A stretch of DNA of 64,000 bases from Trypanosoma brucei (Eukaryota): positions 3,040,001 through 3,104,000 of the forward strand of contig CH464491.1 of the NCBI GenBank assembly GCA_000002445.1, given 5' to 3'. Shown piece after piece: positions 1 to 64,000 of this stretch. Each line of letters opens with the position of its first letter. Within the stretch, counting starts at the first letter, position 1. The notes below the pieces were generated by a model. That model searched no databases and had not been told where the DNA came from. It was given only the letters and a program-made list of their open reading frames with translations. Position numbers and translations under genes: made by a program.

Positions 1-1
1 A

Positions 2-1465
2 CTCGCGAAGCACGAACTTTGGGGTAACGTCTTTGGTGTCGCGGAGGCGGTCGCACCAATGAGCGTTGTGCAGCCCATCAATAGCCTTCGGACGTATATT
101 CAGGCAAATATCGATGTGTGTAACCGCCGATTTTTTCCACTTACACGGGAATATAGGTTCGTTGAGGATCGTGAATTATATGCTGCCTCCCCCCATCTCC
201 CCAGTGTCTACTTGCATCAGTTAGGTGCCAAAGTGTTGGCAAACACCTGTGGTCCATGCGTAGTAGTGGGTGAGCATGTTGTTGTGCCGCCCAATGCCGT
301 GGTGCGTGGTGCGGTACTGGGTAAGGGTGTTTCCATTGGAGATGGGGCGATAGTTGTTGGCTGCGTTCTTCTTGATGGTGCGGTAGTTGGCCGGAATTGC
401 GTACTACGAAACTCACTCATTGGGCACAATACCAGGGTATCAGACAGGGCAGAAGTGCTGAATTGTATTGTCGGCGATGACTGTATTATCGGGAGTGCTG
501 ATGAAACTCATAAGGTTGTCGCGATCACTAGTAGCAGTAGCGACAGCAAAAATGAGGACAGCGCTAGTGTTAACACCGACGGAAGGTGTAGGAGCAATAC
601 GAATGGTGTCTACACCGCTCACCTTGCTGGAGATCAGGGAATTGTGCTTCATGACGTTGTTGTTGCGGTCTGTTCTGCTGTGGATACTGACGAGCGTGTT
701 GTTGGTCGCGGGGGGCTTGGAAGGGTACTGCAGGGGCAGCACATTAACAGCATTGTCCCAACATCTGAACTCTTCTTGCGGGACCCCATTCCACGTAACG
801 CGGATGATAGTGACGTTGGCGATTCGGAAACGGACGATGACGATGATGACGGTGAAGGGACATTTGGTGAGGTGGTTCGTAATTTGTTAGACCAAGCGAT
901 AGGCCAACCGTCTCGCATGGAACACTGTGTGTTCCAAATGAAGAACAGTCGCCTCACCTTTGGTAGGAAAAATCGTGACCTCTGCTATATCGTAACAGAG
1001 CAATTGTTAAAACATGCAATGGGGCAAAACACCGGTGACACGAATGTGTTGATGCAGTCGGTCCGGGACCTTTTTGGCCAGTGGTGTCGTGCGCTTTACA
1101 CCGATGTGGTTACAGGCGATGACGAGATGCAGGCGGTATTGGAAGCTGTGTGCTGCAGCGTTGCGGATCCGGCTTGCCCGCTGCACAAATGTGGCCCTAT
1201 GCTGCTAGAATGCATCTATAATGACTGTGATGAAGACCTATACGAGGAACGTGGCTATTGTATCGTCAGCGGTGAGTCACTCGTAGAATTTGGTACAAGG
1301 ATGGCAAGGCTAGCAGAGCAGCGATGTAATGAGAGCGATGAAGAAGATGAAGAGGAGGAGTTGGATTCTCGTAAGGAGGGTATGTTGCGTGTGGCTCTCA
1401 CTTGCCAGAAATTTATAGCTGATGTGCGCTTCTTCCTCGAAGAAGAAGAGGAGGGAATGTTTTGA
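2..1465 (+). CDS. Translation initiation factor eIF2B epsilon subunit, C-terminal portion (5' partial; reading frame open to window start)
   Basis: The frame is open from nt 2 with no upstream stop, so the gene probably starts outside the window. The protein has left-handed beta-helix hexapeptide repeats (VVGEHVVVPPNAVVRGAVLGKGVSIGDGAIVVGCVLLDGAVVGRNCVLRNSLIGHNTRVSDRAEVLNCIVGDDCIIG). It ends with a W2-type C-terminus carrying acidic/aromatic boxes (DEEDEEEELD ... FFLEEEEEGMF). Hexapeptide repeats plus W2 is the eIF2B epsilon architecture. Confidence 0.6.
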   Translation, partial: LAKHELWGNVFGVAEAVAPMSVVQPINSLRTYIQANIDVCNRRFFPLTREYRFVEDRELYAASPHLPSVYLHQLGAKVLANTCGPCVVVGEHVVVPPNAVVRGAVLGKGVSIGDGAIVVGCVLLDGAVVGRNCVLRNSLIGHNTRVSDRAEVLNCIVGDDCIIGSADETHKVVAITSSSSDSKNEDSASVNTDGRCRSNTNGVYTAHLAGDQGIVLHDVVVAVCSAVDTDERVVGRGGLGRVLQGQHINSIVPTSELFLRDPIPRNADDSDVGDSETDDDDDDGEGTFGEVVRNLLDQAIGQPSRMEHCVFQMKNSRLTFGRKNRDLCYIVTEQLLKHAMGQNTGDTNVLMQSVRDLFGQWCRALYTDVVTGDDEMQAVLEAVCCSVADPACPLHKCGPMLLECIYNDCDEDLYEERGYCIVSGESLVEFGTRMARLAEQRCNESDEEDEEEELDSRKEGMLRVALTCQKFIADVRFFLEEEEEGMF

Positions 1466-2340
1466 AGGGATGGTAGATGCTTACAAACCATATTAGGGTG
1501 TGGACGTGTGGTTGGCAGCGACGGGTAAGGTTCATATGATCTATTGGCAGGTCGCTTGAGACCTTGACAAGCTAACCCAAAGTCTAAGTGATCATAAACG
1601 AAATATTTTATGGATACCCGTTTAAGGTAGGCATCGAAAAACTGGGGAAGAGGAAAGATGAGCAAATAAGATATAAAAGGAGCGAGATCTAGTGGAGCAG
1701 GACACTTAAGCAGCAGCGTCTGGTTTTTATGTGATGCTCCGCCTCGGGAAACGAATCCGAAGTCGGAGCGATTTATCGCAAAGGAAAATACAGTAATTGC
1801 ATCTGCTTCGTTTTTTTTTTTGTAATATCCCTGCGGCGCCTGCGAGCGGTACGGGGAGTGTTATCTCTGTTGCCGGTTTTCCGTTTTTGTGTGCTTAACC
1901 GAGCCGAACACAACTAACATAAGTAGGCAACCCAATTACGTTATGCTCCTCCCCATATGCGTACGCGTGCCTCCTCCTCTTTGTGGTGGCTGTTTTAGTG
2001 GCATTTTTATTTTATGAAATATCACCTTCTGTTGGATGTTCTTCTTGTATATTTAAAAGAGAAAAAAAAAGCGGATTGGTGTTGGTGCTGGACGGTGCTG
2101 TGTCGTCCTGTCTCGAGTTTGAGGTCCCTCGTGCTTGCTCGAAATCGACTATAGGTAGCGTTTCAAGCGAACCGAAGGGAGGAGCGAGGTTACATCGATC
2201 TGCACAGATACGGCACGGGGGTTGTGAAGATATATCGCCATTGTAAGTCGCTTGAGGTTTGACTTCATCTGTACGTGGAATCTGTCACGTTAAGAATCAC
2301 ATTGAGTTAAATCACCTTCAGCATAGGCTCTACTTATTAA

Positions 2341-3603
2341 ATGGACTTTGACACGTCAACTACGTCTGTCACGTCAGCCATGCTCGAGGCACAACAGAAG
2401 ATTAATTCCCTTCGCGAAGATAAGGAATTGTACGCGACCTTGGAAGCGAAGGCCAGCGCGAACTTTGAGCGTCACCGGTCAGAGCTGACGCTATTGTTAC
2501 AGAAGGAACGCGCTATACATGCGGCAGCGGAGGACCGTCTGCGTGCGCAGCTTCAGCAACTGCTTCAGGAGAACGAGGCGGCCCAGGCAGAACTTCAGTG
2601 CGTTCGCGCAGAGCGAGATAACCGCTGCTGCGAGGAGGTGCAACGGCAGCGGCAACAGCGTGAACAACACGAAGAGACGATGCGTCGGGAAGCACTAGAA
2701 CTGCGTGATGCGTTAGCAGTCATTCGAGACGACGTTGAAGTTGCGCAGAAGGAAAAGCACTGGCATGAGATGCAGCTACATGAGGCGCTCACGCTTCAGC
2801 AGGCGCTTCATGCTGACTTCAGAAAGGTTCGTCAGGAGGCTGACGAACTCTCTGCAACGGAGCTCCAGAAAGGGCAACCACAGAAATCGGGAAGGGAAAA
2901 GGTTTTTCTTCCCTGTGGCCCTGCGGATAAGACTTGCCCGGTGAAACCCGCTTCCCACCACATTGCTGCGATTGTGTCCACAGTAGAGCGTAACAACTAC
3001 TATTGGCCACGCCTCTACTACCGTCGTAGGGGTATTCCCTCGCCGCTGGATAGCAGAAGAGAATCCGCGCCGCGTTGCCGGAGCAACAGCAGCAACCCCG
3101 CGGTGGATATCCATAGAAATTCTTCCATAGAGCCATGCCAGGCAACACAACTTGTGGCGTCTCCCATCTTGCCGAAACCCGCGACGGCCGTGCCGGCTAC
3201 GACTGCCTCTCTTTCAATTACCCCTGTAACAGCGCTGGCGGCTGACACTAGCGCAACCTCAACGGTGGCGGCAAAGGTGGACCCCCCTGTAACGTATAGC
3301 GCTCGGAATCTCGACGCAATCTGCCGTTCATTGCTGCGTGAAATACTGCAAATGCGTAAAGAGTACCAGGAGTGTACAGCAGCGCTTAATGACCCTACTT
3401 CAGACACTGTGGAACTCAGTCGCCGCATGCGCAACCTGATGTGTACCTTGGACCGCAAGGTTCACCAACTTCGCAGTCTGCGCCAGCAACAAGCGAAGGT
3501 AGAGGACAAACTGCGAATGCATGATATGCTAATGGAAATCGCAGAGGAAAACAATTACTGCCGGAGTGTTTACAGCGACCTACTGGAGCTTATTCGTTCA
3601 TGA
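2341..3603 (+). CDS. Hypothetical coiled-coil protein
   Basis: ATG-initiated 420-aa ORF. It has long heptad-like Q/E/R/L-rich stretches at both ends (LEAQQKINSLREDKELYATLEAK; RAQLQQLLQENEAAQAELQ) and an S/T/P/A-rich linker. I recognise no enzymatic motif. Confidence 0.5.
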   Translation: MDFDTSTTSVTSAMLEAQQKINSLREDKELYATLEAKASANFERHRSELTLLLQKERAIHAAAEDRLRAQLQQLLQENEAAQAELQCVRAERDNRCCEEVQRQRQQREQHEETMRREALELRDALAVIRDDVEVAQKEKHWHEMQLHEALTLQQALHADFRKVRQEADELSATELQKGQPQKSGREKVFLPCGPADKTCPVKPASHHIAAIVSTVERNNYYWPRLYYRRRGIPSPLDSRRESAPRCRSNSSNPAVDIHRNSSIEPCQATQLVASPILPKPATAVPATTASLSITPVTALAADTSATSTVAAKVDPPVTYSARNLDAICRSLLREILQMRKEYQECTAALNDPTSDTVELSRRMRNLMCTLDRKVHQLRSLRQQQAKVEDKLRMHDMLMEIAEENNYCRSVYSDLLELIRS

Positions 3604-4706
3604 CAAACTTTACACTGTACCACCATATGTTGTCCATGGTATTTGTTTTGTATTTCCCCCTACTGTAATTTTTCTTTCTTTCCATGCACAATTTTGACAC
3701 CGCGAACACCATCCGACGACTCGTTCATACCTTCGTTTGTGGGTGGCCTTTGTAATCTTTAGTCCTTTTCCCTTCACATGTGCATATGATGTCGCACCTT
3801 GTTGGAAAAGGGATATCAACTGACGGGACGGAGGAAAGGCAACAGCCCCTCAGGTTCTGCATTCAATAGACTATAGATAATGAAGCATATGCGTAAGCAT
3901 ACACATACACGCGCGTAAAGCAGTAAAAATTAATGAGTCTACGTACGCACACCCACACACGCACATATATATATAAGTTGTGTATACTTGCATACATATC
4001 TGTATATGCCTGAAGGGGCGTAAGGACGGAGCAGGAAAGAATGAACTGAAGGTGGAGGGAATGGGAAGATGGGATTAGCTGTATATGGTGGTAATGAGAA
4101 GGCATGATGCTAAAGAAGCAGAGACCACTTAGCATAGTTGCTGCAGTGTAGAGTTTGTGCGCGAGGTGTGTTTGTTTGTTTGTTTGTTTGCGTGTTACCG
4201 TTGTTAAGGGTATGAAGTCCTACGTTCGTGATTTTTTTACCCATTGTTATATTGGTTTTTCGTTAGTTTTCTTTTGTGTATGTCTCCGCGGATACTGATT
4301 ATAGATTGCTTAACCTGAGTTGTATGCGTTTGAGTAGGAGCATTCCCAGACCTTTCTGAGAATTTTACCCTGTTTTTTTTTCGACCTTTTCCCGTCCACC
4401 CACCGGTGTCGTGCTGTGGAATCGAAAGGGGAAAAGCACACTCTGGCAGCGGGAAAGGGAAAAAGATTTACATATATTAGAAGGTAGTGAGATACGTGAA
4501 GAAGGAAAGCTGAAACTAACAAAGTTAACGAGAACAAAATAACAGGTAATAATAATTCGATTCTTAAGGGATATCATCAGACTAACACGCAGGGGCATCC
4601 ACCAGAGAAGGAAACACAAACACACAAACACATACATACGAAGAGAAAAAAAAGGCGCAATACAATAAATATCTCTGCAAGACAATAACGCAGATCTTTG
4701 AGCACG

Positions 4707-5948
4707 ATGACTGAAATGCTGAGCTGTTTGGTGCCGTACCTTGATAAGCACTTGGTACTTGGCCTCCTCTATTTTTACGATGATCAGGGTGTCGATGTGG
4801 GTGATGCCCTCCGATTCGTGCAGGCGACCACGGCGCTGACGCCGGAGGGTGAAGTGTCCCTCGAGCAGGAGAACAAAATTCGTGAGACCGCCGAGCGCGC
4901 TCGCCCAGCACTTGACATGTTTTTTGAGCAGAACGTTTCGGACAACTGCACATACCAGTTGTGCCTCACGGAGAGTCGGATTGACGAATTGCGAGGTAAA
5001 GGAGAGTTGTCTCGTGGTTTCCTTGAGAAGGAGGGTATTACCCCCAAGGTTATGACCGCCGTGATGGATTTGGCCTTTTTGTACTACGACGCGGCGCGGT
5101 ACGGGGACGCATCTGAACTACTTTCCTTGTTACAGTGTGTTACGGGATACGAGCTTGGCGAAAGCAAGTTACTATGGGGAAGGCTGGTGTGTGATACGTG
5201 CTCATGCAGATGGCCGTCTGCGATCGCGGCAGCGGAGAAACTGTGGAAACAGCAAGGTGCAGACGGGTCAGAGAACAAGTCAGGAAAGACAACACTCCGC
5301 GGCGACAATGGAACCTCCGTAACGGAGCGAGTGTGGTTGTTGCATTGGGCTCTCTTCCCGTTCTTCAAGGGTGGTAACCAGTACTCCACACATCTGTTGA
5401 ACATTGTCTTTGACAACAAGACGGATTCCATATACCAGTGTGTTGTAGAGACGGTGTGCCCACACTATCTGCGCTACATCTGCGCGGCTGCTATTCTCAA
5501 CACACACCGTCGCTCCGCCCTTCGTAGAGCTGCCGAGATGGTGGGAAGAATTTATGAATATTCCGACCCGCTCACGCAACTTGTGAGGGAAATCACGAAT
5601 TACCGCTCCTTCGAGGACACCCTTGAGCTACTGCCGAAGGTAAGCGAGCTGGCACAAGGTGACTATTTCCTCAATCTGCACGCTGATAATTTGGTCGAGA
5701 ACGCGAAGCGGCTTATTTTCACCCAGTATGTGGTAACCCACAGTGTAGTGTCAATACCATACATGGCGGAAAGGCTAGAAATGAGTGCGGCAGGGGCCGA
5801 GGTGTGGCTAGCTGATCTCATCAGCGAGACAAAGCAGCGTGCAAAGATCGATGCCGTAACAGGTCAAATGTTTGTTGGCTCGCAGGTTCGTTCCGTCCAT
5901 CAAACGGTGCTTGACAGGTTGGAGCCGGTTGACCACGGTCGGCGCTGA
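4707..5948 (+). CDS. EIF3E: Translation initiation factor eIF3 subunit e (Int6), PCI-domain protein
   Basis: Matches metazoan eIF3e blocks as recalled: HLVLGLLYFY vs HLVFPLLEFL, WLLHWALFPFF vs WLIHWSLFVFF, CPHYLRYICAAAILN vs CPHILRYLTTAVITN. The track start at 4698 is a TTG; the first ATG is 4707. Confidence 0.8.
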   Translation: MTEMLSCLVPYLDKHLVLGLLYFYDDQGVDVGDALRFVQATTALTPEGEVSLEQENKIRETAERARPALDMFFEQNVSDNCTYQLCLTESRIDELRGKGELSRGFLEKEGITPKVMTAVMDLAFLYYDAARYGDASELLSLLQCVTGYELGESKLLWGRLVCDTCSCRWPSAIAAAEKLWKQQGADGSENKSGKTTLRGDNGTSVTERVWLLHWALFPFFKGGNQYSTHLLNIVFDNKTDSIYQCVVETVCPHYLRYICAAAILNTHRRSALRRAAEMVGRIYEYSDPLTQLVREITNYRSFEDTLELLPKVSELAQGDYFLNLHADNLVENAKRLIFTQYVVTHSVVSIPYMAERLEMSAAGAEVWLADLISETKQRAKIDAVTGQMFVGSQVRSVHQTVLDRLEPVDHGRR

Positions 5949-6854
5949 TAGAATGGAAAAAGTAGGGGAGCCATGAAGCCGCGTTCAGTGAAGGTTGCGC
6001 GCCGAGGCTACGGTGAGATCGATTCGTGTGCTTGAGGTTTTTCCTTCCGCAAGCAGCGCAAAGGATTATGAGCAGTGGGGGATCGAATATTGTTCGTTCA
6101 GTAATAAAGCGTGAAAGGGAAGGAGGGTGCGAGTGTGTGGAGAATGCGAAAATGGGCATGGGATTATTGAATGGGATATTACGAGTTACCGTCACGTAAA
6201 CGGACATGAGGTGTAAGTGGTGTAGCTTTATACATTGTTGGGGTCCCCCTTTTTAATGTGTTTCTGCATTTCCTACATTTTGGGTGCGTGGGGCTCAGTC
6301 CCATTGGAAACGCAGTTTTGTGGTGAGGATGTTGTTGTTGTGGAGCGCTGCTCCCTTTTGTAAGAACGACACAAGGCTGGTTGTCACTTTCTCCACTGTT
6401 AGGATAGTTGCCTTACTTTCATTTCGGACGGCCTCTTTCGTTAACTTCCCTCTTTCAAGCAATCCTTACACGTATGTTCAAATTCCACCGTTAGCGGGAG
6501 AAGAGTAAGGAAAAAGTTACTTTTTAAATACTCACACATCCAAATAAGAGGGTGAGGTTTTGCATTTGTGTGTTTGCGCGTAAGTGTATGTGCCCACTGG
6601 CATGCAAATGATAGGCCTCCTCCCTGGGGTATGAGGTGCGGGGGATGGAAATGTTTTCTCTGGAGCTGCGACCTCGTCCATGTAGTTTTCTCTCATTTCC
6701 TTCCTAACGGTCTTATCTCCTCCAAAAGGCAAGCGTAAGTTGCCGAGGGGCTCATATTAGATTAGTGACCAATATACTTGTGTCCAAGTTTAGACCTATA
6801 GGAAGTCCTCGCGGGTAACGGGACGCACTGAATAGGTGAACACCACAAAATAAG

Positions 6855-9800
6855 ATGCTTTCAGTTTACAAACCGCGCTTTCTTACGGGAGAAAAGGGAC
6901 GTGGAGACGGACGGGGAGGAAAACACGGAAGGCAAACTTTACTGGGTCCACCGTCCCGGGGAGCCGTATGGCCAGCAGTTGCAGGAGGGGGAGCATGGCC
7001 CATAGCTGCACCGGTGCACCTCAGCCCACTTCCTGTGCCGGTGGCAACGTCGCATTGGGCGCTCTCCGGCTGTCGATTGCCGGCTACCATTCCGACAGGG
7101 AAGCGTTTGATTGGGTCCTGTGTCAATGAGATGAGCAACCTCAACGATTCTGAGAAAGCGATATGTGAGCTCATGGTTGGCTTTTTGGAGCACAAATCTG
7201 CAACTGAGGCCGAGTGTATCATGTCGGAGGTGGACGAAATGGTTTGTTCCCGTCGCTTGCTCTCACAGTACAGTGGTGTGTACGCTAGTAAATGCCCCGG
7301 TGACGCAAATGGAGGGAAAGACGAACCGTTGCGTGGAAAAACTCAGCTTATTCGCTTCCTTCGGCAGCAGCAAGAGGAAAAGGAGGAGCGGGAGAAGAAC
7401 TGGGAGCAGAGGCGGCGCCAGCGCATCGCCAGGGAAGCAGCGGAGAGAAGAGAATCACGAGAGAGGTGGAAGAAAATGTTTCTGCACAACGTAGAGGGAA
7501 AAAGCAAAAGGGAAGCCCTTCCAAAAACAGCTAAGAGAAAGGCACAAATTGGAAGGTGTATCGACAAAGAAGCTGCCAATATAAAACACAAACAACGACG
7601 GTGTGAAGACGAGGACTTTAGATTAACATCTCTAAGCGATTCCACTTTCACTGACTCTTTATGCGGCTACCCACAACATGTGCCGAACGTGGCAAGGCCC
7701 ATCAGAGTGCCAGCTGCAACCGAGCGATTCGCTAATGCAAGCGAAAAACTCACTAGGGAGGTGGCAGGTGCGCAATATATACGAGTCCCAAGGGAAATGC
7801 CGACAAGCATACGCGTCGCTTCTTCTGACAGCGAGAATACGGAAGATATTATCGAAAAAACAGATAAGTTGGTGGGGGACAGGTTAGAGGTGTTCAAACA
7901 ACGGCAAAACACAAACGACACGAGATCCAAAGAATCATTTATTGCAGCAATTCAGAAAAGTTATAGCGCACAGGGTGATGAAAGACCACTCACGACAACA
8001 GAAAACCAGCAGCAAATGACAAAAAAAGATAATCAACTGAGAAGCACAGAAGTGGAGAAAAAAACCCAGGACCCAACATCAATTACAGCTACCATCCGAT
8101 ACACCAAACAGGAGGATGACATCAAAAATAAACAAAACGCCATTTCAGAAAGAGGACTCAGTACATCAACGAACCAAAAACAAACAGAAACATTAATTAC
8201 TTCTAACAATCAACATTCAGTTGATGAGCGCCACCAATCAGACGATCGACAGCACTCCAAACGTTCTGAATCCAAGAAGGAGTTGCAGGAATCATTGCAT
8301 TCCAACAAGTCTGCAGTGAAGGATGGTGAACCTGAACTTGAGGCTTCTCAAGGTTCGAAGAAGTCACAGCGGTCCCGTGAGTCTATTCGTGAGGGTTTTG
8401 CTGATGATTTGCAATCACAGGGTTCTCAACATTCTAAACGTTCTGAATCCAAGAAGGAGTTGCAGGAATCACTACATTCCAACAAGTCTGCAGTGAAGGA
8501 TGGTGAACCTGAACTTGAGGCTTCTCAAGGTTCGAAGAAGTCACAGCGGTCCCGTGAGTCTATTCGTGAAGGTCTTGCTGATGATTTGCAATCACAGGGT
8601 TCTCAACATTCTAAACGTTCTGAATCCAAGAAGGAGTTGCAGGAATCACTACATTCCAACAAGTCTGCAGTGAAGGATGGTGAACCTGAACTTGAGGCTT
8701 CTCAAGGTTCGAAGAAGTCACAGCGGTCCCGTGAGTCTATTCGTGAGGGTTTTGTTGATGATTTGCAATCACAGGGTTCTCAACATTCTAAACGTTCTGA
8801 ATCCAAGAAGGAGTTGCAGGAATCACTACATTCCAACAAGTCTGCAGTGAAGGATGGTGAACCTGAACTTGAGGCTTCTCAAGGTTCGAAGAAGTCACAG
8901 CGGTCCCGTGAGTCTATTCGTGAAGGTCTTGCTGATGATTTGCAATCACAGGGTTCTCAACATTCTAAACGTTCTGAATCCAAGAAGGAGTTGCAGGAAT
9001 CACTACATTCCAACAAGTCTGCAGTGAAGGATGGTGAACCTGAACTTGAGGCTTCTCAAGGTTCGAAGAAGTCACAGCGGTCCCGTGAGTCTATTCGTGA
9101 GGGTTTTGCTGATGATTTGCAATCACAGGGTTCTCAACATTCTAAACGTTCTGAATCCAAGAAGGAGTTGCAGGAATCACTACATTCCAACAAGTCTGCA
9201 GTGAAGGATGGTGAACCTGAACTTGAGGCTTCTCAAGGTTCGAAGAAGTCACAGCGGTCCCGTGAGTCTATTCGTGAGGGTCTTGCTGATGATTTGCAAT
9301 CACAGGGTTCTCAACATTCTAAACGTTCTGAATCCAAGAAGGAGTTGCAGGAATCACTACATTCCAACAAGTCTGCAGTGAAGGATGGTGAACCTGAACT
9401 TGAGGCTTCTCAAGGTTCGAAGAAGTCACAGCGGTCCCGTGAGTCTATTCGTGAGGGTTTTGTTGATGATTTGCAATCACAGGGTTCTCAACATTCTAAA
9501 CGTTCTGAATCCAAGAAGGAGTTGCAGGAATCATTGCATTCCAACAAGTCTGCAGTGAAGGATGGTGAACCTGAACTTGAGGCTTCTCAAGGTTCGAAGA
9601 AGTCACAGCGGTCCCGTGAGTCTATTCGTGAGGGTTTTGTTGATGATTTGCAATCACAGGGTTCTCAACATTCTAAACGTTCTGAATCCAAGAAGGAGTT
9701 GCAGGAATCATTGCATTCCAACAAGTCTGCAGTGAAGGATGGTGAACCTGAACTTGAGGCTTCTCAAGGTTCGAAGAAGTCACAGCGGTCCCGTGAGTCT

Positions 9801-12800
9801 ATTCGTGAGGGTTTTGTTGATGATTTGCAATCACAGGGTTCTCAACATTCTAAACGTTCTGAATCCAAGAAGGAGTTGCAGGAATCACTACATTCCAACA
9901 AGTCTGCAGTGAAGGATGGTGAACCTGAACTTGAGGCTTCTCAAGGTTCGAAGAAGTCACAGCGGTCCCGTGAGTCTATTCGTGAGGGTTTTGTTGATGA
10001 TTTGCAATCACAGGGTTCTCAACATTCTAAACGTTCTGAATCCAAGAAGGAGTTGCAGGAATCATTGCATTCCAACAAGTCTGCAGTGAAGGATGGTGAA
10101 CCTGAACTTGAGGCTTCTCAAGGTTCGAAGAAGTCACAGCGGTCCCGTGAGTCTATTCGTGAGGGTTTTGTTGATGATTTGCAATCACAGGGTTCTCAAC
10201 ATTCTAAACGTTCTGAATCCAAGAAGGAGTTGCAGGAATCATTGCATTCCAACAAGTCTGCAGTGAAGGATGGTGAACCTGAACTTGAGGCTTCTCAAGG
10301 TTCGAAGAAGTCACAGCGGTCCCGTGAGTCTATTCGTGAGGGTTTTGTTGATGATTTGCAATCACAGGGTTCTCAACATTCTAAACGTTCTGAATCCAAG
10401 AAGGAGTTGCAGGAATCACTACATTCCAACAAGTCTGCAGTGAAGGATGGTGAACCTGAACTTGAGGCTTCTCAAGGTTCGAAGAAGTCACAGCGGTCCC
10501 GTGAGTCTATTCGTGAAGGTCTTGCTGATGATTTGCAATCACAGGGTTCTCAACATTCTAAACGTTCTGAATCCAAGAAGGAGTTGCAGGAATCATTGCA
10601 TTCCAACAAGTCTGCAGTGAAGGATGGTGAACCTGAACTTGAGGCTTCTCAAGGTTCGAAGAAGTCACAGCGGTCCCGTGAGTCTATTCGTGAGGGTTTT
10701 GTTGATGATTTGCAATCACAGGGTTCTCAACATTCTAAACGTTCTGAATCCAAGAAGGAGTTGCAGGAATCACTACATTCCAACAAGTCTGCAGTGAAGG
10801 ATGGTGAACCTGAACTTGAGGCTTCTCAAGGTTCGAAGAAGTCACAGCGGTCCCGTGAGTCTATTCGTGAGGGTTTTGTTGATGATTTGCAATCACAGGG
10901 TTCTCAACATTCTAAACGTTCTGAATCCAAGAAGGAGTTGCAGGAATCATTGCATTCCAACAAGTCTGCAGTGAAGGATGGTGAACCTGAACTTGAGGCT
11001 TCTCAAGGTTCGAAGAAGTCACAGCGGTCCCGTGAGTCTATTCGTGAGGGTTTTGTTGATGATTTGCAATCACAGGGTTCTCAACATTCTAAACGTTCTG
11101 AATCCAAGAAGGAGTTGCAGGAATCACTACATTCCAACAAGTCTGCAGTGAAGGATGGTGAACCTGAACTTGAGGCTTCTCAAGGTTCGAAGAAGTCACA
11201 GCGGTCCCGTGAGTCTATTCGTGAGGGTTTTGTTGATGATTTGCAATCACAGGGTTCTCAACATTCTAAACGTTCTGAATCCAAGAAGGAGTTGCAGGAA
11301 TCACTACATTCCAACAAGTCTGCAGTGAAGGATGGTGAACCTGAACTTGAGGCTTCTCAAGGTTCGAAGAAGTCACAGCGGTCCCGTGAGTCTATTCGTG
11401 AAGGTCTTGCTGATGATTTGCAATCACAGGGTTCTCAACATTCTAAACGTTCTGAATCCAAGAAGGAGTTGCAGGAATCACTACATTCCAACAAGTCTGC
11501 AGTGAAGGATGGTGAACCTGAACTTGAGGCTTCTCAAGGTTCGAAGAAGTCACAGCGGTCCCGTGAGTCTATTCGTGAGGGTTTTGTTGATGATTTGCAA
11601 TCACAGGGTTCTCAACATTCTAAACGTTCTGAATCCAAGAAGGAGTTGCAGGAATCATTGCATTCCAACAAGTCTGCAGTGAAGGATGGTGAACCTGAAC
11701 TTGAGGCTTCTCAAGGTTCGAAGAAGTCACAGCGGTCCCGTGAGTCTATTCGTGAGGGTTTTGTTGATGATTTGCAATCACAGGGTTCTCAACATTCTAA
11801 ACGTTCTGAATCCAAGAAGGAGTTGCAGGAATCACTACATTCCAACAAGTCTGCAGTGAAGGATGGTGAACCTGAACTTGAGGCTTCTCAAGGTTCGAAG
11901 AAGTCACAGCGGTCCCGTGAGTCTATTCGTGAAGGTCTTGCTGATGATTTGCAATCACAGGGTTCTCAACATTCTAAACGTTCTGAATCCAAGAAGGAGT
12001 TGCAGGAATCACTACATTCCAACAAGTCTGCAGTGAAGGATGGTGAACCTGAACTTGAGGCTTCTCAAGGTTCGAAGAAGTCACAGCGGTCCCGTGAGTC
12101 TATTCGTGAGGGTTTTGTTGATGATTTGCAATCACAGGGTTCTCAACATTCTAAACGTTCTGAATCCAAGAAGGAGTTGCAGGAATCATTGCATTCCAAC
12201 AAGTCTGCAGTGAAGGATGGTGAACCTGAACTTGAGGCTTCTCAAGGTTCGAAGAAGTCACAGCGGTCCCGTGAGTCTATTCGTGAGGGTTTTGTTGATG
12301 ATTTGCAATCACAGGGTTCTCAACATTCTAAACGTTCTGAATCCAAGAAGGAGTTGCAGGAATCATTGCATTCCAACAAGTCTGCAGTGAAGGATGGTGA
12401 ACCTGAACTTGAGGCTTCTCAAGGTTCGAAGAAGTCACAGCGGTCCCGTGAGTCTATTCGTGAGGGTTTTGTTGATGATTTGCAATCACAGGGTTCTCAA
12501 CATTCTAAACGTTCTGAGTCCAAGAAGGAGTTGCAGGAATCACTACATTCCAACAAGTCTGCAGTGATGACTAATGGCTTCTCTGTTGATGTTAGGAATT
12601 CTGGTGGTTGTCGACAGGAAAAGAACTTTTCGGATTGTGTTGGACCGTTGTTTTCCTCGAGGTCGCATTTGTCTGTTCACATGGATACACGTGGTGATGT
12701 TGATGTTTCTCCTCCTTTTCATGATATTTCTAGTGCTGGTGCTGGTGCTGAAGCTCCGCTGTCAATGGGACAGTCTGTTTCTTCTTTAGATGCTTTACCG

Positions 12801-12833
12801 ATGCCGGAGTTTGTTGGGCCGCTTAAAGGTTAA
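6855..12833 (+). CDS. Giant repetitive protein: charged N-terminal region, about 24.5 tandem 59-aa repeats, short unique C-terminus
   Basis: Single 1992-aa ORF. The repeat unit SQGSQHSKRSESKKELQESLHSNKSAVKDGEPELEASQGSKKSQRSRESIREGFVDDLQ is reiterated head-to-tail. The N-terminal region of about 370 aa is K/E/R-rich. The true start could be Met93 at 7131, because the first 92 codons are Gly/Pro/Ala-rich and read like 5'UTR. Confidence 0.75.
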   Translation: MLSVYKPRFLTGEKGRGDGRGGKHGRQTLLGPPSRGAVWPAVAGGGAWPIAAPVHLSPLPVPVATSHWALSGCRLPATIPTGKRLIGSCVNEMSNLNDSEKAICELMVGFLEHKSATEAECIMSEVDEMVCSRRLLSQYSGVYASKCPGDANGGKDEPLRGKTQLIRFLRQQQEEKEEREKNWEQRRRQRIAREAAERRESRERWKKMFLHNVEGKSKREALPKTAKRKAQIGRCIDKEAANIKHKQRRCEDEDFRLTSLSDSTFTDSLCGYPQHVPNVARPIRVPAATERFANASEKLTREVAGAQYIRVPREMPTSIRVASSDSENTEDIIEKTDKLVGDRLEVFKQRQNTNDTRSKESFIAAIQKSYSAQGDERPLTTTENQQQMTKKDNQLRSTEVEKKTQDPTSITATIRYTKQEDDIKNKQNAISERGLSTSTNQKQTETLITSNNQHSVDERHQSDDRQHSKRSESKKELQESLHSNKSAVKDGEPELEASQGSKKSQRSRESIREGFADDLQSQGSQHSKRSESKKELQESLHSNKSAVKDGEPELEASQGSKKSQRSRESIREGLADDLQSQGSQHSKRSESKKELQESLHSNKSAVKDGEPELEASQGSKKSQRSRESIREGFVDDLQSQGSQHSKRSESKKELQESLHSNKSAVKDGEPELEASQGSKKSQRSRESIREGLADDLQSQGSQHSKRSESKKELQESLHSNKSAVKDGEPELEASQGSKKSQRSRESIREGFADDLQSQGSQHSKRSESKKELQESLHSNKSAVKDGEPELEASQGSKKSQRSRESIREGLADDLQSQGSQHSKRSESKKELQESLHSNKSAVKDGEPELEASQGSKKSQRSRESIREGFVDDLQSQGSQHSKRSESKKELQESLHSNKSAVKDGEPELEASQGSKKSQRSRESIREGFVDDLQSQGSQHSKRSESKKELQESLHSNKSAVKDGEPELEASQGSKKSQRSRESIREGFVDDLQSQGSQHSKRSESKKELQESLHSNKSAVKDGEPELEASQGSKKSQRSRESIREGFVDDLQSQGSQHSKRSESKKELQESLHSNKSAVKDGEPELEASQGSKKSQRSRESIREGFVDDLQSQGSQHSKRSESKKELQESLHSNKSAVKDGEPELEASQGSKKSQRSRESIREGFVDDLQSQGSQHSKRSESKKELQESLHSNKSAVKDGEPELEASQGSKKSQRSRESIREGLADDLQSQGSQHSKRSESKKELQESLHSNKSAVKDGEPELEASQGSKKSQRSRESIREGFVDDLQSQGSQHSKRSESKKELQESLHSNKSAVKDGEPELEASQGSKKSQRSRESIREGFVDDLQSQGSQHSKRSESKKELQESLHSNKSAVKDGEPELEASQGSKKSQRSRESIREGFVDDLQSQGSQHSKRSESKKELQESLHSNKSAVKDGEPELEASQGSKKSQRSRESIREGFVDDLQSQGSQHSKRSESKKELQESLHSNKSAVKDGEPELEASQGSKKSQRSRESIREGLADDLQSQGSQHSKRSESKKELQESLHSNKSAVKDGEPELEASQGSKKSQRSRESIREGFVDDLQSQGSQHSKRSESKKELQESLHSNKSAVKDGEPELEASQGSKKSQRSRESIREGFVDDLQSQGSQHSKRSESKKELQESLHSNKSAVKDGEPELEASQGSKKSQRSRESIREGLADDLQSQGSQHSKRSESKKELQESLHSNKSAVKDGEPELEASQGSKKSQRSRESIREGFVDDLQSQGSQHSKRSESKKELQESLHSNKSAVKDGEPELEASQGSKKSQRSRESIREGFVDDLQSQGSQHSKRSESKKELQESLHSNKSAVKDGEPELEASQGSKKSQRSRESIREGFVDDLQSQGSQHSKRSESKKELQESLHSNKSAVMTNGFSVDVRNSGGCRQEKNFSDCVGPLFSSRSHLSVHMDTRGDVDVSPPFHDISSAGAGAEAPLSMGQSVSSLDALPMPEFVGPLKG
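8240..12566 (+). repeat. Coding tandem array, period 177 nt (59 codons), about 24.5 copies, over 97% identical between units
   Basis: Period measured from recurring acgttctgaatccaagaagg at about 8261, 8438, 8615 and onward. Units differ mainly at two sites: gagggttttgttgat (FV), gaaggtcttgctgat (LA) or gagggttttgctgat (FA), and the synonymous tcattgcat vs tcactacat. Confidence 0.9.
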
Positions 12834-13162
12834 ATTTTTTGTCGTTTAATTTTTTCTCTGTCCCTAAAATTCTAACAATTTTTATATACGTTGTGTTGCT
12901 ATAATATTAGTCTGCTTGTTGTTGTTCCTTTATTATTTGATTGAGAAATATTTCGTTGAGTTTATTTTGATTATATGTGGATCTGTTTCAACGGGATTGT
13001 TTGCTTTTGTTGTGTTTATACTTTCCCCCTGTTGTTATCGTTTCTTTGTCCGATTTATTATACAATATAAAGTTGCTTAGTTCTCTTTAATATTCACTTA
13101 CCTTTCCTGCTACGTATGTATTTTCCTTTTTGTGATATGTAAGTTATGTCTATGCACTACGT

Positions 13163-13181
13163 GGTGTGTGTGTGTGTGTGT
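13163..13181. repeat. (GT)9 microsatellite
   Basis: ggtgtgtgtgtgtgtgtgtgtc in the spacer after the repeat-protein gene. Confidence 0.8.
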
Positions 13182-13647
13182 CTTGCTGGGGCATGTGGTT
13201 GTCCCTACTTTTGTCTTTGGAGAGGGGAGTTGTAAGTGGTGAATTAGAGATTCTGAAGCTCTCGTGGGCCGTGCCTCATGTCGGTCGCGTGGCTGTAACT
13301 TTGTCTTAGTGGTTTGCTTCTGCGCTTACTTTTCATCCCCTGTGTTGCAACGGTGTCAGTGTATGCCTGCATATGTATTTTCGTTTTCATACTTATATAT
13401 ATATACAAGACTTCGGGAGTTTGCTTGCACCCGAGATGCTGTTGCTAGTGTCGTCGTAGTGGCGGGTTCTATTCTACTAGGGGCTCGTCTCCTTTTTGTT
13501 ATTCATGAACCTCAATCCGTGTTTTTAACGGGGAGCTCAGTCATTTCTACCGTCTCTCCCCGCCTTGTTTTGTGTATATGCCCAGAGGGGACAACAGGAC
13601 ACACAGGTAGGTGCTGTTCTTTTGCTTGGTGAGTATTTCGTTGCAAC

Positions 13648-15366
13648 ATGTTTAAACGCACCCGAGGTGAAGATGAAGTAGTTGAGGTGTACGCAACTCT
13701 ACTACGGCAGAGTGGGGCTCGTGCCATTGAGCGTATACGTCAGCGACGTGGCAGCGGTACCAACAGCGTCATGCCGATTGATGCCCTCGTCATTCGTTAC
13801 GCTATGTGGTTTCTTGATACGTCCGCGTTCCCCGCTGTCAGTTATGTAACGCAAGCGCAGCGGGTCGTGACGGAGGCGATTGAGCGCGTTTCGTACCCAC
13901 AACATTTCAGTTTTATTCCACTTTCGACGCTTGTGGAATGTCTTGTGTCAGAGAACACAGCAGAGGTTATGCAACAGACAGTCGTCTCCATTGAAGAATT
14001 TATTGATGCTCGAGATGCGTTGGGAAGGTGGATTGACGAAAATATTGGTAACGCAGGCGGGGAACGGTACGAACGATACAACCATTACAGCGGCGGCGAA
14101 AAAGATGAAGAGGCTGAGATTGCTCTTGAGCGGGCGGGCATACTGTGGCGCAGTGCGTTGTACTGGGTGGCGGTATTTGAATACATTGAGGCCCTCTCGC
14201 TCAGCAGTGCTAAGGTAAATGTCTTCGCATTACGACCCAGGTATGAACAGGAGTTAATGAATCTGCTCAACTCTATTGCAGCACCCAAAGACTCGGTGTA
14301 CTGGAAACGGCAACAGGGTGTGAATGCCCCTACCGACAATCTTTCGATGCTGCCATTAAGCGCGAGTGCCACTACCCGTGACGGTGGCGAAATAGCTGAT
14401 AGCTCAACCGAAGGAGAGGACACGGAGAGGATGCAAGCAGACGGCGGTGACAACACTTCGTCTCGTGCAACAGAGCCGACTACGGCAACAAAGGAGGCGG
14501 ATCCTAATGAGGTTGGTAGTGACGCCACTGATGGGATTGGCAAGCTTTTGGTCGATCTTATAGCACTTGTGAACTGTCCTTCTGAGACCCCTGGGTCTGG
14601 TACTAGAATAAACCCAATGTTTTACACCATGGTTCATGCACGGCTGAATGTTATTGCGGCCTGTGAACGCCTTAACCGCTTTGGTAGCTCTGCGCGTGTC
14701 GCTCCCCCGCCGCTCACCGCGTCATTGCAGTCGCTTCAATCTCAGCGTGAGGCTCTCAATGCTGGTCGGCATCGGCGTGATGCTCACTTAGAAACCAGTG
14801 GGGAAATTGGACTTCCGTTGGATTTTGTGCCAAGTGAGGCGTACCTGCGGGCGGCACTGGAGAGGGAAAATATCACGCTTGAGGAGGACGAGGAGCTTTT
14901 CAAGGATGAGATTGTAGACTACTATAAGCGTCAGCAACAGCATCAACATGCCCCACCACGCGATAGGAGTGGCCCAAAGGAGCCCACCGTCTTGATGAAA
15001 CCGCATCGTTTCTGCAAGGTGAAGACAGGCTACACATGGACTCAGTACAATCGCACGCATTATGATGTACGCTCGAATCCCCCACCCCGAAGTGTGCTGT
15101 GGTATGAGTTTACCCTTTTTTACCCGGCACTCGCTAGCACGAAACGCGACATGAGCCGAATCTACCACATTGAAGACACATCCAGAGGATCCAAGGATGA
15201 TTACTGTGTGTTGGTGTTCTCAGTGGGGCCACCGTATGCGGATGTGGCCTATCAAATTGTTCGAAAGCAGTGGGACCCACGCCCGGGAGGGGTTCGCGCA
15301 AGTTTTGACAGCAGCGGTACTTATCGGCTTTTCTTCCGCTTTACCAACAGCAATTATCGACGGTAG
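13648..15366 (+). CDS. Cactin homolog (spliceosome-associated C-terminal Cactin domain)
   Basis: The C-terminus YEFTLFYPALA...VLVFSVGPPYADVAYQIVRKQWD...YRLFFRFTNSNYRR matches the conserved Cactin C-terminal domain (recalled human YKFNIFYPDLI...GPPYEDIAFKIV...RYRYRR). Confidence 0.7.
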   Translation: MFKRTRGEDEVVEVYATLLRQSGARAIERIRQRRGSGTNSVMPIDALVIRYAMWFLDTSAFPAVSYVTQAQRVVTEAIERVSYPQHFSFIPLSTLVECLVSENTAEVMQQTVVSIEEFIDARDALGRWIDENIGNAGGERYERYNHYSGGEKDEEAEIALERAGILWRSALYWVAVFEYIEALSLSSAKVNVFALRPRYEQELMNLLNSIAAPKDSVYWKRQQGVNAPTDNLSMLPLSASATTRDGGEIADSSTEGEDTERMQADGGDNTSSRATEPTTATKEADPNEVGSDATDGIGKLLVDLIALVNCPSETPGSGTRINPMFYTMVHARLNVIAACERLNRFGSSARVAPPPLTASLQSLQSQREALNAGRHRRDAHLETSGEIGLPLDFVPSEAYLRAALERENITLEEDEELFKDEIVDYYKRQQQHQHAPPRDRSGPKEPTVLMKPHRFCKVKTGYTWTQYNRTHYDVRSNPPPRSVLWYEFTLFYPALASTKRDMSRIYHIEDTSRGSKDDYCVLVFSVGPPYADVAYQIVRKQWDPRPGGVRASFDSSGTYRLFFRFTNSNYRR

Positions 15367-15850
15367 GGTGATTGGCCCCTGGGTTTCTGTTTCTTTATTT
15401 CCCCATGCGGGTGCCGTTGGCGATTGGTTCCCGAGACCCAAAGGTAAGTGCGTCTGTGCGTGGTGGGGATATGCATGCGGTGACACAACAGTACCTGACT
15501 CGTACAAAGATGTCACTAATGCTGGGGTTGTTTTTTGAATGCCAATATGTGTGGCATCTCCGTGTGTGCAGAGTACCACCACTGCGCCCTCTCTATTTCT
15601 TTTCCTCTCCTCCACCCTTCCAGTCAGCAGCAAACCGAATTGACTGTTTTGGCCTCCGATCGCTCGCCTGCTCATATTTTTTTCTTGCTTCTACCTCTCC
15701 ACGGTTCTATTTGCACACATTGAGATCGAGACAACTTGATCTGAGCTTAGTTTTCCGGGAGGGACCTAAGCTCCCTTCCGCTCAGTCCATATAAGTAGAT
15801 ATATCTACACGAAATACGTTAGCGCGTTCGTCTAGCGGATCGAGGAAAAG

Positions 15851-16567
15851 ATGACCATTCTCCACAATCCCGGTCTTCCACGTGTTCTCAATCGCATCAC
15901 TCCACAGCGGCTTGAGCTAACGCTCATGCTGATAAAGGAGCGGAAAAAGAAACTGCGGTACCTTGGAAGTTACCTTCAGCACTACAACGATCGCACGTTT
16001 CTCTACAATGCCATGGGTGGCCTCAACGGCACGAAGTTTATCATTGAGAGGCACCACCACCGTGCACAGTACTGTCATCCAACACTTCACAATGAGCGGT
16101 ATTCTGTTCGCACCATAAAGATGAAGGGTGCTCAGTTTGATCAAGTAGGGAACTTTACCCGCAACACATGGGATTGCTCTGTGGCGACGACAAATTTGTT
16201 CCAGGACGCCACATTTCGCCGTCACCTCAGTGCCATTCATAAGGACGAGGCGATTGCGCTGCTGGAAGGATGGGGTGTGAAGTATGTCCTGCTCGACGAG
16301 GTTCGCAAGCCGTCTGTTCAGGACAGTATTTATGTTCGGCATAACCTCTACATCCACAAGTTTCCACATATCCCCGATCCGGTCACTAATGTGTATCACG
16401 GTGATGCCGATTGGAAGTGGAAGGGAGATGAAAAGATTGATTATACCTCATACGGAGCGTCGACCAAAGATGAACGCAACACATTTCAGAGTCTGTGGTC
16501 AGCAGCTGTTAGAGAGTCCAAAGATTCAGGTGTAGCGAAGACGGTGCAGGCAGGGAAAAAGTTGTAG
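15851..16567 (+). CDS. Hypothetical protein (238 aa), no motif recognised
   Basis: ATG start, + strand and in register with the polycistron. Codon usage resembles the neighbouring genes. No identifiable domain. Confidence 0.4.
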   Translation: MTILHNPGLPRVLNRITPQRLELTLMLIKERKKKLRYLGSYLQHYNDRTFLYNAMGGLNGTKFIIERHHHRAQYCHPTLHNERYSVRTIKMKGAQFDQVGNFTRNTWDCSVATTNLFQDATFRRHLSAIHKDEAIALLEGWGVKYVLLDEVRKPSVQDSIYVRHNLYIHKFPHIPDPVTNVYHGDADWKWKGDEKIDYTSYGASTKDERNTFQSLWSAAVRESKDSGVAKTVQAGKKL

Positions 16568-17375
16568 AAGCCAGTGTTTGATCGGATAGCAATTGAGGCA
16601 TTTATAGGGAGGGTGTGGTATAAGTTAGGACGGTTGCAATAGCGACAATAGTAGTCTCTGTGTATGTGTGTTACTTGCCGGTCGCTGAGGCGACAGGAAA
16701 GGTTCAAAATGCGACTGTGGACGTACTGGGGATCGGGTGAGTAGCTTGTAAGAAAGAAGGCGGCCCGTCCGTACGGCGCTGCTGGTGCCGATATGTTAAT
16801 GTTAGCGAAGGGTGGGGGCGTATGCACGGGATCGTGAGCGTCGTCAGCATTTCTGTTGCGATCGAGTATGTTACATTATTGTTAGTTTTAATCCGTTCTT
16901 ATTACCGTTGCTCAGGTGTGTGTGGGTGTGGGTATACTTGTCTATATATTGGCTAGTGTTTACAAACGTCGAGTGTTTCGTTTACGTTTCGTGTTTGGGC
17001 CATCCCTGCATTCATTTCTTTGCAGGTAGGAGCTCATTTAATTTCTTTGTTCAAAAACGGAAGCACTTGTCTCTTTTCTCTACACGCACCCCTCTACGTA
17101 AAGTGTTTTGACCCCGATGCTCCAGTGGCCAGCTCTCATGCCCGTCAATGTAGCGATTCTGTGGAGGAGAACATCGAAGTACGTTGTAGTGAGTTAGGTG
17201 GATTACAAAATAGGGGAAGGGGGACGATGGAGGAGGTTGCATTTGGAGTGTGTTGGGCACCTCTTTTTCCCCTTTCACTTGATTCTTTCCCCTGTCTCCC
17301 CATTTTTTCTTTCGTGCCTTTTGAGTGAAGACCTGTAGGACAGAAACAGCTGCTATTTAGTTTTACATCTTAGCA

Positions 17376-18104
17376 ATGTTGCGTGGCACTCGTGGGTTTT
17401 TGGCGGTCTCGCCGGGCGTTGGGATCGCCCCGGAGACAACTCCCGTGAAATATACTCCGATGATGCTGAACATACAGAACATGATGTGGTGGAATGGGAA
17501 GCGCAACCTCTATCGTGCCACGTATCGGGAGAAAACGTGGTATGAGATAAGCCGCACAGGTGCATTCACCAAAGGACGGCGGCCAGTAATGAGGCAGAAA
17601 TATTCGCGTGAGGCGTTACAAGCGGCCCTAGCAATGGTGCCACCAGGGTTTGAGGTAGCTGATGTGCCACGGCCTCCGCAGAGGATTTTGGCGCAGTCAG
17701 AGGGTATCGTTGGTCGGTGGTATAGTAATTACTGGACTCTACATTCTATGAGGTATCAGTGCTTACTCGCCGGCGTAGAGTGGCCCCTCGGTGAGCGACA
17801 GCGACCGCGTACGAATTACGACGAACCGTTTTTCTTCGCAGACTTTGAGGAGAGCAAAGCAATACAGGACTACAGGAGTCGTTGGATCAACGTAAACCGG
17901 AGCCTGGTTGGTATGACGAAGCGTATGAAGGAGGCGGAGGAGGAGGCGCGCTACATGCAGTTCAGAAAATTGCAGGACACATTTTGGTCCAACCGCAAAG
18001 TTCTGGTTAACCGCGTGAAGTCGATGTATAATCAAGGTGCGAGAACCTCGGCTAAGGACATGCCCATCAAAACGATAAATATCAAGGCGTTTCTTTCGGA
18101 ATAA
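17376..18104 (+). CDS. Hypothetical basic protein (242 aa), possibly organellar
   Basis: ATG start with an Arg-rich N-terminus (MLRGTRGFLAVSPGVG) and a K/R-rich body. No identifiable domain. Confidence 0.4.
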   Translation: MLRGTRGFLAVSPGVGIAPETTPVKYTPMMLNIQNMMWWNGKRNLYRATYREKTWYEISRTGAFTKGRRPVMRQKYSREALQAALAMVPPGFEVADVPRPPQRILAQSEGIVGRWYSNYWTLHSMRYQCLLAGVEWPLGERQRPRTNYDEPFFFADFEESKAIQDYRSRWINVNRSLVGMTKRMKEAEEEARYMQFRKLQDTFWSNRKVLVNRVKSMYNQGARTSAKDMPIKTINIKAFLSE

Positions 18105-18868
18105 GACAGTCAGTGTGAGTTTTGGGAAGGTAATACAACACGGTGGGTAAATGCGCAGTGTTGAGGAGGAGAGTTAACGCCAGAACCATCCTTCCTCCTT
18201 TTGACCGCGGTGCAAACCACACAAGCCTTCGCTTCTCACCGTTGTTTCTGTTTCGCAAAGCCATTGAGGATCAGTGCGGGGCTTTTCGTATCTGTTGTTG
18301 TTGACATTGTGTTCCTCAACATCGTGGAGGCTGCGTAATGTGTTTGCACAGCTGGTATGTGAAGTGCACCCTCAAAGGATTATGTGACCGCTTGACTTCT
18401 AGCCTGTTGCCGTGCTTGCGGTAACTCTATAGGGACCAGAGGTTTCGTCAACTTCGCTCAAATCCCACCTTCCCAAGCGTCCTCTTCAGGGCCTCTCGTT
18501 CAGTGGAGTTAGTCAGCCGTCCTTTCCCTCTTCCTTTATACCGTCAGGAATCCCTAGTGATTGCAATACATGAGAACCTACTGTGTATCGAGTGTAGGAC
18601 TTTGGCGCGGGTGATGCGTAGGGATTGTTTGCGTATGTTTGCCACTTGGCAACTCGAAGCGGGGCCAACTTTCTTCGCTTCGTGTGATGAAGTTACTAAA
18701 GTAGTGGCAGATTTCATGTCACTGGCTTGCGTGAAATCCTCTTGCTGAGTGTTCGACAACCCTTGCATCCTACCGCTATTTCTTATTGACCTCACTGCTT
18801 CTTTTCTTGGTCTGCCGTCTCTTTTGTTTGTACGCATAAAGGGACGGCGCGGCTGCCGACTGTAGGGG

Positions 18869-18871
<3 letters not shown>

Positions 18872-18903
<32 letters not shown>
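18872..18903. repeat. (AT)16 microsatellite
   Basis: catatatatatatatatatatatatatatatatattgg read directly. It lies in the intergenic region upstream of MCM6. Confidence 0.9.
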
Positions 18904-18906
<3 letters not shown>

Positions 18907-18984
18907 CACAGAAGCGAAGGATAGCTCATAGTATTAACGGTAGGGGTGGAAGTGCTAAGGCCGAACTAGCAAACGTGCGTTTTT

Positions 18985-21591
18985 ATGGACCTCGTGCCAA
19001 CAGGTGATGCCGCGGTCCCTCGTGAGGAGGTACCAGCATTTGTCGAAGTGGACGATTATGGTAACCGGGTGCGGGATATTGTGTACATCTTCCTTGGTCG
19101 ACTAATCGATCCGTCTTTGCGGCCACCAGGGGCTACAGACCCCGATGCGTTAGAAAGGTTGCAGTATATCGTCCGACAGCTAGAACGTATCAGCACTTGC
19201 ACTGACTGGTCTACATGCGTGGTGCGGTGGAATGACTTTCGTCTCTTCGATGAGGATGCTAGCTCCACCATTGAGGAAAACTATCAACGCTTCTCGCCCT
19301 TCATGGACGCTGCACTGCATCAGGTCCTATCGCAGTATTATGCGGAGGACTATGTGAACCGCGGCAGGTGTAGCCCCAATCTTGTCTTTTCTTACGTTCC
19401 GCGTTGTTTAAGTGTTCGCATTCTGCGTGCATCGCTTGTGGGGCAGTTGTGCTCTATCAAAGGTGTAGTCACGCGTACGTCACAGGTTCGTCCCGAGCTT
19501 CTTGTGGGTGTGTTCCGTTGTAATGATTGTGGAACTGAGAGTAGTGCGATCCCCCAGCAGTTTCACTACACGGAACCTCCAGCATGCCGAAATCCCCAAT
19601 GCGAAAACAAAAACCGTTTTCAGTTGCTTCCAACACATCCGCAAACAAAGTTTGGCGATTGGCAGAAAATCCGTTTGCAGGAGGATACAAACAATATCCC
19701 CGCAGGTTGCATGCCACGCACGATGGAGCTCATCGCCCGCAACGATGCTGTGGAAGTAGCGAAGCCCGGTGACCGGATTGTGGCCGTGGGATGCCCCATC
19801 GTCGTACCGGAAGTGATGAAACTGTTCAACCAGGCGAACCGACGCGAGGTCCAGCGCGAGATGTCTAGCACTCAACGTGCTCATCAGGAGGCACAGCAGA
19901 ATCTGGAGGGTGCCACCGGCCTTCGCGCACTTGGTGTTCGTGAACTCAACTACCGCATGTGTTTTTTAGCTACTACCATAACAAGCGCCAATGGAGATGA
20001 TCGCAAGATGACGGAGGCGATTAAGGATTCCGGAGATGGTGCTGCAGAGCGAGAACAGGTTAGTCTCACTGCTGCTGAGATGCAGAAGGTGCAGTTGATG
20101 CGTGGTAGTGCCAACCTTCTGAAAGCGCTCACGGGTTGCATTGCACCGAATATCTTCAAGCATGACGTTGTGAAACTAGGACTCCTGCTTCAAATGGTTG
20201 GTGGTGTTTCCAAGAACACGGTGGAGCGGATCGGGTTGCGCGGTGACATCAATGTTTGCATTGTTGGGGACCCATCTACTGCCAAATCTCAATTCTTGAA
20301 GTGGGTAGCAAGTAATGTCACGCGCGGTGTGTACACTAGCGGTAAAGCCTCCACGGCCAGTGGTCTGACGGCAACAGTTACACGGGACGCAGACACAGGT
20401 GACCGTACCATTGAGGCTGGCGCGCTTATGCTTAGTGACCGCGGTGTTTGCTGCATTGATGAATTTGACAAGATGGACGTGAAGGATCAAGTAGCGATAC
20501 ACGAAGCGATGGAGCAGCAGACAATTTCCATAGCCAAAGCCGGTATCAAAGCGACTCTTAGCGCGAGGACGTCGCTCCTTGCAGCCATGAACCCTATTGG
20601 TGGAAAGTACGACCGCCGGAAGCCGCTGCAGAAGAACGTGGCGATGACAGCGCCAATTATGTCGCGTTTTGACCTAATGTTTGTGATAGTTGACGAGTCC
20701 AGCGACGATGCAGATTTCGCCATTGCGGACCAACTTCTGCGTCTGCATCGATTTGGCGATAGCGCCGTTCGTCCACCCTTTTCGACTGAAGACTGTCAGC
20801 TCTACCTTCGTTATGCGCGCTCCCTTACCCCACGCCTAAAGGAGGAGGCGGTTCACCTCATTGTGGCAGCGTACCGTGATATGCGTCTGCAAGATTCGCT
20901 CTCGAACCGTAGTAAAGTATACCGCGTTACCACACGTTTGCTAGAGAGTATGATCCGACTCTCGGAGGCCACAGCAAAACTGTACCTGAGTGAGGATGTT
21001 GAAGAAGCGCATGTGGAAGTGGCACTCGAGCTGATGCGACAGTCATTATCGACGCTTGATATGACGGAAGTAGAGCTTGTTGGTACCGTAGAACCGTTTG
21101 ATGTGGCAGCTGTTGGGATTAAGCCTGAACCACACGAAGAGCAGCAGCCGCAGCAGCAGCCAGAACCACGATTGGATTCCACTCGTGGGGATGATGGGGC
21201 TGGGCAACGGACCATAGCGCGGCGGAAGGGTAAGAAAGGTGTCTCGGCATCGACTGCCGAGAGAGGTGTTAGCGGTGGAGTCCCTGGCCAAGCCCCTCAG
21301 AAGACTGTGATTAGCGCAGACCACTACTATGGAATCGTCAACCGCATTGTGACGAGGATTCAGGCCCTTGGGGAATCCAATCCCCCATCCCGTGCGGAAC
21401 TGGTAGCGTGGTATATGGAGCAGGTTCACTCACTTAACAAATCGCAGTTGGAAGCAGAGCTTCGTTATGTGAATCTTGTTATCCAGAAGATGCTGAAAGA
21501 CGGCAATCTTCTTGAGGTTGAGCTGAATGACGGAGAGGGGAGCAAAATCTTTCTTGACCCAAACTATAACCCAGATATTACGAAGCAGTAG
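18985..21591 (+). CDS. MCM6: DNA replication licensing factor MCM6
   Basis: MCM AAA+ core: Walker A GDINVCIVGDPSTAKSQFLKW, Walker B CCIDEFDKM, arginine finger SRFD. The zinc-finger region PQQFHYTEPPACRNPQCENKNRF...WQKIRLQEDTNNIP matches the MCM6-specific block (recalled [23 protein letters not shown]...FQKVRIQETQAELP). Confidence 0.8.
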   Translation: MDLVPTGDAAVPREEVPAFVEVDDYGNRVRDIVYIFLGRLIDPSLRPPGATDPDALERLQYIVRQLERISTCTDWSTCVVRWNDFRLFDEDASSTIEENYQRFSPFMDAALHQVLSQYYAEDYVNRGRCSPNLVFSYVPRCLSVRILRASLVGQLCSIKGVVTRTSQVRPELLVGVFRCNDCGTESSAIPQQFHYTEPPACRNPQCENKNRFQLLPTHPQTKFGDWQKIRLQEDTNNIPAGCMPRTMELIARNDAVEVAKPGDRIVAVGCPIVVPEVMKLFNQANRREVQREMSSTQRAHQEAQQNLEGATGLRALGVRELNYRMCFLATTITSANGDDRKMTEAIKDSGDGAAEREQVSLTAAEMQKVQLMRGSANLLKALTGCIAPNIFKHDVVKLGLLLQMVGGVSKNTVERIGLRGDINVCIVGDPSTAKSQFLKWVASNVTRGVYTSGKASTASGLTATVTRDADTGDRTIEAGALMLSDRGVCCIDEFDKMDVKDQVAIHEAMEQQTISIAKAGIKATLSARTSLLAAMNPIGGKYDRRKPLQKNVAMTAPIMSRFDLMFVIVDESSDDADFAIADQLLRLHRFGDSAVRPPFSTEDCQLYLRYARSLTPRLKEEAVHLIVAAYRDMRLQDSLSNRSKVYRVTTRLLESMIRLSEATAKLYLSEDVEEAHVEVALELMRQSLSTLDMTEVELVGTVEPFDVAAVGIKPEPHEEQQPQQQPEPRLDSTRGDDGAGQRTIARRKGKKGVSASTAERGVSGGVPGQAPQKTVISADHYYGIVNRIVTRIQALGESNPPSRAELVAWYMEQVHSLNKSQLEAELRYVNLVIQKMLKDGNLLEVELNDGEGSKIFLDPNYNPDITKQ

Positions 21592-21945
21592 GTGCACGGG
21601 CGATCTGCGCATGCTGTCCGCTTATTCGTTGTGTGCTTGCACGTGTGCCACGGTCAGCTATTGGTGCTTGACGACCCATAGAAAAGTGAAGCGTCATTGG
21701 AGAAAATATAGAACATGTCAACTCATAGTGGTTTAACCTCCTGTATCCCGTCATTCTTCATCCTTGTGCGTCTCTTTGTGGACCGCTTGACTCTCCACAC
21801 TTCTTTGATACTTGCACCGTGAACCGCGTTTCATCCCTCAAATGTCTTCTTTTTTTAGCGGGGGGGGCAAGCGTAGTTCCACCACGTAGTGCAGAGGGTT
21901 AGTAGCATCCCTCTATTCCTTACCGTTTTTGTTACTCGGCTGAGA

Positions 21946-24900
21946 ATGGGGGAGCCAGGGGTTGTCATACCAAAAGTAGGTGAGAGATTTGTTGGTGAAG
22001 ATGGGTCCGTTTCTGTGGTCCTTGCTGACACTGTAGATGAGGACTATGTGCCAACGCAGGAGGAAATAGAGGGATTTGCTGAGTGGATGGGGATGAACCT
22101 GCCGGAAGATAATGAGTTTCTTCACATTGCTGTTGAGGGTCTGAAGGCGCCGCTTCCAAAAAACTGGCGCCCTTGTCGTACCGAGGATGATGAGGTGTAC
22201 TACTTCAACTTCAAAACTGGCGAAAGCACCTGGTGTCATCCAATGGATGAGGTACATCGAGAGAGATTTCGAAAGGCGAAGGAGCAAAAACAAAACTTAG
22301 GTGTGGGGGGTACCACGAGTAGGGACAGAAGTGCCAACATTGTGAGCGGTACGTCAACGACGGCGCAGAGGGGTGCTATGGGGAACGCAGTGGGGAGTGC
22401 ACTGGCCACCCCTACTAACTTACAGGGAGGAAGGCTGGAAAAGCTATCGCCCGCGTTAGGGACAAAGTACGCACCACTACGTTCTCCACCGCTATCCGGT
22501 GGCGCGACTACGTCGTCATTCCTCAGTAGTAATATAACCACTGGAGGCACCGCTGCTGGAGGGCCGTTGGATCGCGGTAGTGAGAGTGGTGGCACCGGCG
22601 GTGGTAAGCGGCGGTTTGTTTCGGAGACGGAAGAAGCCCTTGAAAAAAGGATCCGTCAGGAGCGGGAGGAAGCGTTCTTGGAAGAACAGAAGAAGGCCGA
22701 AGCGACGATACAAGAGCGTCGGATGAACATGCAGCGTTCCCACGAAGAAGAGGTGAAGAAACTTCGAGCCGAGACGGAGGCAAAACTGGCGGAGCTGCGT
22801 GCCAACAGGCCTAATAATGGTGCAGAAGCAGTAAAGAAAAAGGAGATGGAGGCATTGTGGACGGAGCGTCTTGACGAGGTGAAAAGAGAGGGAGAGGGTC
22901 TTGAGAAGAAGTTGGCCTCACTTCGTGAGGAAAATGAACAACGTATTGCAGCGGAGGTAAAGAAAATTGAGGCAAAAGCTTCCGCAGATTTGGAGGCCAA
23001 GGTGAAACGCATCGAGGCAGATGGGGCTGCGGCTCTAGAGAAGGCGAAACGAGAGGCGCAGGCGGCACTCTCCGCGAAGAAGAATGAGCTGCAGAAAAAA
23101 GCACGAGAAGAGCTTGAAAAGCTTAAAAAAGAGGTTGAAAAGCAACACAGTGATGACATGGCGGCACTTGAACGGAAATTCTCTTCTGACGGACATCAGT
23201 CTCAAGTCAAGTCGGCCGCATCCACGGCAGCGCCTTCTCATGCCACCGATGTGGAGTCACGCATCGCCGCCATTCGTGAGAAGGAGAAGCAGGAAGTTTC
23301 TGCCATTCAGAAGCGCTCGGAGGAGGAAAAGGCTGCCTTGCGCCGTTCTATGGATGAGGCCATTGGTGCTTTACGTCGGGAGATACACGACATTCAACAG
23401 GCTGCCGCTTCCGAAGCCGTACCTGCAGCCAGAAATTCCGGTCCAAGCAGTGTGGAGCTTGAAGAGGTACGACGCCGTTGGCGAGCGGAGGAGGCACGAC
23501 GGATGCAACTTCTTGCTGAGGACCGCCGCGCAAAGGTTTTAGCGCAGGAAAAGTCTTTGGAGACATCCTCTTCGCTTCCAAAATCGTCGGCGGCACAGGA
23601 GGTAACGGCAGACCAATCGCTAAAGATGCGTGCGATACTGACAGCAAAAGAGAAGGAGCATCAGGAAACGGAGGCGCTTCTCCGTTCGACTCTGCAAGAA
23701 GAACTTACGCGCACTAGTTTGTCTCTGGACGCACAACTTGAAGCGGCCGTCGCCGATGCATTTAAGGTATTTGTTAGGTCTACTGAGGTGTCACGCCGAT
23801 TCGAGAAGGAGGACTTTGAGCGTCGGAGGGCTAGTAATTCTGTGGCACAAGTTGCGAAGGAGGGAAAAGGCATGGATAGTAAACCGAAGGTGAGTGAGGG
23901 TGCGTCCTTTGATGCAGAAGAATTGCTCCAAAAGAAGGTGGAAGAAGCAGTTGGTGAGGCTCTGCAAAATATGAGGGCAGACCATGAAAATGCGTTGCGC
24001 CGGCTGAGGCAGCGGTACGAGGAGGAGCGTAGGATGCTCATTGCCTCAGTAGATGAAGAAGTGAGCACAATGGAAGAAAAGGAACGTCAACAGATCGACC
24101 AGAAGTTGAAGGGTCAAACAAGAGATTATGAGCCAGGAGCAGGAAACGCGACAACAAGGACCGCTGGAGGGACATCCACCTCAATCGGTGTTCCCCTGGG
24201 GTTATTGCAGCAGCGTCTTACGTCTATTGAGGCTGCGTACTCCAACCAAATCCAAGACTTAGAGGCTGATCTCATGTCGCTTAATTCAGCGATACGTATG
24301 ATGGATGAGCTGCCCAACTTCCTGGGTCAGAGAGCATCTAAGAATCAAGAGACAGATTTCACGCGCTGTGGCAGTCATATGGAACCAGGAAACAGTTTCA
24401 GGTACGTCCCGTCAACAGGGAAACATGCTCTACCCACTGGAAAGGGAGGAGCTTCACCCTCCACCATGTTTTCTTCTGAGGCTCGTCTCTTTCTTGCTGG
24501 TCAGTTCCGAGATTTCTCTGCGCGCCGGGACGCGCTTCAGGCAGCTCGTGAAGAGTGGTACGCCAACGCTATGGAAGCTGCAGCACCTGTTCCCGCCGTT
24601 GGTAGCGGCCCGCTAGCTGACACAGCGGGGTTAAGTGACGTGCACACGCATATGATCAGCCTCATTGGCTCCCTGGGTGGTCGCCTGGAGCGCATAATGC
24701 GTCGTGTGAATGCACTTCAGGCGTACACAGAAGGAAAGCGCTTATCCCCACCTCGTCAACGGCGGCGGATGCGTCACGGCTCAGCGGCCCGCCATGACAA
24801 AAAAACCAAGTCGACCCACAAAAAGCATCGGCACGCTAAGGCGCCCACGGGTCATCCGCACGGTAGTCTTATTCAGAAATGGAGCCGCATTCTCTCCGAA

Positions 24901-24966
24901 CTTTCCTCTCCACCAGTCACTGGCGGGGAGCTTTCAGCATTTCTTCGGCACTTGGGAAGGGACTGA
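21946..24966 (+). CDS. CEP164-like protein: N-terminal WW domain plus extended coiled coil
   Basis: DYVPTQEEIEGFAEWMGMNLPEDNEFLHIAVEGLKAPLPKNWRPCRTEDDEVYYFNFKTGESTWCHPMDE parallels the CEP164 N-terminus and WW domain (recalled EEEILEFAREIGIDP...APLPGEWKPCQD...IYYFNFANGQSMWDHP). About 700 aa of E/K/R/A-rich coiled coil follow. The track start at 21889 is GTG; the first ATG (Met20) is at about 21946. Confidence 0.6.
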   Translation: MGEPGVVIPKVGERFVGEDGSVSVVLADTVDEDYVPTQEEIEGFAEWMGMNLPEDNEFLHIAVEGLKAPLPKNWRPCRTEDDEVYYFNFKTGESTWCHPMDEVHRERFRKAKEQKQNLGVGGTTSRDRSANIVSGTSTTAQRGAMGNAVGSALATPTNLQGGRLEKLSPALGTKYAPLRSPPLSGGATTSSFLSSNITTGGTAAGGPLDRGSESGGTGGGKRRFVSETEEALEKRIRQEREEAFLEEQKKAEATIQERRMNMQRSHEEEVKKLRAETEAKLAELRANRPNNGAEAVKKKEMEALWTERLDEVKREGEGLEKKLASLREENEQRIAAEVKKIEAKASADLEAKVKRIEADGAAALEKAKREAQAALSAKKNELQKKAREELEKLKKEVEKQHSDDMAALERKFSSDGHQSQVKSAASTAAPSHATDVESRIAAIREKEKQEVSAIQKRSEEEKAALRRSMDEAIGALRREIHDIQQAAASEAVPAARNSGPSSVELEEVRRRWRAEEARRMQLLAEDRRAKVLAQEKSLETSSSLPKSSAAQEVTADQSLKMRAILTAKEKEHQETEALLRSTLQEELTRTSLSLDAQLEAAVADAFKVFVRSTEVSRRFEKEDFERRRASNSVAQVAKEGKGMDSKPKVSEGASFDAEELLQKKVEEAVGEALQNMRADHENALRRLRQRYEEERRMLIASVDEEVSTMEEKERQQIDQKLKGQTRDYEPGAGNATTRTAGGTSTSIGVPLGLLQQRLTSIEAAYSNQIQDLEADLMSLNSAIRMMDELPNFLGQRASKNQETDFTRCGSHMEPGNSFRYVPSTGKHALPTGKGGASPSTMFSSEARLFLAGQFRDFSARRDALQAAREEWYANAMEAAAPVPAVGSGPLADTAGLSDVHTHMISLIGSLGGRLERIMRRVNALQAYTEGKRLSPPRQRRRMRHGSAARHDKKTKSTHKKHRHAKAPTGHPHGSLIQKWSRILSELSSPPVTGGELSAFLRHLGRD

Positions 24967-25282
24967 GTGCCAGATGAATAGAAAGGGGGTGCCCAGTTGA
25001 GAGGGCTTAGAAAAAATGTGGATTTGCTCTCTGATTATAACTCCTCTCGTTCTATTTTGCGTAATCATCACCCTTGGCACTTTCAATGCATGTGCGTTTG
25101 GCGGTGCTCCTTGTTTGGTCGGCTGCGGTTAGTGTCTGACAATTCACGTAGGGTCGTGCAAAAAGAAACTAACCTCGGCAGCTTTTTGCAGTAACGACTT
25201 CTGCAACTGGTCCAAGGAGTTGGTTTCCAATCATTGGCCCATGCACACTTTATGGAAAAAAAAAGAGGGCAGTCGAAGCCCT

Positions 25283-25400
25283 TCTTCCTCTCTTCTTCTT
25301 CACTTTCCCGTTCTTGTATCACACCAACGGCAAAATATCATTCTTCTTGGCACCCTGTGCCCCCATTTCTTCTTACGATTCTTCTTTGCCACTATACGAA
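25283..25400 (+). promoter_or_regulatory. Polypyrimidine tract / probable spliced-leader trans-splicing acceptor region for TRM61
   Basis: cccttcttcctctcttcttcttcactttcccgttcttg...cccccatttcttcttacgattcttctttgcc followed by AG dinucleotides and the ATG at about 25417. Kinetoplastid mRNAs are processed by polypyrimidine-directed trans-splicing. Confidence 0.4.
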
Positions 25401-25416
25401 ACCAGGCAGCCAACAC

Positions 25417-26505
25417 ATGCTAGCACCTAGAGGCTCTGTCGCAAAGGAAGGAGACGTCGTGTTGCTCTTCCGCGGTCACCTTCAATTTACACCATTACTC
25501 CTGCAGCGCGGGGCGATGCTGCACTGCAAGGATGGGAAGTTCATGCACGATGACATTATTGGCTGCCCGTTGGGAACACGTGTCATGGGTCGGAGCAACT
25601 TGAAGAATGACCCCCGTGGGGCGCCCAGTGTGCTTGTGATGCAGAACTGCGCAGACCTGTGGACAGTTGCGGTGCCTCACCGCACACAAATAATCTACGA
25701 CACAGATATTGCCGTCATCGTGTTCAACCTGCGGCTGCGACCGGGCCATCGTGTAGCCGAAGCAGGAACTGGAAGTGGTTCGCTCACTCATTCCTTAGCC
25801 AGGACTGTTGCTCCGGACGGTATTGTGTATACGTATGATTTTCACAAGAAACGGTGTCTCGAGGCACTGCAGGAGTTCCGCCGTAATGGTTTGCCAGCGT
25901 CTCTTGTGCGTTGCAACTGGCGGGACGTATGTGTTACAGCGAGTGGATCGGATGAAAGTGTAATGACCGGTATGCAGCTGCCTGACGCAGCCCAAAGTGA
26001 GAACAAAGGAGAGGATAAAGAGGAGCCAGAACCGGGCTACGGTCTTCCGAAGCATCATGTTGACGCTGTCTTTCTCGATGTTCCGTCGCCATGGCTGGCG
26101 ATTGACAATGTGCTGCACGTACTTCGACCTGGTGGGATGCTTTGCACATTTTCACCATGCATTGAACAGACGCAGCGCACAGCCCAGCGGCTGCGGCAGG
26201 CACCACAGGAGTTCATTGACATACGCACGGTCGAGGTTGTACGGAAGTTTATTAATCCCGTTTGCAGGAAGCGCAATCATTCAGAGGGAACTGAGGGGGA
26301 AAGTAACAACAAGCCAACATGTCGCTTTAAGTTCCGCCCTGCACTGGTGTCGATGGGTCACACGGCGTACCTCACGTTCGCCCGGCGGCGGCTGGAGCGC
26401 ATTCCAGTGGTAGACACGGTGGAGGCATCTGCCGCGGCAACCAACACGGCCTCCTCCTCTCAGGACGTTACCGCTGGTGGTGGTGTGAACACTGGTACAA
26501 TCTAA
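25417..26505 (+). CDS. TRM61: tRNA (adenine58-N1)-methyltransferase catalytic subunit TRM61/GCD14
   Basis: KEGDVVLLF...LWTVAVPHRTQIIYDTDIAVIV..LRPGHRVAEAGTGSGSLTHSLARTVAP...VFLDVPSPW...CTFSPCIEQTQRT...MGHTAYLTFARR is collinear with TRMT61A. The upstream in-frame codons 25234-25416 run through a polypyrimidine tract, so the start is Met62 (about 25417). Confidence 0.8.
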   Translation: MLAPRGSVAKEGDVVLLFRGHLQFTPLLLQRGAMLHCKDGKFMHDDIIGCPLGTRVMGRSNLKNDPRGAPSVLVMQNCADLWTVAVPHRTQIIYDTDIAVIVFNLRLRPGHRVAEAGTGSGSLTHSLARTVAPDGIVYTYDFHKKRCLEALQEFRRNGLPASLVRCNWRDVCVTASGSDESVMTGMQLPDAAQSENKGEDKEEPEPGYGLPKHHVDAVFLDVPSPWLAIDNVLHVLRPGGMLCTFSPCIEQTQRTAQRLRQAPQEFIDIRTVEVVRKFINPVCRKRNHSEGTEGESNNKPTCRFKFRPALVSMGHTAYLTFARRRLERIPVVDTVEASAAATNTASSSQDVTAGGGVNTGTI

Positions 26506-26713
26506 AAGTAACTGTACCGTTGTTAACGTGATGTGCTTCCTGGTTTCTGGTGCTGAAAGCTAACAGCATTGGGTGGTAAGCCAAAGATCCTCCAGTTACT
26601 CTTCAAATGTTTCCTCTCTTTCATGGGGCACAACAACGCCTGCACGATTACGTTTAGCCTCTAGTTAAAGGAGCTGGGCGAAGGTTAGTAGCAGCAGCTG
26701 TACCTTTGGTGTG

Positions 26714-28510
26714 ATGGACTTCAAACGACAGCTGGCCTCTGCGTTGGTGCTGAACGTGGTGCTAAAGGTTTTCACCTTCCTTCTAACTGCTGGCGTCACA
26801 CGACAACTTGCACCAAATGAAAACGGCGTCAATTTCTCTTTTCAATTGTACTTCAATACCGTGCTTTTTCTCGCAAGAGAGTCGGTGCGTAGTGTAAACG
26901 CACGACACAATCTGCGTGAAAAGTCAGGAAGTGGTGGGGCAGCTCTAAAAGTAATGAACTGTGCGGCTATTTCGCTTCCTCTCGGCCTCCTAGTGGTCCT
27001 CGTGCTGGAGCTCCTACACGGTTTCCGCATTACACTGTTTCCCTCTTTGGCTGCCCTTGCGAACGTTGGGAGTGTGTCTGCTGCATCTGCAGAGGCACAA
27101 GGCCCCGGGATGGACGGGGGCACATTGGGGTTACCTGAGGTGGTACAGGTGATAAGTGTCATTGCCGCGCTGTCTATTGAACCTTGCTTAGCCGTTGCTC
27201 AGTCACTTGATAATGTTCGGACAGTTGTCACCTCGGAGTTTTGGGCGTTACTGGCGCGACTTACAGCAACAATTTCAATTTTGTGGTGGTATGGTTCCTT
27301 AAGTGGGCATCCGTGGATAACGCGAATGTGTTTTTCAGTTGCGAATCTCTCCGATGCTTTGGCCACAGTGGCGTACTTTCTTTGCCTATGGAATGCTCCT
27401 AACCAAGAAAGGGGTCGCAAAGCCGCCGGTGGTGGTGGTTGTGAGGGGGACGAAGATGGTGAGGCGGCCACATCCATGTACCAGGTGCGAGTCATTGCGG
27501 CGCGTGTCTTATGGGGAGATACGGTCCAGACGAAAACGAGTGCGCGGTCGCACCCATTGCGTGAATGCCTACCTTGGTGTTATCTTTCCCTTCATTCGAT
27601 GCATGATGTGTTGCTGCGTGAGTTCCGCCTGTTTCTTCAATTTTTTCGAGAAAGTTGCCTGCGACTTCTACTGACTGAGGGAGAGCACTTTGCCCTCGCT
27701 GCAATGGGCTCGGCCGCAGCTGTAGGCCAATACAGTGTTGTCACAAATTTGGGCTCACTTATCGTCCGCCTTGTTTTCCGGGTGTGGGAGACGGCTTGCT
27801 TTGCCAGGTGGAGCCGAGACATTGCTGCTGGTCGCATGGCTGATGCCTCGGTGCTCCTGTTTGTTATGCTTCGTGTGTCGCTGTACTTTGGCGCTGTTGC
27901 AATACTTCTGGGGCCACCACTGGCGGAACTGGTTCTTCTTCGACTTTTCACGCGGCGTTGGGCCACGGCAGAAACTGTTCGGGCGTTACAGTTGTACTGC
28001 TACCAGCTCCCCCTGATGGGTTGGTACGGCTTGCTCGATGCCTTTGTAAGGGCCACAGCGTCTCCGCGAGTACTACGATTAGCACAACAGGTACTGGTCG
28101 TTCAGGCAGCAGTATACGTTGCGTTTTGCTTTGCGGCGTTGCGACTGCATTGGGTCGGCGATCCAGTGGCAGGGCTTATCGTTGCCAACGGTATCAGTAC
28201 CGGATTGCGCTGCGCCACATCTCTCTGGATGATTATCAAAACCCCCGGGAGACCTCAGCAAGAAAGTCGTCGTTTCGAAGTACAATTGCGGGACTTTTCA
28301 GCGGTATTCGACTCGCGAATTGCAACTGTTTGGTTTCTTCTTTTTGGGTGTACGAGGATGCTCCTGCCGTTCATCTCTTTGACGACCTCGGGTGTGGTTA
28401 GTGTTGTATTGTTTTTTCCACTCTTTGCCGCATCCGTCCTTCGATGGGATCCCGAAACCCGCGTCGTGGTGAAGGCGCTGGTTCTCAGCTCAAAAAGAAG
28501 CGGCGAGTAG
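26714..28510 (+). CDS. RFT1: RFT1-like multispanning membrane protein (oligosaccharide-lipid flippase family)
   Basis: The N-terminus ALVLNVVLKVFTFLLTAGVTRQLAPNENGVNFSFQLYFNTVLFLARESVRSV matches the RFT1 signature region (recalled LNQLLVRYLTPE..GV..VQLELLLSTILFLSREAVRRA). Many hydrophobic segments follow. Confidence 0.65.
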   Translation: MDFKRQLASALVLNVVLKVFTFLLTAGVTRQLAPNENGVNFSFQLYFNTVLFLARESVRSVNARHNLREKSGSGGAALKVMNCAAISLPLGLLVVLVLELLHGFRITLFPSLAALANVGSVSAASAEAQGPGMDGGTLGLPEVVQVISVIAALSIEPCLAVAQSLDNVRTVVTSEFWALLARLTATISILWWYGSLSGHPWITRMCFSVANLSDALATVAYFLCLWNAPNQERGRKAAGGGGCEGDEDGEAATSMYQVRVIAARVLWGDTVQTKTSARSHPLRECLPWCYLSLHSMHDVLLREFRLFLQFFRESCLRLLLTEGEHFALAAMGSAAAVGQYSVVTNLGSLIVRLVFRVWETACFARWSRDIAAGRMADASVLLFVMLRVSLYFGAVAILLGPPLAELVLLRLFTRRWATAETVRALQLYCYQLPLMGWYGLLDAFVRATASPRVLRLAQQVLVVQAAVYVAFCFAALRLHWVGDPVAGLIVANGISTGLRCATSLWMIIKTPGRPQQESRRFEVQLRDFSAVFDSRIATVWFLLFGCTRMLLPFISLTTSGVVSVVLFFPLFAASVLRWDPETRVVVKALVLSSKRSGE

Positions 28511-28856
28511 TCTAAGGTGGGAATAATGAAGCAGTACACCAGCTATTCATCTTATACACGCTAACCACCGTGTTTGTGTGGCAGACGCCAACCAGTAAGT
28601 ATAACTTGTAGGAAAATATTACTGTGTCTTGCACATGCATATACATATATATGTACATATACTTTTTTTCTTGTGCTTTCTCTCGAAACAACCGGATAGT
28701 TTATTTAAGCCTAAATACGCCCACATACGCACGTAGTAATAAATTACAGCTAAGTTGAGGTAAAACAAGAAAGGTACTGAGGGAAATACGGGAAGAGTCA
28801 GCTCACGTAAGATCCCATAGCTACTTTTTAAATTGAACGCAAACAACTCGCGCAAA

Positions 28857-30008
28857 ATGCTCCGTCGTTTGGCCACTCATGGACTCCAAGCTACGTGCCT
28901 GACTTCGGAGAAGTTGGCGTACCGCTACTGCCTCAGCATTTGTGTCCCCACTATTGCCGAGTCCATCAGCAGTGGGAAGGTTGTGGGATGGACTAAGAAG
29001 GTTGGTGACGCTGTTGCCGAAGATGAGATTATTTGTCAAATTGAGTCGGACAAACTCAATGTGGATGTACGCGCCCCTGCCGCGGGTGTGATCACGAAGA
29101 TAAACTTCGAAGAGGGCACTGTTGTCGATGTTGGCGCCGAGCTTTCAACCATGAAGGAAGGTGAGGCCCCCGCCGCCAAGGCCGAAACAGCCGACAAACC
29201 GAAGCAGAATGCACCGGCGGCGGCAGCACCTCCCAAAGCTTCCCCAACTGAAGCCGCGCCAAAGCCAGCGCCCGCGGCTGCTCCCGTCACCTCACGTGGG
29301 GCGGACCCGCGCGTACGTAGCGTTCGCATCTCCTCCATGCGGCAGCGCATTGCGGATCGGCTGAAGGCAAGCCAGAACACGTGTGCCATGCTCACGACAT
29401 TCAACGAGATTGATATGACCCCTCTTATCGAGTTGCGCAATCGTTACAAGGATGATTTCTTCAAGAAGAACGGGGTGAAACTTGGATTCATGTCGCCATT
29501 CGTGAAGGCCTGTGCTATTGCACTTCAGGACGTTCCTATTGTCAACGCATCCTTCGGCACTGACTGCATCGAATACCACGACTACGTGGACATCAGTGTT
29601 GCCGTATCCACACCGAAAGGTCTTGTTGTGCCGGTCCTTCGTGACGTGCAGAACTCCAACTTTGCCCAAATTGAAAAGCAAATCGCAGACTTTGGTGAGC
29701 GCGCCCGCTCGAACAAGCTGACCATGGCGGAGATGACCGGTGGCACATTCACTATTAGCAACGGCGGCGTGTTTGGCTCGTGGATGGGGACACCTATCGT
29801 CAACCCACCACAGAGCGCTATTCTTGGTATGCACGCCACGAAGAAGAAGCCGTGGGTTGTGGGCAACTCCGTCGTCCCGCGTGACATAATGGCGGTTGCC
29901 CTCACGTACGATCACCGTCTCATCGACGGCAGTGACGCCGTAACATTTCTCGTTAAGGTGAAGAACCTCATTGAGGATCCCGCACGTATTGTGCTCGACC
30001 TCGCCTAA
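28857..30008 (+). CDS. Dihydrolipoamide succinyltransferase (2-oxoglutarate dehydrogenase E2 component), mitochondrial
   Basis: Single lipoyl domain with IESDKLNVDVRAPAAGVI, an Ala/Pro-rich linker, and a catalytic domain carrying DHRLIDG. N-terminal MLRRLATHG is presequence-like. The track start at 28833 is TTG; the first ATG is 28857. Confidence 0.8.
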   Translation: MLRRLATHGLQATCLTSEKLAYRYCLSICVPTIAESISSGKVVGWTKKVGDAVAEDEIICQIESDKLNVDVRAPAAGVITKINFEEGTVVDVGAELSTMKEGEAPAAKAETADKPKQNAPAAAAPPKASPTEAAPKPAPAAAPVTSRGADPRVRSVRISSMRQRIADRLKASQNTCAMLTTFNEIDMTPLIELRNRYKDDFFKKNGVKLGFMSPFVKACAIALQDVPIVNASFGTDCIEYHDYVDISVAVSTPKGLVVPVLRDVQNSNFAQIEKQIADFGERARSNKLTMAEMTGGTFTISNGGVFGSWMGTPIVNPPQSAILGMHATKKKPWVVGNSVVPRDIMAVALTYDHRLIDGSDAVTFLVKVKNLIEDPARIVLDLA

Positions 30009-30299
30009 ATTGACGCACTTTGTTTGGATAAGGTAAATAAGCAAAGGCATTTTCTTCTCCCCCCCCTATTGTTGTTGTTACTAATATGAATGGGGCGGTG
30101 GCGGTGGCGGGAGGAATTAAGGGGTATAAACTCAAGTGCGTGCACACGCCGGTGTGTCTGCAATGGAAGAGGAGAGAAAATAAATAAAATGAAATCAGAA
30201 GAATGATCACTGACACTCGTGAAGGTGATGTGTGTTTCAACATCGAGTGACCCAACGAACTATTTTATTTGTTGTTTTATTTTTCCCCGATACGATAGC

Positions 30300-31700
30300 G
30301 GTTTCTTATTTTAGTTTTACTTTACTTCAAATTCTTACTCTCTCTCTCTGTGGGTGTGTGTGTTTTTTACGAATGAGCGAATAGGGAGGAGGAGGAGGCG
30401 GGTGAAAGTTAGTGTAAGCAAGCAACAGCAAGAAAGAAATTTGGTTACACGGAGAACAACAGCACCAAAATAAAGACGTAACGATACTTTAAAAAAAAAA
30501 GAAAGGGAAGAAATTATTTAATTCCGATCGGGGGAAAAGAGGGAGGGAGGGAGGGGAGGGGGTGACAAGGTTAAGTAAGGGTGTAGCAGCACTTTATTTG
30601 TTGTGTATGTTTTAATATTCACATGAGCGCAAACGACGGGATATGTAGCAATTTTCTTTGAATAATAAAAAAAAAAGAGTGACCGCCATTTCCTCCTCCT
30701 CCTCCTGCCGCATCAATGAACGGATACGGGATGGGATATACGGTTTTTATTTATTTATTTTTTGGAGTACCTTTTTTTCTTTTTTCTTTGGTTTCTTTTT
30801 CCATCCTAAATATATATATATATATTTTTTGTATCGCTGGTGTTTCTTTCATCTGTTATCACTTCCCTCACCCACGACCCTCTGTTTCTTTTTTTTTGGT
30901 CCTTTCCGTGTCTGCAGCTGGGAACGAAAAGTAAAAAAACAAAACAAAAAGAAAGAAAGAAAGAGGAATGGATTGCGATGAACCGAAGGCTGCGGAGGAG
31001 TTGGGGCGGGTAGTGGAATGCGATTGGTAAAAGAAGATAATAAAATAAAAAAAAGAAAATATGAAACAAAACGAAGAAATGGAGAAAAATGCGGAATGAT
31101 GACTGCGGGGGTGGGGGCGCGTGCGTTCGTATGAGTTTCGTAACAGAACGAACTGAAAAACTAAGCAGAAAAAAGGAGGAGTAAATCAAAATGAGGAAGA
31201 AAAAAAATAATAACGCAGGATGGGGGGGGGGTGCAATGGGAAGGGGAAGAGTTTGACGCTGTGGAAGAAGAGGATCTCTTTTTCTTATTTTACGCCTTTG
31301 TTTTTTTTTCTTTTTTATCTTTCCGATTTTGTTACCTATCTCTTTTCAGTTTTTATTTCAGTTCACGTTTGGTTTTCCCCTTTGTTTATTTTTTTATTTT
31401 TTTCGTCTCGTGCGTCAAGCTGTGGTGGATTACCCGTCTGCTCGTTTTTATCCATTTTCCTTCCTCTTTTGCGTTTTCAGTGTTTCTGTTTCTGTTTTTT
31501 TTGTTTTTTTTCTCTTCGTGTTTTCCTCCTATTCCTCAATTACACGTGTTATCACTTCTTTACATGAAATTATTTCGTTTTTCTTTTCTCATTTTTTAAA
31601 AATCTTATTTCGGTGTGTTATTGTTTCGTTCTCCCTCTGTTATTTTCCTGTACATAACACTTGAAAAGACAAGTCACAGCGTGAAGGGGAGCAAAGAGCG
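30300..31700. repeat. Strand-asymmetric low-complexity spacer (purine-rich block followed by pyrimidine-rich block)
   Basis: 30350-31230 is dominated by A/G words (gggagggagggaggggaggggg, aaagaaagaaagaaag, poly-A). 31260-31660 is dominated by T/C words (tttcttttttatctttccgattttgttacc...). The layout is typical of a 3'UTR followed by polypyrimidine trans-splicing signals. Confidence 0.7.
30530..30563 (+). other. Canonical G-quadruplex motif (five G-tracts of at least three G's with 1-7 nt loops) on the transcribed strand
   Basis: gggggaaaagagggagggagggaggggagggggtg read directly. Confidence 0.6.
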
Positions 31701-31992
31701 AATTCAAGGGGGAAACTGAAACTTAAAAAAAAAGACAAAGAAAAGAAAAGGGAGAGGTGGCGAAGGTTGGGTAATATAAGGCGTTCGTTCCCACCTTTGA
31801 TGAGATAAGTTCACTTCCTCCTCAACATATTCCATTTTTCTGCGGATGCCAGTACATGACTCATTTCCTTTCTTTTTTACTTTAATTCCCACTTCTTGTG
31901 CCATATGTCATGATGTAACTTTGTTTCACCTGCGTGTCACCCTTTAAAATACATAAATAGGTTTACCCACATAAATAAGAGATACGCACCAA

Positions 31993-33480
31993 ATGGGCGG
32001 ACATAATGAAGAAGTGCGGATGCTCTCTAAGCAGGAGCTTCTCACGGAACACATTAAAGAACTGCAGAAGGACTACTCTATCAAACCACGTCTCGAGTAC
32101 ACAACCATCCGTGCAGTTAATGGACCGCTTGTGATTTTAGGGAACGTGCGGCTGCCGACATTTGCGGAGATTGTAAACATTGAGTTGGCTGACGGCACAT
32201 TGCGGCGCGGGCAGGTGCTGGAAGTGGACGGTGATAAGGCTGTTGTGCAGGTGTTTGAGGGAACCTCCGGTATTGACGTAATGCGCTCAAAGTGTGAGTT
32301 CACAGGGAAGGTGATGGAATTGGGCGTGAGTGAAGATATGCTGGGACGTGTCTTCAATGGCTCCGGCATTCCAATCGACGATGGGCCGCCGGTGTTAGCC
32401 GAGCAGTATCGCGATATTCAAGGTATTCCCATTAACCCACGCGCCCGTGTGTACCCGGAGGAAATGATTCAAACCGGTATTTCCTCCATTGATGTTATGA
32501 CTTCCATTTCGCGTGGGCAGAAAATTCCCCTCTTCTCCGGCGCTGGTCTTCCACACAATGAAATTGCGGCGCAGATCGTCCGCCAGGCCGGTTTGGTTCG
32601 CAGGGAAGGGAAACAGGAGGATTTTTGTATTGTGTTCGCGGCCATGGGTGTAAACCAGGAAACCGCTCGCTTCTTCCGCACCGAGTTCGAGGAGAACGGC
32701 TCTATGGAAAAAACCGTTCTGTTCATGAACTTGGCGAACGATCCCACCATTGAACGCATCGTCACGCCTCGCCTTGCTCTTACCACAGCGGAATATCTCG
32801 CGTATGACTGCGGGAAACACGTGCTAGTGATCCTCACTGACATGAGCTCGTATGCGGATGCCTTACGTGAGGTGTCTGCGGCGCGTGAGGAGGTCCCTGG
32901 CCGTCGTGGTTTCCCCGGTTACATGTACACAGATCTAGCATGCATTTATGAACGGGCCGGGCGTGTGCTGGGTCGTGCTGGATCCATTACACAAATACCA
33001 ATTCTCACCATGCCGAATGATGATATTACACATCCCATTCCTGACCTCACGGGGTACATCACAGAAGGGCAAATATACGTGGACCGCCAGTTGCATAACC
33101 GTCAGTTGTATCCTCCCATTAACATTTTGCCATCACTCAGCCGGCTGATGAAGAATGCCATTGGTGAGGGAATGACACGAAAGGATCACAGCGGAGTCAG
33201 CAATCAAATGTACGCCGCGTATGCCGTGAGTCGCGACATTTTGGCCATGAAGGCTGTTGTTGGTGAGGAGACGCTCAGCAGCGAAGATCTGCTGCATCTG
33301 GAGTTTCTGGAGAAGTTCGAGAAGAAGTTCATTTGCCAAGGTTTTTATGAGTCACGCGATGTGTTTCAGAGCTTGGACCTCTGCTGGCAGTTGCTCCGCA
33401 TTTTCCCGAAGGTGTTGCTCAACAAAATTGATGTGAAGACGAGAAATGAATTTTACGATCGTCAACCCGCCAACCGTTGA
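31993..33480 (+). CDS. Vacuolar-type H+-ATPase subunit B
   Basis: Near-perfect collinearity with V-ATPase B, for example [49 protein letters not shown]-like blocks and [14 protein letters not shown]. Confidence 0.9.
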
Positions 33481-34846
33481 TTTGCTTCTCCTCCTCCTCG
33501 TTTTCCTCCCCTCTCCGCCCGAAGCAAAAGAAAAAAGCGAGGGAATCATGCAAAGCAAGAAAATGGAAGTAGGAGAAAGAAGTGGGGGAAAAAATGATAG
33601 GAGGCTGATGAGAAGAAAGAGAGGTGTTTGGTTGAAACTGCAGGCGTTGGGCACTGCATACGAAAAGGGAAGCTGGGGACAGTGGAACAACAACAACAAC
33701 AAAAATTATAGAAGAAGCAAAGGAAGGAAAGGAGAGGGAAATGCGTTAAGTTTGAGAACCAAACGGGTGAATGTGGAATCGGTGGGGGAAGAGGAGGAGG
33801 AGGAGGCGGTGGAGTTAAAGCAAGAAAAAACACAATTAAAAGGGGGAAGGAAACAGAAAACACATGAAAATTGCTTCATGTTGATTCATGCATACACGCA
33901 AGGAAAGAAAAGAAAGTCACGGAAGAAAGAGATGTACTCCGTGTGCATCTACGTTTGGGCGTCTGCGTTTACATGCTTGCAAGTGAAAGAAGACGTGAAT
34001 TAAGGAACAAAAGGAAGAGGGGGAGAATGTGTAGCAACGCCGACATTGAACCATTTACAAGGCACACCAATTCTCTTTTTTTGCTACTATTACTGTTATT
34101 TGCTACTGCTTTTGTTATCTCGCGGGGTTTGCTACCTCGCTTGCGTGTCTCTAGTTTTTTTTTTCATTTCTGCTTTCCCCGCTACCACCACGACCACGAC
34201 CAGCGCCAACTAGTTTCATCGAGACTGGCGTATGGGCAGTTCTGTCCCCACCGCCGTGAGACCAGTAAGTCCATTAATACATATGTCTCTGTGGATGCAT
34301 ATATGTGTCCGTGTATATCTGTCGGATTTTTGTAATTCATTTATGTTTCTCCGTATTTTTTTGTGGAAGGAGAGGGGAAGGAGGGTGAGGGGAGAGGGGC
34401 AGGGAGAAGCGTGAGAAAGGCTGATGGTGTGAGAAATGGTACGTGCCGCTTTTTCTTTTTTTTTTCTTTCCTCCTTCGTGACTGGTACGAGCTCCACTCA
34501 CTGCGTCATGCAGCTCATTCGACACTCTTTCTCTTCTTTCTCTTTTTTTCTTCTTTCTCTTACACTTAACTATTGGCTTCATCGGATTAAATCTGTTAAT
34601 GGAATGGACGTTGTTTTGCTCCGAAATGTGGAAACAAGTGGATGAAATTGAGTGCATTTCACCGAAAACACATTACGTAGTGAAAATAAGTTAACAACTA
34701 ACAAACATAACGAAGTAAGGTACATAAAGCTACGGGAGCGCTGCTATCGCCCTTCAAAAGGTTTACTCAGGATATACATATATATATATTGCCCAGCTAT
34801 ATATTTCACCTGAACAATTTCAGCTGGGTCACGCAGGAGGGTAGAC

Positions 34847-36604
34847 ATGCAAAACCAGGCTCCAGTGGCGCATCCAGTGCTGTCGGCGTCTATTCTCTTT
34901 GATATTGTTGTCTTCGCCGGTGGGAAGGCGCCAGGACTAAATCCTCTTTGTGATAATGAGCCCAAACCCATGCTTTGTATCTGCAACCGCCCAATGATAT
35001 GGTACTGCCTCTCACCATGGATAAAGGCCGGTTGTTCCACATTTTTTGTCTGCGTCAATGAGGATTATGCCGCACTGCAAAGTTACCTTTGCCGTGAGTT
35101 CCCCAAAGTAGCTTTTGTTTTTGTGTTAGTGCCTTTGACGCAAAACCAAACGCCAACGACAACATGTGATGTTGTGCGGGGTTATTTGAAGCACAAGGAA
35201 TCATTGAAGAGTGATCGTCTGAGCAAGCCACGAGACGCATTATTGCTCAGTTGCGACACCTTTCTTCCGGGGGTTGACGTGGAACACTTTATTCATAACT
35301 TTTATGCCTCAGTTGCATCCGTTTCGGTTCTATTGTTTCGTCCGATTTCAAGCAGCAACGGCAACAGTTGCGGAACGCAGCTAGGTCCAACGGCAAGGGG
35401 CAACAGTGCTTCAACGCCAGCAGGCAGTGGAAAAGGCAACAAAGGCAGCCAAGGGAGTGGAGCATGCGCTGCTAAGCCTTACACCCACCACTTTACGTGT
35501 GTAGCCTATGAAGAGAAAAGCGGAGATCACGTCCGTAACGACAATAACAATAACGGCAGTGCATTGTGCCCCGTTGCTAGTGGGGTTACAGAAAACTCAA
35601 ACAAGGGCTCCAATTGTGTGAGTCATCATCGACTTCATTTCATTTGCCCCCGCGAAGATGAACCTGAGCCTTGCATTAGTTTTGGTTTCGCGGCGCGAAG
35701 GCCCAACCTTACTTTTGCCGCTGACGTTGTGGACGTACACGCATACCTTGTGCGGAACTGGGTCCTTCATTACATGGCGGAGTCAACAGGGGAGGGAATG
35801 ACTGTACAGCGGGATTGCATTCCTTTCCTCGCCCGCAGCCAACACAGTACGGTGAATGTGGATCAGGGGGTTCTTTTGAGGCCCGACAACAAGTTGAAAT
35901 ACACTATTCCCAATCACTGGTTATTTGATGAGAGTTCCCCTGTACCTCTCCTTAATGGACGACGAGGCCCTGTTTTACCGGTGGAGGCGGATAATCTTCT
36001 GGTTTGTTGCACGATTTACGAGGAGGATGCGGCGATGCCCATGCGTGCGTTCCGTGCGAAGACAAGAAAAGATTTTGTAGCCCTCAACCACGACATATTG
36101 TTGAGTAAGTGCGAAGTTCTTGGCTTAGCGGAGGGAACCGGTGATCTCCGTAGCACTAAACAACAACACCAAGCTGAACGGCATCACCACCAAAAACAGA
36201 CGGCATCCAACCACAATTGTGAGACGGCAGTTGAGATGTTCCCTTCGTTACCGGCCAGCGCGTTGGCGCTCTGCAATTTGCTTCCCGACTCACCCATTAC
36301 AGTCGTGGTGAAGAATGAATCCTCGAGGGTTCACATCAAGTGTAGTTTCTTACGCTCAGCACCGGCAGGCAGTGCCTTCATCACCAGCAGCATCGTTGGG
36401 AGCAATGTGATATTGGGATCAAACGTGCGTATCACAAATAGCATTATTCTAGATAATGCGGAAATAGGGGCAAACTCAACAATTACGGGTTCCGTCATTG
36501 GATCCTCTGCAATGTTGAACCCAGGGATTCGCGTGGTGAACTGCGTTGTGGGACCGCAGTGTCTTGTGGAGTCTGATAAGAAAGATTCAGTCATCCGTGT
36601 TTGA
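34847..36604 (+). CDS. Translation initiation factor eIF2B gamma subunit
   Basis: The N-terminal nucleotidyltransferase-like fold VVFAGGKAPGLNPLCDNEPKPMLCICNRPMIWYCL matches eIF2B-gamma (recalled PKPLLPVGNKPLIWYPL). LLLSCDTFLPGVDVEHFIHNFYASVASVSVLLFR matches [34 protein letters not shown]. The C-terminus has hexapeptide repeats SIVGSNVILGSNVRITNSIILDNAEIGANSTITGSVIGSSA. Confidence 0.75.
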   Translation: MQNQAPVAHPVLSASILFDIVVFAGGKAPGLNPLCDNEPKPMLCICNRPMIWYCLSPWIKAGCSTFFVCVNEDYAALQSYLCREFPKVAFVFVLVPLTQNQTPTTTCDVVRGYLKHKESLKSDRLSKPRDALLLSCDTFLPGVDVEHFIHNFYASVASVSVLLFRPISSSNGNSCGTQLGPTARGNSASTPAGSGKGNKGSQGSGACAAKPYTHHFTCVAYEEKSGDHVRNDNNNNGSALCPVASGVTENSNKGSNCVSHHRLHFICPREDEPEPCISFGFAARRPNLTFAADVVDVHAYLVRNWVLHYMAESTGEGMTVQRDCIPFLARSQHSTVNVDQGVLLRPDNKLKYTIPNHWLFDESSPVPLLNGRRGPVLPVEADNLLVCCTIYEEDAAMPMRAFRAKTRKDFVALNHDILLSKCEVLGLAEGTGDLRSTKQQHQAERHHHQKQTASNHNCETAVEMFPSLPASALALCNLLPDSPITVVVKNESSRVHIKCSFLRSAPAGSAFITSSIVGSNVILGSNVRITNSIILDNAEIGANSTITGSVIGSSAMLNPGIRVVNCVVGPQCLVESDKKDSVIRV

Positions 36605-37281
36605 AGCTGCTATGTGTGAGGGAAATGTGAGAGAAAGGAGGGGGAAGTATATGCCCTTTCTACGAGTTTTCTTTCCTTTCGTTTATGGTGGGAAGTGATG
36701 ACAGACGATTAGGCTTTTTGCACTCATCGTGGAAGTGGGCGAAAACAAATAAGACAAGGACACCAACAAAAAATAAAATAAAATGAATGCAGCACATTGG
36801 AAGAGCAGGGCAAAGCTCAGGTTGTTTTTAGTGATGGTCGAGTTTATATATATATACATATATATATGTTGGGCGGTGGCGTAAAAAGAAGTTTTCATCA
36901 AGGTGGTTCACAGCTATGATTTTGGAGGAACGGAAACAAATGAACAAAACGGTCCGCTTGTTTGTGCGTGTTTCTCCATTATTCACTTGCGGTGGCTCTT
37001 GTGTTGTCGTCTTCTATACTGAATCTTGGCGTGATGCTTTCCCTCCCTTTTTAAAAAAATTTTTTACGTATATGTTAATTTGCCTCCCTCCTCTTACCTG
37101 TGCTCTTAAGGTAAGGGGACATGCGATGGATAAGTGCGTATTCAAACTCATGGCCTCAGCGGCGAAGTAATCTGCACCTTCTCATCTGCTTGTTTTTTTC
37201 TTTCCTTTTTTTTTTGCGGCAAAACATTAAAAGACCGCAATAACGGCAACGACAGTACATACATCGAATGGATATAGAAAA

Positions 37282-38307
37282 ATGACAGTCGCAAAGAAGT
37301 GTATGGTTGTTTTACAACACGGATCACACGGTACACACCTGGACTTGGCGTGTCTCTCGCAGTACCTAAAAGCGAAGGATCCCCGACTTATCGTGTGGGA
37401 GTCATATAAAAATGAAGGTATGCGCACAGATGATGGTGTGGTCCCTTGTGGAGAGCGACTTGCAGACAACTTAATTCGGGAAATCAAGGAATTATGCTCA
37501 ACACCAACGCAATCCGGGGGCGATGGCGGTCGTGAGAAGGTTGTTGTGCAGATGAGTTTCGTCTGTCACTCGATGGGTGGACTCATCGTGCGTGAGGCGC
37601 TCCCACGGGTTTGGGACAAAGTTGAATCCCAAAAAGGGAAACTCGAAATAGAGTGGAACATGTTTTGTACTATTGCCACACCTCACGGAGGAGTTTGTCA
37701 GATGGCTTCAACCTTACGGTATTATTTGGGTCGGTTGATCTCTTTCTTCTACTCTACTTCGTACCATGACATGTTTCTCGGGTCAGATGTCCTTACGGAT
37801 CGGTTATTATCACCAAAGCACTTGTCATGCCTCGCTGCCTTTAAGCGTCGCCTACTCGTTTCCAGCATAAACGACATCCTCGTGCCGTTGATGAGTAGCG
37901 GCTTTATGCTAACGCCTTCTCAACGCGGGTTACCAGGGGATATGCTGCGGGAGGAGCAAAAACAGCTCTGTGCCTTCAACGAAAGGGAAATGTACGACAA
38001 AATGCGGACAATCACGGAGATTCCAAAGGAGGAATGGCCTGCGAATAAGTTCCTAGCAGAGCGGCGCATTGCGAAAACTCTTGTACAGGCTGTGGGCAAT
38101 TTTGATTCTGTTGTTGTGGATTTGCGCTCCCCGAGGTTGGAGGAACTGTATGAAGACAGAAAGCGTAGAACAACGGCCTGGTATGGTGCGAACAAAAGGT
38201 CCCATCAAGCGATGGTGTGCAAACCCCCATTCGACACAGTGGAGGAAGCCTTCGGTTTTGTCTCTCACATGGTCGGAGACGAAGTGCTGGCAACTTTCCA
38301 GGAGTAG
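37282..38307 (+). CDS. DUF676-type putative serine esterase/lipase (alpha/beta hydrolase)
   Basis: VVLQHGSHGTHLD...SFVCHSMGGLIVREAL (GxSxG nucleophile elbow) ...TPHGG is typical of the FAM135/DUF676 family. Confidence 0.6.
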   Translation: MTVAKKCMVVLQHGSHGTHLDLACLSQYLKAKDPRLIVWESYKNEGMRTDDGVVPCGERLADNLIREIKELCSTPTQSGGDGGREKVVVQMSFVCHSMGGLIVREALPRVWDKVESQKGKLEIEWNMFCTIATPHGGVCQMASTLRYYLGRLISFFYSTSYHDMFLGSDVLTDRLLSPKHLSCLAAFKRRLLVSSINDILVPLMSSGFMLTPSQRGLPGDMLREEQKQLCAFNEREMYDKMRTITEIPKEEWPANKFLAERRIAKTLVQAVGNFDSVVVDLRSPRLEELYEDRKRRTTAWYGANKRSHQAMVCKPPFDTVEEAFGFVSHMVGDEVLATFQE

Positions 38308-38336
38308 AAGGGAAAGACGATGTTTCCCCTCCCCCC

Positions 38337-38338
<2 letters not shown>

Positions 38339-38366
<28 letters not shown>
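38339..38366. repeat. (CA)14 microsatellite
   Basis: gcacacacacacacacacacacacacacacttt immediately 3' of the DUF676 gene stop. Confidence 0.9.
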
Positions 38367-38369
<3 letters not shown>

Positions 38370-38477
38370 TCACCCAACTATTTTTAGTGTTAATGAGTTC
38401 ACCGTATTGGAAGGGTGCTGTGTTGACTTATCTGATGGTGTATTTACTGAACTAGGGGTATGGAGAAAAAAATACCT

Positions 38478-38501
38478 GTATATATATATATATATATATA
38501 C
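38478..38501. repeat. (TA)12 microsatellite
   Basis: ctgtatatatatatatatatatatacaatg, about 110 nt downstream of the (CA)n tract. Confidence 0.9.
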
Positions 38502-39196
38502 AATGCGTATGCATGTGTGTAGTTTCACTTCACCTTTTTGGGTGCGAATTAAATGTATAGATGGGCAGCCGGTCCGGTGTGTTTGAAACCAAACTCGTGT
38601 GGTATGCACCTTGTGGTGGTATTGGCGGTAGCGGAGGATTTCACGCTGTAAAAAAGAAAAAAAATAACAACAAATGGCGGGTGGCTTTTGGCAGTCGTGT
38701 TTGGGCAGACGCAAAACCATGCAAATGCATGTACTGCCACTCCGCGGCCCCCGTCGATACTGATGCCTGCAGGGATGAGGTGAAAAGTTGTTGCCACGAG
38801 GGGAACTTCCTCGTATCATTTGATTGTTCTGCGCCTTTGCTTTGTCTTTCCTCCCTTTTTTTTCTTGCTTTGTTGGATGCGGTATATCGCCGACTCGTCC
38901 ATTAGCCTGTGCTCCTTGATTGGCCCTATCCTGTTCGATTTTTTCCTTGTTTTCTGTGCCGAGGATGCCGAAGCGGGTTTTTTTTTACCACAACCTTTAC
39001 TTTCAGTTCCTCCCCCCTTCTCATATTTGTTCTCAATCTCCTGCTGATGCGTTGTTAGCAATACTCTTACTGTTTCCACTATCGTTTCTTTTGTTTTTCA
39101 TACGAACACACTTATCAACGCGTCCACTTTGGCAAATACGCGTGTATATTTATATTGTTCTTGCTTACGTGTGAATGCAATACTCGAAGAAAAGGG

Positions 39197-41065
39197 ATGA
39201 ATAGGTGCAATCCTATCTCTCTCATATCTGTGTTGCTTCTATGTTGCAACGCCTGCTTGGCGCAAACGAATTGGGTCAATTCCACTGAACTGCATTTTAA
39301 GCTCCCTCCAAAGGCTCTGCGTGTCACATCGCTTGCGGACTGGAATAACCAAAACCGAGTAGGTTTTATTGGAACATGGGAGGATCGCGCGTCCCTTGTG
39401 TGGTACTGCAGCAAAGAAGGTGGTGATGACCTTTATAGTGTTTGCTGGGAGTCAGCCGAGTTTAGTGAGCCAATTGTCAGCACCATTGTGGCAGATTTGA
39501 ATCGGGATGGCGTGCTGGACATTCTTGTTCAGGGAGAAGGTGGGTCGTTGTTTTTTATTGATGGTAATAACCGTAGTTTGACACCGGCTGCTATTGAGAC
39601 GGGCGGGCCACTTAACTATGATTCCACCATCCCTCAGATAAGCATTGTAAATGTGGATGGCACATGCGGTCTGTCCGATATTGCATTTGTGGACACAAAT
39701 GGTTCGCTCATTGTCCTGTCGGCTACAACGGAGACGTCTAAAGATGGGATGTGCAGAGGAGAGGGTCTACCTACATTCGAACCGGAAGAGTTTGTGACGG
39801 GGGAAAAGGGGGTACGGGAGGTAGTTCCACTTAGCATTATCTCAGATGACATCGACGGAGACTGCGTCGCTGACTTGCTTTACATGGTTCACACCATCTC
39901 GACAAATATAGTTGAGGTCTATGCTTTCTTCCCGCGAACCGCTAGACATGAACTTCTGCTGACTTTATCAGATGCAAATCGGTATGGGTTTCCAAGTACT
40001 GCGGACATCAATGGCGATGGGGCCCCCGATTTGATATTTCCCCTATGCCGTACGGAAGGTGAATTAAAGGTCTTTGGGAACTGTTCTGCCTTTAATGGTG
40101 TTGCGGTATTTCAAAACAACCTGCAGGGATCGACTTCTTGCAGAGGCAGCTCTTGTTGTACCGGGCATCCCTACGGCTTTCTAAAGGATCCCTCATCTAT
40201 ATTCTTGCTTCAAGACAACGCTAATTGTGGTATCGACGTAAGTGCGGACTTTCCATTGTTTATACCTAACTCAAGAGAATCACCGTTGATCCTTCGGGCC
40301 GGTGATTGCGACCGAGATGGTTATGTGGACCTCCTGGTTCCCAGTACGCGCGGCCCGCTGTTGATTCAGAGTGCCGCGAACCCTAATGGGACGTTTCTTG
40401 GGTGTACTCCGGTGGACGATGCACTCACAGACCATTCAAAAAAACAGTCGTTACCATTTGGATCAGCAACGGCGTTCTTTGCCACGATCTCCGGTAAAGG
40501 TCAGCTCGATATTGTTTTAACCTATCACGGTAGTGAGGTTGTTCCACTGACCTTGTATGTTTCCCACACGCCATCACTGGAGCAAAACTACTTCCTTACT
40601 GGAAGTGCACTCAACGGAGTAGGAACTGGTGACCCATGGGGACTGTATCAACCCTCTGCGGTTCATCGCTTTGGATGGAATGATATTACCATGAAGAAGC
40701 GTTGGGCTTACGGGTCGCAGATGTCTCGAAGCCAAGGTCATGCGCTTCAGTCACCACAGTTGTTTTTCGGCTTAGGTCGCACCTTTTCATACGTCCAGGA
40801 ATACACGGTCGGCATTCTTTTTCGTAAGGACGCTCTATATCACCGCTGGTCAGCCAATCTCGTGCCAAATTCTCACGTGTTTACATGGATGCAACCACTG
40901 GCTTCTGCGGACCGGTGGCGCTTGCAGCTTTACTTAGCCTTCGCTACCTACAAGGAACTGCTATTAATCGTGCTGGGAACCGTCCTCGTGTCTGTCGGGT
41001 TGCTTATTGCGTTATTAAGGTGGAGGGAATTACGGCAAGATCAGCGGGAGCTGAAGCTGAGGTAG
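39197..41065 (+). CDS. ITFG1/TIP-like type I membrane protein with FG-GAP (integrin-alpha) repeats
   Basis: Signal peptide MNRCNPISLISVLLLCCNACLAQ. Four Ca-binding-type DxDxDG motifs (DLNRDGVLD, DIDGDCVAD, DINGDGAPD, DCDRDGYVD). Single C-terminal TM LLLIVLGTVLVSVGLLIALL. The track start at 39155 is TTG; the first ATG is 39197. Confidence 0.55.
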   Translation: MNRCNPISLISVLLLCCNACLAQTNWVNSTELHFKLPPKALRVTSLADWNNQNRVGFIGTWEDRASLVWYCSKEGGDDLYSVCWESAEFSEPIVSTIVADLNRDGVLDILVQGEGGSLFFIDGNNRSLTPAAIETGGPLNYDSTIPQISIVNVDGTCGLSDIAFVDTNGSLIVLSATTETSKDGMCRGEGLPTFEPEEFVTGEKGVREVVPLSIISDDIDGDCVADLLYMVHTISTNIVEVYAFFPRTARHELLLTLSDANRYGFPSTADINGDGAPDLIFPLCRTEGELKVFGNCSAFNGVAVFQNNLQGSTSCRGSSCCTGHPYGFLKDPSSIFLLQDNANCGIDVSADFPLFIPNSRESPLILRAGDCDRDGYVDLLVPSTRGPLLIQSAANPNGTFLGCTPVDDALTDHSKKQSLPFGSATAFFATISGKGQLDIVLTYHGSEVVPLTLYVSHTPSLEQNYFLTGSALNGVGTGDPWGLYQPSAVHRFGWNDITMKKRWAYGSQMSRSQGHALQSPQLFFGLGRTFSYVQEYTVGILFRKDALYHRWSANLVPNSHVFTWMQPLASADRWRLQLYLAFATYKELLLIVLGTVLVSVGLLIALLRWRELRQDQRELKLR

Positions 41066-41435
41066 CGAATTACGGGAGCATCATTCAGCTGTGGGGGCTG
41101 GTGTGAGGTATCGAAAGTTTTTAGTGAAAGCGCTGTGTGTCATTTGCTAAAAGAAAATACTTTAGTCAAAAAAAATATATACAATTCGTTATCGCGTTCG
41201 CGACGGTGGTGTGCTATGTCTCAAACGGAGAAGGAACACGCCTCAACGGGCTTTCACTCCTTCATACTACCTGTCTTCCTTCCATGCACTGCTACATGAA
41301 CATGTTGATGTGTTTGGGTTCGTCTATATCTTCTTTGAACGACTTTTAACAATAAAATAAAAAGTTTCCCCAAGAAGGATTGAGAAGGAAAGACCTCCTG
41401 CTTAGTAGCAGCACAAAGCAAAAGGAAGTAGACAA

Positions 41436-41609
41436 ATGGGTCACCTCCACCAATGGCGCTCCCGCCAAAAGATTGGCATGGGCAAAGGATCCCGCCACTG
41501 CGTCATTTGCTCCAACCAAAAGGCTCTCATCCGCAAGTATGAACTGAACGTCTGTCGTCAGTGCTTCCGTGAGAATGCCGAGAACATTGGTTTCGTCAAG
41601 CTGCGTTAA
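41436..41609 (+). CDS. RPS29: 40S ribosomal protein S29 (uS14)
   Basis: The 57-aa [60 protein letters not shown] has the RPS29 zinc-ribbon C-x2-C...C-x2-C and the conserved LIRKY.LN.CRQCFRE block. It is missing from the ORF track only because it is shorter than 60 aa. Confidence 0.85.
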
Positions 41610-42067
41610 GATCGCTGACACGTCATCGAATGATGAGCGAAATGGAGGGACTGACGACTCCCGTGATTGGCTGTATGGAAGGCCCTTCTCTTTTTGTCTT
41701 TTCTTTCACTGATAGGGGTACGCAACTTACGTGCTTTTTTTCCTCTTTTTTCCTTTACCTCGTGAAGATGCGAGGGTAACTGTCCTTTCCACCACCCCAC
41801 TTATTTCTCCCTTGGCTTATCAACTGCATTCAGGGAATTTGTCGTACAACTAGTCGGGAATATTGCCTCCCTTCCCTTCCCTTCCCTTCCTTTTCTTTCT
41901 TTTTCTTTTCAAACCAGGGGGGTAGATTCGTGCAGTCCACTACAGGGTTTTCAGAACCGCCTGCAAGTGGAGGCACAGACATAACCTCTGGTACCAGTGG
42001 CGAAAAAGGCGGTGGCATCTGAAAGAAGAGGTGGAGGCCGCTACGTTGAGGGCGCAGGGTTACACTA

Positions 42068-42922
42068 ATGAAGTTTTCACGCGTTGCCATACCAGGGGTG
42101 AAGCATGTTATAACACTGTGTAGTGCGAAGGGGGGAGTGGGAAAGTCCACTTGTTCCGTTAATGTTGCACTTGCTTTGAAAAATATCGGGTTTAATGTTG
42201 GTGTAGTGGATGCAGACATCACGGGACCGTCCATTCCTACGATGATGGGCGTGGACTCGTCCCAAGTGGAAACTTACCGCGTGGCGGGGAGTGACCGATT
42301 TGCACCACCTACCAATTTTGGGGTGAAGGTTATGAGCATGGGTCTTATCGTTCCTCATGATGAAGCTATAGCTGTGCGAGGACCAATGGTGAATAAGTAT
42401 ATCCGGGCCTTACTGTTTCAAACAGACTGGGATGAGTTGGACTACCTGGTGATTGATATGCCCCCGGGAACGAACGATGTCCACCTCACAATTACACAAG
42501 AGGTGGTTTTGAGGGGTGCCGTTATCATTTCTACACCACAGAAGATTGCCCTAGTAGACGTCAGGCGTGGCATAGATATGTTTGCAGCAGTAAACACGCC
42601 TATAATTGGGATTGTGGAAAACATGAGTTACTTTAAGTGTACCCAATGCGAGACAAAGCATTATCTTTTCGGTACTGGTGGAGTCAAGGCGACGGCGGAG
42701 GAGCTTGGGGTTCCATACCTCGGTGAGGTGCCTTTCCAACAACGCATTATGTCAGACACAGACGAAGGATACCCGCCGGCACTAAGGGGGGACCGCTCTC
42801 TAGATGCTGCCCTCCCATTTTATGAGCTTGCCGAGCGTATTGACACTGCAGTAAATGCTCTGGTAGCTGGTAACGACGGGCGCAAGCAAACGGTAGAAAC
42901 ACCTACCATAACGTTTCAGTAA
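42068..42922 (+). CDS. Mrp/NBP35-family P-loop ATPase (Fe-S cluster carrier, Ind1/Cfd1-like)
   Basis: Deviant Walker A CSAKGGVGKST. Conserved DLDYLVIDMPPGT and the cluster-bridging CTQC motif in ENMSYFKCTQCETKHYLFG. It lacks the N-terminal ferredoxin-like Cys box of Nbp35 proper. Confidence 0.7.
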   Translation: MKFSRVAIPGVKHVITLCSAKGGVGKSTCSVNVALALKNIGFNVGVVDADITGPSIPTMMGVDSSQVETYRVAGSDRFAPPTNFGVKVMSMGLIVPHDEAIAVRGPMVNKYIRALLFQTDWDELDYLVIDMPPGTNDVHLTITQEVVLRGAVIISTPQKIALVDVRRGIDMFAAVNTPIIGIVENMSYFKCTQCETKHYLFGTGGVKATAEELGVPYLGEVPFQQRIMSDTDEGYPPALRGDRSLDAALPFYELAERIDTAVNALVAGNDGRKQTVETPTITFQ

Positions 42923-43281
42923 AAACGATAATCCGAAAAGGTGAGTCGTTCACACAAGCCGTAACGCAGTCTTTTCCCTACGACGGCAACTTACTTTGTT
43001 ATTATACCATTTTTCAATAAAATAAATCATTACCGATCCCTCTCTGCGTTTAAGCGCAACCCCACTCTTTCGAAATGCCCTTTGCACCGATCACTAAAAG
43101 CTCCACACGCGCATACATACATATTTTTTCTTCTTTCTCCTTCCCATTCCCTCCAATGTGTATTGCTGTAAGACTATTAACTACATCAAGGGCACAAACA
43201 TTTAAAAGAGTTGATAAACACAAAGTTCATACAAAAGGAATTAAACTGATCAGCTGAATTCTAAACCCCGGCATTATATCG

Positions 43282-44769
43282 ATGATGCGTCCACTCTCAC
43301 TTGTGTGGTGGGCTATCTTCGTACTCCTCGCTGCTACAGGCGCAAATTGCTCGTACGTGCTGGAGCTTGTCCAGGTGGTTCATCGTGGTGGAATCACCCC
43401 GCCGCCCGTCGGAACACCCGATCGCGAAAAACTATGCAGCCCCGACAGCGGGAGCAGTTGTGCCGCCATCGCAAATCATGGCGTGCAACAGCTTATCGAC
43501 ATGGGTGCCTACATTGAGAAACTTTACAAAAATGATGATGAAACAGAAGGGGCCAAAGCATGGTTGGGCTCCACATATGATTCGGCCGCTGTGTACACTC
43601 ATTCCTTTGCTGATCCCGCACTGGTGCAGGCTGCAACAGCTTTACTGAAGGGTATATACGCCGAGGAGCAGGGTAATATCACACCTGCAGTGATTTCAGC
43701 ACCTCCCGCGGATGATACGCTACTCAATGTTAATGCTCTCCCTTCGTTTGTCCTCGGGAACGAGGCAAAAGCGCAGCATTTCAATAAGACAATGGAAGAA
43801 GCTGTAGACGAGCAGTTCCCCGACAGCAGTGTTATTGGTACGATGGGGAGGGAGGTTGGGTTAAGCGAAGCGTGTTCGTCAGCCGACAACCGTGTTTGGT
43901 GCTGCCACCGTCTGCAGCAACTCGCAACGATGTACTCTGCAATGAAGGATGGTGGTAGTGGTGCGCCAACGGTGATGGAAAATGTGGGACGACTGGATGC
44001 TGTTGCAACTGTTCGCTCCCATACGCTTTACGGTTACTCTACTGAGGATGAACTGGCGAAAGCCCGTGGGAGCCTTGGACAACCATTGGCACAGGAACTT
44101 CTTTTGGGAATGCGTCGCAAGATGTTGCAAAAGGATGATGTCAATTACAACACTCACAAAGTAATGCAGTATGTTCACAACACTCCAATCCGTACTACTG
44201 TTGGGTACCAACCAACGGACCTAGTGCCAGTTGCTGAAACCTTTCTTATTGACCTTCTCCGTGACGACACTACGGAAGTGTACTTTGTACGCCTACGCCA
44301 CGCTGTTGTGAAAACGGAGCCCGCTGCCATGCCGTCAGCCGCTGACTTCCCGTTTCGATGTGTCAATGCTGCGGGGGATTCGAGTGGGGTAAAGTCAAAG
44401 GATGGCTTCATTTGCCCCTTCGATGACTTTGTGCGCTTCGTGGACAGCAGCAAGGGTACAGGTGCTGGCGGTGCCATTTGTCATTTAGACACCAGTACGG
44501 CAGATAATTTACAGTGTAGTGTAGTGGGTCCGCCCACATCACCACAGTGTGAGCGTTACCGGAGGCTGTGTCCACGCCTGGCATGCCCGGATGGCCACAT
44601 TTACGACGTGGTGAGTGGTATGTGCACATCTCTTTATGCGGATGAAGCGATTCTCACAGGTGGCGTTGTTGCGTCCCTCTGTATCGCTCTCTTATTCTCG
44701 GGGGTGATGCTCGGCATTATCATGGTTGAAATGTACCCGGTGATGTTTAAACAAAAGATGGCTGTCTAA
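43282..44769 (+). CDS. Membrane-bound histidine-acid-phosphatase-like protein with degenerate catalytic motifs (probable pseudo-phosphatase)
   Basis: Signal peptide, a large lumenal domain, and a C-terminal TM (GGVVASLCIALLFSGVMLGIIMV). The position expected for RHGxRxP reads VVHRGGITPP, and the distal HD-motif position reads YVHNTP. Confidence 0.4.
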   Translation: MMRPLSLVWWAIFVLLAATGANCSYVLELVQVVHRGGITPPPVGTPDREKLCSPDSGSSCAAIANHGVQQLIDMGAYIEKLYKNDDETEGAKAWLGSTYDSAAVYTHSFADPALVQAATALLKGIYAEEQGNITPAVISAPPADDTLLNVNALPSFVLGNEAKAQHFNKTMEEAVDEQFPDSSVIGTMGREVGLSEACSSADNRVWCCHRLQQLATMYSAMKDGGSGAPTVMENVGRLDAVATVRSHTLYGYSTEDELAKARGSLGQPLAQELLLGMRRKMLQKDDVNYNTHKVMQYVHNTPIRTTVGYQPTDLVPVAETFLIDLLRDDTTEVYFVRLRHAVVKTEPAAMPSAADFPFRCVNAAGDSSGVKSKDGFICPFDDFVRFVDSSKGTGAGGAICHLDTSTADNLQCSVVGPPTSPQCERYRRLCPRLACPDGHIYDVVSGMCTSLYADEAILTGGVVASLCIALLFSGVMLGIIMVEMYPVMFKQKMAV

Positions 44770-45409
44770 ATTTTTTACAGGTCGCTATGCACTGCGGTGG
44801 CCAGTATGCCGTGTTTGTATTTTTTTCCTTTTTTTTTCTCTGACATCATTGTTAAATATTCAATGTTTTGCCGAGATATGATGGCATGAATATTTATCAG
44901 TGATGTGCAGTTGTACAGGGGTCATAGGCACGGGGGGGTGGGGGAGAAGGACGGACATTGTCGTGAGTTGTGGATGGTGGAAGCGTTAAAAAGCGCCCTC
45001 CTCACGATAAACACGTAAATTGTTATTTATTTATTTAAATATCAGGTATTATATAATCGTTTATTTATTATTATTATTTTTTTGTGTTCGTGCGTTTGGT
45101 TTTTGAGGTTGTCGGCCCCTCAAACAGTAGTAGACTAGACCACGGAAGGGGAAGGGGTCTAAAAGAAATCCACTTAAATTTAGGAACTCTGTGGCAGTGC
45201 GTTTTATTTTTCATTTGTATGTAATTCTTTGTTTTTTAAATTTTTGTTACCTTCAAAGCTCAGGCTCTGCACACGTTGGAGTGTGTGTTGTACTGTTTAC
45301 TTTGCACATTGTGTTAAGGTTACGATAACAGAGGTAACAAGTGAAGCGGAGGATGAAATAGAGAATTAAATGAAGAATGACGGGGAGAGGAAGGGAGGAA
45401 CGAATTCGA

Positions 45410-45434
45410 ATATATATATATATATATATATATT
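45410..45434. repeat. (AT)12 microsatellite
   Basis: gaatatatatatatatatatatatattgat, intergenic. Confidence 0.85.
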
Positions 45435-45589
45435 GATATAGTGGCTGGCCATCCTATTTTGTCCGTAGCATGTTTTTTTCTTATCGTATTTGTTATTCAT
45501 ATTATTTGTTTTATCAGGAGGAAAGAAGTATTAAGGGGGAAATGAAAGATTTATTTCTTGGGGGCGAGGGGATCTTTTGTTCGCGGATC

Positions 45590-45603
45590 GGGGGGGGGGG
45601 GGG
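45590..45603 (+). other. G14 homopolymer tract
   Basis: gatcggggggggggggggtagacg. Shorter G8 (about 21860-21867) and G10 (about 31222-31231) runs occur elsewhere in spacers. Confidence 0.7.
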
Positions 45604-46424
45604 TAGACGACCAGCTGTTTTTTAAACATTTTTATCAGGTTGTTGTTGAGGAGGAACAAGGAAAGTATTTAACAGGCGTTGTGATGTTTGAAGCACGTGT
45701 ATCCAACGGTTCAAGCACAACTAAAGCCAAAAGCTCGTACAATCAAGTACGCAGTGGAGGGAAAACTGTTTCCTCTCTCTGTTCTATTAAGAATACTTAA
45801 CAATAAGAAATAAGCGAACCATGTGATGAATGTTACACTGCGGGACTTTTAAACTATGACCTCCACAATAGTGGCTGCGCTAATGCCCCTCACTGCCCCA
45901 CTGAACCGCAGCAACGTTACATGACACCTTCCATTGTCGCGGTCATGTGGTTCGTGGACACTGTTTGGTATTTCTTATTACTATCATTTTGTGTTCTTTA
46001 CTTTTTTGTGTGCGTGCTATTGTGTTTGCTTTTCGTACTTTTACTGTAAGCACCGGATGCACACGCGAGTTTTCCCTGTGGTGCAATTCCTTTTCCTCTG
46101 CTTCTTATCATCCTCGACGAGGCCACGCACTAACACACCTCAACCCACATTTTTTATTTTTTTTTTACGACAACTTCTACCTCCACCACATTCTCGCGCG
46201 CTGAGTGTGTGTATGGCTACCATGGAAAGGACAGAAGAAGGGAAACTTCTTTTTTTTTTTTTGTACTCTGCAGGTAGCTTTACAGCGGCTGCTCCTCTCA
46301 CACCTCCTTTAGTTCATCTAGTTGTCCATCAGCCCTCTGCACATACGCGGGGGTGCTAGCGGTGGCAAACAGTGAAGGCGAGTGCGACGGCTGCTCTAAC
46401 CAAGAGGAAACTCGTTCAATCTTT

Positions 46425-46448
46425 TGTTTGCTCTCTCTCTCTCTACTG
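46425..46448 (+). promoter_or_regulatory. (CT)n polypyrimidine tract directly upstream of ATG 46449
   Basis: tttgtttgctctctctctctctactg then atggattttggc. Confidence 0.35.
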
Positions 46449-47486
46449 ATGGATTTTGGCACGGATGTAGCAGCATTGCCAGCGCGCCGCACAAAACTTG
46501 TATTCCTCTACAGCAGCGATGACGAAGACGATGATAAGGGAACTGTGGCATCCACAGCAATGGGGACGCCTATGATGGGGGAAGTTTGTGGGGTTCTCCA
46601 TAATGGTAACGGGTGCAGTGGTTCAATTGCCGTTGAGGTGGAGGAAGAGGCATGCCTGAGGCCACCAGCGGAGGATCTCATGGTCATGCGTCAGGAAGCG
46701 GATGCGTTGAAGCAAAAGGAAGAAAAGGAGGACCCCGATTTCGTGGAGGATGTTGAGGGGGTTGCGGAGGTGCCGACGCGCCCCCGTGTGAAAGTTGTCG
46801 ATGCACCAGCCTTGTGGGAAACTGCGGCAGGGCTGCGGAATTATTTGCGTGCGGAGGAGGTTGGGACCCTCTCGAATTCACACAAACGTTTCCGCGAGGA
46901 GGAAAAAGACGAATTGAATGCGTGCGCTACCGGGGTGGAAAGGAGGCCTCGGCCACTGTTTGATGATGATGGACTTGTCCGAGCCGTGGCGGTAGATGGT
47001 TACACGCTCACAGTTGACGAAACTGAATTGCAACAAGTGTGTGGTTCTGAAGGGACGCGTGAGCGTTGTGCCGAAGACAGGGAACTCCATGATTATCTTG
47101 ACTGTGATGAGCGCTGTGAGCTGGGCGGTGAAGATGCGGATGAGGGGCGGGAAGAAGAGGAAGGTGAATACGGTGATGATGAGGAAGATGAAGATGACGA
47201 GGAGGAGGATGAGGAGCTAGACGCCGCGCTGGTTGTTGCCGTTGTCGAGCAGTTGGTTCGCTGCTGCGAAAGCGATGAACTTGACGAAGCCCTGCGTGGT
47301 GACGGAGATCAGTTCCTGGAGCGTGCGCGTCCACTGCTCCATCAAGTAAACTCCGGTGAAATGGAACCCTTGGCGTTTGGCGAGGAGGTAAGGAAGGACA
47401 TACTGAAGTTGCAGCGTGCATTTAGGCGTGTGAGCCGCCCTCGGGACGAGCCAGTTGTTATTGATGGAGTTGTGATGGACATCTGA
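46449..47486 (+). CDS. Hypothetical acidic protein (D/E-rich tracts)
   Basis: ATG immediately after a (CT)n polypyrimidine tract. Long acidic runs (SSDDEDDDKG; EEEEGEYGDDEEDEDDEEEDEELD). The track start at 46353 is GTG. Confidence 0.4.
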   Translation: MDFGTDVAALPARRTKLVFLYSSDDEDDDKGTVASTAMGTPMMGEVCGVLHNGNGCSGSIAVEVEEEACLRPPAEDLMVMRQEADALKQKEEKEDPDFVEDVEGVAEVPTRPRVKVVDAPALWETAAGLRNYLRAEEVGTLSNSHKRFREEEKDELNACATGVERRPRPLFDDDGLVRAVAVDGYTLTVDETELQQVCGSEGTRERCAEDRELHDYLDCDERCELGGEDADEGREEEEGEYGDDEEDEDDEEEDEELDAALVVAVVEQLVRCCESDELDEALRGDGDQFLERARPLLHQVNSGEMEPLAFGEEVRKDILKLQRAFRRVSRPRDEPVVIDGVVMDI

Positions 47487-48308
47487 AACCGAAGCAAGCC
47501 ATTCCGAGCTGGACGACCCCTGTGGAGACAAAGGAGGAAAATAAGAACCGTGTAAAGGCTTGGGCATGCGATTTAAGAATCACGTTGTTGGTGCTTGTGC
47601 CGCAAAGAACTGATTCCTCTACTGAACAGCATCTACTACACAATGCAGTGCACTGCACCTGTTAGTCCCTACACCCTTGTTAGTTTCTTTTCCATTTTTT
47701 TTTCCGCTCTTCTAGCTGTGTCCTCATTTCGGTTGTCAGCACCCTAGCTTTTCACACCGTAAGACCGGTGACCAGCAATACACGTATCTTTCTACCCAAC
47801 AAGTCGGACAGAGGTGGCGAGGAGGGAAAGCCATTGCTCTTTTGGGTACTCGAGAACATAAAGTTAACAGAAGGAAGCTGCCGACCACAACGATAAGGGA
47901 GTGTAAATGAACAAGGGGGACGCTGGGACCCGTGATGTGCGTCCCAAAGGCTGACAAGGGAAAGAGGCAATTGGAGAGGTGAGGGACGGTGGGGTGCCGT
48001 GTCACATTGGTGTTTTCGTAGGTTTGGTATGAAAAAATTATGTTTTACGCGTGAGTGTTGTGGGGGCGGCTCGTTTCCATACACCCGGAAGCTTTACCTC
48101 ACGCACAGTTAGGTCCAAATAGTTTCATCGTCGGAGCCAGCATACGTTTCTCTCCAAAAGTGGTGTGGTGCTTCACAACGGAGTTGTTGTGCACTTGTAA
48201 TTTCACCCTTATTTTTTGTCATTTCTTTGTTCTCTAGTTTTCAGGGAGAAGGTAACAGTTGGTAAACCTCCGACATAAGGGAGAGTAGCAAACAGGCAGC
48301 GAGGTTAT

Positions 48309-49637
48309 ATGAATCCAGAAGCGGAGGAATTTGTACCGAAGGGGAACCGCACACCAGGATCCGGTGGTCGGCGTGGAAACGGTGGTGGCTCCCGGCAGAT
48401 TCCGGTCCGCGGGGAACGTCAACAACCACCACCACCACCACCACCACCACAGCAGCAACAGCAGCAGGTGGCGCCGTCGTCACAGACAACACTTCGCGCG
48501 AGTGCAGAGCCATTCCAGCCTAAGGGCTCCCAAGGATTTGGGCTCGTTGGGCAAGTACTTCCATATGTTGCCGGCCCACCAGGCGGTGTCCCACAAGCGT
48601 GGGAGTCTGTGGAGCCAGTGCCTCCGCTTTCTGTGTGGAAGAGTGATTCAGTGCAGCAAGCGGGCGCAAAACCGCTGTCACTTAGCGCCACACCCTATAC
48701 GCCTACTAACCCAAAGATTTCGTCCAAGTTCCCAGCCACTCCTGAGGCTCAGCGGGGCCCTTCAACAGAGTTTAAGGACACGACACCAGCGTCACTTCAG
48801 CCTCAGGAAAAGGAAGTGGTAGAGGTAGGTGAAAAGGCTGTGGCTATAGCCTCGCCCCCGGAGGAAGATGCTGTTGCCGCCAATGGTGGCTCTGTTGATG
48901 CCAGCGGCGCACCATCAACGCAGAACTTCACCGTAGGTGAGATAGTGGAGAACGACTTTAGCGGATCGATGCTTCCCAGTTTGTTTCAGGTAGAGGTGCT
49001 AGACAAGCCGGCCCCTGCCGAGCCTGTTCGGTTTAATACAGTGTGGGCCCTCTATGCCGACGAGCATCCAACACCGTTTGGAGCTCCGTTAGCGTATCAC
49101 CCGGTTCTCGTCCACCTTGTTGGGGATGTTGAGTGCTTCTGGCGCCTGTGGAGGCACCTGCCCCCTCCATCCACGTTGCTGCCCGCCTTCACATATCACT
49201 GGTTCCGTCGGGACATTAGGCCGAACTGGGAGCACACCCGTAATAAGAATGGTGGAACAATCACCTTCGTAATATTTGACAGAGACAAGCCGGGTTTGAA
49301 TAACAAGCAGACAATGGATGATGCTTTCATGGCGATGCTCATGGCATGCAGTGGGGAATCTTTGGCGGAGAGTACAACGAACCTCAACGGCGTGATGCTC
49401 AAGGTGCGACAGAACAAACCCACAACGCTGCAGATTTGGACAGCCAGCTCAGATGAGTTGAAGCTCAGGTCCTTAGCCCGTAGTCTGAGGACTTTATTAG
49501 AAAAGGTTATTGGGCCCAAGCCACTGCAAAAGCTAGAATATTTCTCGCATCAAAGGACGCAGGTTGGTGCCCCCGGTAGTCTGGCCGGAAGGATGAAAGG
49601 AAAACCGTCGAGGATAACACCCGACTTCACGCTTTAG
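48309..49637 (+). CDS. EIF4E3: eIF4E-family cap-binding protein with long N-terminal extension (kinetoplastid EIF4E3/EIF4E4 type)
   Basis: The C-terminal 200 aa carry the eIF4E fold signature FNTVWALYADEHP...HPVLVHLVGDVECFWRLWRHLPPPS...YHWFRRDIRPNWEH..NKNGGTITF...DDAFMAMLMACSGE...NGVMLKVRQNKPTTLQIWT. The N-terminus has PAM2-like MNPEAEEFVP and SAEPFQPKG boxes and a poly-Pro/Gln run. Confidence 0.75.
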   Translation: MNPEAEEFVPKGNRTPGSGGRRGNGGGSRQIPVRGERQQPPPPPPPPQQQQQQVAPSSQTTLRASAEPFQPKGSQGFGLVGQVLPYVAGPPGGVPQAWESVEPVPPLSVWKSDSVQQAGAKPLSLSATPYTPTNPKISSKFPATPEAQRGPSTEFKDTTPASLQPQEKEVVEVGEKAVAIASPPEEDAVAANGGSVDASGAPSTQNFTVGEIVENDFSGSMLPSLFQVEVLDKPAPAEPVRFNTVWALYADEHPTPFGAPLAYHPVLVHLVGDVECFWRLWRHLPPPSTLLPAFTYHWFRRDIRPNWEHTRNKNGGTITFVIFDRDKPGLNNKQTMDDAFMAMLMACSGESLAESTTNLNGVMLKVRQNKPTTLQIWTASSDELKLRSLARSLRTLLEKVIGPKPLQKLEYFSHQRTQVGAPGSLAGRMKGKPSRITPDFTL

Positions 49638-50770
49638 TAATCGCTGCTTGCGTACACGTACCGTAAACAGAACATGTTTTTCTTTTGTGTGTGTGTGTGT
49701 GCATGTATGGTGGGCGTATGCCATGTTATGTGGATGGGAGGGGAGACATTAGGTGGAACGCACAGACAAGATGCGATTCTCACCGATGGTGGGGAAATGA
49801 CACACATATAATATCTATATCTATATATATATATATATAGATGTTAAGGATGGGAGGAAGTAGAGTGGAAGGTGATGGATGGGACTTTCCTTCACACACC
49901 AAGGGAAAAAAGTGGGGAGGGGAGTGTAACGGTGCCTTTCTTGCCCTTTAAACTCGAGTCCGCTAGTGCATTTGAGGCGTGTTGTCTCCAACCACTTGTT
50001 TGTTTTCTCCTATAAAAGCTGTAGCACCATTGTTTGGAGTGTCCGACGCAGTGAGCAAACGAAACCGGAGAAAATGTGTTGCATGTGTTCACTGAAGCGC
50101 TCGGGCGGTATTGTAATCGGGAAAAGGTCACGACCCCATAACAAGAGAAAAATTGAAAATAGGTCGTGGTCGCCCGCATGCACTTCGCTTTTCCTTTTAC
50201 GGGTAAGGTTTTTTTTTTCCATCACCATGTGGTGTTTTACTTATCAGCTCCTCTGTTTGTAGCCCATGTGTCTTTGTGACCAGTGGCTCGTTATGTTGCT
50301 TTATATATTTATGTACATATATATATATATATATATATAAGGAAGACAATAAAAGGGATGTTTTCGGCGTTAGTAAACAGACATTTCACTATTGTTTTTG
50401 TTACTCTTATTATTGTTACCGTTACTGTTGTTGTTTTGTTTTCGGTTCTTGACCTCTTTTCCTTCTCACGTGAATGCATCGCAGTATCGCCAGTGCGGAA
50501 TTCCATCACCGCCACCACTACGACCACCAACGAGCACGTAAGCTTATCGCGAGGTTGTTAGGCTGCAGCACAGTTATTTCTTTTTTTTTTTTAGTGCATA
50601 GCCGTTACCAAAGCGACCAACGGGCTCTCCAGTTTTCGCACACATGAAGAGGGAACGAGGAAGGGTGGGTGTAAGCGCAAGGTTTCAATTCGGTGTGATG
50701 TGTGTTTGATATTATGAATGTTTGTTTATTTATTTATACATGTTTCCTATCCTTGTGTGCGTGCCTGCGT

Positions 50771-50806
50771 GCGTGTGTGTGTGTGTGTGTGTGTGTTTGT
50801 GTGTGT
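50771..50806. repeat. (GT)n microsatellite (about 17 units, one interruption)
   Basis: gcgtgtgtgtgtgtgtgtgtgtgtgtttgtgtgtgtag inside the 3.4 kb ORF-free spacer. Confidence 0.85.
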
Positions 50807-53004
50807 AGTTCTTGTGGTAGGCAAAGATGTGAACACAGAGGTGTAGGGGAGGGAACATAGGAGTCACTGTCATAATTTCTTTAACCTTTCCTACCGCTCC
50901 TCATCCTTTTCCTTCATTTTATTTTCTCCTTTTCAGTTGATACACTTCGTTGCCCTTAAGGAGGGTTGGGTGGTAGGAGAGGTGAAGTGAAACTTTCTGG
51001 TTTGTAGCTGTGGGTATTTGACTGTGGGGGAAAGAGGGAGGCGGGTGGTGGATGAGAGGTGATGAGGTCCTTCCTCAGGTTTACTTGTAATCGTTGGGAT
51101 TGTGATTGTGCCCATTGATGTCATAAGAGAGGAAAGGGGGGAGGAGTATTGTGGGCGTAATTAATGGGAATGGGAACGATGATGTGTGGTGCGCGTGCCG
51201 GCTGGGAATCCACGCTACCAAGTACATCAACTCTTAGTTTTGGCTACTCCTTGTTACCCCGCGTTTCGTTTCTTTTTGTTTGTTTTATTATTATTTTCAT
51301 AGTGCCCCGTTCCCGTTTTTGTGTTCCGCTCTGCGTGTCTATTAGGGCTTTTGATTGATTCCGGTGGTTCTTTCGGTGTGGTACGTTGGGTGTCGCTTTT
51401 GGCCTACCGAGGGAGCGTAAAAGCAAACTAATAAAGATAATAGTGAATGGATCTTTTTATTGTCAGCAAGAGAAAAGAGGTAACAGAGAGGAAGGAATGA
51501 AAAAAAAAATTATGAAGGGAGTAGTGTGTGGTGTTGACGGCGTTTGGGGTGCGATGCGTCAGCACAATGAAGGTCGCGCAATATGTCGCTTTCTTTCATT
51601 TGTGCATAACCGCGCTAAGCAAAATTCAGATATGTGAGGCGAATAGGAGGGGAGGGGGACGGAGGCGGAGGCAGAGGCAGAGCCGCCCCCCTTTTTTTTC
51701 TTTTCTCTAATCCCTGCTGTTCGCAACACGTTTCACCGCTCTTTAGTTTATTTTCTTGAACGAGATCGAGTTAAGGGGTGGCGAGGGAAATGTATGAATA
51801 ATGAGTAATAACTAATACTAACGGCAATAGTAACTAAAGTAACGAAACAAAAGGAAAAAAGGCAACAAAAAGAATGGATAATGACAAGAGAGGAGGTAGA
51901 TAGGGCGACTAACACTAACGTAATGTGATTCGCGCGTACATTATACACATATAGGTACAACTGTACTTGTGTGTTCCACGTGAGGAAGAAAAGGAACAAA
52001 GGAAGGTGCAAGGAAGATAAGGTAAGATGAGAAGGAGGGGGCGGCGCTAAAGAAAAGAAACGGAGGAGGGAGGAAAAGAAAAAAATAAAGCGTTTAAAAC
52101 GGAAAGAAAGGAAAAAAAAATGAGAAAAAAAATACTGTAAGGAAACAAATAGCGATACAGTTCGACTATGGTGATGCGAGGGGTGGGTATAAAAAGATAC
52201 GAAGCGCGAGAGGGCAAGTTGGTAGCCTTAATTTTTGGTTATTCGTTTCCTTCCTTCCTTCTCTTCTCTTCTCTCTTCCCCCCTTTCTTTTCCTTTTATC
52301 CGTTTTCTCTTCCCTCATTTTGCTTTTTTATTGTTACGTTGGGTGGGGGGATTGCATAGGTGAGAAGGAAGAGAAAGGTGGTAGCAAGCTGAGTAAGATG
52401 TGCCACAACATTTTGTTTTTTTTTCTTTCTCTGGGTTCAAAGATATCCTGATGGTTCGAACTACGGAAAGAAGGAAAGAGCAGTGGCGTGGTACCCAGCA
52501 CGCTGCTTTCCGCTAATGTTTGAAGTGGTTGTTAGCCGTTGGCGCGAGATTAAAGCGTAATGAAGACACGTTTCCCCCTTTCCCCCTCCTGTGTCCATCT
52601 TCCTTTCGGTAGTTCTGCCGTCAGTGCCGTTTGCGGAATACCATTTTAGTTTGTTAGATGACATATCAACCTGTTGGGCTCTTTTTCTTTACCGGACCAA
52701 ACCAATATTTAATAAAGAACACATATATATAAATTATACTGGTTTTCGTATTTGAAAGCCCTGAGCGAGCGCAGGAAATCCACCCTTTTCGCAACCGCAG
52801 CGTGCGGTGGAATCTTACAGAGTTCGGGAAAAAGAACAGGAGGCTCGCACAAAACCACGATTGGCTTTCAGTGTTTATCAAAGCGGAGGTAAATAACAGA
52901 AGGCATTGGGAGAGGCTGGTTTTCAGATAGGGAGGAAGTCTTGGAGGCATTCAAAGGATTAAAGAGGGAGGAAGGTGTGGAGGGAGCGTAACAAACACTA
53001 AGCC

Positions 53005-54828
53005 ATGTTTCGTCGTAGCCTTTCCCGCCGTAGTCTGCAGTATCAACCATGCTTCAAGGACCTTAGCTTCCTCGTGGAAGACGTGTTTAACATGTATGCG
53101 CACTATGAAAAACTTGGGTACACCAACGTCAAGAGGGAATTTCTTACCAACCTTCTTGCTGAAGCTGGAACCCTCGCCACAACGTCACTTCTGCCGCTAT
53201 ACTCTTCTAGTGACGTTGAGGGATGTCAGTGGCTGCAGAATAGCCAAGTTGGTACACCAAAAGGTTTCGAGGCCGCTTATAAGACACTGTGCAGTAAGGG
53301 ATGGATCGGTATTAGCCAACCACTGGAGTTTGGCGGCAAAGCGTTGCCATACTCAGTTGGTAGTATCACGCGAGAGGTCATGGAAACAGCAAATCCACCA
53401 CTTTTAACGTATGCCACCCAAAGCATAGGAGCAGCTGAGGCGCTGATGACATGTGTAAGCGCGAAGAAACATGAAATGTTTCTCAGGCGGCTAGTTTCTG
53501 GGGAATGGAGCGGTTCGTTGAGCCTCACCGAGGGGCAAAGCGGAGCGGCTGAAGGAGTGGTTACGGCAGAGCGGGCACAAGATGGGACATACAACTTGAC
53601 GGGGACGAGGAATTTTATCTTGGCCGGGGACCATAACCTCACAGCAAATGTGCTTTATGTTGTGCTGGCACGATTACCTTCCTCACAGGCGACAGGCACC
53701 GACTTGTCGCTGTTCCTGGTTCCGCGCCACGTACCAAAGTCGGATGGATCGCTGGAAACTGAAAGGAATGTAAAATGCCTTGGATTAGAGGCCACCATGG
53801 GCATGAAGGGTAGCTCCATCTGTCGAATGGGGTTCGACAATTCGACCGGCTACTTTGTTGGGGAGTTCAATTCGGGTGTGAAGCGGACGGTAACTACCAC
53901 GAACACGGCGGCCGTTGCAGCTGCAGTGCAGGGTGTCTGCCACGCTGAACTTGCTTTTCAAAATGCCCTTTCACGAACTCGTGGGTGCAACTCACAGTGC
54001 ACGTCGGAGAGTAGTACATGTGCAGAAGGTACCAGCACCGTATTAATACCCGACGCGAACATGCGTTTGAGTATACTCTTTGCCAAAGCCGTGGCCGAGG
54101 GAGGTAGGGCGCTTTCGTTAGATGTTTCACGACTTCTTGACATTTACCACAACACGACGGATGCCACCGCGCGTGAGGGGATGGGGAACAAAATTAACTT
54201 TTACTCCACTATAGCCAATACGTGCCTAACCACATGGAATTTTCAGGCCATCTCCCGTTGCCTGTGGATGTGGAGTCCGCAAGGTGTTGTGAAGGGCAAT
54301 GATATGGAGCAGATTTTGCGCGACGCCCGCGCTGCTGCGCAGCACAGTGGTGTTATGACGTCCAATTCAGTTGAATTCCTCAATCGGCACATATTGCCTC
54401 TGCACACGGAGGAGGTCGCAACCTTTGGCAGTAATGTTCGTGCGCTGGTGCGGCCATATCTTTTTTCGAGGGGTACCATCGGTCAGTGTGCCCGGCGTCT
54501 GTGGCTACTCCAAAAACAGTGGCGGTTGGGTATTGCCAAGGTGAAGATGTTAGCCATGCAAGAGCCCGATAGCGTCGGCGCTGTGTCGGAGGATGTAATC
54601 ATGTACGCGGGTTACATGGTGTTGGCGTACAATTGGTTACGTATGGCCACAGTGGCACAAAAACTTATTGACTCTGGGAAAGATGTAGACGGCTTCTATC
54701 GGTGTAAGGTGGATGTTTGTCAGTATGTCTTTCAGTACTTGGTACCGTACGCGGATGCGCACTTTCAGATTATGCAGAACGGCGCCAGCGTCATGAAAAG
54801 TTGCGAGTCGACATGGGATCTTAGGTGA
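53005..54828 (+). CDS. Acyl-CoA dehydrogenase-like protein, probable mitochondrial presequence
   Basis: MFRRSLSRRSLQ is presequence-like. The ACAD-like middle domain has GEWSGSLSLTEGQSGAAEG, resembling the ACAD G..G....TEP.AGSD signature. The overall length fits ACAD family members. Confidence 0.45.
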   Translation: MFRRSLSRRSLQYQPCFKDLSFLVEDVFNMYAHYEKLGYTNVKREFLTNLLAEAGTLATTSLLPLYSSSDVEGCQWLQNSQVGTPKGFEAAYKTLCSKGWIGISQPLEFGGKALPYSVGSITREVMETANPPLLTYATQSIGAAEALMTCVSAKKHEMFLRRLVSGEWSGSLSLTEGQSGAAEGVVTAERAQDGTYNLTGTRNFILAGDHNLTANVLYVVLARLPSSQATGTDLSLFLVPRHVPKSDGSLETERNVKCLGLEATMGMKGSSICRMGFDNSTGYFVGEFNSGVKRTVTTTNTAAVAAAVQGVCHAELAFQNALSRTRGCNSQCTSESSTCAEGTSTVLIPDANMRLSILFAKAVAEGGRALSLDVSRLLDIYHNTTDATAREGMGNKINFYSTIANTCLTTWNFQAISRCLWMWSPQGVVKGNDMEQILRDARAAAQHSGVMTSNSVEFLNRHILPLHTEEVATFGSNVRALVRPYLFSRGTIGQCARRLWLLQKQWRLGIAKVKMLAMQEPDSVGAVSEDVIMYAGYMVLAYNWLRMATVAQKLIDSGKDVDGFYRCKVDVCQYVFQYLVPYADAHFQIMQNGASVMKSCESTWDLR

Positions 54829-55952
54829 TAACTCGAGCTTTTTTTCCTTCGCAACATTTCGAATGCTTAACAGGACGACGGATTGAAGTTTCTTTGTTCA
54901 TGTGCAGGAAAGGAGACACGTAAGCTGTGTACTTGCGTTGTTGTTGTTACTGTGATAATTTGACGTTGAATTCACGAAAAAAAACTCTGTCAGGGAGGGG
55001 AATGTTACGTGGAAGACACGTACTCACCTACTTTAGTTTTGATGTGCTTACCCCACTAATTATTTTTCTATGAGGTGGCAAGGAAGGAAAGGTTGTTGTT
55101 TTATCGTTATTGGACTAACTTCGCATCAATCAGGAAGGCTGTGGGGGCGAACGAATGCTCCAACAAAGTTCAGGTGAACTCTGGTTCTGTTTCTAGTTGG
55201 TGAAAAGGAAGAAAGAGAGGCACCCGTGTTTCTGTTTATGTAGTTGTTTACGTTGCTGGAAACAAGCTTATAGTGGCCACTTCTTGTTATTACTATTATT
55301 TATTTTATTTTACTGTTTTCGAGTTTCGAATATTCATAGCATGACGTTTGTCGAACCGGCGAAAGATTCGAAACATCGTCGTTGATCCACCGAGTAGGTT
55401 TGTTCAACGGTTCTACTCCTTTCATGTCGTTTTTAACTATCGAATTCATTCCATTTATTAATCACCACGGCAGCGACTTCCCTTACGTGTCTTGGGATCG
55501 TTGCTGTTGAGCGCAGCGGGGATTTGAAGTGGGGAGGCAAATGAATAGCATTATCTGCACGATTGCACGAGCGGTGGCGGACATTGACTTCCTGAATCCA
55601 GGGCGAGGTATTAGTTCGCTACTGCAGTGCTGCTACCCGCCAATAGGTGTGGCTAACTTATTTTAACTTGCGTTCCCCCACTTTTTTTTACCTCCAAGAT
55701 GCCAAGTGGCCATTAGAAATGCTACTCTTGTTGATTTCTTTTTTTTTGTTGTTGTTGTTGTTCTTTATGTTTTCCGCCAAAATTTTAATGGTGCCTAACA
55801 AAAGGAAGGGAGAGGGAAGAGAACTCACCATTACCATACTTGGGGTAGACGAATAGTGGGATATATATTTCTTTGCTCCTTACTTGCAGGAGACACGAAG
55901 AGAGGGAGAAAAGGTGAATTCTCTGCCGCACACGGCTCAGATTCCATTCTAA

Positions 55953-57614
55953 ATGGCGGCAACAGGTTCACGAGAAGAAATGATGGAGGCCTTGAATAAG
56001 GCAAGACAGGCAATGGCCCGTCGTGTTCCGACTCCAACGGCGTCAACAGTACAATCATCATCCGAACATGATCCGTCGGCGAATGTCGGCGTTTTACAGA
56101 TATATGATGCTGCAGATACCTCGTTATGTCGCCATGCTCGCCCGTCGGAAGCAAAAGACAATCGCGCCCACTTCTTCGAAACATGGTGTAAGAAGATCGA
56201 GGTGTTCGTTGCGGATCCGACTAAAACGACGTTAGAGCTTCCCCCTGAACTGTGCGCGAACGACCGTAGGGAGCTTCACAATCTTGCGGAGAAATATAAT
56301 CTCAGTCACCATTCCCGTGGCACGGGGGCGACACGACATCTTGTGCTGAAGAAAGATGCGCTGCACTATAGAATGCCTGATGCTGCTCCAGCCAACATTG
56401 AAGCAATAAAGCGGGACCCTGGAACGAAAGAGTCTAAATTTCACCTTCGTCGCGTAAAGCAGAACCCTGAGGCCCCAGCTGGGTCGATGGGCGCCTTCGG
56501 TGATGAAACGACTGCCGCAATGGTGCACCGCTTGGTGCGTGCAACAGACGAGTATCGAAGAGCAGTCAATGTTGGGTATACTCAAGATGAGCTACTCGCT
56601 TTCGAAACCGGTGAATCAGTTGAGGGAATCCTCCGTAGCGGCGGAGAGCGAGACGCACAGCCCGCAACAAATGCCGATGTTGAGGATCCCACGGGATTAT
56701 GTGCTTCGCCCCCCCGCGCGCGAATTACCGGCGGAGCGGATTACGAGGCGCGCGCGAAGGACTCTTCCGCTGGGGAGAAGTCGAAGGCGGTCTACGATGA
56801 GATGTGTCTTCGGTGCCAGACTCGGTCTCGTGTGGATTATGATATACAGAAATGGGATTGCAATGGGTATTGTGCGAAGTGCACTGCGCAGACCATTTGG
56901 AAACTTGTGGAGGTAGAAAATAGCACGGGAATGAGAAGTGCTCAGCGGAAGCATACTCGCGAAGAGTTCGAGAAAGCCGACGAAGCGCTTCCGCAAGAGG
57001 TGCAGCAACCCGAAGAAATCGATAAGGATAACGATGAGGATGATACGATCACGGTGGAAGATGTGGTGGATATGGCGAGCATGAATGACTTTAGCGCTGC
57101 GGATGTGAATTGGATTCGCCGCTTTGCAGTACATCACAGTTCAAAGGAGGTTTGCTGCTCTCTCAGCACACACATAGTGTTTTGCATCGAATTCAACGAC
57201 TTATTGACCATGCGTATTTTCCGTCCCTTCCTTAAGCTACAGGGGAGCACAGACAGCAGCGATGAAAAGAAACGAACAAAGAACGAGTGTGGAGCGTCCT
57301 CTGATGGTTCAACTCTTACTGAAACTCATGGCGCATGGTTTGTGTGGCTACGCGAAGTGAAGCCGGCGGGTGTGGCGCTTTCCACACTGCTAGATGAATT
57401 GGCGGGTTGTACGCCCGAGGGCTACGACCGACTTTGCGTCGCCTTCCCGAACATGTCTGTGTACGGCACGGAGGCAAGCTGTGTGTGCCTTGTCAAACCA
57501 GGCGTGCTGAATATGGAGGGCCTTCAAGCAATGCGGCAGAAGTACGGTGAGCAGAATTTCCGCCTCGCCCAGGAGTTGGAGGTTGCTCTTGCGGGCGATA
57601 GCAAGCCCGCGTAA
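55953..57614 (+). CDS. R3H-domain protein with Cys-rich segment
   Basis: ELPPELCANDRRELHNLAEKYNLSHHSRGTGATRHLVLKK fits the R3H single-stranded nucleic-acid-binding motif (R-x3-H with a G-rich loop). Downstream is a CLRCQTRSRVDYDIQKWDCNGYCAKC Cys cluster. Confidence 0.5.
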   Translation: MAATGSREEMMEALNKARQAMARRVPTPTASTVQSSSEHDPSANVGVLQIYDAADTSLCRHARPSEAKDNRAHFFETWCKKIEVFVADPTKTTLELPPELCANDRRELHNLAEKYNLSHHSRGTGATRHLVLKKDALHYRMPDAAPANIEAIKRDPGTKESKFHLRRVKQNPEAPAGSMGAFGDETTAAMVHRLVRATDEYRRAVNVGYTQDELLAFETGESVEGILRSGGERDAQPATNADVEDPTGLCASPPRARITGGADYEARAKDSSAGEKSKAVYDEMCLRCQTRSRVDYDIQKWDCNGYCAKCTAQTIWKLVEVENSTGMRSAQRKHTREEFEKADEALPQEVQQPEEIDKDNDEDDTITVEDVVDMASMNDFSAADVNWIRRFAVHHSSKEVCCSLSTHIVFCIEFNDLLTMRIFRPFLKLQGSTDSSDEKKRTKNECGASSDGSTLTETHGAWFVWLREVKPAGVALSTLLDELAGCTPEGYDRLCVAFPNMSVYGTEASCVCLVKPGVLNMEGLQAMRQKYGEQNFRLAQELEVALAGDSKPA

Positions 57615-57984
57615 GCACCGATGCAGTGCTTTCGCATCTTTTTTTTTGTACGGGACGTTCACGGATTTAGTACGTGTTTCACTAAGAGTACAGTGATTCC
57701 TCCCTGTTCACTTTTTCTTCTTTTATTATTCTCTGTGTGCTGTGGAATATGCAAACGCGGATAGGTCTGCTTACACGAGCCTCTACGCGTTTACATTCTC
57801 AGTCAGTCTCAGCGATGAACCGTCGGTAATAAAAGCTTTACGGTTCTTCCCCCAAGAGAAGAAAACAAAAAAAGATAAGCTAACTTACGAGGGAAGGGAA
57901 GAAAGGCCTCCTCTTGTGCATTCATCTCCCACCTGCTGCATGCGCCTGGCTGCTGAATCTTCTCTTGTCTTCTTTGTATCACAC

Positions 57985-58014
57985 TTTTACTTTGAACGTT
58001 TTTTTTCTTTTGTG
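57985..58014 (+). promoter_or_regulatory. T-rich tract upstream of candidate PIF1 start codons
   Basis: cacttttactttgaacgttttttttcttttgtg, followed by ATGs at 58015 and 58123. Confidence 0.3.
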
Positions 58015-58122
58015 ATGGTTGCTTACACACTTGATACGCTGTTTGCGTCAGACATAGACAGTGCGACTTTGTTTTATTCAGAAGGTTGTGGCCCCATTCG
58101 CCTTGTGGCCCTGTCAGCACAG

Positions 58123-60378
58123 ATGCGGCGCTTAGTGCGTCTCGGGCCTATTCGCGTCGCGAAGGCGTGCGTTGAAGTGCGGCCAATGGCACCCACAAAA
58201 GAATTTTTTGAGGAAGGCCGTCAGTTGCAGCACATTGAGGCTGCTGGCGTTGGTGATTTCCCCGATAGTGAACGCAGCGGTGACACCTTTGTCAATCCAT
58301 TCACAGGACGCCTTACGCCAACTTGGGGGCGTGTGGCGAAGGAACTTTTCTCCCTTGGGTTTGAACACAGCATTGTGAACCCCTTTCGGCTTGTTTGGAA
58401 TCCCACGAAAGCTGCACTGGTAAGCGACGCTGCACTGCAACCGTTCCGGACTTCAACGGTAACGTGGCGAAGAAACCTCGCAGCACTACTGTCCCGGAGA
58501 GATGCTGCGGATGCGGTGGGGGAAGAGATCCATCGTCTGTACAATGAAATCACAAGCGCGTATTTACCACCCAAATTGGATACCATGCATGACCCTCGTC
58601 TGTCGACGATGACAATGACACCCGATCAGCAAAATGTTATTAGGTGTGCTCTCCGCGGGTACAGCATGTTCATTGGTGGAAGTGCCGGAACAGGTAAAAC
58701 GGTGCTGCTAAAGGCAATTCACAGAAAACTTACTGAGATGGGATTGCGAGTGGCCATGACAGCAACGACGGGCGTCGCGTCCGTACAGTTAGGTGGCTGC
58801 ACGTTTCATCTGGCATTTGGTGTACCCATCAAGGGGGAAGAGGGAACAAGGAAACGATGGGACTCCAATGCGTTTCGTGCAGTGGATGTGGTGATTATTG
58901 ATGAGGTTTCGTTACTGGACGCAGAACTGTTTGAAACCTTTGAGGAAGAGGCCCGAATGGCTCGATTGCAACAGTCGCCGTTTGGTGGGCTTCAGGTGAT
59001 CGCGTGTGGAGATTTTCTGCAGCTTGCAATGATGGACGTAAGCATTGGTGGCCCGTGCTATCAAAGTCATGCCTTTCGACATCTTATTCCCGTCTGTTTA
59101 GTTACTTCAATGCGCCAAGCGCAGGGCGATCCATTCTGCGAGTTGCTAGGGCAGCTGCGTGTGGGCAAGTTTGACAAGAAAGCCTTCAAAGCATTGGATC
59201 GTCCCGTAAGTGGGGACGCAAACAATGTTACGTACATATTCCCAAGGCGCTGTGATGCACAGAGGTTGAACGATGAGAAACTGTGCGAGTTGCGAAGCGA
59301 AGAAATGATATTTGCTCCACAGCGGGGTCCCCTTCAGCTGGTTGGGAATTTCACTCCAGCTGGTCTGGTAGACTGGGGACGGAAAAAGGACTTTCCCAAG
59401 CGTGAAAAGATCATTACAGTACTTTCTGAGGAAATCAAAAGAATTACCGGAGTGGACATTGTGGACCATAATATTGTAGTGATGCCCGCCGGTGGGGAGA
59501 AGAACGCGGTTCTCATTCGTCTCCGCCACTCAGAAGATAGAAATGTGCTGATATGCAAGAATGGCGGGTCCAAAGAACACGGTGCTAGCAATGAAGGGGG
59601 CGCTGAAGAGAGTCATTGGAGAGCTATATTAGAAGCAACTGCTGGGCGACTCAAGGGAAAGCTTCATCAGATTTACAATCAGGATCCGCACAACTTTATT
59701 CCTCCAAGTGTGTCTTTAATGCTTGCCGATGCTTCTTTGCATCCCAATGCCGAACTCATCTCACCACTTCGACTAAAGCTTGGCTGCCGCGTAATGATTA
59801 ACAGAAACCTCTCACGAACTGTATCCAATGGTAGTGTAGGTATTGTAGAGGCGTTTGCTGCACCCAACTTGGATCTATTTCCCCGCCGCCATGAGACATC
59901 ACCAAAAGCATTCCACACTTGGTCTTTGGAGAGGAATGGATTCCAGCGACTGCCTATTGTCCGTCTACTCAGTGGTGAAGTGGTGCAGCTCCCACCTCTT
60001 TCTGTCATGATTGGTGGCACTCCATCGACTTATTTTTACGGTCATGAACTGTTCGTGCTCCCACTGCAGTTAGGTTACGGCTTCACAGTACACAAAGTCC
60101 AGGGGCTAACACTTGAGGGAACTGTGGTCCTGGATTGTAAGAAATTTTTCGAGTGCCCACATCTCGTCTACGTGGCCTGCTCCCGCGTACGTTCTATGGA
60201 CCAACTGATCGTCAGGAACGTGCGGAGTGATATGATTATTGTTCGACAAAGTGCTTTGGACTTCACAAATGCACTGAGGGATGCGTCTGTGATGTCAAGC
60301 CTCGATCCGCCGGATGGCTGCACCCGAGCCTCTTGGGTGCGCCGTCTCAGTCCGTTACTTGTTGGTTTGACGGACTGA
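58123..60378 (+). CDS. PIF1-family 5'-3' DNA helicase, probable mitochondrial isoform
   Basis: LTPDQQNVIRCALRGYSMFIGGSAGTGKTVLLKAIHRKL...AMTATTGVASVQLGGCTFHLAFGV is the PIF1 motif I/Ia region, with further SF1 motifs downstream. The ORF is open from 57742 (GTG). In-frame ATGs lie at 57940, 58015 and 58123. The last gives MRRLVRLGPIRVAKA, which looks like a mitochondrial presequence, and follows a T-rich tract. Confidence 0.7.
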   Translation: MRRLVRLGPIRVAKACVEVRPMAPTKEFFEEGRQLQHIEAAGVGDFPDSERSGDTFVNPFTGRLTPTWGRVAKELFSLGFEHSIVNPFRLVWNPTKAALVSDAALQPFRTSTVTWRRNLAALLSRRDAADAVGEEIHRLYNEITSAYLPPKLDTMHDPRLSTMTMTPDQQNVIRCALRGYSMFIGGSAGTGKTVLLKAIHRKLTEMGLRVAMTATTGVASVQLGGCTFHLAFGVPIKGEEGTRKRWDSNAFRAVDVVIIDEVSLLDAELFETFEEEARMARLQQSPFGGLQVIACGDFLQLAMMDVSIGGPCYQSHAFRHLIPVCLVTSMRQAQGDPFCELLGQLRVGKFDKKAFKALDRPVSGDANNVTYIFPRRCDAQRLNDEKLCELRSEEMIFAPQRGPLQLVGNFTPAGLVDWGRKKDFPKREKIITVLSEEIKRITGVDIVDHNIVVMPAGGEKNAVLIRLRHSEDRNVLICKNGGSKEHGASNEGGAEESHWRAILEATAGRLKGKLHQIYNQDPHNFIPPSVSLMLADASLHPNAELISPLRLKLGCRVMINRNLSRTVSNGSVGIVEAFAAPNLDLFPRRHETSPKAFHTWSLERNGFQRLPIVRLLSGEVVQLPPLSVMIGGTPSTYFYGHELFVLPLQLGYGFTVHKVQGLTLEGTVVLDCKKFFECPHLVYVACSRVRSMDQLIVRNVRSDMIIVRQSALDFTNALRDASVMSSLDPPDGCTRASWVRRLSPLLVGLTD

Positions 60379-61206
60379 TTACTAGGTATATTCTTCACTA
60401 TCCATATACTGTAGCGCATCATTGGTCCAATGTCCAACACGCCAGTAGACGACCCCTTTTGTTACATAGGGACCAACAGCTCCAGTTGTGCCTACACATT
60501 TCTCACGGAATGGTTTTTACTCATCTCTTTCCCATTTTCCTTTTTTTTCTTCTTGAAATTTGCCTTCTTGCTTGACTGTCCGCTTGCCATAATGGCTGTC
60601 CCTTTTTTTGTTTTCACACTTATCGTGTTCCCGTGTACCTCTATCGAAGGAGGCGATGCACTTACTGATTCTTCCCTATTTTTTTTTCGTTTTAATCACA
60701 GACCCTGTAATTCATCACAAAAGTGACCTCTCTGAGGTTTCATTTGTTTATATGTTTTTATTTACTTGTTTTCCTTGTCATCTACACTATTTATAGTTTG
60801 TCACTTTCTTCCCCCACATGTTGTGTGCCGTGATGAACGGCACATAATCCAATCGGATGCGAACACACGTCATACCAAGTGTTGGATCCAATGCTTATTA
60901 ATTTTTTTAAGTCTCCGTAACAAAAGCCCGTGCGCCGTGTCCGCGCTTTACTACCGTTTTTTTTTGCTCTGTAATCACTCTCTTAACTGCAATGTTATTT
61001 CTTCGCCTCCCTTGCTGCCCCGCTCCTTAAATGAAGGAAACAATTTCACAAACACGAGAGGTCAATAATTGCATGAATACTTCCCATAACTGAAGAAGAC
61101 GTTTCAACAGAAGTAGAGAACAAACTCTAACGAAGCAACATAAACCCAACTGGGCTGCAGGCATACATACACCCGCATACACCAACACATAAAAATAGAC
61201 AGATAA

Positions 61207-61230
61207 CATATATATATATATATATATATT
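61207..61230. repeat. (TA)11 microsatellite
   Basis: acatatatatatatatatatatatttgcg, upstream of the HEAT-like ORF. Confidence 0.85.
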
Positions 61231-61291
61231 TGCGTATAGAGGTCGTTCGTAAAGAAGCGAAAGAAAAAAACGAAAAAAAACCAGGAAAGGA

Positions 61292-64000
61292 ATGAGCAGG
61301 GCACTTTTATCTAGGAACTCGTGTCTGCTGCGCGCTTATGCCGTGTTGCACCAAGTAGAAGTACTAAGGCAGGAAAATATTCTTAGCCCACTGCCGTCTG
61401 ATAGCGAGGTGAGTTCCGCCAGCGGTAGCAGCGGCGCGTGTTCACCTGTGCTAACTGAAATTAAAGCTGACAGCTCAGCCCACTTGTCGGCATCTGCGGA
61501 TGGCGGTGGAGAATTCAGTTGCAATGGGGATAGTGAAGCGCCTGTCGCGAGCAAGGAAGTAAGTGACGCCGTAAAGAAACTAAGCGATGTCAACACAAAA
61601 GGAGAGGAAGTGATGCCAGTGGAGGACGTTCCGTACAAATGTAGCATTCAACCACAGGAAGATGCTGAGAAAAGACTCTCTCCGAGCTTGTACGCACGTA
61701 CCAAAGTACAGGAGGGGAAAGTGAATAACAACAACATGATGGGGTTCCACTCTCCATGCGCGGTATCCCCGAGATCCCGCTCGGCTTCAGTCTCACCGGA
61801 GGGAGACAAGAAAGTCAAGGTGGGAAGGAATGTCACTGCAGTGGCTGACAGGATTCTACAGCGCTATGGAATTCGCAAAACTGACGAGTGTGCAATGAGC
61901 GATGATAATAATGATGGAAGCGCACTGCAGTCCATGGAGTCTTCACCTTTACGCAGGGAAGAAGAGGATATACGCTCGTCGTTTGGGCCGCGGCAGAACT
62001 GTACGGCTTTAAAGGAATTCAGCTGTATCGATCCTACAACAGCGAAATCGACAGGAGCCCTAGTAAGTTCGTACACCGACTTACAAGAATTCCATAAGCG
62101 GAGCTTACAGAAGAAAGAAAAAGACGAGGAAGATTCCCATCGGGAGCGCCTTGACGAAAAAAAAAAGATGCCGCCGAACGTCTCCCCGTTAGAAACCCAG
62201 ACGTACGACGGTAGTGAGGACCATGAAGACAGATGTGCGACCACCGCCAACGCTGATGTTGACGCCGATGCTAACGGGGATGGTGTACCATTGAAGCCGT
62301 CACTGATGACATCCGCTACCGAAATCCTCGCGTTAAACTCAAAGCGGCTGCAAGAGAAATTGCGGATGATGAAAAGTAGTGCTGGAGGAAACACTACTCA
62401 CTGCCACACATGGTTTGCCGTCACAGCGCTTATGAACACCGACGACGCCATACAACACATTGTCGTTCCCCTTCTTCTTGAGTTGTTGTTGCAGCAGGTT
62501 CCGGAATCTCAACCTGCACCGGCAGACGACAACCCCGTTGTCGCAAGCATTCTTTGTGCCCTCGCTGGCCTCGGGGAACGGGCGATGTCTGCACTACCGA
62601 CACTCTTGCGTTTAATCCATTTGCAGGTTAGCTGCTTGAAGCTTGTTGCACTCACTATACGGGCTGTGGGTGGCGACAGGGGCATGCGCGAACTTTGCAC
62701 CCTCGCGCGCACCGGTTGCGATGGCGGGGAAGCCGGTACCAGGGGCAACCCCGATGTGTGGGCGGCGGTGGTTTACGGCATCAGCGCAATGGCACGGCCT
62801 CTCGTTGGATACACCGCTGTCCACTGTTTACCCACCTTGGAGCACGACGATAGCAGTAACAACCACGAGGCAAGTGGTGTTACCTTTTATCAAAAGCCCA
62901 GTTGTGTAAATTTTGAAAAGTATTGTGGCGGCGATCCCTTAAGGCAGGAGTTAGCTCCTCAGACTCAGCCAACATACGTACCTACGCATGTTGTGATGGA
63001 CGTTGAGCTAGCTCGGTGCAGACTGCAAGGGCTAATTGCCTCATCTCCGTTGCAACCCACTTCAAATAGTTACTTACCGTTGTCCGTTATTCTTCGGGAT
63101 TTCGTGCAGGTCGTAACCCTTCTGTGGAATCAGCGAATGCAGTGCCTGCTTCCAGAAACGGTAAGGTTGGAACTTCAACCCCGTGGAGATGAAGTTGACC
63201 CTAGTTTGAACACGGCGGAGTATCACCTGCCGTACTCATATGACCCGCACTATATTGGGCGTGAGGACGACCTATTTGCGATCGAAGAGACGCTCGTAAC
63301 CCTACTTCTTGAGCGCTTCACTCCAACAGTTGTGTTGGAGCAGACGCTGCTTTCTCTTGCGTCGCTTCCTGCCTTCGCCACGACACACGTGGCGGCCCCC
63401 GTGCTCGACTTTTTGGAACAATTCACGGAACGGTTTCTGAGGCAGCAACAAGAGTGTGCCGGCAAGGGGTTCGCTTACATCAACCAGGAGGCTGTTGTTG
63501 TTGTGGGACTTGTTGCACTGGGTCGACTTGCTCGTAATGCTAAAACACCGCAAGCAGTAGCCGATGCAGCATGCGAGTTGCTCCTGCAAAACATTTCCTC
63601 CCCACATTGGCGGGTGCGCGATGCCGCATGCGCAGGGTTGGGGGAGCTGGGTGTTACGACTAATAGAGCAGACACAGTTATACAAGTCGTTACCGATTGT
63701 TTAAACGATGCTGGAGTGAACCCAGAGACGGCCGCTTGGGCACTCTCTCGCATGGGGGCACGGGGTGTTCGCATTCTACTGGATCGAGTTGTGACTCAAC
63801 CGGGGGGTGCAACGGCTGAAGCTGACTCATACGGCGTCGGTGAAACTGAGCCCCTGTCCGCGTCGACGCGGATTGCTTGTGTACGCGCCCTTCCGAAGGC
63901 TGAGGTGTTGGCTATGCCGTCAGGTGGATCTGACAGAGTCCGGGGCCTTCGCGAAGAGGTTCTCAGGCAGCTTGGGGTTTTTATAACTGTGAACAATGGG
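61292..64000 (+). CDS. Hypothetical protein with HEAT/ARM-like helical repeats (3' partial; runs off window end)
   Basis: Hand translation from the first ATG after the stop at about 61250 gives an uninterrupted frame of about 903 codons to nt 64000. The last third contains HEAT-like repeats (PHWRVRDAACAGLGELG; ETAAWALSRMGARGV). It is absent from the ORF track, presumably because it has no stop codon in the window. Confidence 0.5.
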   Translation, partial: MSRALLSRNSCLLRAYAVLHQVEVLRQENILSPLPSDSEVSSASGSSGACSPVLTEIKADSSAHLSASADGGGEFSCNGDSEAPVASKEVSDAVKKLSDVNTKGEEVMPVEDVPYKCSIQPQEDAEKRLSPSLYARTKVQEGKVNNNNMMGFHSPCAVSPRSRSASVSPEGDKKVKVGRNVTAVADRILQRYGIRKTDECAMSDDNNDGSALQSMESSPLRREEEDIRSSFGPRQNCTALKEFSCIDPTTAKSTGALVSSYTDLQEFHKRSLQKKEKDEEDSHRERLDEKKKMPPNVSPLETQTYDGSEDHEDRCATTANADVDADANGDGVPLKPSLMTSATEILALNSKRLQEKLRMMKSSAGGNTTHCHTWFAVTALMNTDDAIQHIVVPLLLELLLQQVPESQPAPADDNPVVASILCALAGLGERAMSALPTLLRLIHLQVSCLKLVALTIRAVGGDRGMRELCTLARTGCDGGEAGTRGNPDVWAAVVYGISAMARPLVGYTAVHCLPTLEHDDSSNNHEASGVTFYQKPSCVNFEKYCGGDPLRQELAPQTQPTYVPTHVVMDVELARCRLQGLIASSPLQPTSNSYLPLSVILRDFVQVVTLLWNQRMQCLLPETVRLELQPRGDEVDPSLNTAEYHLPYSYDPHYIGREDDLFAIEETLVTLLLERFTPTVVLEQTLLSLASLPAFATTHVAAPVLDFLEQFTERFLRQQQECAGKGFAYINQEAVVVVGLVALGRLARNAKTPQAVADAACELLLQNISSPHWRVRDAACAGLGELGVTTNRADTVIQVVTDCLNDAGVNPETAAWALSRMGARGVRILLDRVVTQPGGATAEADSYGVGETEPLSASTRIACVRALPKAEVLAMPSGGSDRVRGLREEVLRQLGVFITVNNG

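What the first reader, a model, noticed from the sequence alone, without database searches (positions are those of the whole stretch)
8240..12566. 4.3 kb perfectly in-frame tandem array (about 24.5 x 177 nt) encoding a 59-aa Ser/Lys/Glu/Gln-rich repeat inside a 1992-aa ORF
The unit SQGSQHSKRSESKKELQESLHSNKSAVKDGEPELEASQGSKKSQRSRESIREGFVDDLQ is repeated head-to-tail with over 97% nucleotide identity and no frame loss. Repeats this long and this identical encoding charged, low-complexity polypeptides are characteristic of kinetoplastid cytoskeletal, flagellar or immunodominant repeat antigens (GM6, MARP and FRA-type proteins). I do not recognise this repeat sequence itself. It could be an uncharacterised structural or antigenic protein. 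Its copy number is very likely allelically variable and prone to assembly collapse.
Basis: partly seen in the sequence, partly recalled or inferred. Interest (0 to 1): 0.6.

Follow-up and report, generated by a model that had tools for sequence, protein, structure and literature searches.

The report
Giant repeat in uncharacterised trypanosome protein
The 4.3-kb repeat is real: it is the middle of an annotated but unstudied Trypanosoma brucei gene (at the position of Tb927.11.11600) whose relatives in other trypanosomatids lack it, except T. congolense, which has a different repeat at the same spot. It is an ordinary example of a well-known class of parasite repeat proteins, and its function is still unknown.

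Summary
Observation confirmed. Window 8259-12567 holds 24 full 177-nt units plus a 61-nt partial (TRF 24.3 copies). Units are at least 97.2% identical pairwise, only 5 nucleotide positions vary, and only 1 of 6 frames is open. The array lies inside the 1992-aa ORF 6855-12833.

The window is T. b. brucei TREU927 chromosome 11: five neighbouring proteins are byte-identical to TREU927 entries. The ORF sits between eIF3e (Tb927.11.11590) and cactin (Tb927.11.11610), the slot of Tb927.11.11600, "hypothetical protein, conserved". I found no paper that characterises it.

Syntenic orthologues exist across Trypanosoma and in Leishmania (436-904 aa). They share a ~50-75-aa N-terminal helical block and have no long array. 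T. congolense is the exception, with a different 24-aa unit repeated at least 30 times at the same position.

Copy number is 24 in TREU927, 24 in the independent PacBio-based IVM-t1 assembly (different variant pattern) and 16 in DAL972. Two short-read or draft contigs break inside the array.

The protein has no Pfam, PDB or fold match, no detectable similarity to GM6/MARP-type antigens, no signal peptide and no TM segment. Best reading: an intracellular, largely disordered, Ser-rich, charge-neutral spacer/scaffold domain expanded in salivarian trypanosomes and homogenised by recombination. The "cytoskeletal/flagellar antigen" label is untested. Interest is modest.

The parts
6855..12833 (+). 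Complete ORF of 1992 aa (221 kDa, pI 8.6). Positional equivalent of Tb927.11.11600, 'hypothetical protein, conserved'.
   Evidence: ORF list and translation. It lies between eIF3e = Tb927.11.11590 and cactin = Tb927.11.11610. The RIT-seq table lists Tb927.11.11600 with a gene-model length about 3x that of cactin, matching the start-to-start spacing in the window.
6855..7130 (+). N-terminal 92 residues, predicted disordered. Start-codon choice (M1 or M93) is unresolved.
   Evidence: AF2 pLDDT is 30-40 for residues 1-89. The orthologues also have open 80-115-aa extensions upstream of the conserved block. There is only one, synonymous, difference from DAL972 here. The nearest upstream polypyrimidine tract is at 6696-6705, and there is no in-frame ATG between 6651 and 6855.
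7140..7484 (+). Conserved N-terminal module (about residues 96-210): two helices (98-113, 116-140) carrying the family signature L..E..IC.LMV..L.HK...EA..I..EV.....SRRLL..YSGVYA, then ...QLIR.L at the start of a long charged helix (157-210).
   Evidence: Alignments A1/A2/A3 across 8 species, with invariant C, M, RLL, Y.GV and L columns. AF2 pLDDT is about 70-77 for the two helices and 85-97 for the long helix. hhalign against the L. infantum slot protein gives E = 6e-5. No Pfam or PDB match.
7485..8258 (+). Low-complexity S/T/Q/K/E-rich linker, predicted disordered and fast-evolving. It contains a second small motif shared with T. congolense (PREMPTS...TDK..G.RL). Its last ~20 nt are a degenerate lead-in to the array.
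   Evidence: AF2 pLDDT below 50 for 215-328 and 372-527. Tb/Tco alignment. 14 fixed differences between the TREU927 allele and the DAL972/IVM-t1 alleles in 6855-8258. Lag-177 self-similarity begins at about 8250.
8259..12567 (+). Tandem array: 24 full 177-nt (59-aa) units plus a 61-nt partial. The unit is KRSESKKELQESLHSNKSAVKDGEPELEASQGSKKSQRSRESIREG[F/L][V/A]DDLQSQGSQHS.
   Evidence: Per unit: 13 Ser, 11 K/R, 11 D/E (net charge 0), GRAVY -1.59 and an internal half-repeat SQGS..S.RS.ES (10 of 2000 shuffles reach the score); 4 S/TQ motifs per unit counted circularly. AF2 on 3 units gives a ~40-residue helix plus a ~16-residue coil per unit at low confidence (pLDDT 62, pTM 0.20).
12568..12833 (+). 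Unique C-terminal tail of 88 aa (acidic, pI 5.0) plus the stop codon. It lacks the LPWE[IL] terminus seen in the T. grayi, T. melophagium, T. theileri and L. infantum orthologues.
   Evidence: Translation. No PWE/WE[LI] motif in any frame of 12561-13400. Orthologue C-termini. No PDB match.

Best explanation
SHOWN. The feature is the central repeat domain of a real, annotated but uncharacterised T. brucei gene, at the position of Tb927.11.11600 on chromosome 11.
- The gene belongs to a trypanosomatid-wide family that always lies just downstream of eIF3e.
- The only part conserved in all eight species compared is a small N-terminal helical block. In Trypanosoma a long charged helix follows it.
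- The rest of the protein is low-complexity and evolves quickly.
- In the two salivarian species I could examine, the region after the N-terminal part carries a huge in-frame array: 59 aa x 24 in T. brucei, and 24 aa x at least 30 in T. congolense.
- Stercorarian and other Trypanosoma species and Leishmania carry only microsatellite-like tracts there.
- The T. brucei array evolves in concert. The same few variant sites are shuffled among units, and different variants dominate in different strains. Copy number is 24, 24 and 16 in three assemblies.

INFERRED. The array arose and is kept homogeneous by unequal sister-chromatid or allelic recombination and gene conversion between units. The protein is intracellular (no signal peptide, no TM segment). 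The array is a non-globular, highly hydrophilic, exactly charge-neutral, Ser/Gln-rich chain with at most transient helices. The most likely role is therefore a long, flexible, multivalent spacer or scaffold, probably regulated by phosphorylation (about 312 Ser and about 97 SQ sites). The conserved N-terminal helical module would supply anchoring or oligomerisation. What selection would maintain is length and bulk physicochemistry, not the exact sequence. Like other intracellular repeat proteins of trypanosomes, it would be expected to raise strong antibody responses once parasites lyse, but that would be a consequence and not its cellular function.

CONFIDENCE. The overall figure of 0.5 blends about 0.9 for the identity, family and evolution part with about 0.35 for the spacer/scaffold function.
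For: Identity and locus:
- Neighbour proteins are byte-identical to TREU927 entries.
- TrypTag primers designed on TREU927 match the window exactly.
- Gene order matches published IDs.
- Tb927.11.11600 is 'hypothetical protein, conserved', with a gene model about 3x that of cactin.

Family:
- phmmer hits only in Trypanosoma spp..
- Syntenic slot genes in T. melophagium, T. theileri, T. congolense and L. infantum.
- Conserved block alignments.
- hhalign E = 6e-5 against Leishmania.

Arrays:
- Long-unit arrays only in T. brucei and T. congolense.
- Both arrays have net charge 0, are S/Q-rich, have 6.8 and 8.3 S/TQ per 100 aa against 0.5-1.8 elsewhere, and share the words SQGSK and SQRS.

Concerted evolution and copy number:
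- Unit signatures in three strains.
- IVM-t1 is an independent de novo PacBio+MiSeq assembly.

Non-globular and intracellular:
- AF2 models.
- Composition, and 8/59 hydrophobic residues per unit.
- Maximum KD19 of 1.04.
- No Pfam, PDB or Foldseek match.
Against: - Function is inferred from composition and architecture only. I could retrieve no localisation, interaction, expression or phosphorylation data.
- Bloodstream-form RNAi gave no library drop-out at 24 h and only a mild S-phase skew (0.40 against about 0.33), and the gene was not flagged as a hit. The gene may be dispensable in culture.
- pN/pS of about 0.58 in the unique N-terminal region, a frameshift in DAL972 and a split ORF in IVM-t1 are compatible with weak constraint.
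- In a homogenised array whose unit is a multiple of 3, the open frame is inherited by every copy and is not independent evidence of selection.
- Homology between the Tb and Tco units is not demonstrated (p about 0.05-0.07). The shared properties could be common descent, convergence or chance.
- The AF2 models rest on 1-5 sequences and have low confidence outside residues 90-210.
- The link to the ID Tb927.11.11600 is by gene order and relative length, not by sequence. The window's exact 1992-aa product is not on record in the protein collection.
Confidence: 0.5

Rival explanations
1. One reading: a cytoskeletal, flagellar or FAZ-associated repeat protein of the GM6/MARP/FRA type, in which the repeats bind microtubules or build a structural lattice and which is immunodominant in infection.
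For: The general architecture (a very large ORF with a long near-identical in-frame array) is the same as in those proteins. The N-terminal module includes a long, strongly basic/acidic helix (residues 157-210) that could bind a polymer. The protein is intracellular.
Against: - No sequence similarity: phmmer with the N-terminus plus two units against 1.84 billion representatives, which include T. brucei proteomes, returned only orthologues.
- The protein is absent from all PDB chains, including T. brucei doublet-microtubule cryo-EM entries.
- The unit has net charge 0, so it is not a basic microtubule-binding repeat, and only 8/59 residues are hydrophobic.
- No cytoskeleton-type RNAi phenotype: >4C ratio 0.38, not flagged.
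- Localisation and serology could not be tested.
Confidence: 0.15
2. Neutral runaway expansion: the array has no function of its own. A recombination-prone tract in a tolerant disordered linker expanded by slippage and unequal exchange and is simply tolerated. The gene may be decaying in some lineages.
For: - Most orthologues do without any array, and the same region holds variable polyQ or (TN)n tracts in other species.
- pN/pS is about 0.58, and divergence is about 10-fold higher than in flanking genes.
- DAL972 has a 1-nt frameshifting deletion. The IVM-t1 ORF is split and no gene is called.
- No strong RNAi phenotype.
- Frame maintenance comes automatically in a homogenised 3n array.
Against: - Two salivarian species each keep arrays of at least 2.2-4.3 kb at the same position, with matching bulk properties: net charge 0, S/Q-rich, similar SQ density.
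- All three non-synonymous unit variants are conservative or mild (F/L, V/A, K/N), and no stop or indel occurs in the TREU927 or DAL972 arrays.
- The IVM-t1 indels are plausibly long-read consensus errors at about 2.4x PacBio coverage (my estimate from the read numbers).
- Unit codon usage in the coding frame resembles that of neighbouring genes (0.79 against 0.76-0.82).
Confidence: 0.25
3. Assembly artefact: the true genome has only one or a few units, and the 24 copies result from mis-assembly of the reference.
For: Repeat arrays like this do break assemblies: the OVI contig starts in the last unit, the T. congolense contig ends in its array, and DAL972 has 16 units against 24.
Against: Three assemblies from different strains and technologies all contain long arrays. 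IVM-t1 (de novo PacBio RS II, mean read 8.5 kb, plus MiSeq; TREU927 used only to order contigs) has exactly 24 full units with its own variant pattern and private substitutions, so it was not copied from the reference. The variant units in TREU927 are interspersed in a non-periodic order, which is not what duplicated reads would give.
Confidence: 0.03

Closest known systems
Tb927.11.11600 and its T. b. gambiense allele (CBH18182.1 / XP_011780446.1 / UniProt D0A931, 'hypothetical protein, conserved', flagged LOW QUALITY PROTEIN)
   Same: Same locus between eIF3e and cactin. The DAL972 allele is 96% identical over the N-terminus plus first units, with the same 59-aa unit, the same partial last unit and the same C-terminal tail.
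   Different: DAL972 has 16 units, not 24, a private 1-nt deletion that frameshifts the N-terminal linker, and a different set of dominant unit variants. The window's exact 1992-aa product is not on record in the protein collection.
T. congolense IL3000 orthologue (contig CAEQ01000555.1; gene at L011 3112-6511, truncated by the contig end)
   Same: Same syntenic slot. It has the same N-terminal block and the PREMPTS motif (31% identity over 377 aa). It carries a giant in-frame array starting after about 410 aa that is net-neutral, S/Q-rich and contains SQGSK and SQRS.
   Different: The unit is 24 aa (72 nt) repeated at least 30 times, not 59 aa x 24. Unit-to-unit similarity is not significant (p about 0.05-0.07).
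Array-less orthologues: T. grayi KEG08337.1 (500 aa), T. melophagium KAH9600252.1 (550 aa), T. theileri slot gene (552 aa), T. cruzi marinkellei EKF38367.1 (436 aa), T. rangeli ESL09257.1 (436 aa), L. infantum slot gene (904 aa)
   Same: They share the conserved N-terminal helical block. Synteny downstream of eIF3e was shown directly for T. melophagium, T. theileri and L. infantum; for T. grayi and T. c. marinkellei the eIF3e and orthologue contig lengths coincide (8514 and 11623 nt), which suggests they lie on one contig. The remainder of each protein is low-complexity.
   Different: They have no long-unit tandem array, only polyQ or (TN)n tracts. Several end in LPWE[IL], which T. brucei lacks.
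GM6 / FRA (FAZ/flagellar antigens, ~68-aa repeats) and MARP (~38-aa microtubule-binding repeats) of trypanosomes. Repeat lengths are from my own knowledge; their use as repeat antigens is documented in PMC12921242.
   Same: Class-level resemblance: very large intracellular proteins dominated by near-identical in-frame tandem repeats whose copy number is hard to assemble.
   Different: No detectable sequence similarity. The unit is charge-neutral and poor in hydrophobic residues. There is no evidence for cytoskeletal localisation or seroreactivity.
NUP-1, the lamin-like nucleoskeletal protein of T. brucei with about 20 near-perfect 144-aa repeats (from my own knowledge; not checked with tools here)
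   Same: A large T. brucei protein in which a long, highly homogenised repeat array forms an extended structural element between unique termini.
   Different: NUP-1 repeats are coiled-coil. This unit has only 8/59 hydrophobic residues, too few for a heptad core, and AF2 gives helix plus coil at low confidence. No sequence relationship was detected.

Membership tests
Trypanosomatid large tandem-repeat (TR) proteins (descriptive class) | A long array of near-identical, in-frame repeat units making up much of a large ORF | tested here: met
   24.3 x 177 nt, at least 97.2% pairwise identity, 72% of a 1992-aa ORF
Trypanosomatid large tandem-repeat (TR) proteins (descriptive class) | Recognised by infection sera (B-cell antigenicity) | not testable with these tools
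   No serology data retrievable. Goto et al. 2011 (PMC3225496) is not held.
GM6/FRA and MARP repeat antigens | Repeat unit homologous to the GM6/FRA or MARP unit | tested here: not met
   phmmer of the N-terminus plus 2 units against 1.84 billion representatives, which include T. brucei proteins, found only 5 hits at E <= 0.001, all orthologues or alleles of this gene. The test is indirect because the GM6 and MARP sequences themselves were not in hand.
GM6/FRA and MARP repeat antigens | Association with the flagellum, FAZ or subpellicular microtubules | not testable with these tools
   TrypTag supplements held as text are truncated and lack the gene. The protein is absent from T. brucei axoneme cryo-EM chains, which is weak negative evidence only.
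Tb927.11.11600 orthologue family (trypanosomatid conserved hypothetical, eIF3e-adjacent) | Located immediately downstream of eIF3e on the same strand | tested here: met
   Window; DAL972, IVM-t1, T. melophagium, T. congolense, L. infantum and T. theileri loci
Tb927.11.11600 orthologue family (trypanosomatid conserved hypothetical, eIF3e-adjacent) | N-terminal block with C..M...L ... RLL..Y.GV.A, then L...L | tested here: met
   Alignment A3 has 13 invariant columns across 8 species. hhalign E = 6e-5 for Leishmania.
Tb927.11.11600 orthologue family (trypanosomatid conserved hypothetical, eIF3e-adjacent) | C-terminal LPWE[IL] motif | tested here: not met
   Present in T. grayi, T. melophagium, T. 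theileri and L. infantum. Absent from T. brucei in all frames. It is also absent from the T. c. marinkellei and T. rangeli models, so it is not universal in the family.
Coiled-coil structural repeat proteins (NUP-1-like) | Heptad-compatible hydrophobic core (about 2 of every 7 residues) along the repeat | tested here: not met
   The unit has L4, V2, I1, F1 = 8/59 (14%) hydrophobic residues and GRAVY -1.59. AF2 gives helix plus coil with pTM 0.20. No dedicated coiled-coil predictor was available.
S/TQ cluster domain (SCD) proteins, typical PIKK (ATM/ATR) substrates (definition from my own knowledge: at least 3 S/TQ within 100 residues) | S/TQ density of at least 3 per 100 aa | tested here: met
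   6.8 per 100 aa in the T. brucei unit (4 per 59 aa; 1.35 expected from composition, P = 0.017) and 8.3 per 100 aa in the T. congolense unit
S/TQ cluster domain (SCD) proteins, typical PIKK (ATM/ATR) substrates (definition from my own knowledge: at least 3 S/TQ within 100 residues) | Actual phosphorylation at SQ sites, or a role in the DNA-damage response | not testable with these tools
   The phosphoproteome supplements held are truncated and lack the gene. The cell-cycle phospho column is blank in the RIT-seq table.

The most novel reading that the evidence does not exclude
Salivarian (African) trypanosomes have specifically evolved, and keep homogenised, a giant charge-neutral, SQ-dense Ser/Gln-rich array in this otherwise small trypanosomatid protein, with 59-aa units in T. 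brucei and 24-aa units in T. congolense. On this reading the array has a lineage-specific function tied to the extracellular bloodstream lifestyle. One possibility is a massive multivalent phospho-acceptor scaffold or sink for SQ-directed (ATM/ATR-type) or other Ser kinases. Another is a species-specific immunodominant 'smokescreen' antigen released on lysis. The locally elevated haplotype divergence (1.0% against no more than 0.1% in flanking genes) would then reflect diversifying or balancing selection.
Probability: 0.12. Interest if true: 0.6.

Novelty: new member of a known kind. Interest (0 to 1): 0.3.

Why it matters
Large tandem-repeat proteins are a familiar feature of trypanosomatid genomes, and this ORF is already annotated in the T. 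brucei reference, so the array itself is not a discovery.

The follow-up adds three things:
- A gene family for it: a conserved N-terminal helical module present from Leishmania to Trypanosoma, always next to eIF3e.
- Evidence that the giant array is restricted to the salivarian species sampled, with a different unit in T. brucei and in T. congolense at the same site.
- A clear case of concerted evolution, with strain-specific homogenisation.

Practical value:
- The two species-specific units are obvious candidates for species-discriminating serodiagnostic peptides for animal trypanosomosis.
- The locus is a convenient marker for array-length and haplotype typing.
- It is a tractable case for asking whether such arrays are functional spacers or tolerated expansions.

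None of this would much surprise a kinetoplastid specialist.

Tried and rejected
1. Word-index protein search with a condensed construct and with the conserved-block alignment. Both returned nothing. These are false negatives: the exhaustive phmmer search found the family, and the same tool does return trypanosomatid eIF3e. I did not read the nulls as orphan status.
2. Exact look-up of the window's ORF product from M1 and from M93, and of the MCM6 locus. The target product is not on record, so the accession (probably EAN80111 / XP_829223 / Q383C0, by numbering) stays inferred.
3. Pfam on the window protein and all orthologues, PDB by sequence and by profile and Foldseek against PDB. Nothing was significant. 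The weak guanylate kinase (E about 0.3) and axoneme (E about 7) hits are noise.
4. 'Proto-unit' idea, that the 59-aa unit derives from a single-copy segment in array-less orthologues. Local alignments score no better than shuffles, so I rejected it.
5. Homology of the T. brucei and T. congolense units. The result is marginal (score 41 against 30 +/- 6; p about 0.05-0.07) and I left it as inconclusive.
6. A hidden LPWE[IL] C-terminus in another frame or downstream. None found.
7. Literature:
   - No main-text mention of Tb927.11.11600, Tb11.01.3470, Q383C0, EAN80111, XP_829223 or D0A931.
   - The supplements of the TrypTag paper, its preprint, the nuclear proteome and the cell-cycle phosphoproteome are stored truncated and lack the gene.
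   - Urbaniak 2013 and Goto 2011 are not held.
   - Only the RIT-seq cell-cycle screen lists the gene.
8. Deriving the annotated CDS length from the RIT-seq TPM values. The lengths used there are not CDS lengths, because the ratios fit start-to-start gene spacing. They support the identity of the gene but not a copy number.
9. T. vivax. No usable locus: the only candidate eIF3e contig is about 2 kb.

Full report
OBSERVATION. Tandem Repeats Finder reports a single array at 8259-12567 with period 177, 24.3 copies, 98% matches, no indels and score 8338. It is the only array in the 64-kb window with a period above 21 nt. Read in register, it consists of 24 full units (8259-12506) and a 61-nt partial unit. 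Units differ from the consensus at 0-3 positions, and only five nucleotide positions vary: 37 and 39 (CTA/TTG Leu), 135 (GAG/GAA Glu), 139 (F/L) and 143 (V/A). The least similar pair of units is 172/177 identical, or 97.2%. A degenerate lead-in begins near 8240-8250. The array lies in the 1992-aa ORF 6855-12833, and only one of the six frames of the unit is free of stop codons.

SOURCE AND LOCUS. All 24 ORFs of at least 200 aa but one lie on the + strand, and they are intronless eukaryotic housekeeping genes: eIF2B-epsilon-like, eIF3e, cactin, MCM6, GCD14, Rft1, 2-oxoacid dehydrogenase E2, V-ATPase B, an eIF4E family member and PIF1. This is the signature of a kinetoplastid polycistron.
- eIF3e matches the T. 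cruzi eIF3e chain of PDB 7ASE at E = 7e-185, about 75% identical by eye from the printed alignment.
- Exact look-ups show that the window's eIF3e, cactin, two hypothetical proteins and MCM6 are byte-identical to T. b. brucei TREU927 entries EAN80110 and EAN80112-80115.
- TrypTag primers designed on TREU927 for Tb927.11.11610 match window 15284-15446 perfectly.
- Published tables give eIF3e = Tb927.11.11590, cactin = Tb927.11.11610 and MCM6 = Tb927.11.11640.

The repeat ORF therefore occupies the slot of Tb927.11.11600. That ID is listed as 'hypothetical protein, conserved' in the RIT-seq cell-cycle screen. The gene-model lengths implied there have ratios 3.02: 1: 0.73 for 11600: 11610: 11620, and the start-to-start spacings in the window have ratios 3.08: 1: 0.69. 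The assignment is by order and size, not by sequence, because the window's exact product is not on record.

RELATIVES. Two word-index searches returned nothing, and these proved to be false negatives. An exhaustive phmmer search with the N-terminus plus two units against 1.84 billion cluster representatives found five proteins:
- the T. b. gambiense DAL972 allele (1520 aa, 96% identical, 'LOW QUALITY PROTEIN');
- shorter proteins of 436-550 aa from T. grayi, T. melophagium, T. cruzi marinkellei and T. rangeli.

Using eIF3e as an anchor, I fetched the syntenic slot in further species. T. melophagium (550 aa), T. theileri (552 aa), T. congolense (at least 1133 aa, truncated by the contig end) and L. 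infantum (904 aa) all have a gene there. All share a block of about 50-75 residues: L..E..IC.LMV..L.HK...EA..I..EV.....SRRLL..YSGVYA, then ...QLIR.L (alignments A1-A3). The Leishmania protein aligns to the Trypanosoma profile with E = 6e-5 and shares the C-terminal LPWEI with T. grayi, T. melophagium and T. theileri. T. brucei lacks that terminus in every frame. The gene is thus a trypanosomatid-wide conserved hypothetical, not an orphan.

THE ARRAY IS LINEAGE-SPECIFIC. TRF on each orthologous gene shows long-unit arrays only in T. brucei (177 nt x 24.3) and T. congolense (72 nt x at least 30.1, unit DSVAELRVSQRSQGSKVPQEAQPG, running off the contig). The others have only hexanucleotide-type or polyQ tracts.
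- The two arrays start at equivalent positions, after about 410-468 residues. The N-terminal regions are 31% identical over 377 aa.
- Their units are not significantly alike (score 41 against 30 +/- 6 for shuffles, p about 0.05-0.07).
- They do share the words SQGSK and SQRS. Both are exactly charge-neutral, Ser/Gln-rich, and have 6.8 and 8.3 S/TQ motifs per 100 aa, against 0.5-1.8 in all non-repeat regions and all other orthologues.
- The T. brucei unit itself contains an internal half-repeat, SQGSQHSKRSESKKE ~ SQGSKKSQRSRESIRE; 10 of 2000 shuffles reach that score.
- I found no proto-unit in the array-less orthologues.

COPY NUMBER AND CONCERTED EVOLUTION.
- DAL972 has 16 full units plus the same partial.
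- IVM-t1 has 24 full units. It was assembled de novo from PacBio RS II reads of mean length 8.5 kb plus MiSeq, and TREU927 was used only for contig ordering. PacBio coverage was low: 7,508 reads, which I estimate at about 2.4x.
- Variants fall at the same five or six positions in all three strains but in different combinations. At nt 37/39/102/135/139/143, TREU927 is dominated by TGGGTT, CAGGTT and CAGACC, DAL972 by TAGATT and TAGACC, and IVM-t1 by TGGATT and TAGATT. A135 is fixed in DAL972 and IVM-t1 but present in only 5 of 24 TREU927 units, and C37/A39 occurs only in TREU927. This is the classic pattern of homogenisation by unequal exchange and conversion within arrays.
- IVM-t1 has a few 1-2-nt indels that split the ORF, so no gene was called. 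These are plausibly consensus errors.
- The T. equiperdum OVI contig begins inside the last unit, and the T. congolense contig ends inside its array.

RATE OF EVOLUTION. In the 1404-nt unique N-terminal region, TREU927 differs from DAL972 at 18 substitutions (12 non-synonymous, 6 synonymous; pN/pS about 0.58) plus a DAL972-private 1-nt deletion at the position equivalent to window 7896. Fourteen of these differences are shared by IVM-t1, so there are two haplotype classes about 1.0% apart. The flanking eIF3e (0-1 of 1242 nt) and cactin (2 of 1719 nt) are nearly identical. The gene is weakly constrained, or under some form of diversifying or balancing selection. The data cannot tell which.

PROTEIN PROPERTIES.
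- No Pfam family, no PDB relative by sequence or profile and no Foldseek match.
- AF2 with the 5-sequence alignment: residues 1-89 disordered; helices at 98-113 and 116-140 (pLDDT about 70-77); a long charged helix at 157-210 (pLDDT 85-97); below 50 thereafter.
- AF2 on three units alone gives a ~40-residue helix plus a ~16-residue coil per unit, at pLDDT 62 and pTM 0.20.
- The unit has 13 Ser, 11 K/R, 11 D/E, GRAVY -1.59 and only 8 hydrophobic residues. That is too few for a coiled-coil core.
- There is no hydrophobic segment (maximum KD19 = 1.04) and no signal-peptide-like N-terminus.

EXPERIMENTAL DATA FOUND. The only data I found are from the bloodstream-form RIT-seq cell-cycle screen. Library TPM went from 166 to 182 after 24 h of RNAi. 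Normalised G1/S/G2M fractions were 0.33/0.40/0.28, the <2C ratio 0.21 and the >4C ratio 0.38. The gene was not flagged, and the columns for cell-cycle-regulated mRNA, protein and phosphorylation are blank.

INTERPRETATION. Shown: the identity of the locus, the gene family, the restriction of the array to the two salivarian species sampled, concerted evolution, and the lack of similarity to characterised repeat antigens. Inferred: the array is an intracellular, non-globular, phosphorylatable polyampholyte spacer or scaffold attached to a conserved helical anchoring or oligomerisation module, and what selection maintains, if anything, is length and bulk chemistry. The main rival is neutral expansion in a tolerant linker. 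Assembly artefact is essentially excluded.

VERDICT. This is a real, correctly described feature in an already annotated but uncharacterised gene, and a new member of the well-known class of trypanosomatid tandem-repeat proteins. It has a tidy evolutionary story and some diagnostic potential, but nothing mechanistically surprising so far.

Noticed in passing
window 6855-8258, compared with L001 3001-4403 and L005 3212-4615: The unique N-terminal region of this gene shows two haplotype classes. TREU927 differs from both DAL972 and IVM-t1 at the same 14 sites (1.0%), while the flanking eIF3e and cactin genes differ at 0-2 sites each. The result is a local island of divergence centred on the repeat gene.
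   Followed up: partly
L001 (DAL972), position equivalent to window 7896: A private 1-nt deletion in an A-run frameshifts the DAL972 gene. This is why RefSeq flags it LOW QUALITY PROTEIN and why about 47 residues of its model differ. Sequencing error and real decay in clonal T. b. gambiense cannot be distinguished here.
   Followed up: partly
L011 4348-6511 (T. congolense IL3000 contig CAEQ01000555.1): The T. congolense orthologue carries its own 72-nt (24-aa) array of at least 30 copies at 96% identity. The contig ends inside it, so the annotated protein (1133 aa) is truncated and the true size is unknown.
   Followed up: yes
C-termini of the orthologues: P0002, P0003, L013 10569-12227, L012 12322-15036: A conserved C-terminal LPWE[IL] motif, preceded by a second WEL in the Trypanosoma species, is present in T. 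grayi, T. melophagium, T. theileri and L. infantum. It is missing in T. brucei and in the T. c. marinkellei and T. rangeli models. It could be a short linear interaction motif.
   Followed up: partly
L005 2306-10000 (IVM-t1, CM010682.1): No gene is called between eIF3e and cactin in the IVM-t1 annotation although the full 24-unit gene is there. A few 1-2-nt indels in the array split the ORF into three pieces. This shows how low-coverage long-read consensus errors can hide repeat genes from annotation.
   Followed up: yes
tool behaviour: The word-index homology search returned nothing for this family, even when the query alignment contained family members that are in the collection. The exhaustive phmmer search found them, and the word-index tool does find trypanosomatid eIF3e. 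Nulls from that tool should not be read as orphan status for low-complexity or eukaryotic queries.
   Followed up: yes
window 49638-53004: A stretch of about 3.4 kb between the eIF4E-family gene and the acyl-CoA dehydrogenase gene has no ORF of at least 100 aa on either strand. It contains (TA)19 at 50302-50339 and a TGTG array at 50754-50806. It is probably a long UTR or intergenic region.
   Followed up: no
window 29292-30050 (- strand): This is the only ORF of at least 200 aa on the minus strand (252 aa), and it lies entirely inside the + strand 2-oxoacid dehydrogenase E2 gene (28833-30008). It is most likely a spurious antisense ORF.
   Followed up: no

What the first reader, a model, noticed from the sequence alone, without database searches (positions are those of the whole stretch)
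43282..44769. Acid-phosphatase-like type I membrane protein in which both catalytic signatures appear mutated (RHG to RGG; HD to HN)
The domain organisation and spacing resemble trypanosomatid membrane-bound histidine acid phosphatases. These have a signal peptide, an N-terminal RHGxRxP motif about 35 aa in, a distal HD motif and a C-terminal TM. Here the first motif position reads VVHRGGITPP. The nucleophilic His is replaced by Gly and the second Arg by Thr. The distal motif reads YVHNTP, with the Asp proton donor replaced by Asn. If the homology is real, this is a catalytically dead pseudo-phosphatase that could act as a phosphoprotein or ligand binder at the surface or endosomal membrane. 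The homology call itself rests on my recollection of family motifs, not on a computed alignment.
Basis: inference. Interest (0 to 1): 0.5.

Follow-up and report, generated by a model that had tools for sequence, protein, structure and literature searches.

The report
Catalytically dead membrane acid phosphatase homolog
This Trypanosoma brucei gene encodes a membrane-anchored protein with a confidently predicted acid-phosphatase fold but only two of the six residues that do the chemistry, and this "dead enzyme" is conserved across the genus, so it is probably a non-catalytic binder or scaffold rather than the "putative acid phosphatase" the databases call it.

Summary
[quoted passage not shown] It is distinct from MBAP1 and MBAP2.

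Of 54 paralogs, 51 keep all six; of 13 syntenic Trypanosoma orthologs, none does. All 12 family cysteines and the scaffold glycines and prolines are retained, and pN (0.24) is far below saturated pS (0.75).

It is therefore a conserved pseudo-phosphatase whose phosphate pocket is itself dismantled. A non-phosphate ligand-binding or scaffold role is more likely than phosphoprotein binding. Flea salivary pseudo-phosphatases carry the same His-to-Gly change, are inactive, and bind small ligands.

Also noticed: an ancient tandem pair with gene-converted ectodomains and two conserved tail types. No activity was assayed.

The parts
43282..44769 (+). Complete CDS (495 aa plus stop) of the pseudo-histidine-acid-phosphatase. 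Identical to T. b. brucei TREU927 XP_829237.1 / EAN80125.1; most likely Tb927.11.11740 = Tb11.01.3610.
   Evidence: identity to P0162. Gene ID inferred from position two genes upstream of eIF4E (Tb927.11.11770 = Tb427tmp.01.3630) and from the product name.
43282..43350 (+). N-terminal hydrophobic signal-peptide-like segment (aa 1-23, MMRPLSLVWWAIFVLLAATGANC).
   Evidence: Hydropathy. Aligned to the signal region of LmSAP1 and paralogs. The cleavage site was not predicted with a dedicated tool.
43351..44412 (+). Histidine-acid-phosphatase fold (alpha/beta core plus helical cap), about aa 24-377.
43381..43407 (+). Degenerate first signature H34-R35-G36-G37-I38-T39-P40-P41-P42, in place of HRHGARxP. 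The nucleophile His is Gly and the second Arg is Thr. PPP is invariant in the orthogroup.
   Evidence: In 54 paralogs these positions are H 52/54 and R 54/54.
43600..43638 (+). Degenerate 'RSTxxxRTxQSA' segment (aa 107-119, HSFADPALVQAAT). The third phosphate-binding Arg (LmSAP R109 / human PAP R79) is Ala113, and the family Ser is Ala117 (invariant Ala in the orthogroup).
   Evidence: R is 54/54 in paralogs and 0/13 in the orthogroup.
43900..43920 (+). Cap-domain pocket segment C207-Q213, aligned to LmSAP C200-D206. It includes the equivalents of substrate-pocket residues L202 and Y205. The Asp that is 100% conserved in paralogs is Gln213 here.
   Evidence: alignment numbering, and PMC13096585 for L202/Y205.
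44170..44187 (+). Degenerate second signature Y297-V-H299-N300-T-P. The His is retained (invariant) and the proton-donor Asp is Asn. A 3-residue deletion follows relative to paralogs.
44413..44625 (+). Family-specific C-terminal Cys-rich module (aa 378-448; CPFDDF...C400...C412...C423..YR..C430P...AC435P...C448). The homologous region forms the dimer 'bridge' in LmSAP.
   Evidence: All six Cys of this module (378, 400, 412, 423, 430, 435, 448 region) are conserved in both orthogroup and paralogs. Bridge module described in PMC13096585. Model pLDDT is about 93-97.
44626..44766 (+). Isoform-specific 'type A' juxtamembrane, transmembrane helix (aa about 459-485, nt 44656-44736) and short cytoplasmic tail (KQKMAV).
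   Evidence: The gene-conversion tract ends at codon 448.
43035..44626 (+). Tract that is duplicated (99.6% identical, 3455-bp period) in T. b. gambiense. This window carries it once, joined to the copy-1 upstream flank and the copy-2 tail.
   Evidence: blastn of the window against L005, and L005 against itself. PMC2854126 Table 1b.

Best explanation
The gene encodes a pseudo-enzyme: a type I membrane glycoprotein with the full histidine-acid-phosphatase fold of the trypanosomatid MBAP/SAP family but a dismantled catalytic and phosphate-binding pocket. Of the six residues that carry out phosphohistidine catalysis (LmSAP R35, H36, R39, R109, H286, D287), T. brucei keeps only R35 and H299. It therefore cannot form the phospho-His intermediate and has lost three of the five positively charged residues that hold phosphate. 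The protein arose by duplication of an active MBAP-type gene before the radiation of the genus Trypanosoma. It lost R109 and the D206-equivalent early, since both are absent in every ortholog, and the remaining catalytic positions then drifted lineage by lineage. The scaffold, all disulfide cysteines and the C-terminal dimer 'bridge' module stayed under purifying selection. Inferred mechanism: it acts non-catalytically in the lumen or ectoplasmic face of the secretory-endocytic membrane system. It would act either as a binder of a non-phosphate ligand in the remodelled cleft, as flea pseudo-acid-phosphatases do, or as a dimerising scaffold or partner. Two alternative transmembrane/cytoplasmic-tail isoforms would direct the same ectodomain to different membranes. 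Shown here: homology, fold, residue mapping, orthogroup-wide degeneracy, synteny, purifying selection, and the two-tail isoforms. Inferred: lack of activity, ligand or scaffold role, and location.
Against: No enzymatic, binding or localisation data exist for this protein in anything I could read. LdMAcP lacks the H286/D287 pair yet confers measurable ecto-phosphatase activity (PMC4687092), so motif loss is not always equivalent to inactivity. T. cruzi and T. conorhini orthologs still carry the nucleophile His, and T. conorhini has RHGVRPP plus HE, which could mean residual or different chemistry in some lineages. R35 and H299 are invariant, so some anion binding cannot be excluded. I could not inspect model coordinates, so whether a cleft persists is not shown. 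The protein was not found in the held text of one bloodstream-form surface proteome where MBAP1 and MBAP2 were found. That is uninformative about function but gives no support for surface location.
Confidence: 0.75

Rival explanations
1. It is still a working phosphatase, or another hydrolase, that uses a non-canonical mechanism, for example another His (invariant H34 or H299) as nucleophile, or water activation. The database name 'membrane-bound acid phosphatase' would then be functionally correct.
For: H34, R35, G37 and H299 are invariant in all 67 aligned sequences. LdMAcP retains activity without H286/D287. The flea paper itself notes cases where enzymes lacking canonical residues keep activity. 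T. cruzi-clade orthologs retain the nucleophile His.
Against: In T. brucei the nucleophile and two of three phosphate-clamping Arg are missing simultaneously, as is the proton donor. The positions vary freely among orthologs (G/S/H/R; T/A/R/S/E; A/V/S/I/F; N/D/E/Q/R), which is the signature of relaxed constraint rather than of a new fixed catalytic solution. Flea proteins with the same H->G change are inactive on pNPP. H34 is equally conserved in active paralogs, so it is structural and not a replacement.
Confidence: 0.08
2. It is a regulatory or structural partner of the active paralogs. It would heterodimerise with MBAP1 or MBAP2 through the conserved alpha2 and C-terminal bridge interfaces and tune their trafficking or activity, with no ligand of its own.
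For: LmSAP protomers are obligate homodimers held by the core module and a C-terminal 'bridge' (PMC13096585). The Cys-rich C-terminal module and its six Cys are fully conserved here. Pseudoenzymes pairing with active paralogs is a common theme (general knowledge). MBAP1 resides in all endosomal membranes and is essential for endocytosis.
Against: Only about 25% identity to paralogs, so interface compatibility is untested. The orthogroup-specific invariant residues (PPP40-42, A117, D324) are not obviously interface residues. There are no interaction data. I could not obtain the TbMBAP1 sequence to test co-variation.
Confidence: 0.2
3. It is a non-functional relic, a decaying duplicate of an MBAP gene that merely remains open by chance.
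For: Catalytic residues are degenerate and variable. Copy number varies (1 assembled copy here, 2 in T. b. gambiense, >=7 in T. cruzi).
Against: Full-length intact ORFs occur at the syntenic site in at least 10 species spanning the genus. 118 invariant columns and all 12 family Cys are retained. pN 0.24 is far below pS 0.75. Two distinct tail types are each conserved across species. Transcript regulation has been reported.
Confidence: 0.02

Closest known systems
Leishmania mexicana secreted acid phosphatase SAP1 (PDB 28ik / 9tbj; PMC13096585)
   Same: Closest solved relative (E=8.7e-30; co-linear over residues 10-449, even sharing numbering at R35/36/39). Same HAP core plus cap, the same conserved disulfide cysteines, and the same family-specific C-terminal Cys-rich 'bridge' module.
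   Different: SAP1 has the intact R35-H36-R39-R109-H286-D287 set and is active, secreted and filament-forming, with a Ser/Thr-rich region. The window protein has R-G-T-A-H-N, a transmembrane anchor and no Ser/Thr-rich region.
TbMBAP1 (Tb927.11.13130), membrane-bound histidine acid phosphatase essential for endocytosis
   Same: Same species and chromosome, same type I architecture (signal, HAP ectodomain, transmembrane helix at about residue 460, short Lys-containing tail).
   Different: Different locus and length (524 vs 495 aa). Described in the literature as a histidine acid phosphatase present in all endosomal membranes. I could not retrieve its sequence, so its catalytic residues were not checked here. 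The window gene is not MBAP1 and not MBAP2 (Tb927.10.7140).
T. cruzi membrane-bound acid phosphatase 2 (XP_819901.1; P0033) and other trypanosomatid His_Phos_2 paralogs
   Same: Same family, size and Cys pattern, and same genus.
   Different: The paralogs keep HRHG[AS]R, RT and AHD (51/54 have the full set) and hit Pfam His_Phos_2. The window orthogroup does not.
Flea salivary acid-phosphatase-like pseudoenzymes XcAP-1/2/3 (PDB 8gdl; PMC10728186)
   Different: Independent origin (insect, secreted, no transmembrane helix and no Cys-rich C-terminal module). The flea proteins also lose the distal His, which is retained here, and appear to retain Lys31/Arg78 near the site. Their ligands (host amines, leukotrienes) relate to blood feeding.
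Leishmania donovani LdMAcP (PMC4687092)
   Same: A membrane-anchored member of the same family with an incomplete catalytic set.
   Different: LdMAcP lacks H286/D287 but keeps RHGxRxP, and it is reported to be active as an ecto-phosphatase. The window protein keeps H286-equivalent but lacks the nucleophile and two Arg.

Membership tests
Histidine phosphatase superfamily, branch 2 (histidine acid phosphatases; Pfam PF00328 His_Phos_2) | Alpha/beta core plus alpha-helical cap fold | tested here: met
Histidine phosphatase superfamily, branch 2 (histidine acid phosphatases; Pfam PF00328 His_Phos_2) | Significant match to the curated family model | tested here: not met
   No PF00328 hit for the window protein even at E<=10. 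8/12 orthologs hit weakly, best E=4.3e-05. Homology is nevertheless established through LmSAP1 (E=8.7e-30) and hhalign (E=9.1e-78).
Histidine phosphatase superfamily, branch 2 (histidine acid phosphatases; Pfam PF00328 His_Phos_2) | RHGxRxP signature with nucleophilic His and second Arg | tested here: not met
   The sequence is R35-G36-G37-I38-T39-P40-P41, so His->Gly and Arg->Thr.
Histidine phosphatase superfamily, branch 2 (histidine acid phosphatases; Pfam PF00328 His_Phos_2) | Third phosphate-binding Arg (human PAP R79 / LmSAP R109) | tested here: not met
   Ala113. Arg in 54/54 paralogs and in 0/13 orthogroup members.
Histidine phosphatase superfamily, branch 2 (histidine acid phosphatases; Pfam PF00328 His_Phos_2) | Distal HD motif (His plus proton-donor Asp) | tested here: not met
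   H299 is retained and Asp is replaced by Asn300.
Histidine phosphatase superfamily, branch 2 (histidine acid phosphatases; Pfam PF00328 His_Phos_2) | Acid phosphomonoesterase activity via a phospho-His intermediate | not testable with these tools
   Needs a recombinant protein assay. Predicted absent from the residue losses and from the flea H->G precedent.
Trypanosomatid MBAP/SAP subfamily (structural membership) | Signal peptide, HAP domain, conserved Cys-rich C-terminal module, with or without a transmembrane anchor | tested here: met
   Topology. 12/12 family-conserved Cys are present, including C400, C412, C423, C430, C435 and C448. Co-linear alignment with LmSAP1 to residue 449.
Pseudoenzyme (pseudo-phosphatase) | Retained enzyme fold, loss of residues essential for catalysis, and evidence of continued selection | tested here: met
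   Fold. Four of six catalytic residues lost. Purifying selection and genus-wide syntenic conservation.
Pseudoenzyme (pseudo-phosphatase) | Demonstrated absence of the ancestral activity | not testable with these tools
   No assay was possible, and none was found in the literature searched.

The most novel reading that the evidence does not exclude
The protein is an ancient, genus-wide receptor-like pseudo-phosphatase whose remodelled former active-site cleft binds a non-phosphate ligand (a lipid or a host/vector-derived small molecule). The same ectodomain is deliberately deployed to two different membrane destinations by two alternative transmembrane/tail cassettes. These cassettes have been kept distinct since the Trypanosoma ancestor, while gene conversion keeps the ectodomains identical. 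If so, this would be a previously unrecognised uptake, sensing or scavenging system of the flagellar-pocket/endosomal pathway. It would also show that the MBAP fold has non-catalytic roles in trypanosome endocytosis.
Probability: 0.2. Interest if true: 0.65.

Novelty: new variant of a known kind. Interest (0 to 1): 0.45.

Why it matters
Databases, and at least one comparative-genomics gene list (PMC6872171), count this gene among T. brucei phosphatases. The evidence here says it almost certainly is not one, so annotation and phosphatome inventories should change.

Its paralog MBAP1 is essential for endocytosis in bloodstream trypanosomes, and I found nothing in what I could read saying whether that depends on catalysis. 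A conserved, naturally catalysis-free member of the same fold in the same organism is a ready-made tool for separating scaffold functions from enzymatic functions.

The gene is restricted to Trypanosoma, amplified to at least seven copies in T. cruzi, predicted to face the lumen or outside, and comes in two conserved tail isoforms. That profile suggests a lineage-specific membrane-trafficking or host-interface function.

Together with the flea salivary proteins, it would be a second, independent case of a histidine acid phosphatase repurposed after a His-to-Gly change.

Tried and rejected
- **Direct family scans:** Pfam and NCBIfam scans of the protein gave only sub-threshold noise (POU2AF2 E=0.009; BafA E=0.046), which I dismissed as chance.
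- **First structure job:** the AlphaFold run on the 12-ortholog alignment failed (pLDDT 44.7) and was discarded. It was redone with 67 sequences.
- **Word-indexed homolog searches:** with the ortholog profile, the search returned only the same 12 proteins. With the paralog profile it did not retrieve TbMBAP1, so MBAP1's own catalytic residues could not be checked.
- **Second 495-aa ORF:** the ORF at 31993..33480 was tested as a possible paralog and is V-ATPase subunit B.
- **Downstream ORF:** the ORF at 46353..47486 was tested as the 'second tandem copy' reported in the literature. It is unrelated, and there are no direct repeats in 41-51 kb.
- **Two-domain hits:** P0013-P0016 looked like the nearest outgroup (E about 1e-100) but are two-domain proteins whose per-domain scores (about 180 bits) are ordinary.
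- **Angomonas synteny:** the locus of the best single-domain outgroup hit is not syntenic; it is a His_Phos_2 array next to MatE transporters.
- **dN/dS:** a T. brucei/T. congolense ratio could not be given as a number because synonymous sites are saturated. Only pN far below pS is claimed.
- **Literature gaps:** Engstler et al. 2005 is not in the library. The gene was not found in the held supplements of one surface-proteome paper. No paper describing this gene as inactive was found.

Full report
**What is there.** The ORF is exactly as reported: 43282..44769 on the + strand, 495 codons plus stop. It lies in a long same-strand run of housekeeping genes: V-ATPase B, an eIF2B-epsilon-like gene, DUF676, ITFG1-like, a NUBPL-type P-loop ATPase, the target, an acidic protein of unknown function, an eIF4E homolog, an acyl-CoA dehydrogenase, an R3H protein and a PIF1 helicase. 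This is typical of a trypanosomatid polycistronic unit.

The protein is identical to T. b. brucei TREU927 XP_829237.1 / EAN80125.1, which is also deposited for T. equiperdum. It differs by one residue (A102T) from T. b. gambiense CBH18199.

By position it is most likely Tb927.11.11740 = Tb11.01.3610. It sits two genes upstream of eIF4E Tb927.11.11770 = Tb427tmp.01.3630, and the product name is "Membrane-bound acid phosphatase, putative". The ID assignment is an inference. It is not TbMBAP1 (Tb927.11.13130, 524 aa) and not MBAP2 (Tb927.10.7140).

**Topology.** Hydropathy shows an N-terminal hydrophobic segment (aa 1-23), one transmembrane helix (about 459-485) and a very short tail (KQKMAV). 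There are three sequons (N22, N132, N168) and 15 Cys. The type I description is confirmed, although no dedicated signal-peptide predictor was available.

**Is the homology real?** Pfam His_Phos_2 does not detect this sequence even at E<=10, and NCBIfam finds nothing. Every more sensitive test, however, is decisive.

- phmmer against PDB sequences finds L. mexicana secreted acid phosphatase SAP1 at E=8.7e-30, co-linear over residues 10-449.
- The ortholog profile raises this to 1.1e-49 and adds human ACP6.
- 8 of 12 orthologs hit PF00328 weakly.
- Profile-profile comparison with 48 intact paralogs gives probability 100% and E=9.1e-78 over 464 columns.
- A first AlphaFold model from 12 orthologs was useless (pLDDT 44.7). 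With 67 sequences the model reached pLDDT 90.6 and pTM 0.85.
- Foldseek's top 50 PDB hits are all branch-2 histidine acid phosphatases.

**Mapping the catalytic residues.** The LmSAP structure paper lists the catalytic set as R35, H36, R39, R109, H286 and D287 (PMC13096585). Three independent alignments map these to R35, G36, T39, A113, H299 and N300.

In addition, an Asp that is 100% conserved in 54 paralogs is Gln213 here. It corresponds to LmSAP D206, next to pocket residues L202 and Y205. The family 'QSA' Ser is an invariant Ala117. The protein contains no RHG, HD or HE anywhere, so no intact pair is hiding elsewhere.

**Is this peculiar to T. brucei?** No. An exhaustive HMM search of 1.84 billion representatives found 131 homologs. 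The orthogroup scores at least 733 bits, and the next single-domain proteins score at most 236 bits. The orthogroup contains only Trypanosoma: brucei, congolense, vivax, grayi, theileri, melophagium, cruzi, conorhini, rangeli, plus one unnamed SRA-derived sequence. A published comparison lists Tb927.11.11740 among T. brucei phosphatases with no Herpetomonas ortholog.

Orthology is confirmed by synteny. In T. cruzi the same eIF2B-like/DUF676/ITFG1/NUBPL run is followed by the gene array. In T. b. gambiense the pair lies between NUBPL and eIF4E.

At the six catalytic positions, 51 of 54 paralog-level homologs read R-H-R-R-H-D, and 0 of 13 orthogroup sequences do.

| Catalytic position (LmSAP numbering) | State in the orthogroup |
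|---|---|
| R109 | absent in all 13 |
| H36 (nucleophile His) | kept only in T. cruzi and T. conorhini (plus one of two T. rangeli sequences, P0011, seen in the 12-sequence alignment) |
| R39 (second Arg) | kept only in T. grayi and T. conorhini |
| D287 (proton donor) | kept only in T. congolense and T. vivax |

In contrast, T. cruzi MBAP2 in the same genome keeps the full set. The simplest history (an inference) is an early inactivating loss (R109, D206) in the Trypanosoma ancestor, followed by free drift of the now-unconstrained catalytic positions.

**Is it still functional?** Yes, by every indirect criterion.

- The orthogroup alignment has 118 invariant columns and 63% mean column identity.
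- All 12 family-conserved cysteines and the scaffold Gly/Pro/Tyr positions are retained, while the pocket positions alone are relaxed.
- Between T. brucei and T. congolense, synonymous sites are saturated (pS 0.75) but pN is 0.24.
- The mRNA appears in a regulated-transcript list.

This combination of retained fold, lost chemistry and continued purifying selection defines a pseudoenzyme.

**How it most likely works.** Phospho-His catalysis is impossible without the nucleophile. With R39 and R109 also gone, the phosphate clamp is largely removed.

The alternative is a scaffold or partner role through the dimer interfaces. LmSAP is an obligate dimer with a C-terminal bridge module, and that module is fully conserved here.

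One caveat remains. LdMAcP lacks the HD pair yet is reported to be active (PMC4687092), so inactivity must be assayed. The case here rests on the combined loss of the nucleophile and two Arg, not on HD->HN alone.

**A second feature found on the way.** T. b. gambiense, T. congolense and T. cruzi each carry at least two copies. Their ectodomains are 99-100% identical within a species, but from the residue after the last Cys (C448) they switch to one of two unrelated juxtamembrane/transmembrane/tail cassettes. Each cassette type is conserved across species.

- **T. b. gambiense:** the identical tract is 1609 bp (99.6%), starts 262 bp upstream of the ATG and ends at codon 448, with a 3455-bp period.
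- **T. cruzi:** ectodomain dS between isoforms is 0.009, while the tails are saturated. The array has at least seven copies alternating between 503 and 511 aa.

This is concerted evolution of the ectodomain, with long-term maintenance of two tail types.

The window carries one copy. Its upstream flank matches gambiense copy 1, and its tail and downstream flank match copy 2. The T. b. gambiense genome paper lists this locus as single in the brucei assembly and double in gambiense, with reads for the missing isoform present in both read sets (PMC2854126). The single copy here is therefore probably an assembly collapse.

**Novelty and verdict.** The gene is annotated and the family is well known, so this is not a new kind of system. 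I found no paper noting that this orthogroup lacks the catalytic apparatus, and it is counted as a phosphatase in gene lists. A conserved, membrane-anchored, two-isoform pseudo-histidine-acid-phosphatase in Trypanosoma is a new variant of a known kind. It is moderately interesting because its active paralog MBAP1 is essential for endocytosis. Nothing about its activity, ligand or location has been measured.

Noticed in passing
window 43035-44626 (shared tract) and 44626-44766 (type A tail); L005:4282-5888 and 7737-9345; P0163, P0165, P0167: Within each species the copies have 99-100% identical ectodomains. After C448 they switch to one of two unrelated transmembrane/tail cassettes: type A '..E(M/I)xPV..' and type B '..(H/Q)xCP(L/M)..'. 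Each type is conserved from T. brucei to T. cruzi. T. cruzi ectodomain dS is 0.009 while the tails are saturated. This indicates gene conversion of the ectodomain with two ancient tail isoforms, presumably for different sorting.
   Followed up: yes
window 41000-50000 vs L005 (T. b. gambiense FN554974): The window holds a single copy whose 5' flank equals gambiense copy 1 and whose tail and 3' flank equal copy 2. About 1.85 kb carrying the type B tail is missing. PMC2854126 reports reads for the missing isoform in both subspecies, so this is probably an assembly collapse rather than a real deletion.
   Followed up: partly
L003 and L004 (T. cruzi MBSY01000613.1, about 543-570 kb): The T. cruzi ortholog is amplified to a tandem array of at least seven genes with a period of about 2.5 kb, in the order 503/511/511/511/503/503/511 aa, directly after the NUBPL-like gene.
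   Followed up: partly
P0013-P0016 (865-971 aa; Logan SRA assemblies, organism unknown): These proteins have two complete MBAP-like domains in tandem. Several of the domains have lost or altered one or more catalytic positions: P0015 domain 1 reads HNYGAA and SVD, P0016 domain 2 reads HEFGVR and QYT, P0016 domain 1 reads HREGAR, and P0014 domain 1 has PRN. The partner domain is intact in P0014 and P0015, whereas both domains of P0016 are affected. These look like independent pseudo-domains paired with an active one.
   Followed up: partly
P0085, P0090, P0047 (representative-library hits): Three other single-domain homologs outside the orthogroup also deviate at catalytic positions in the A2 alignment: P0085 reads R-G-R-R-S-D with HRGGAR, the same His-to-Gly change; P0090 reads T-N-R-R-A-T; P0047 has D at the distal His position. 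This suggests recurrent inactivation in the family.
   Followed up: no
L001 (Angomonas deanei LR877147.1, 556890-578443): The best single-domain outgroup hit sits in a cluster of five His_Phos_2 genes, next to two MatE transporter genes and a GDPD gene. It is not syntenic with the Trypanosoma locus.
   Followed up: no
window 46353-47486 (+): The next gene downstream encodes a very acidic, Asp/Glu-rich protein (377 aa from a GTG start; called as 345 aa in other assemblies) with no Pfam match. It is not related to the phosphatase-like gene.
   Followed up: partly
Tb927.11.11750 (not identifiable in this window): [quoted passage not shown] By gene-number arithmetic there is one extra gene ID between Tb927.11.11710 and .11770 relative to the old IDs. 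It may be the second (type B) copy, which would give protein-level evidence of expression, but I could not verify this.
   Followed up: partly
window 31993-33480 (+): A second ORF of exactly 495 aa in the window is V-ATPase subunit B. The equal length is a coincidence (BLASTP E=0.73 against the target).
   Followed up: yes
P0006 vs P0011 (two T. rangeli sequences): The nucleophile position differs within one species (HRRG in one entry, HRHG in strain SC58). This is consistent with relaxed constraint at that site, or with divergent array copies.
   Followed up: no
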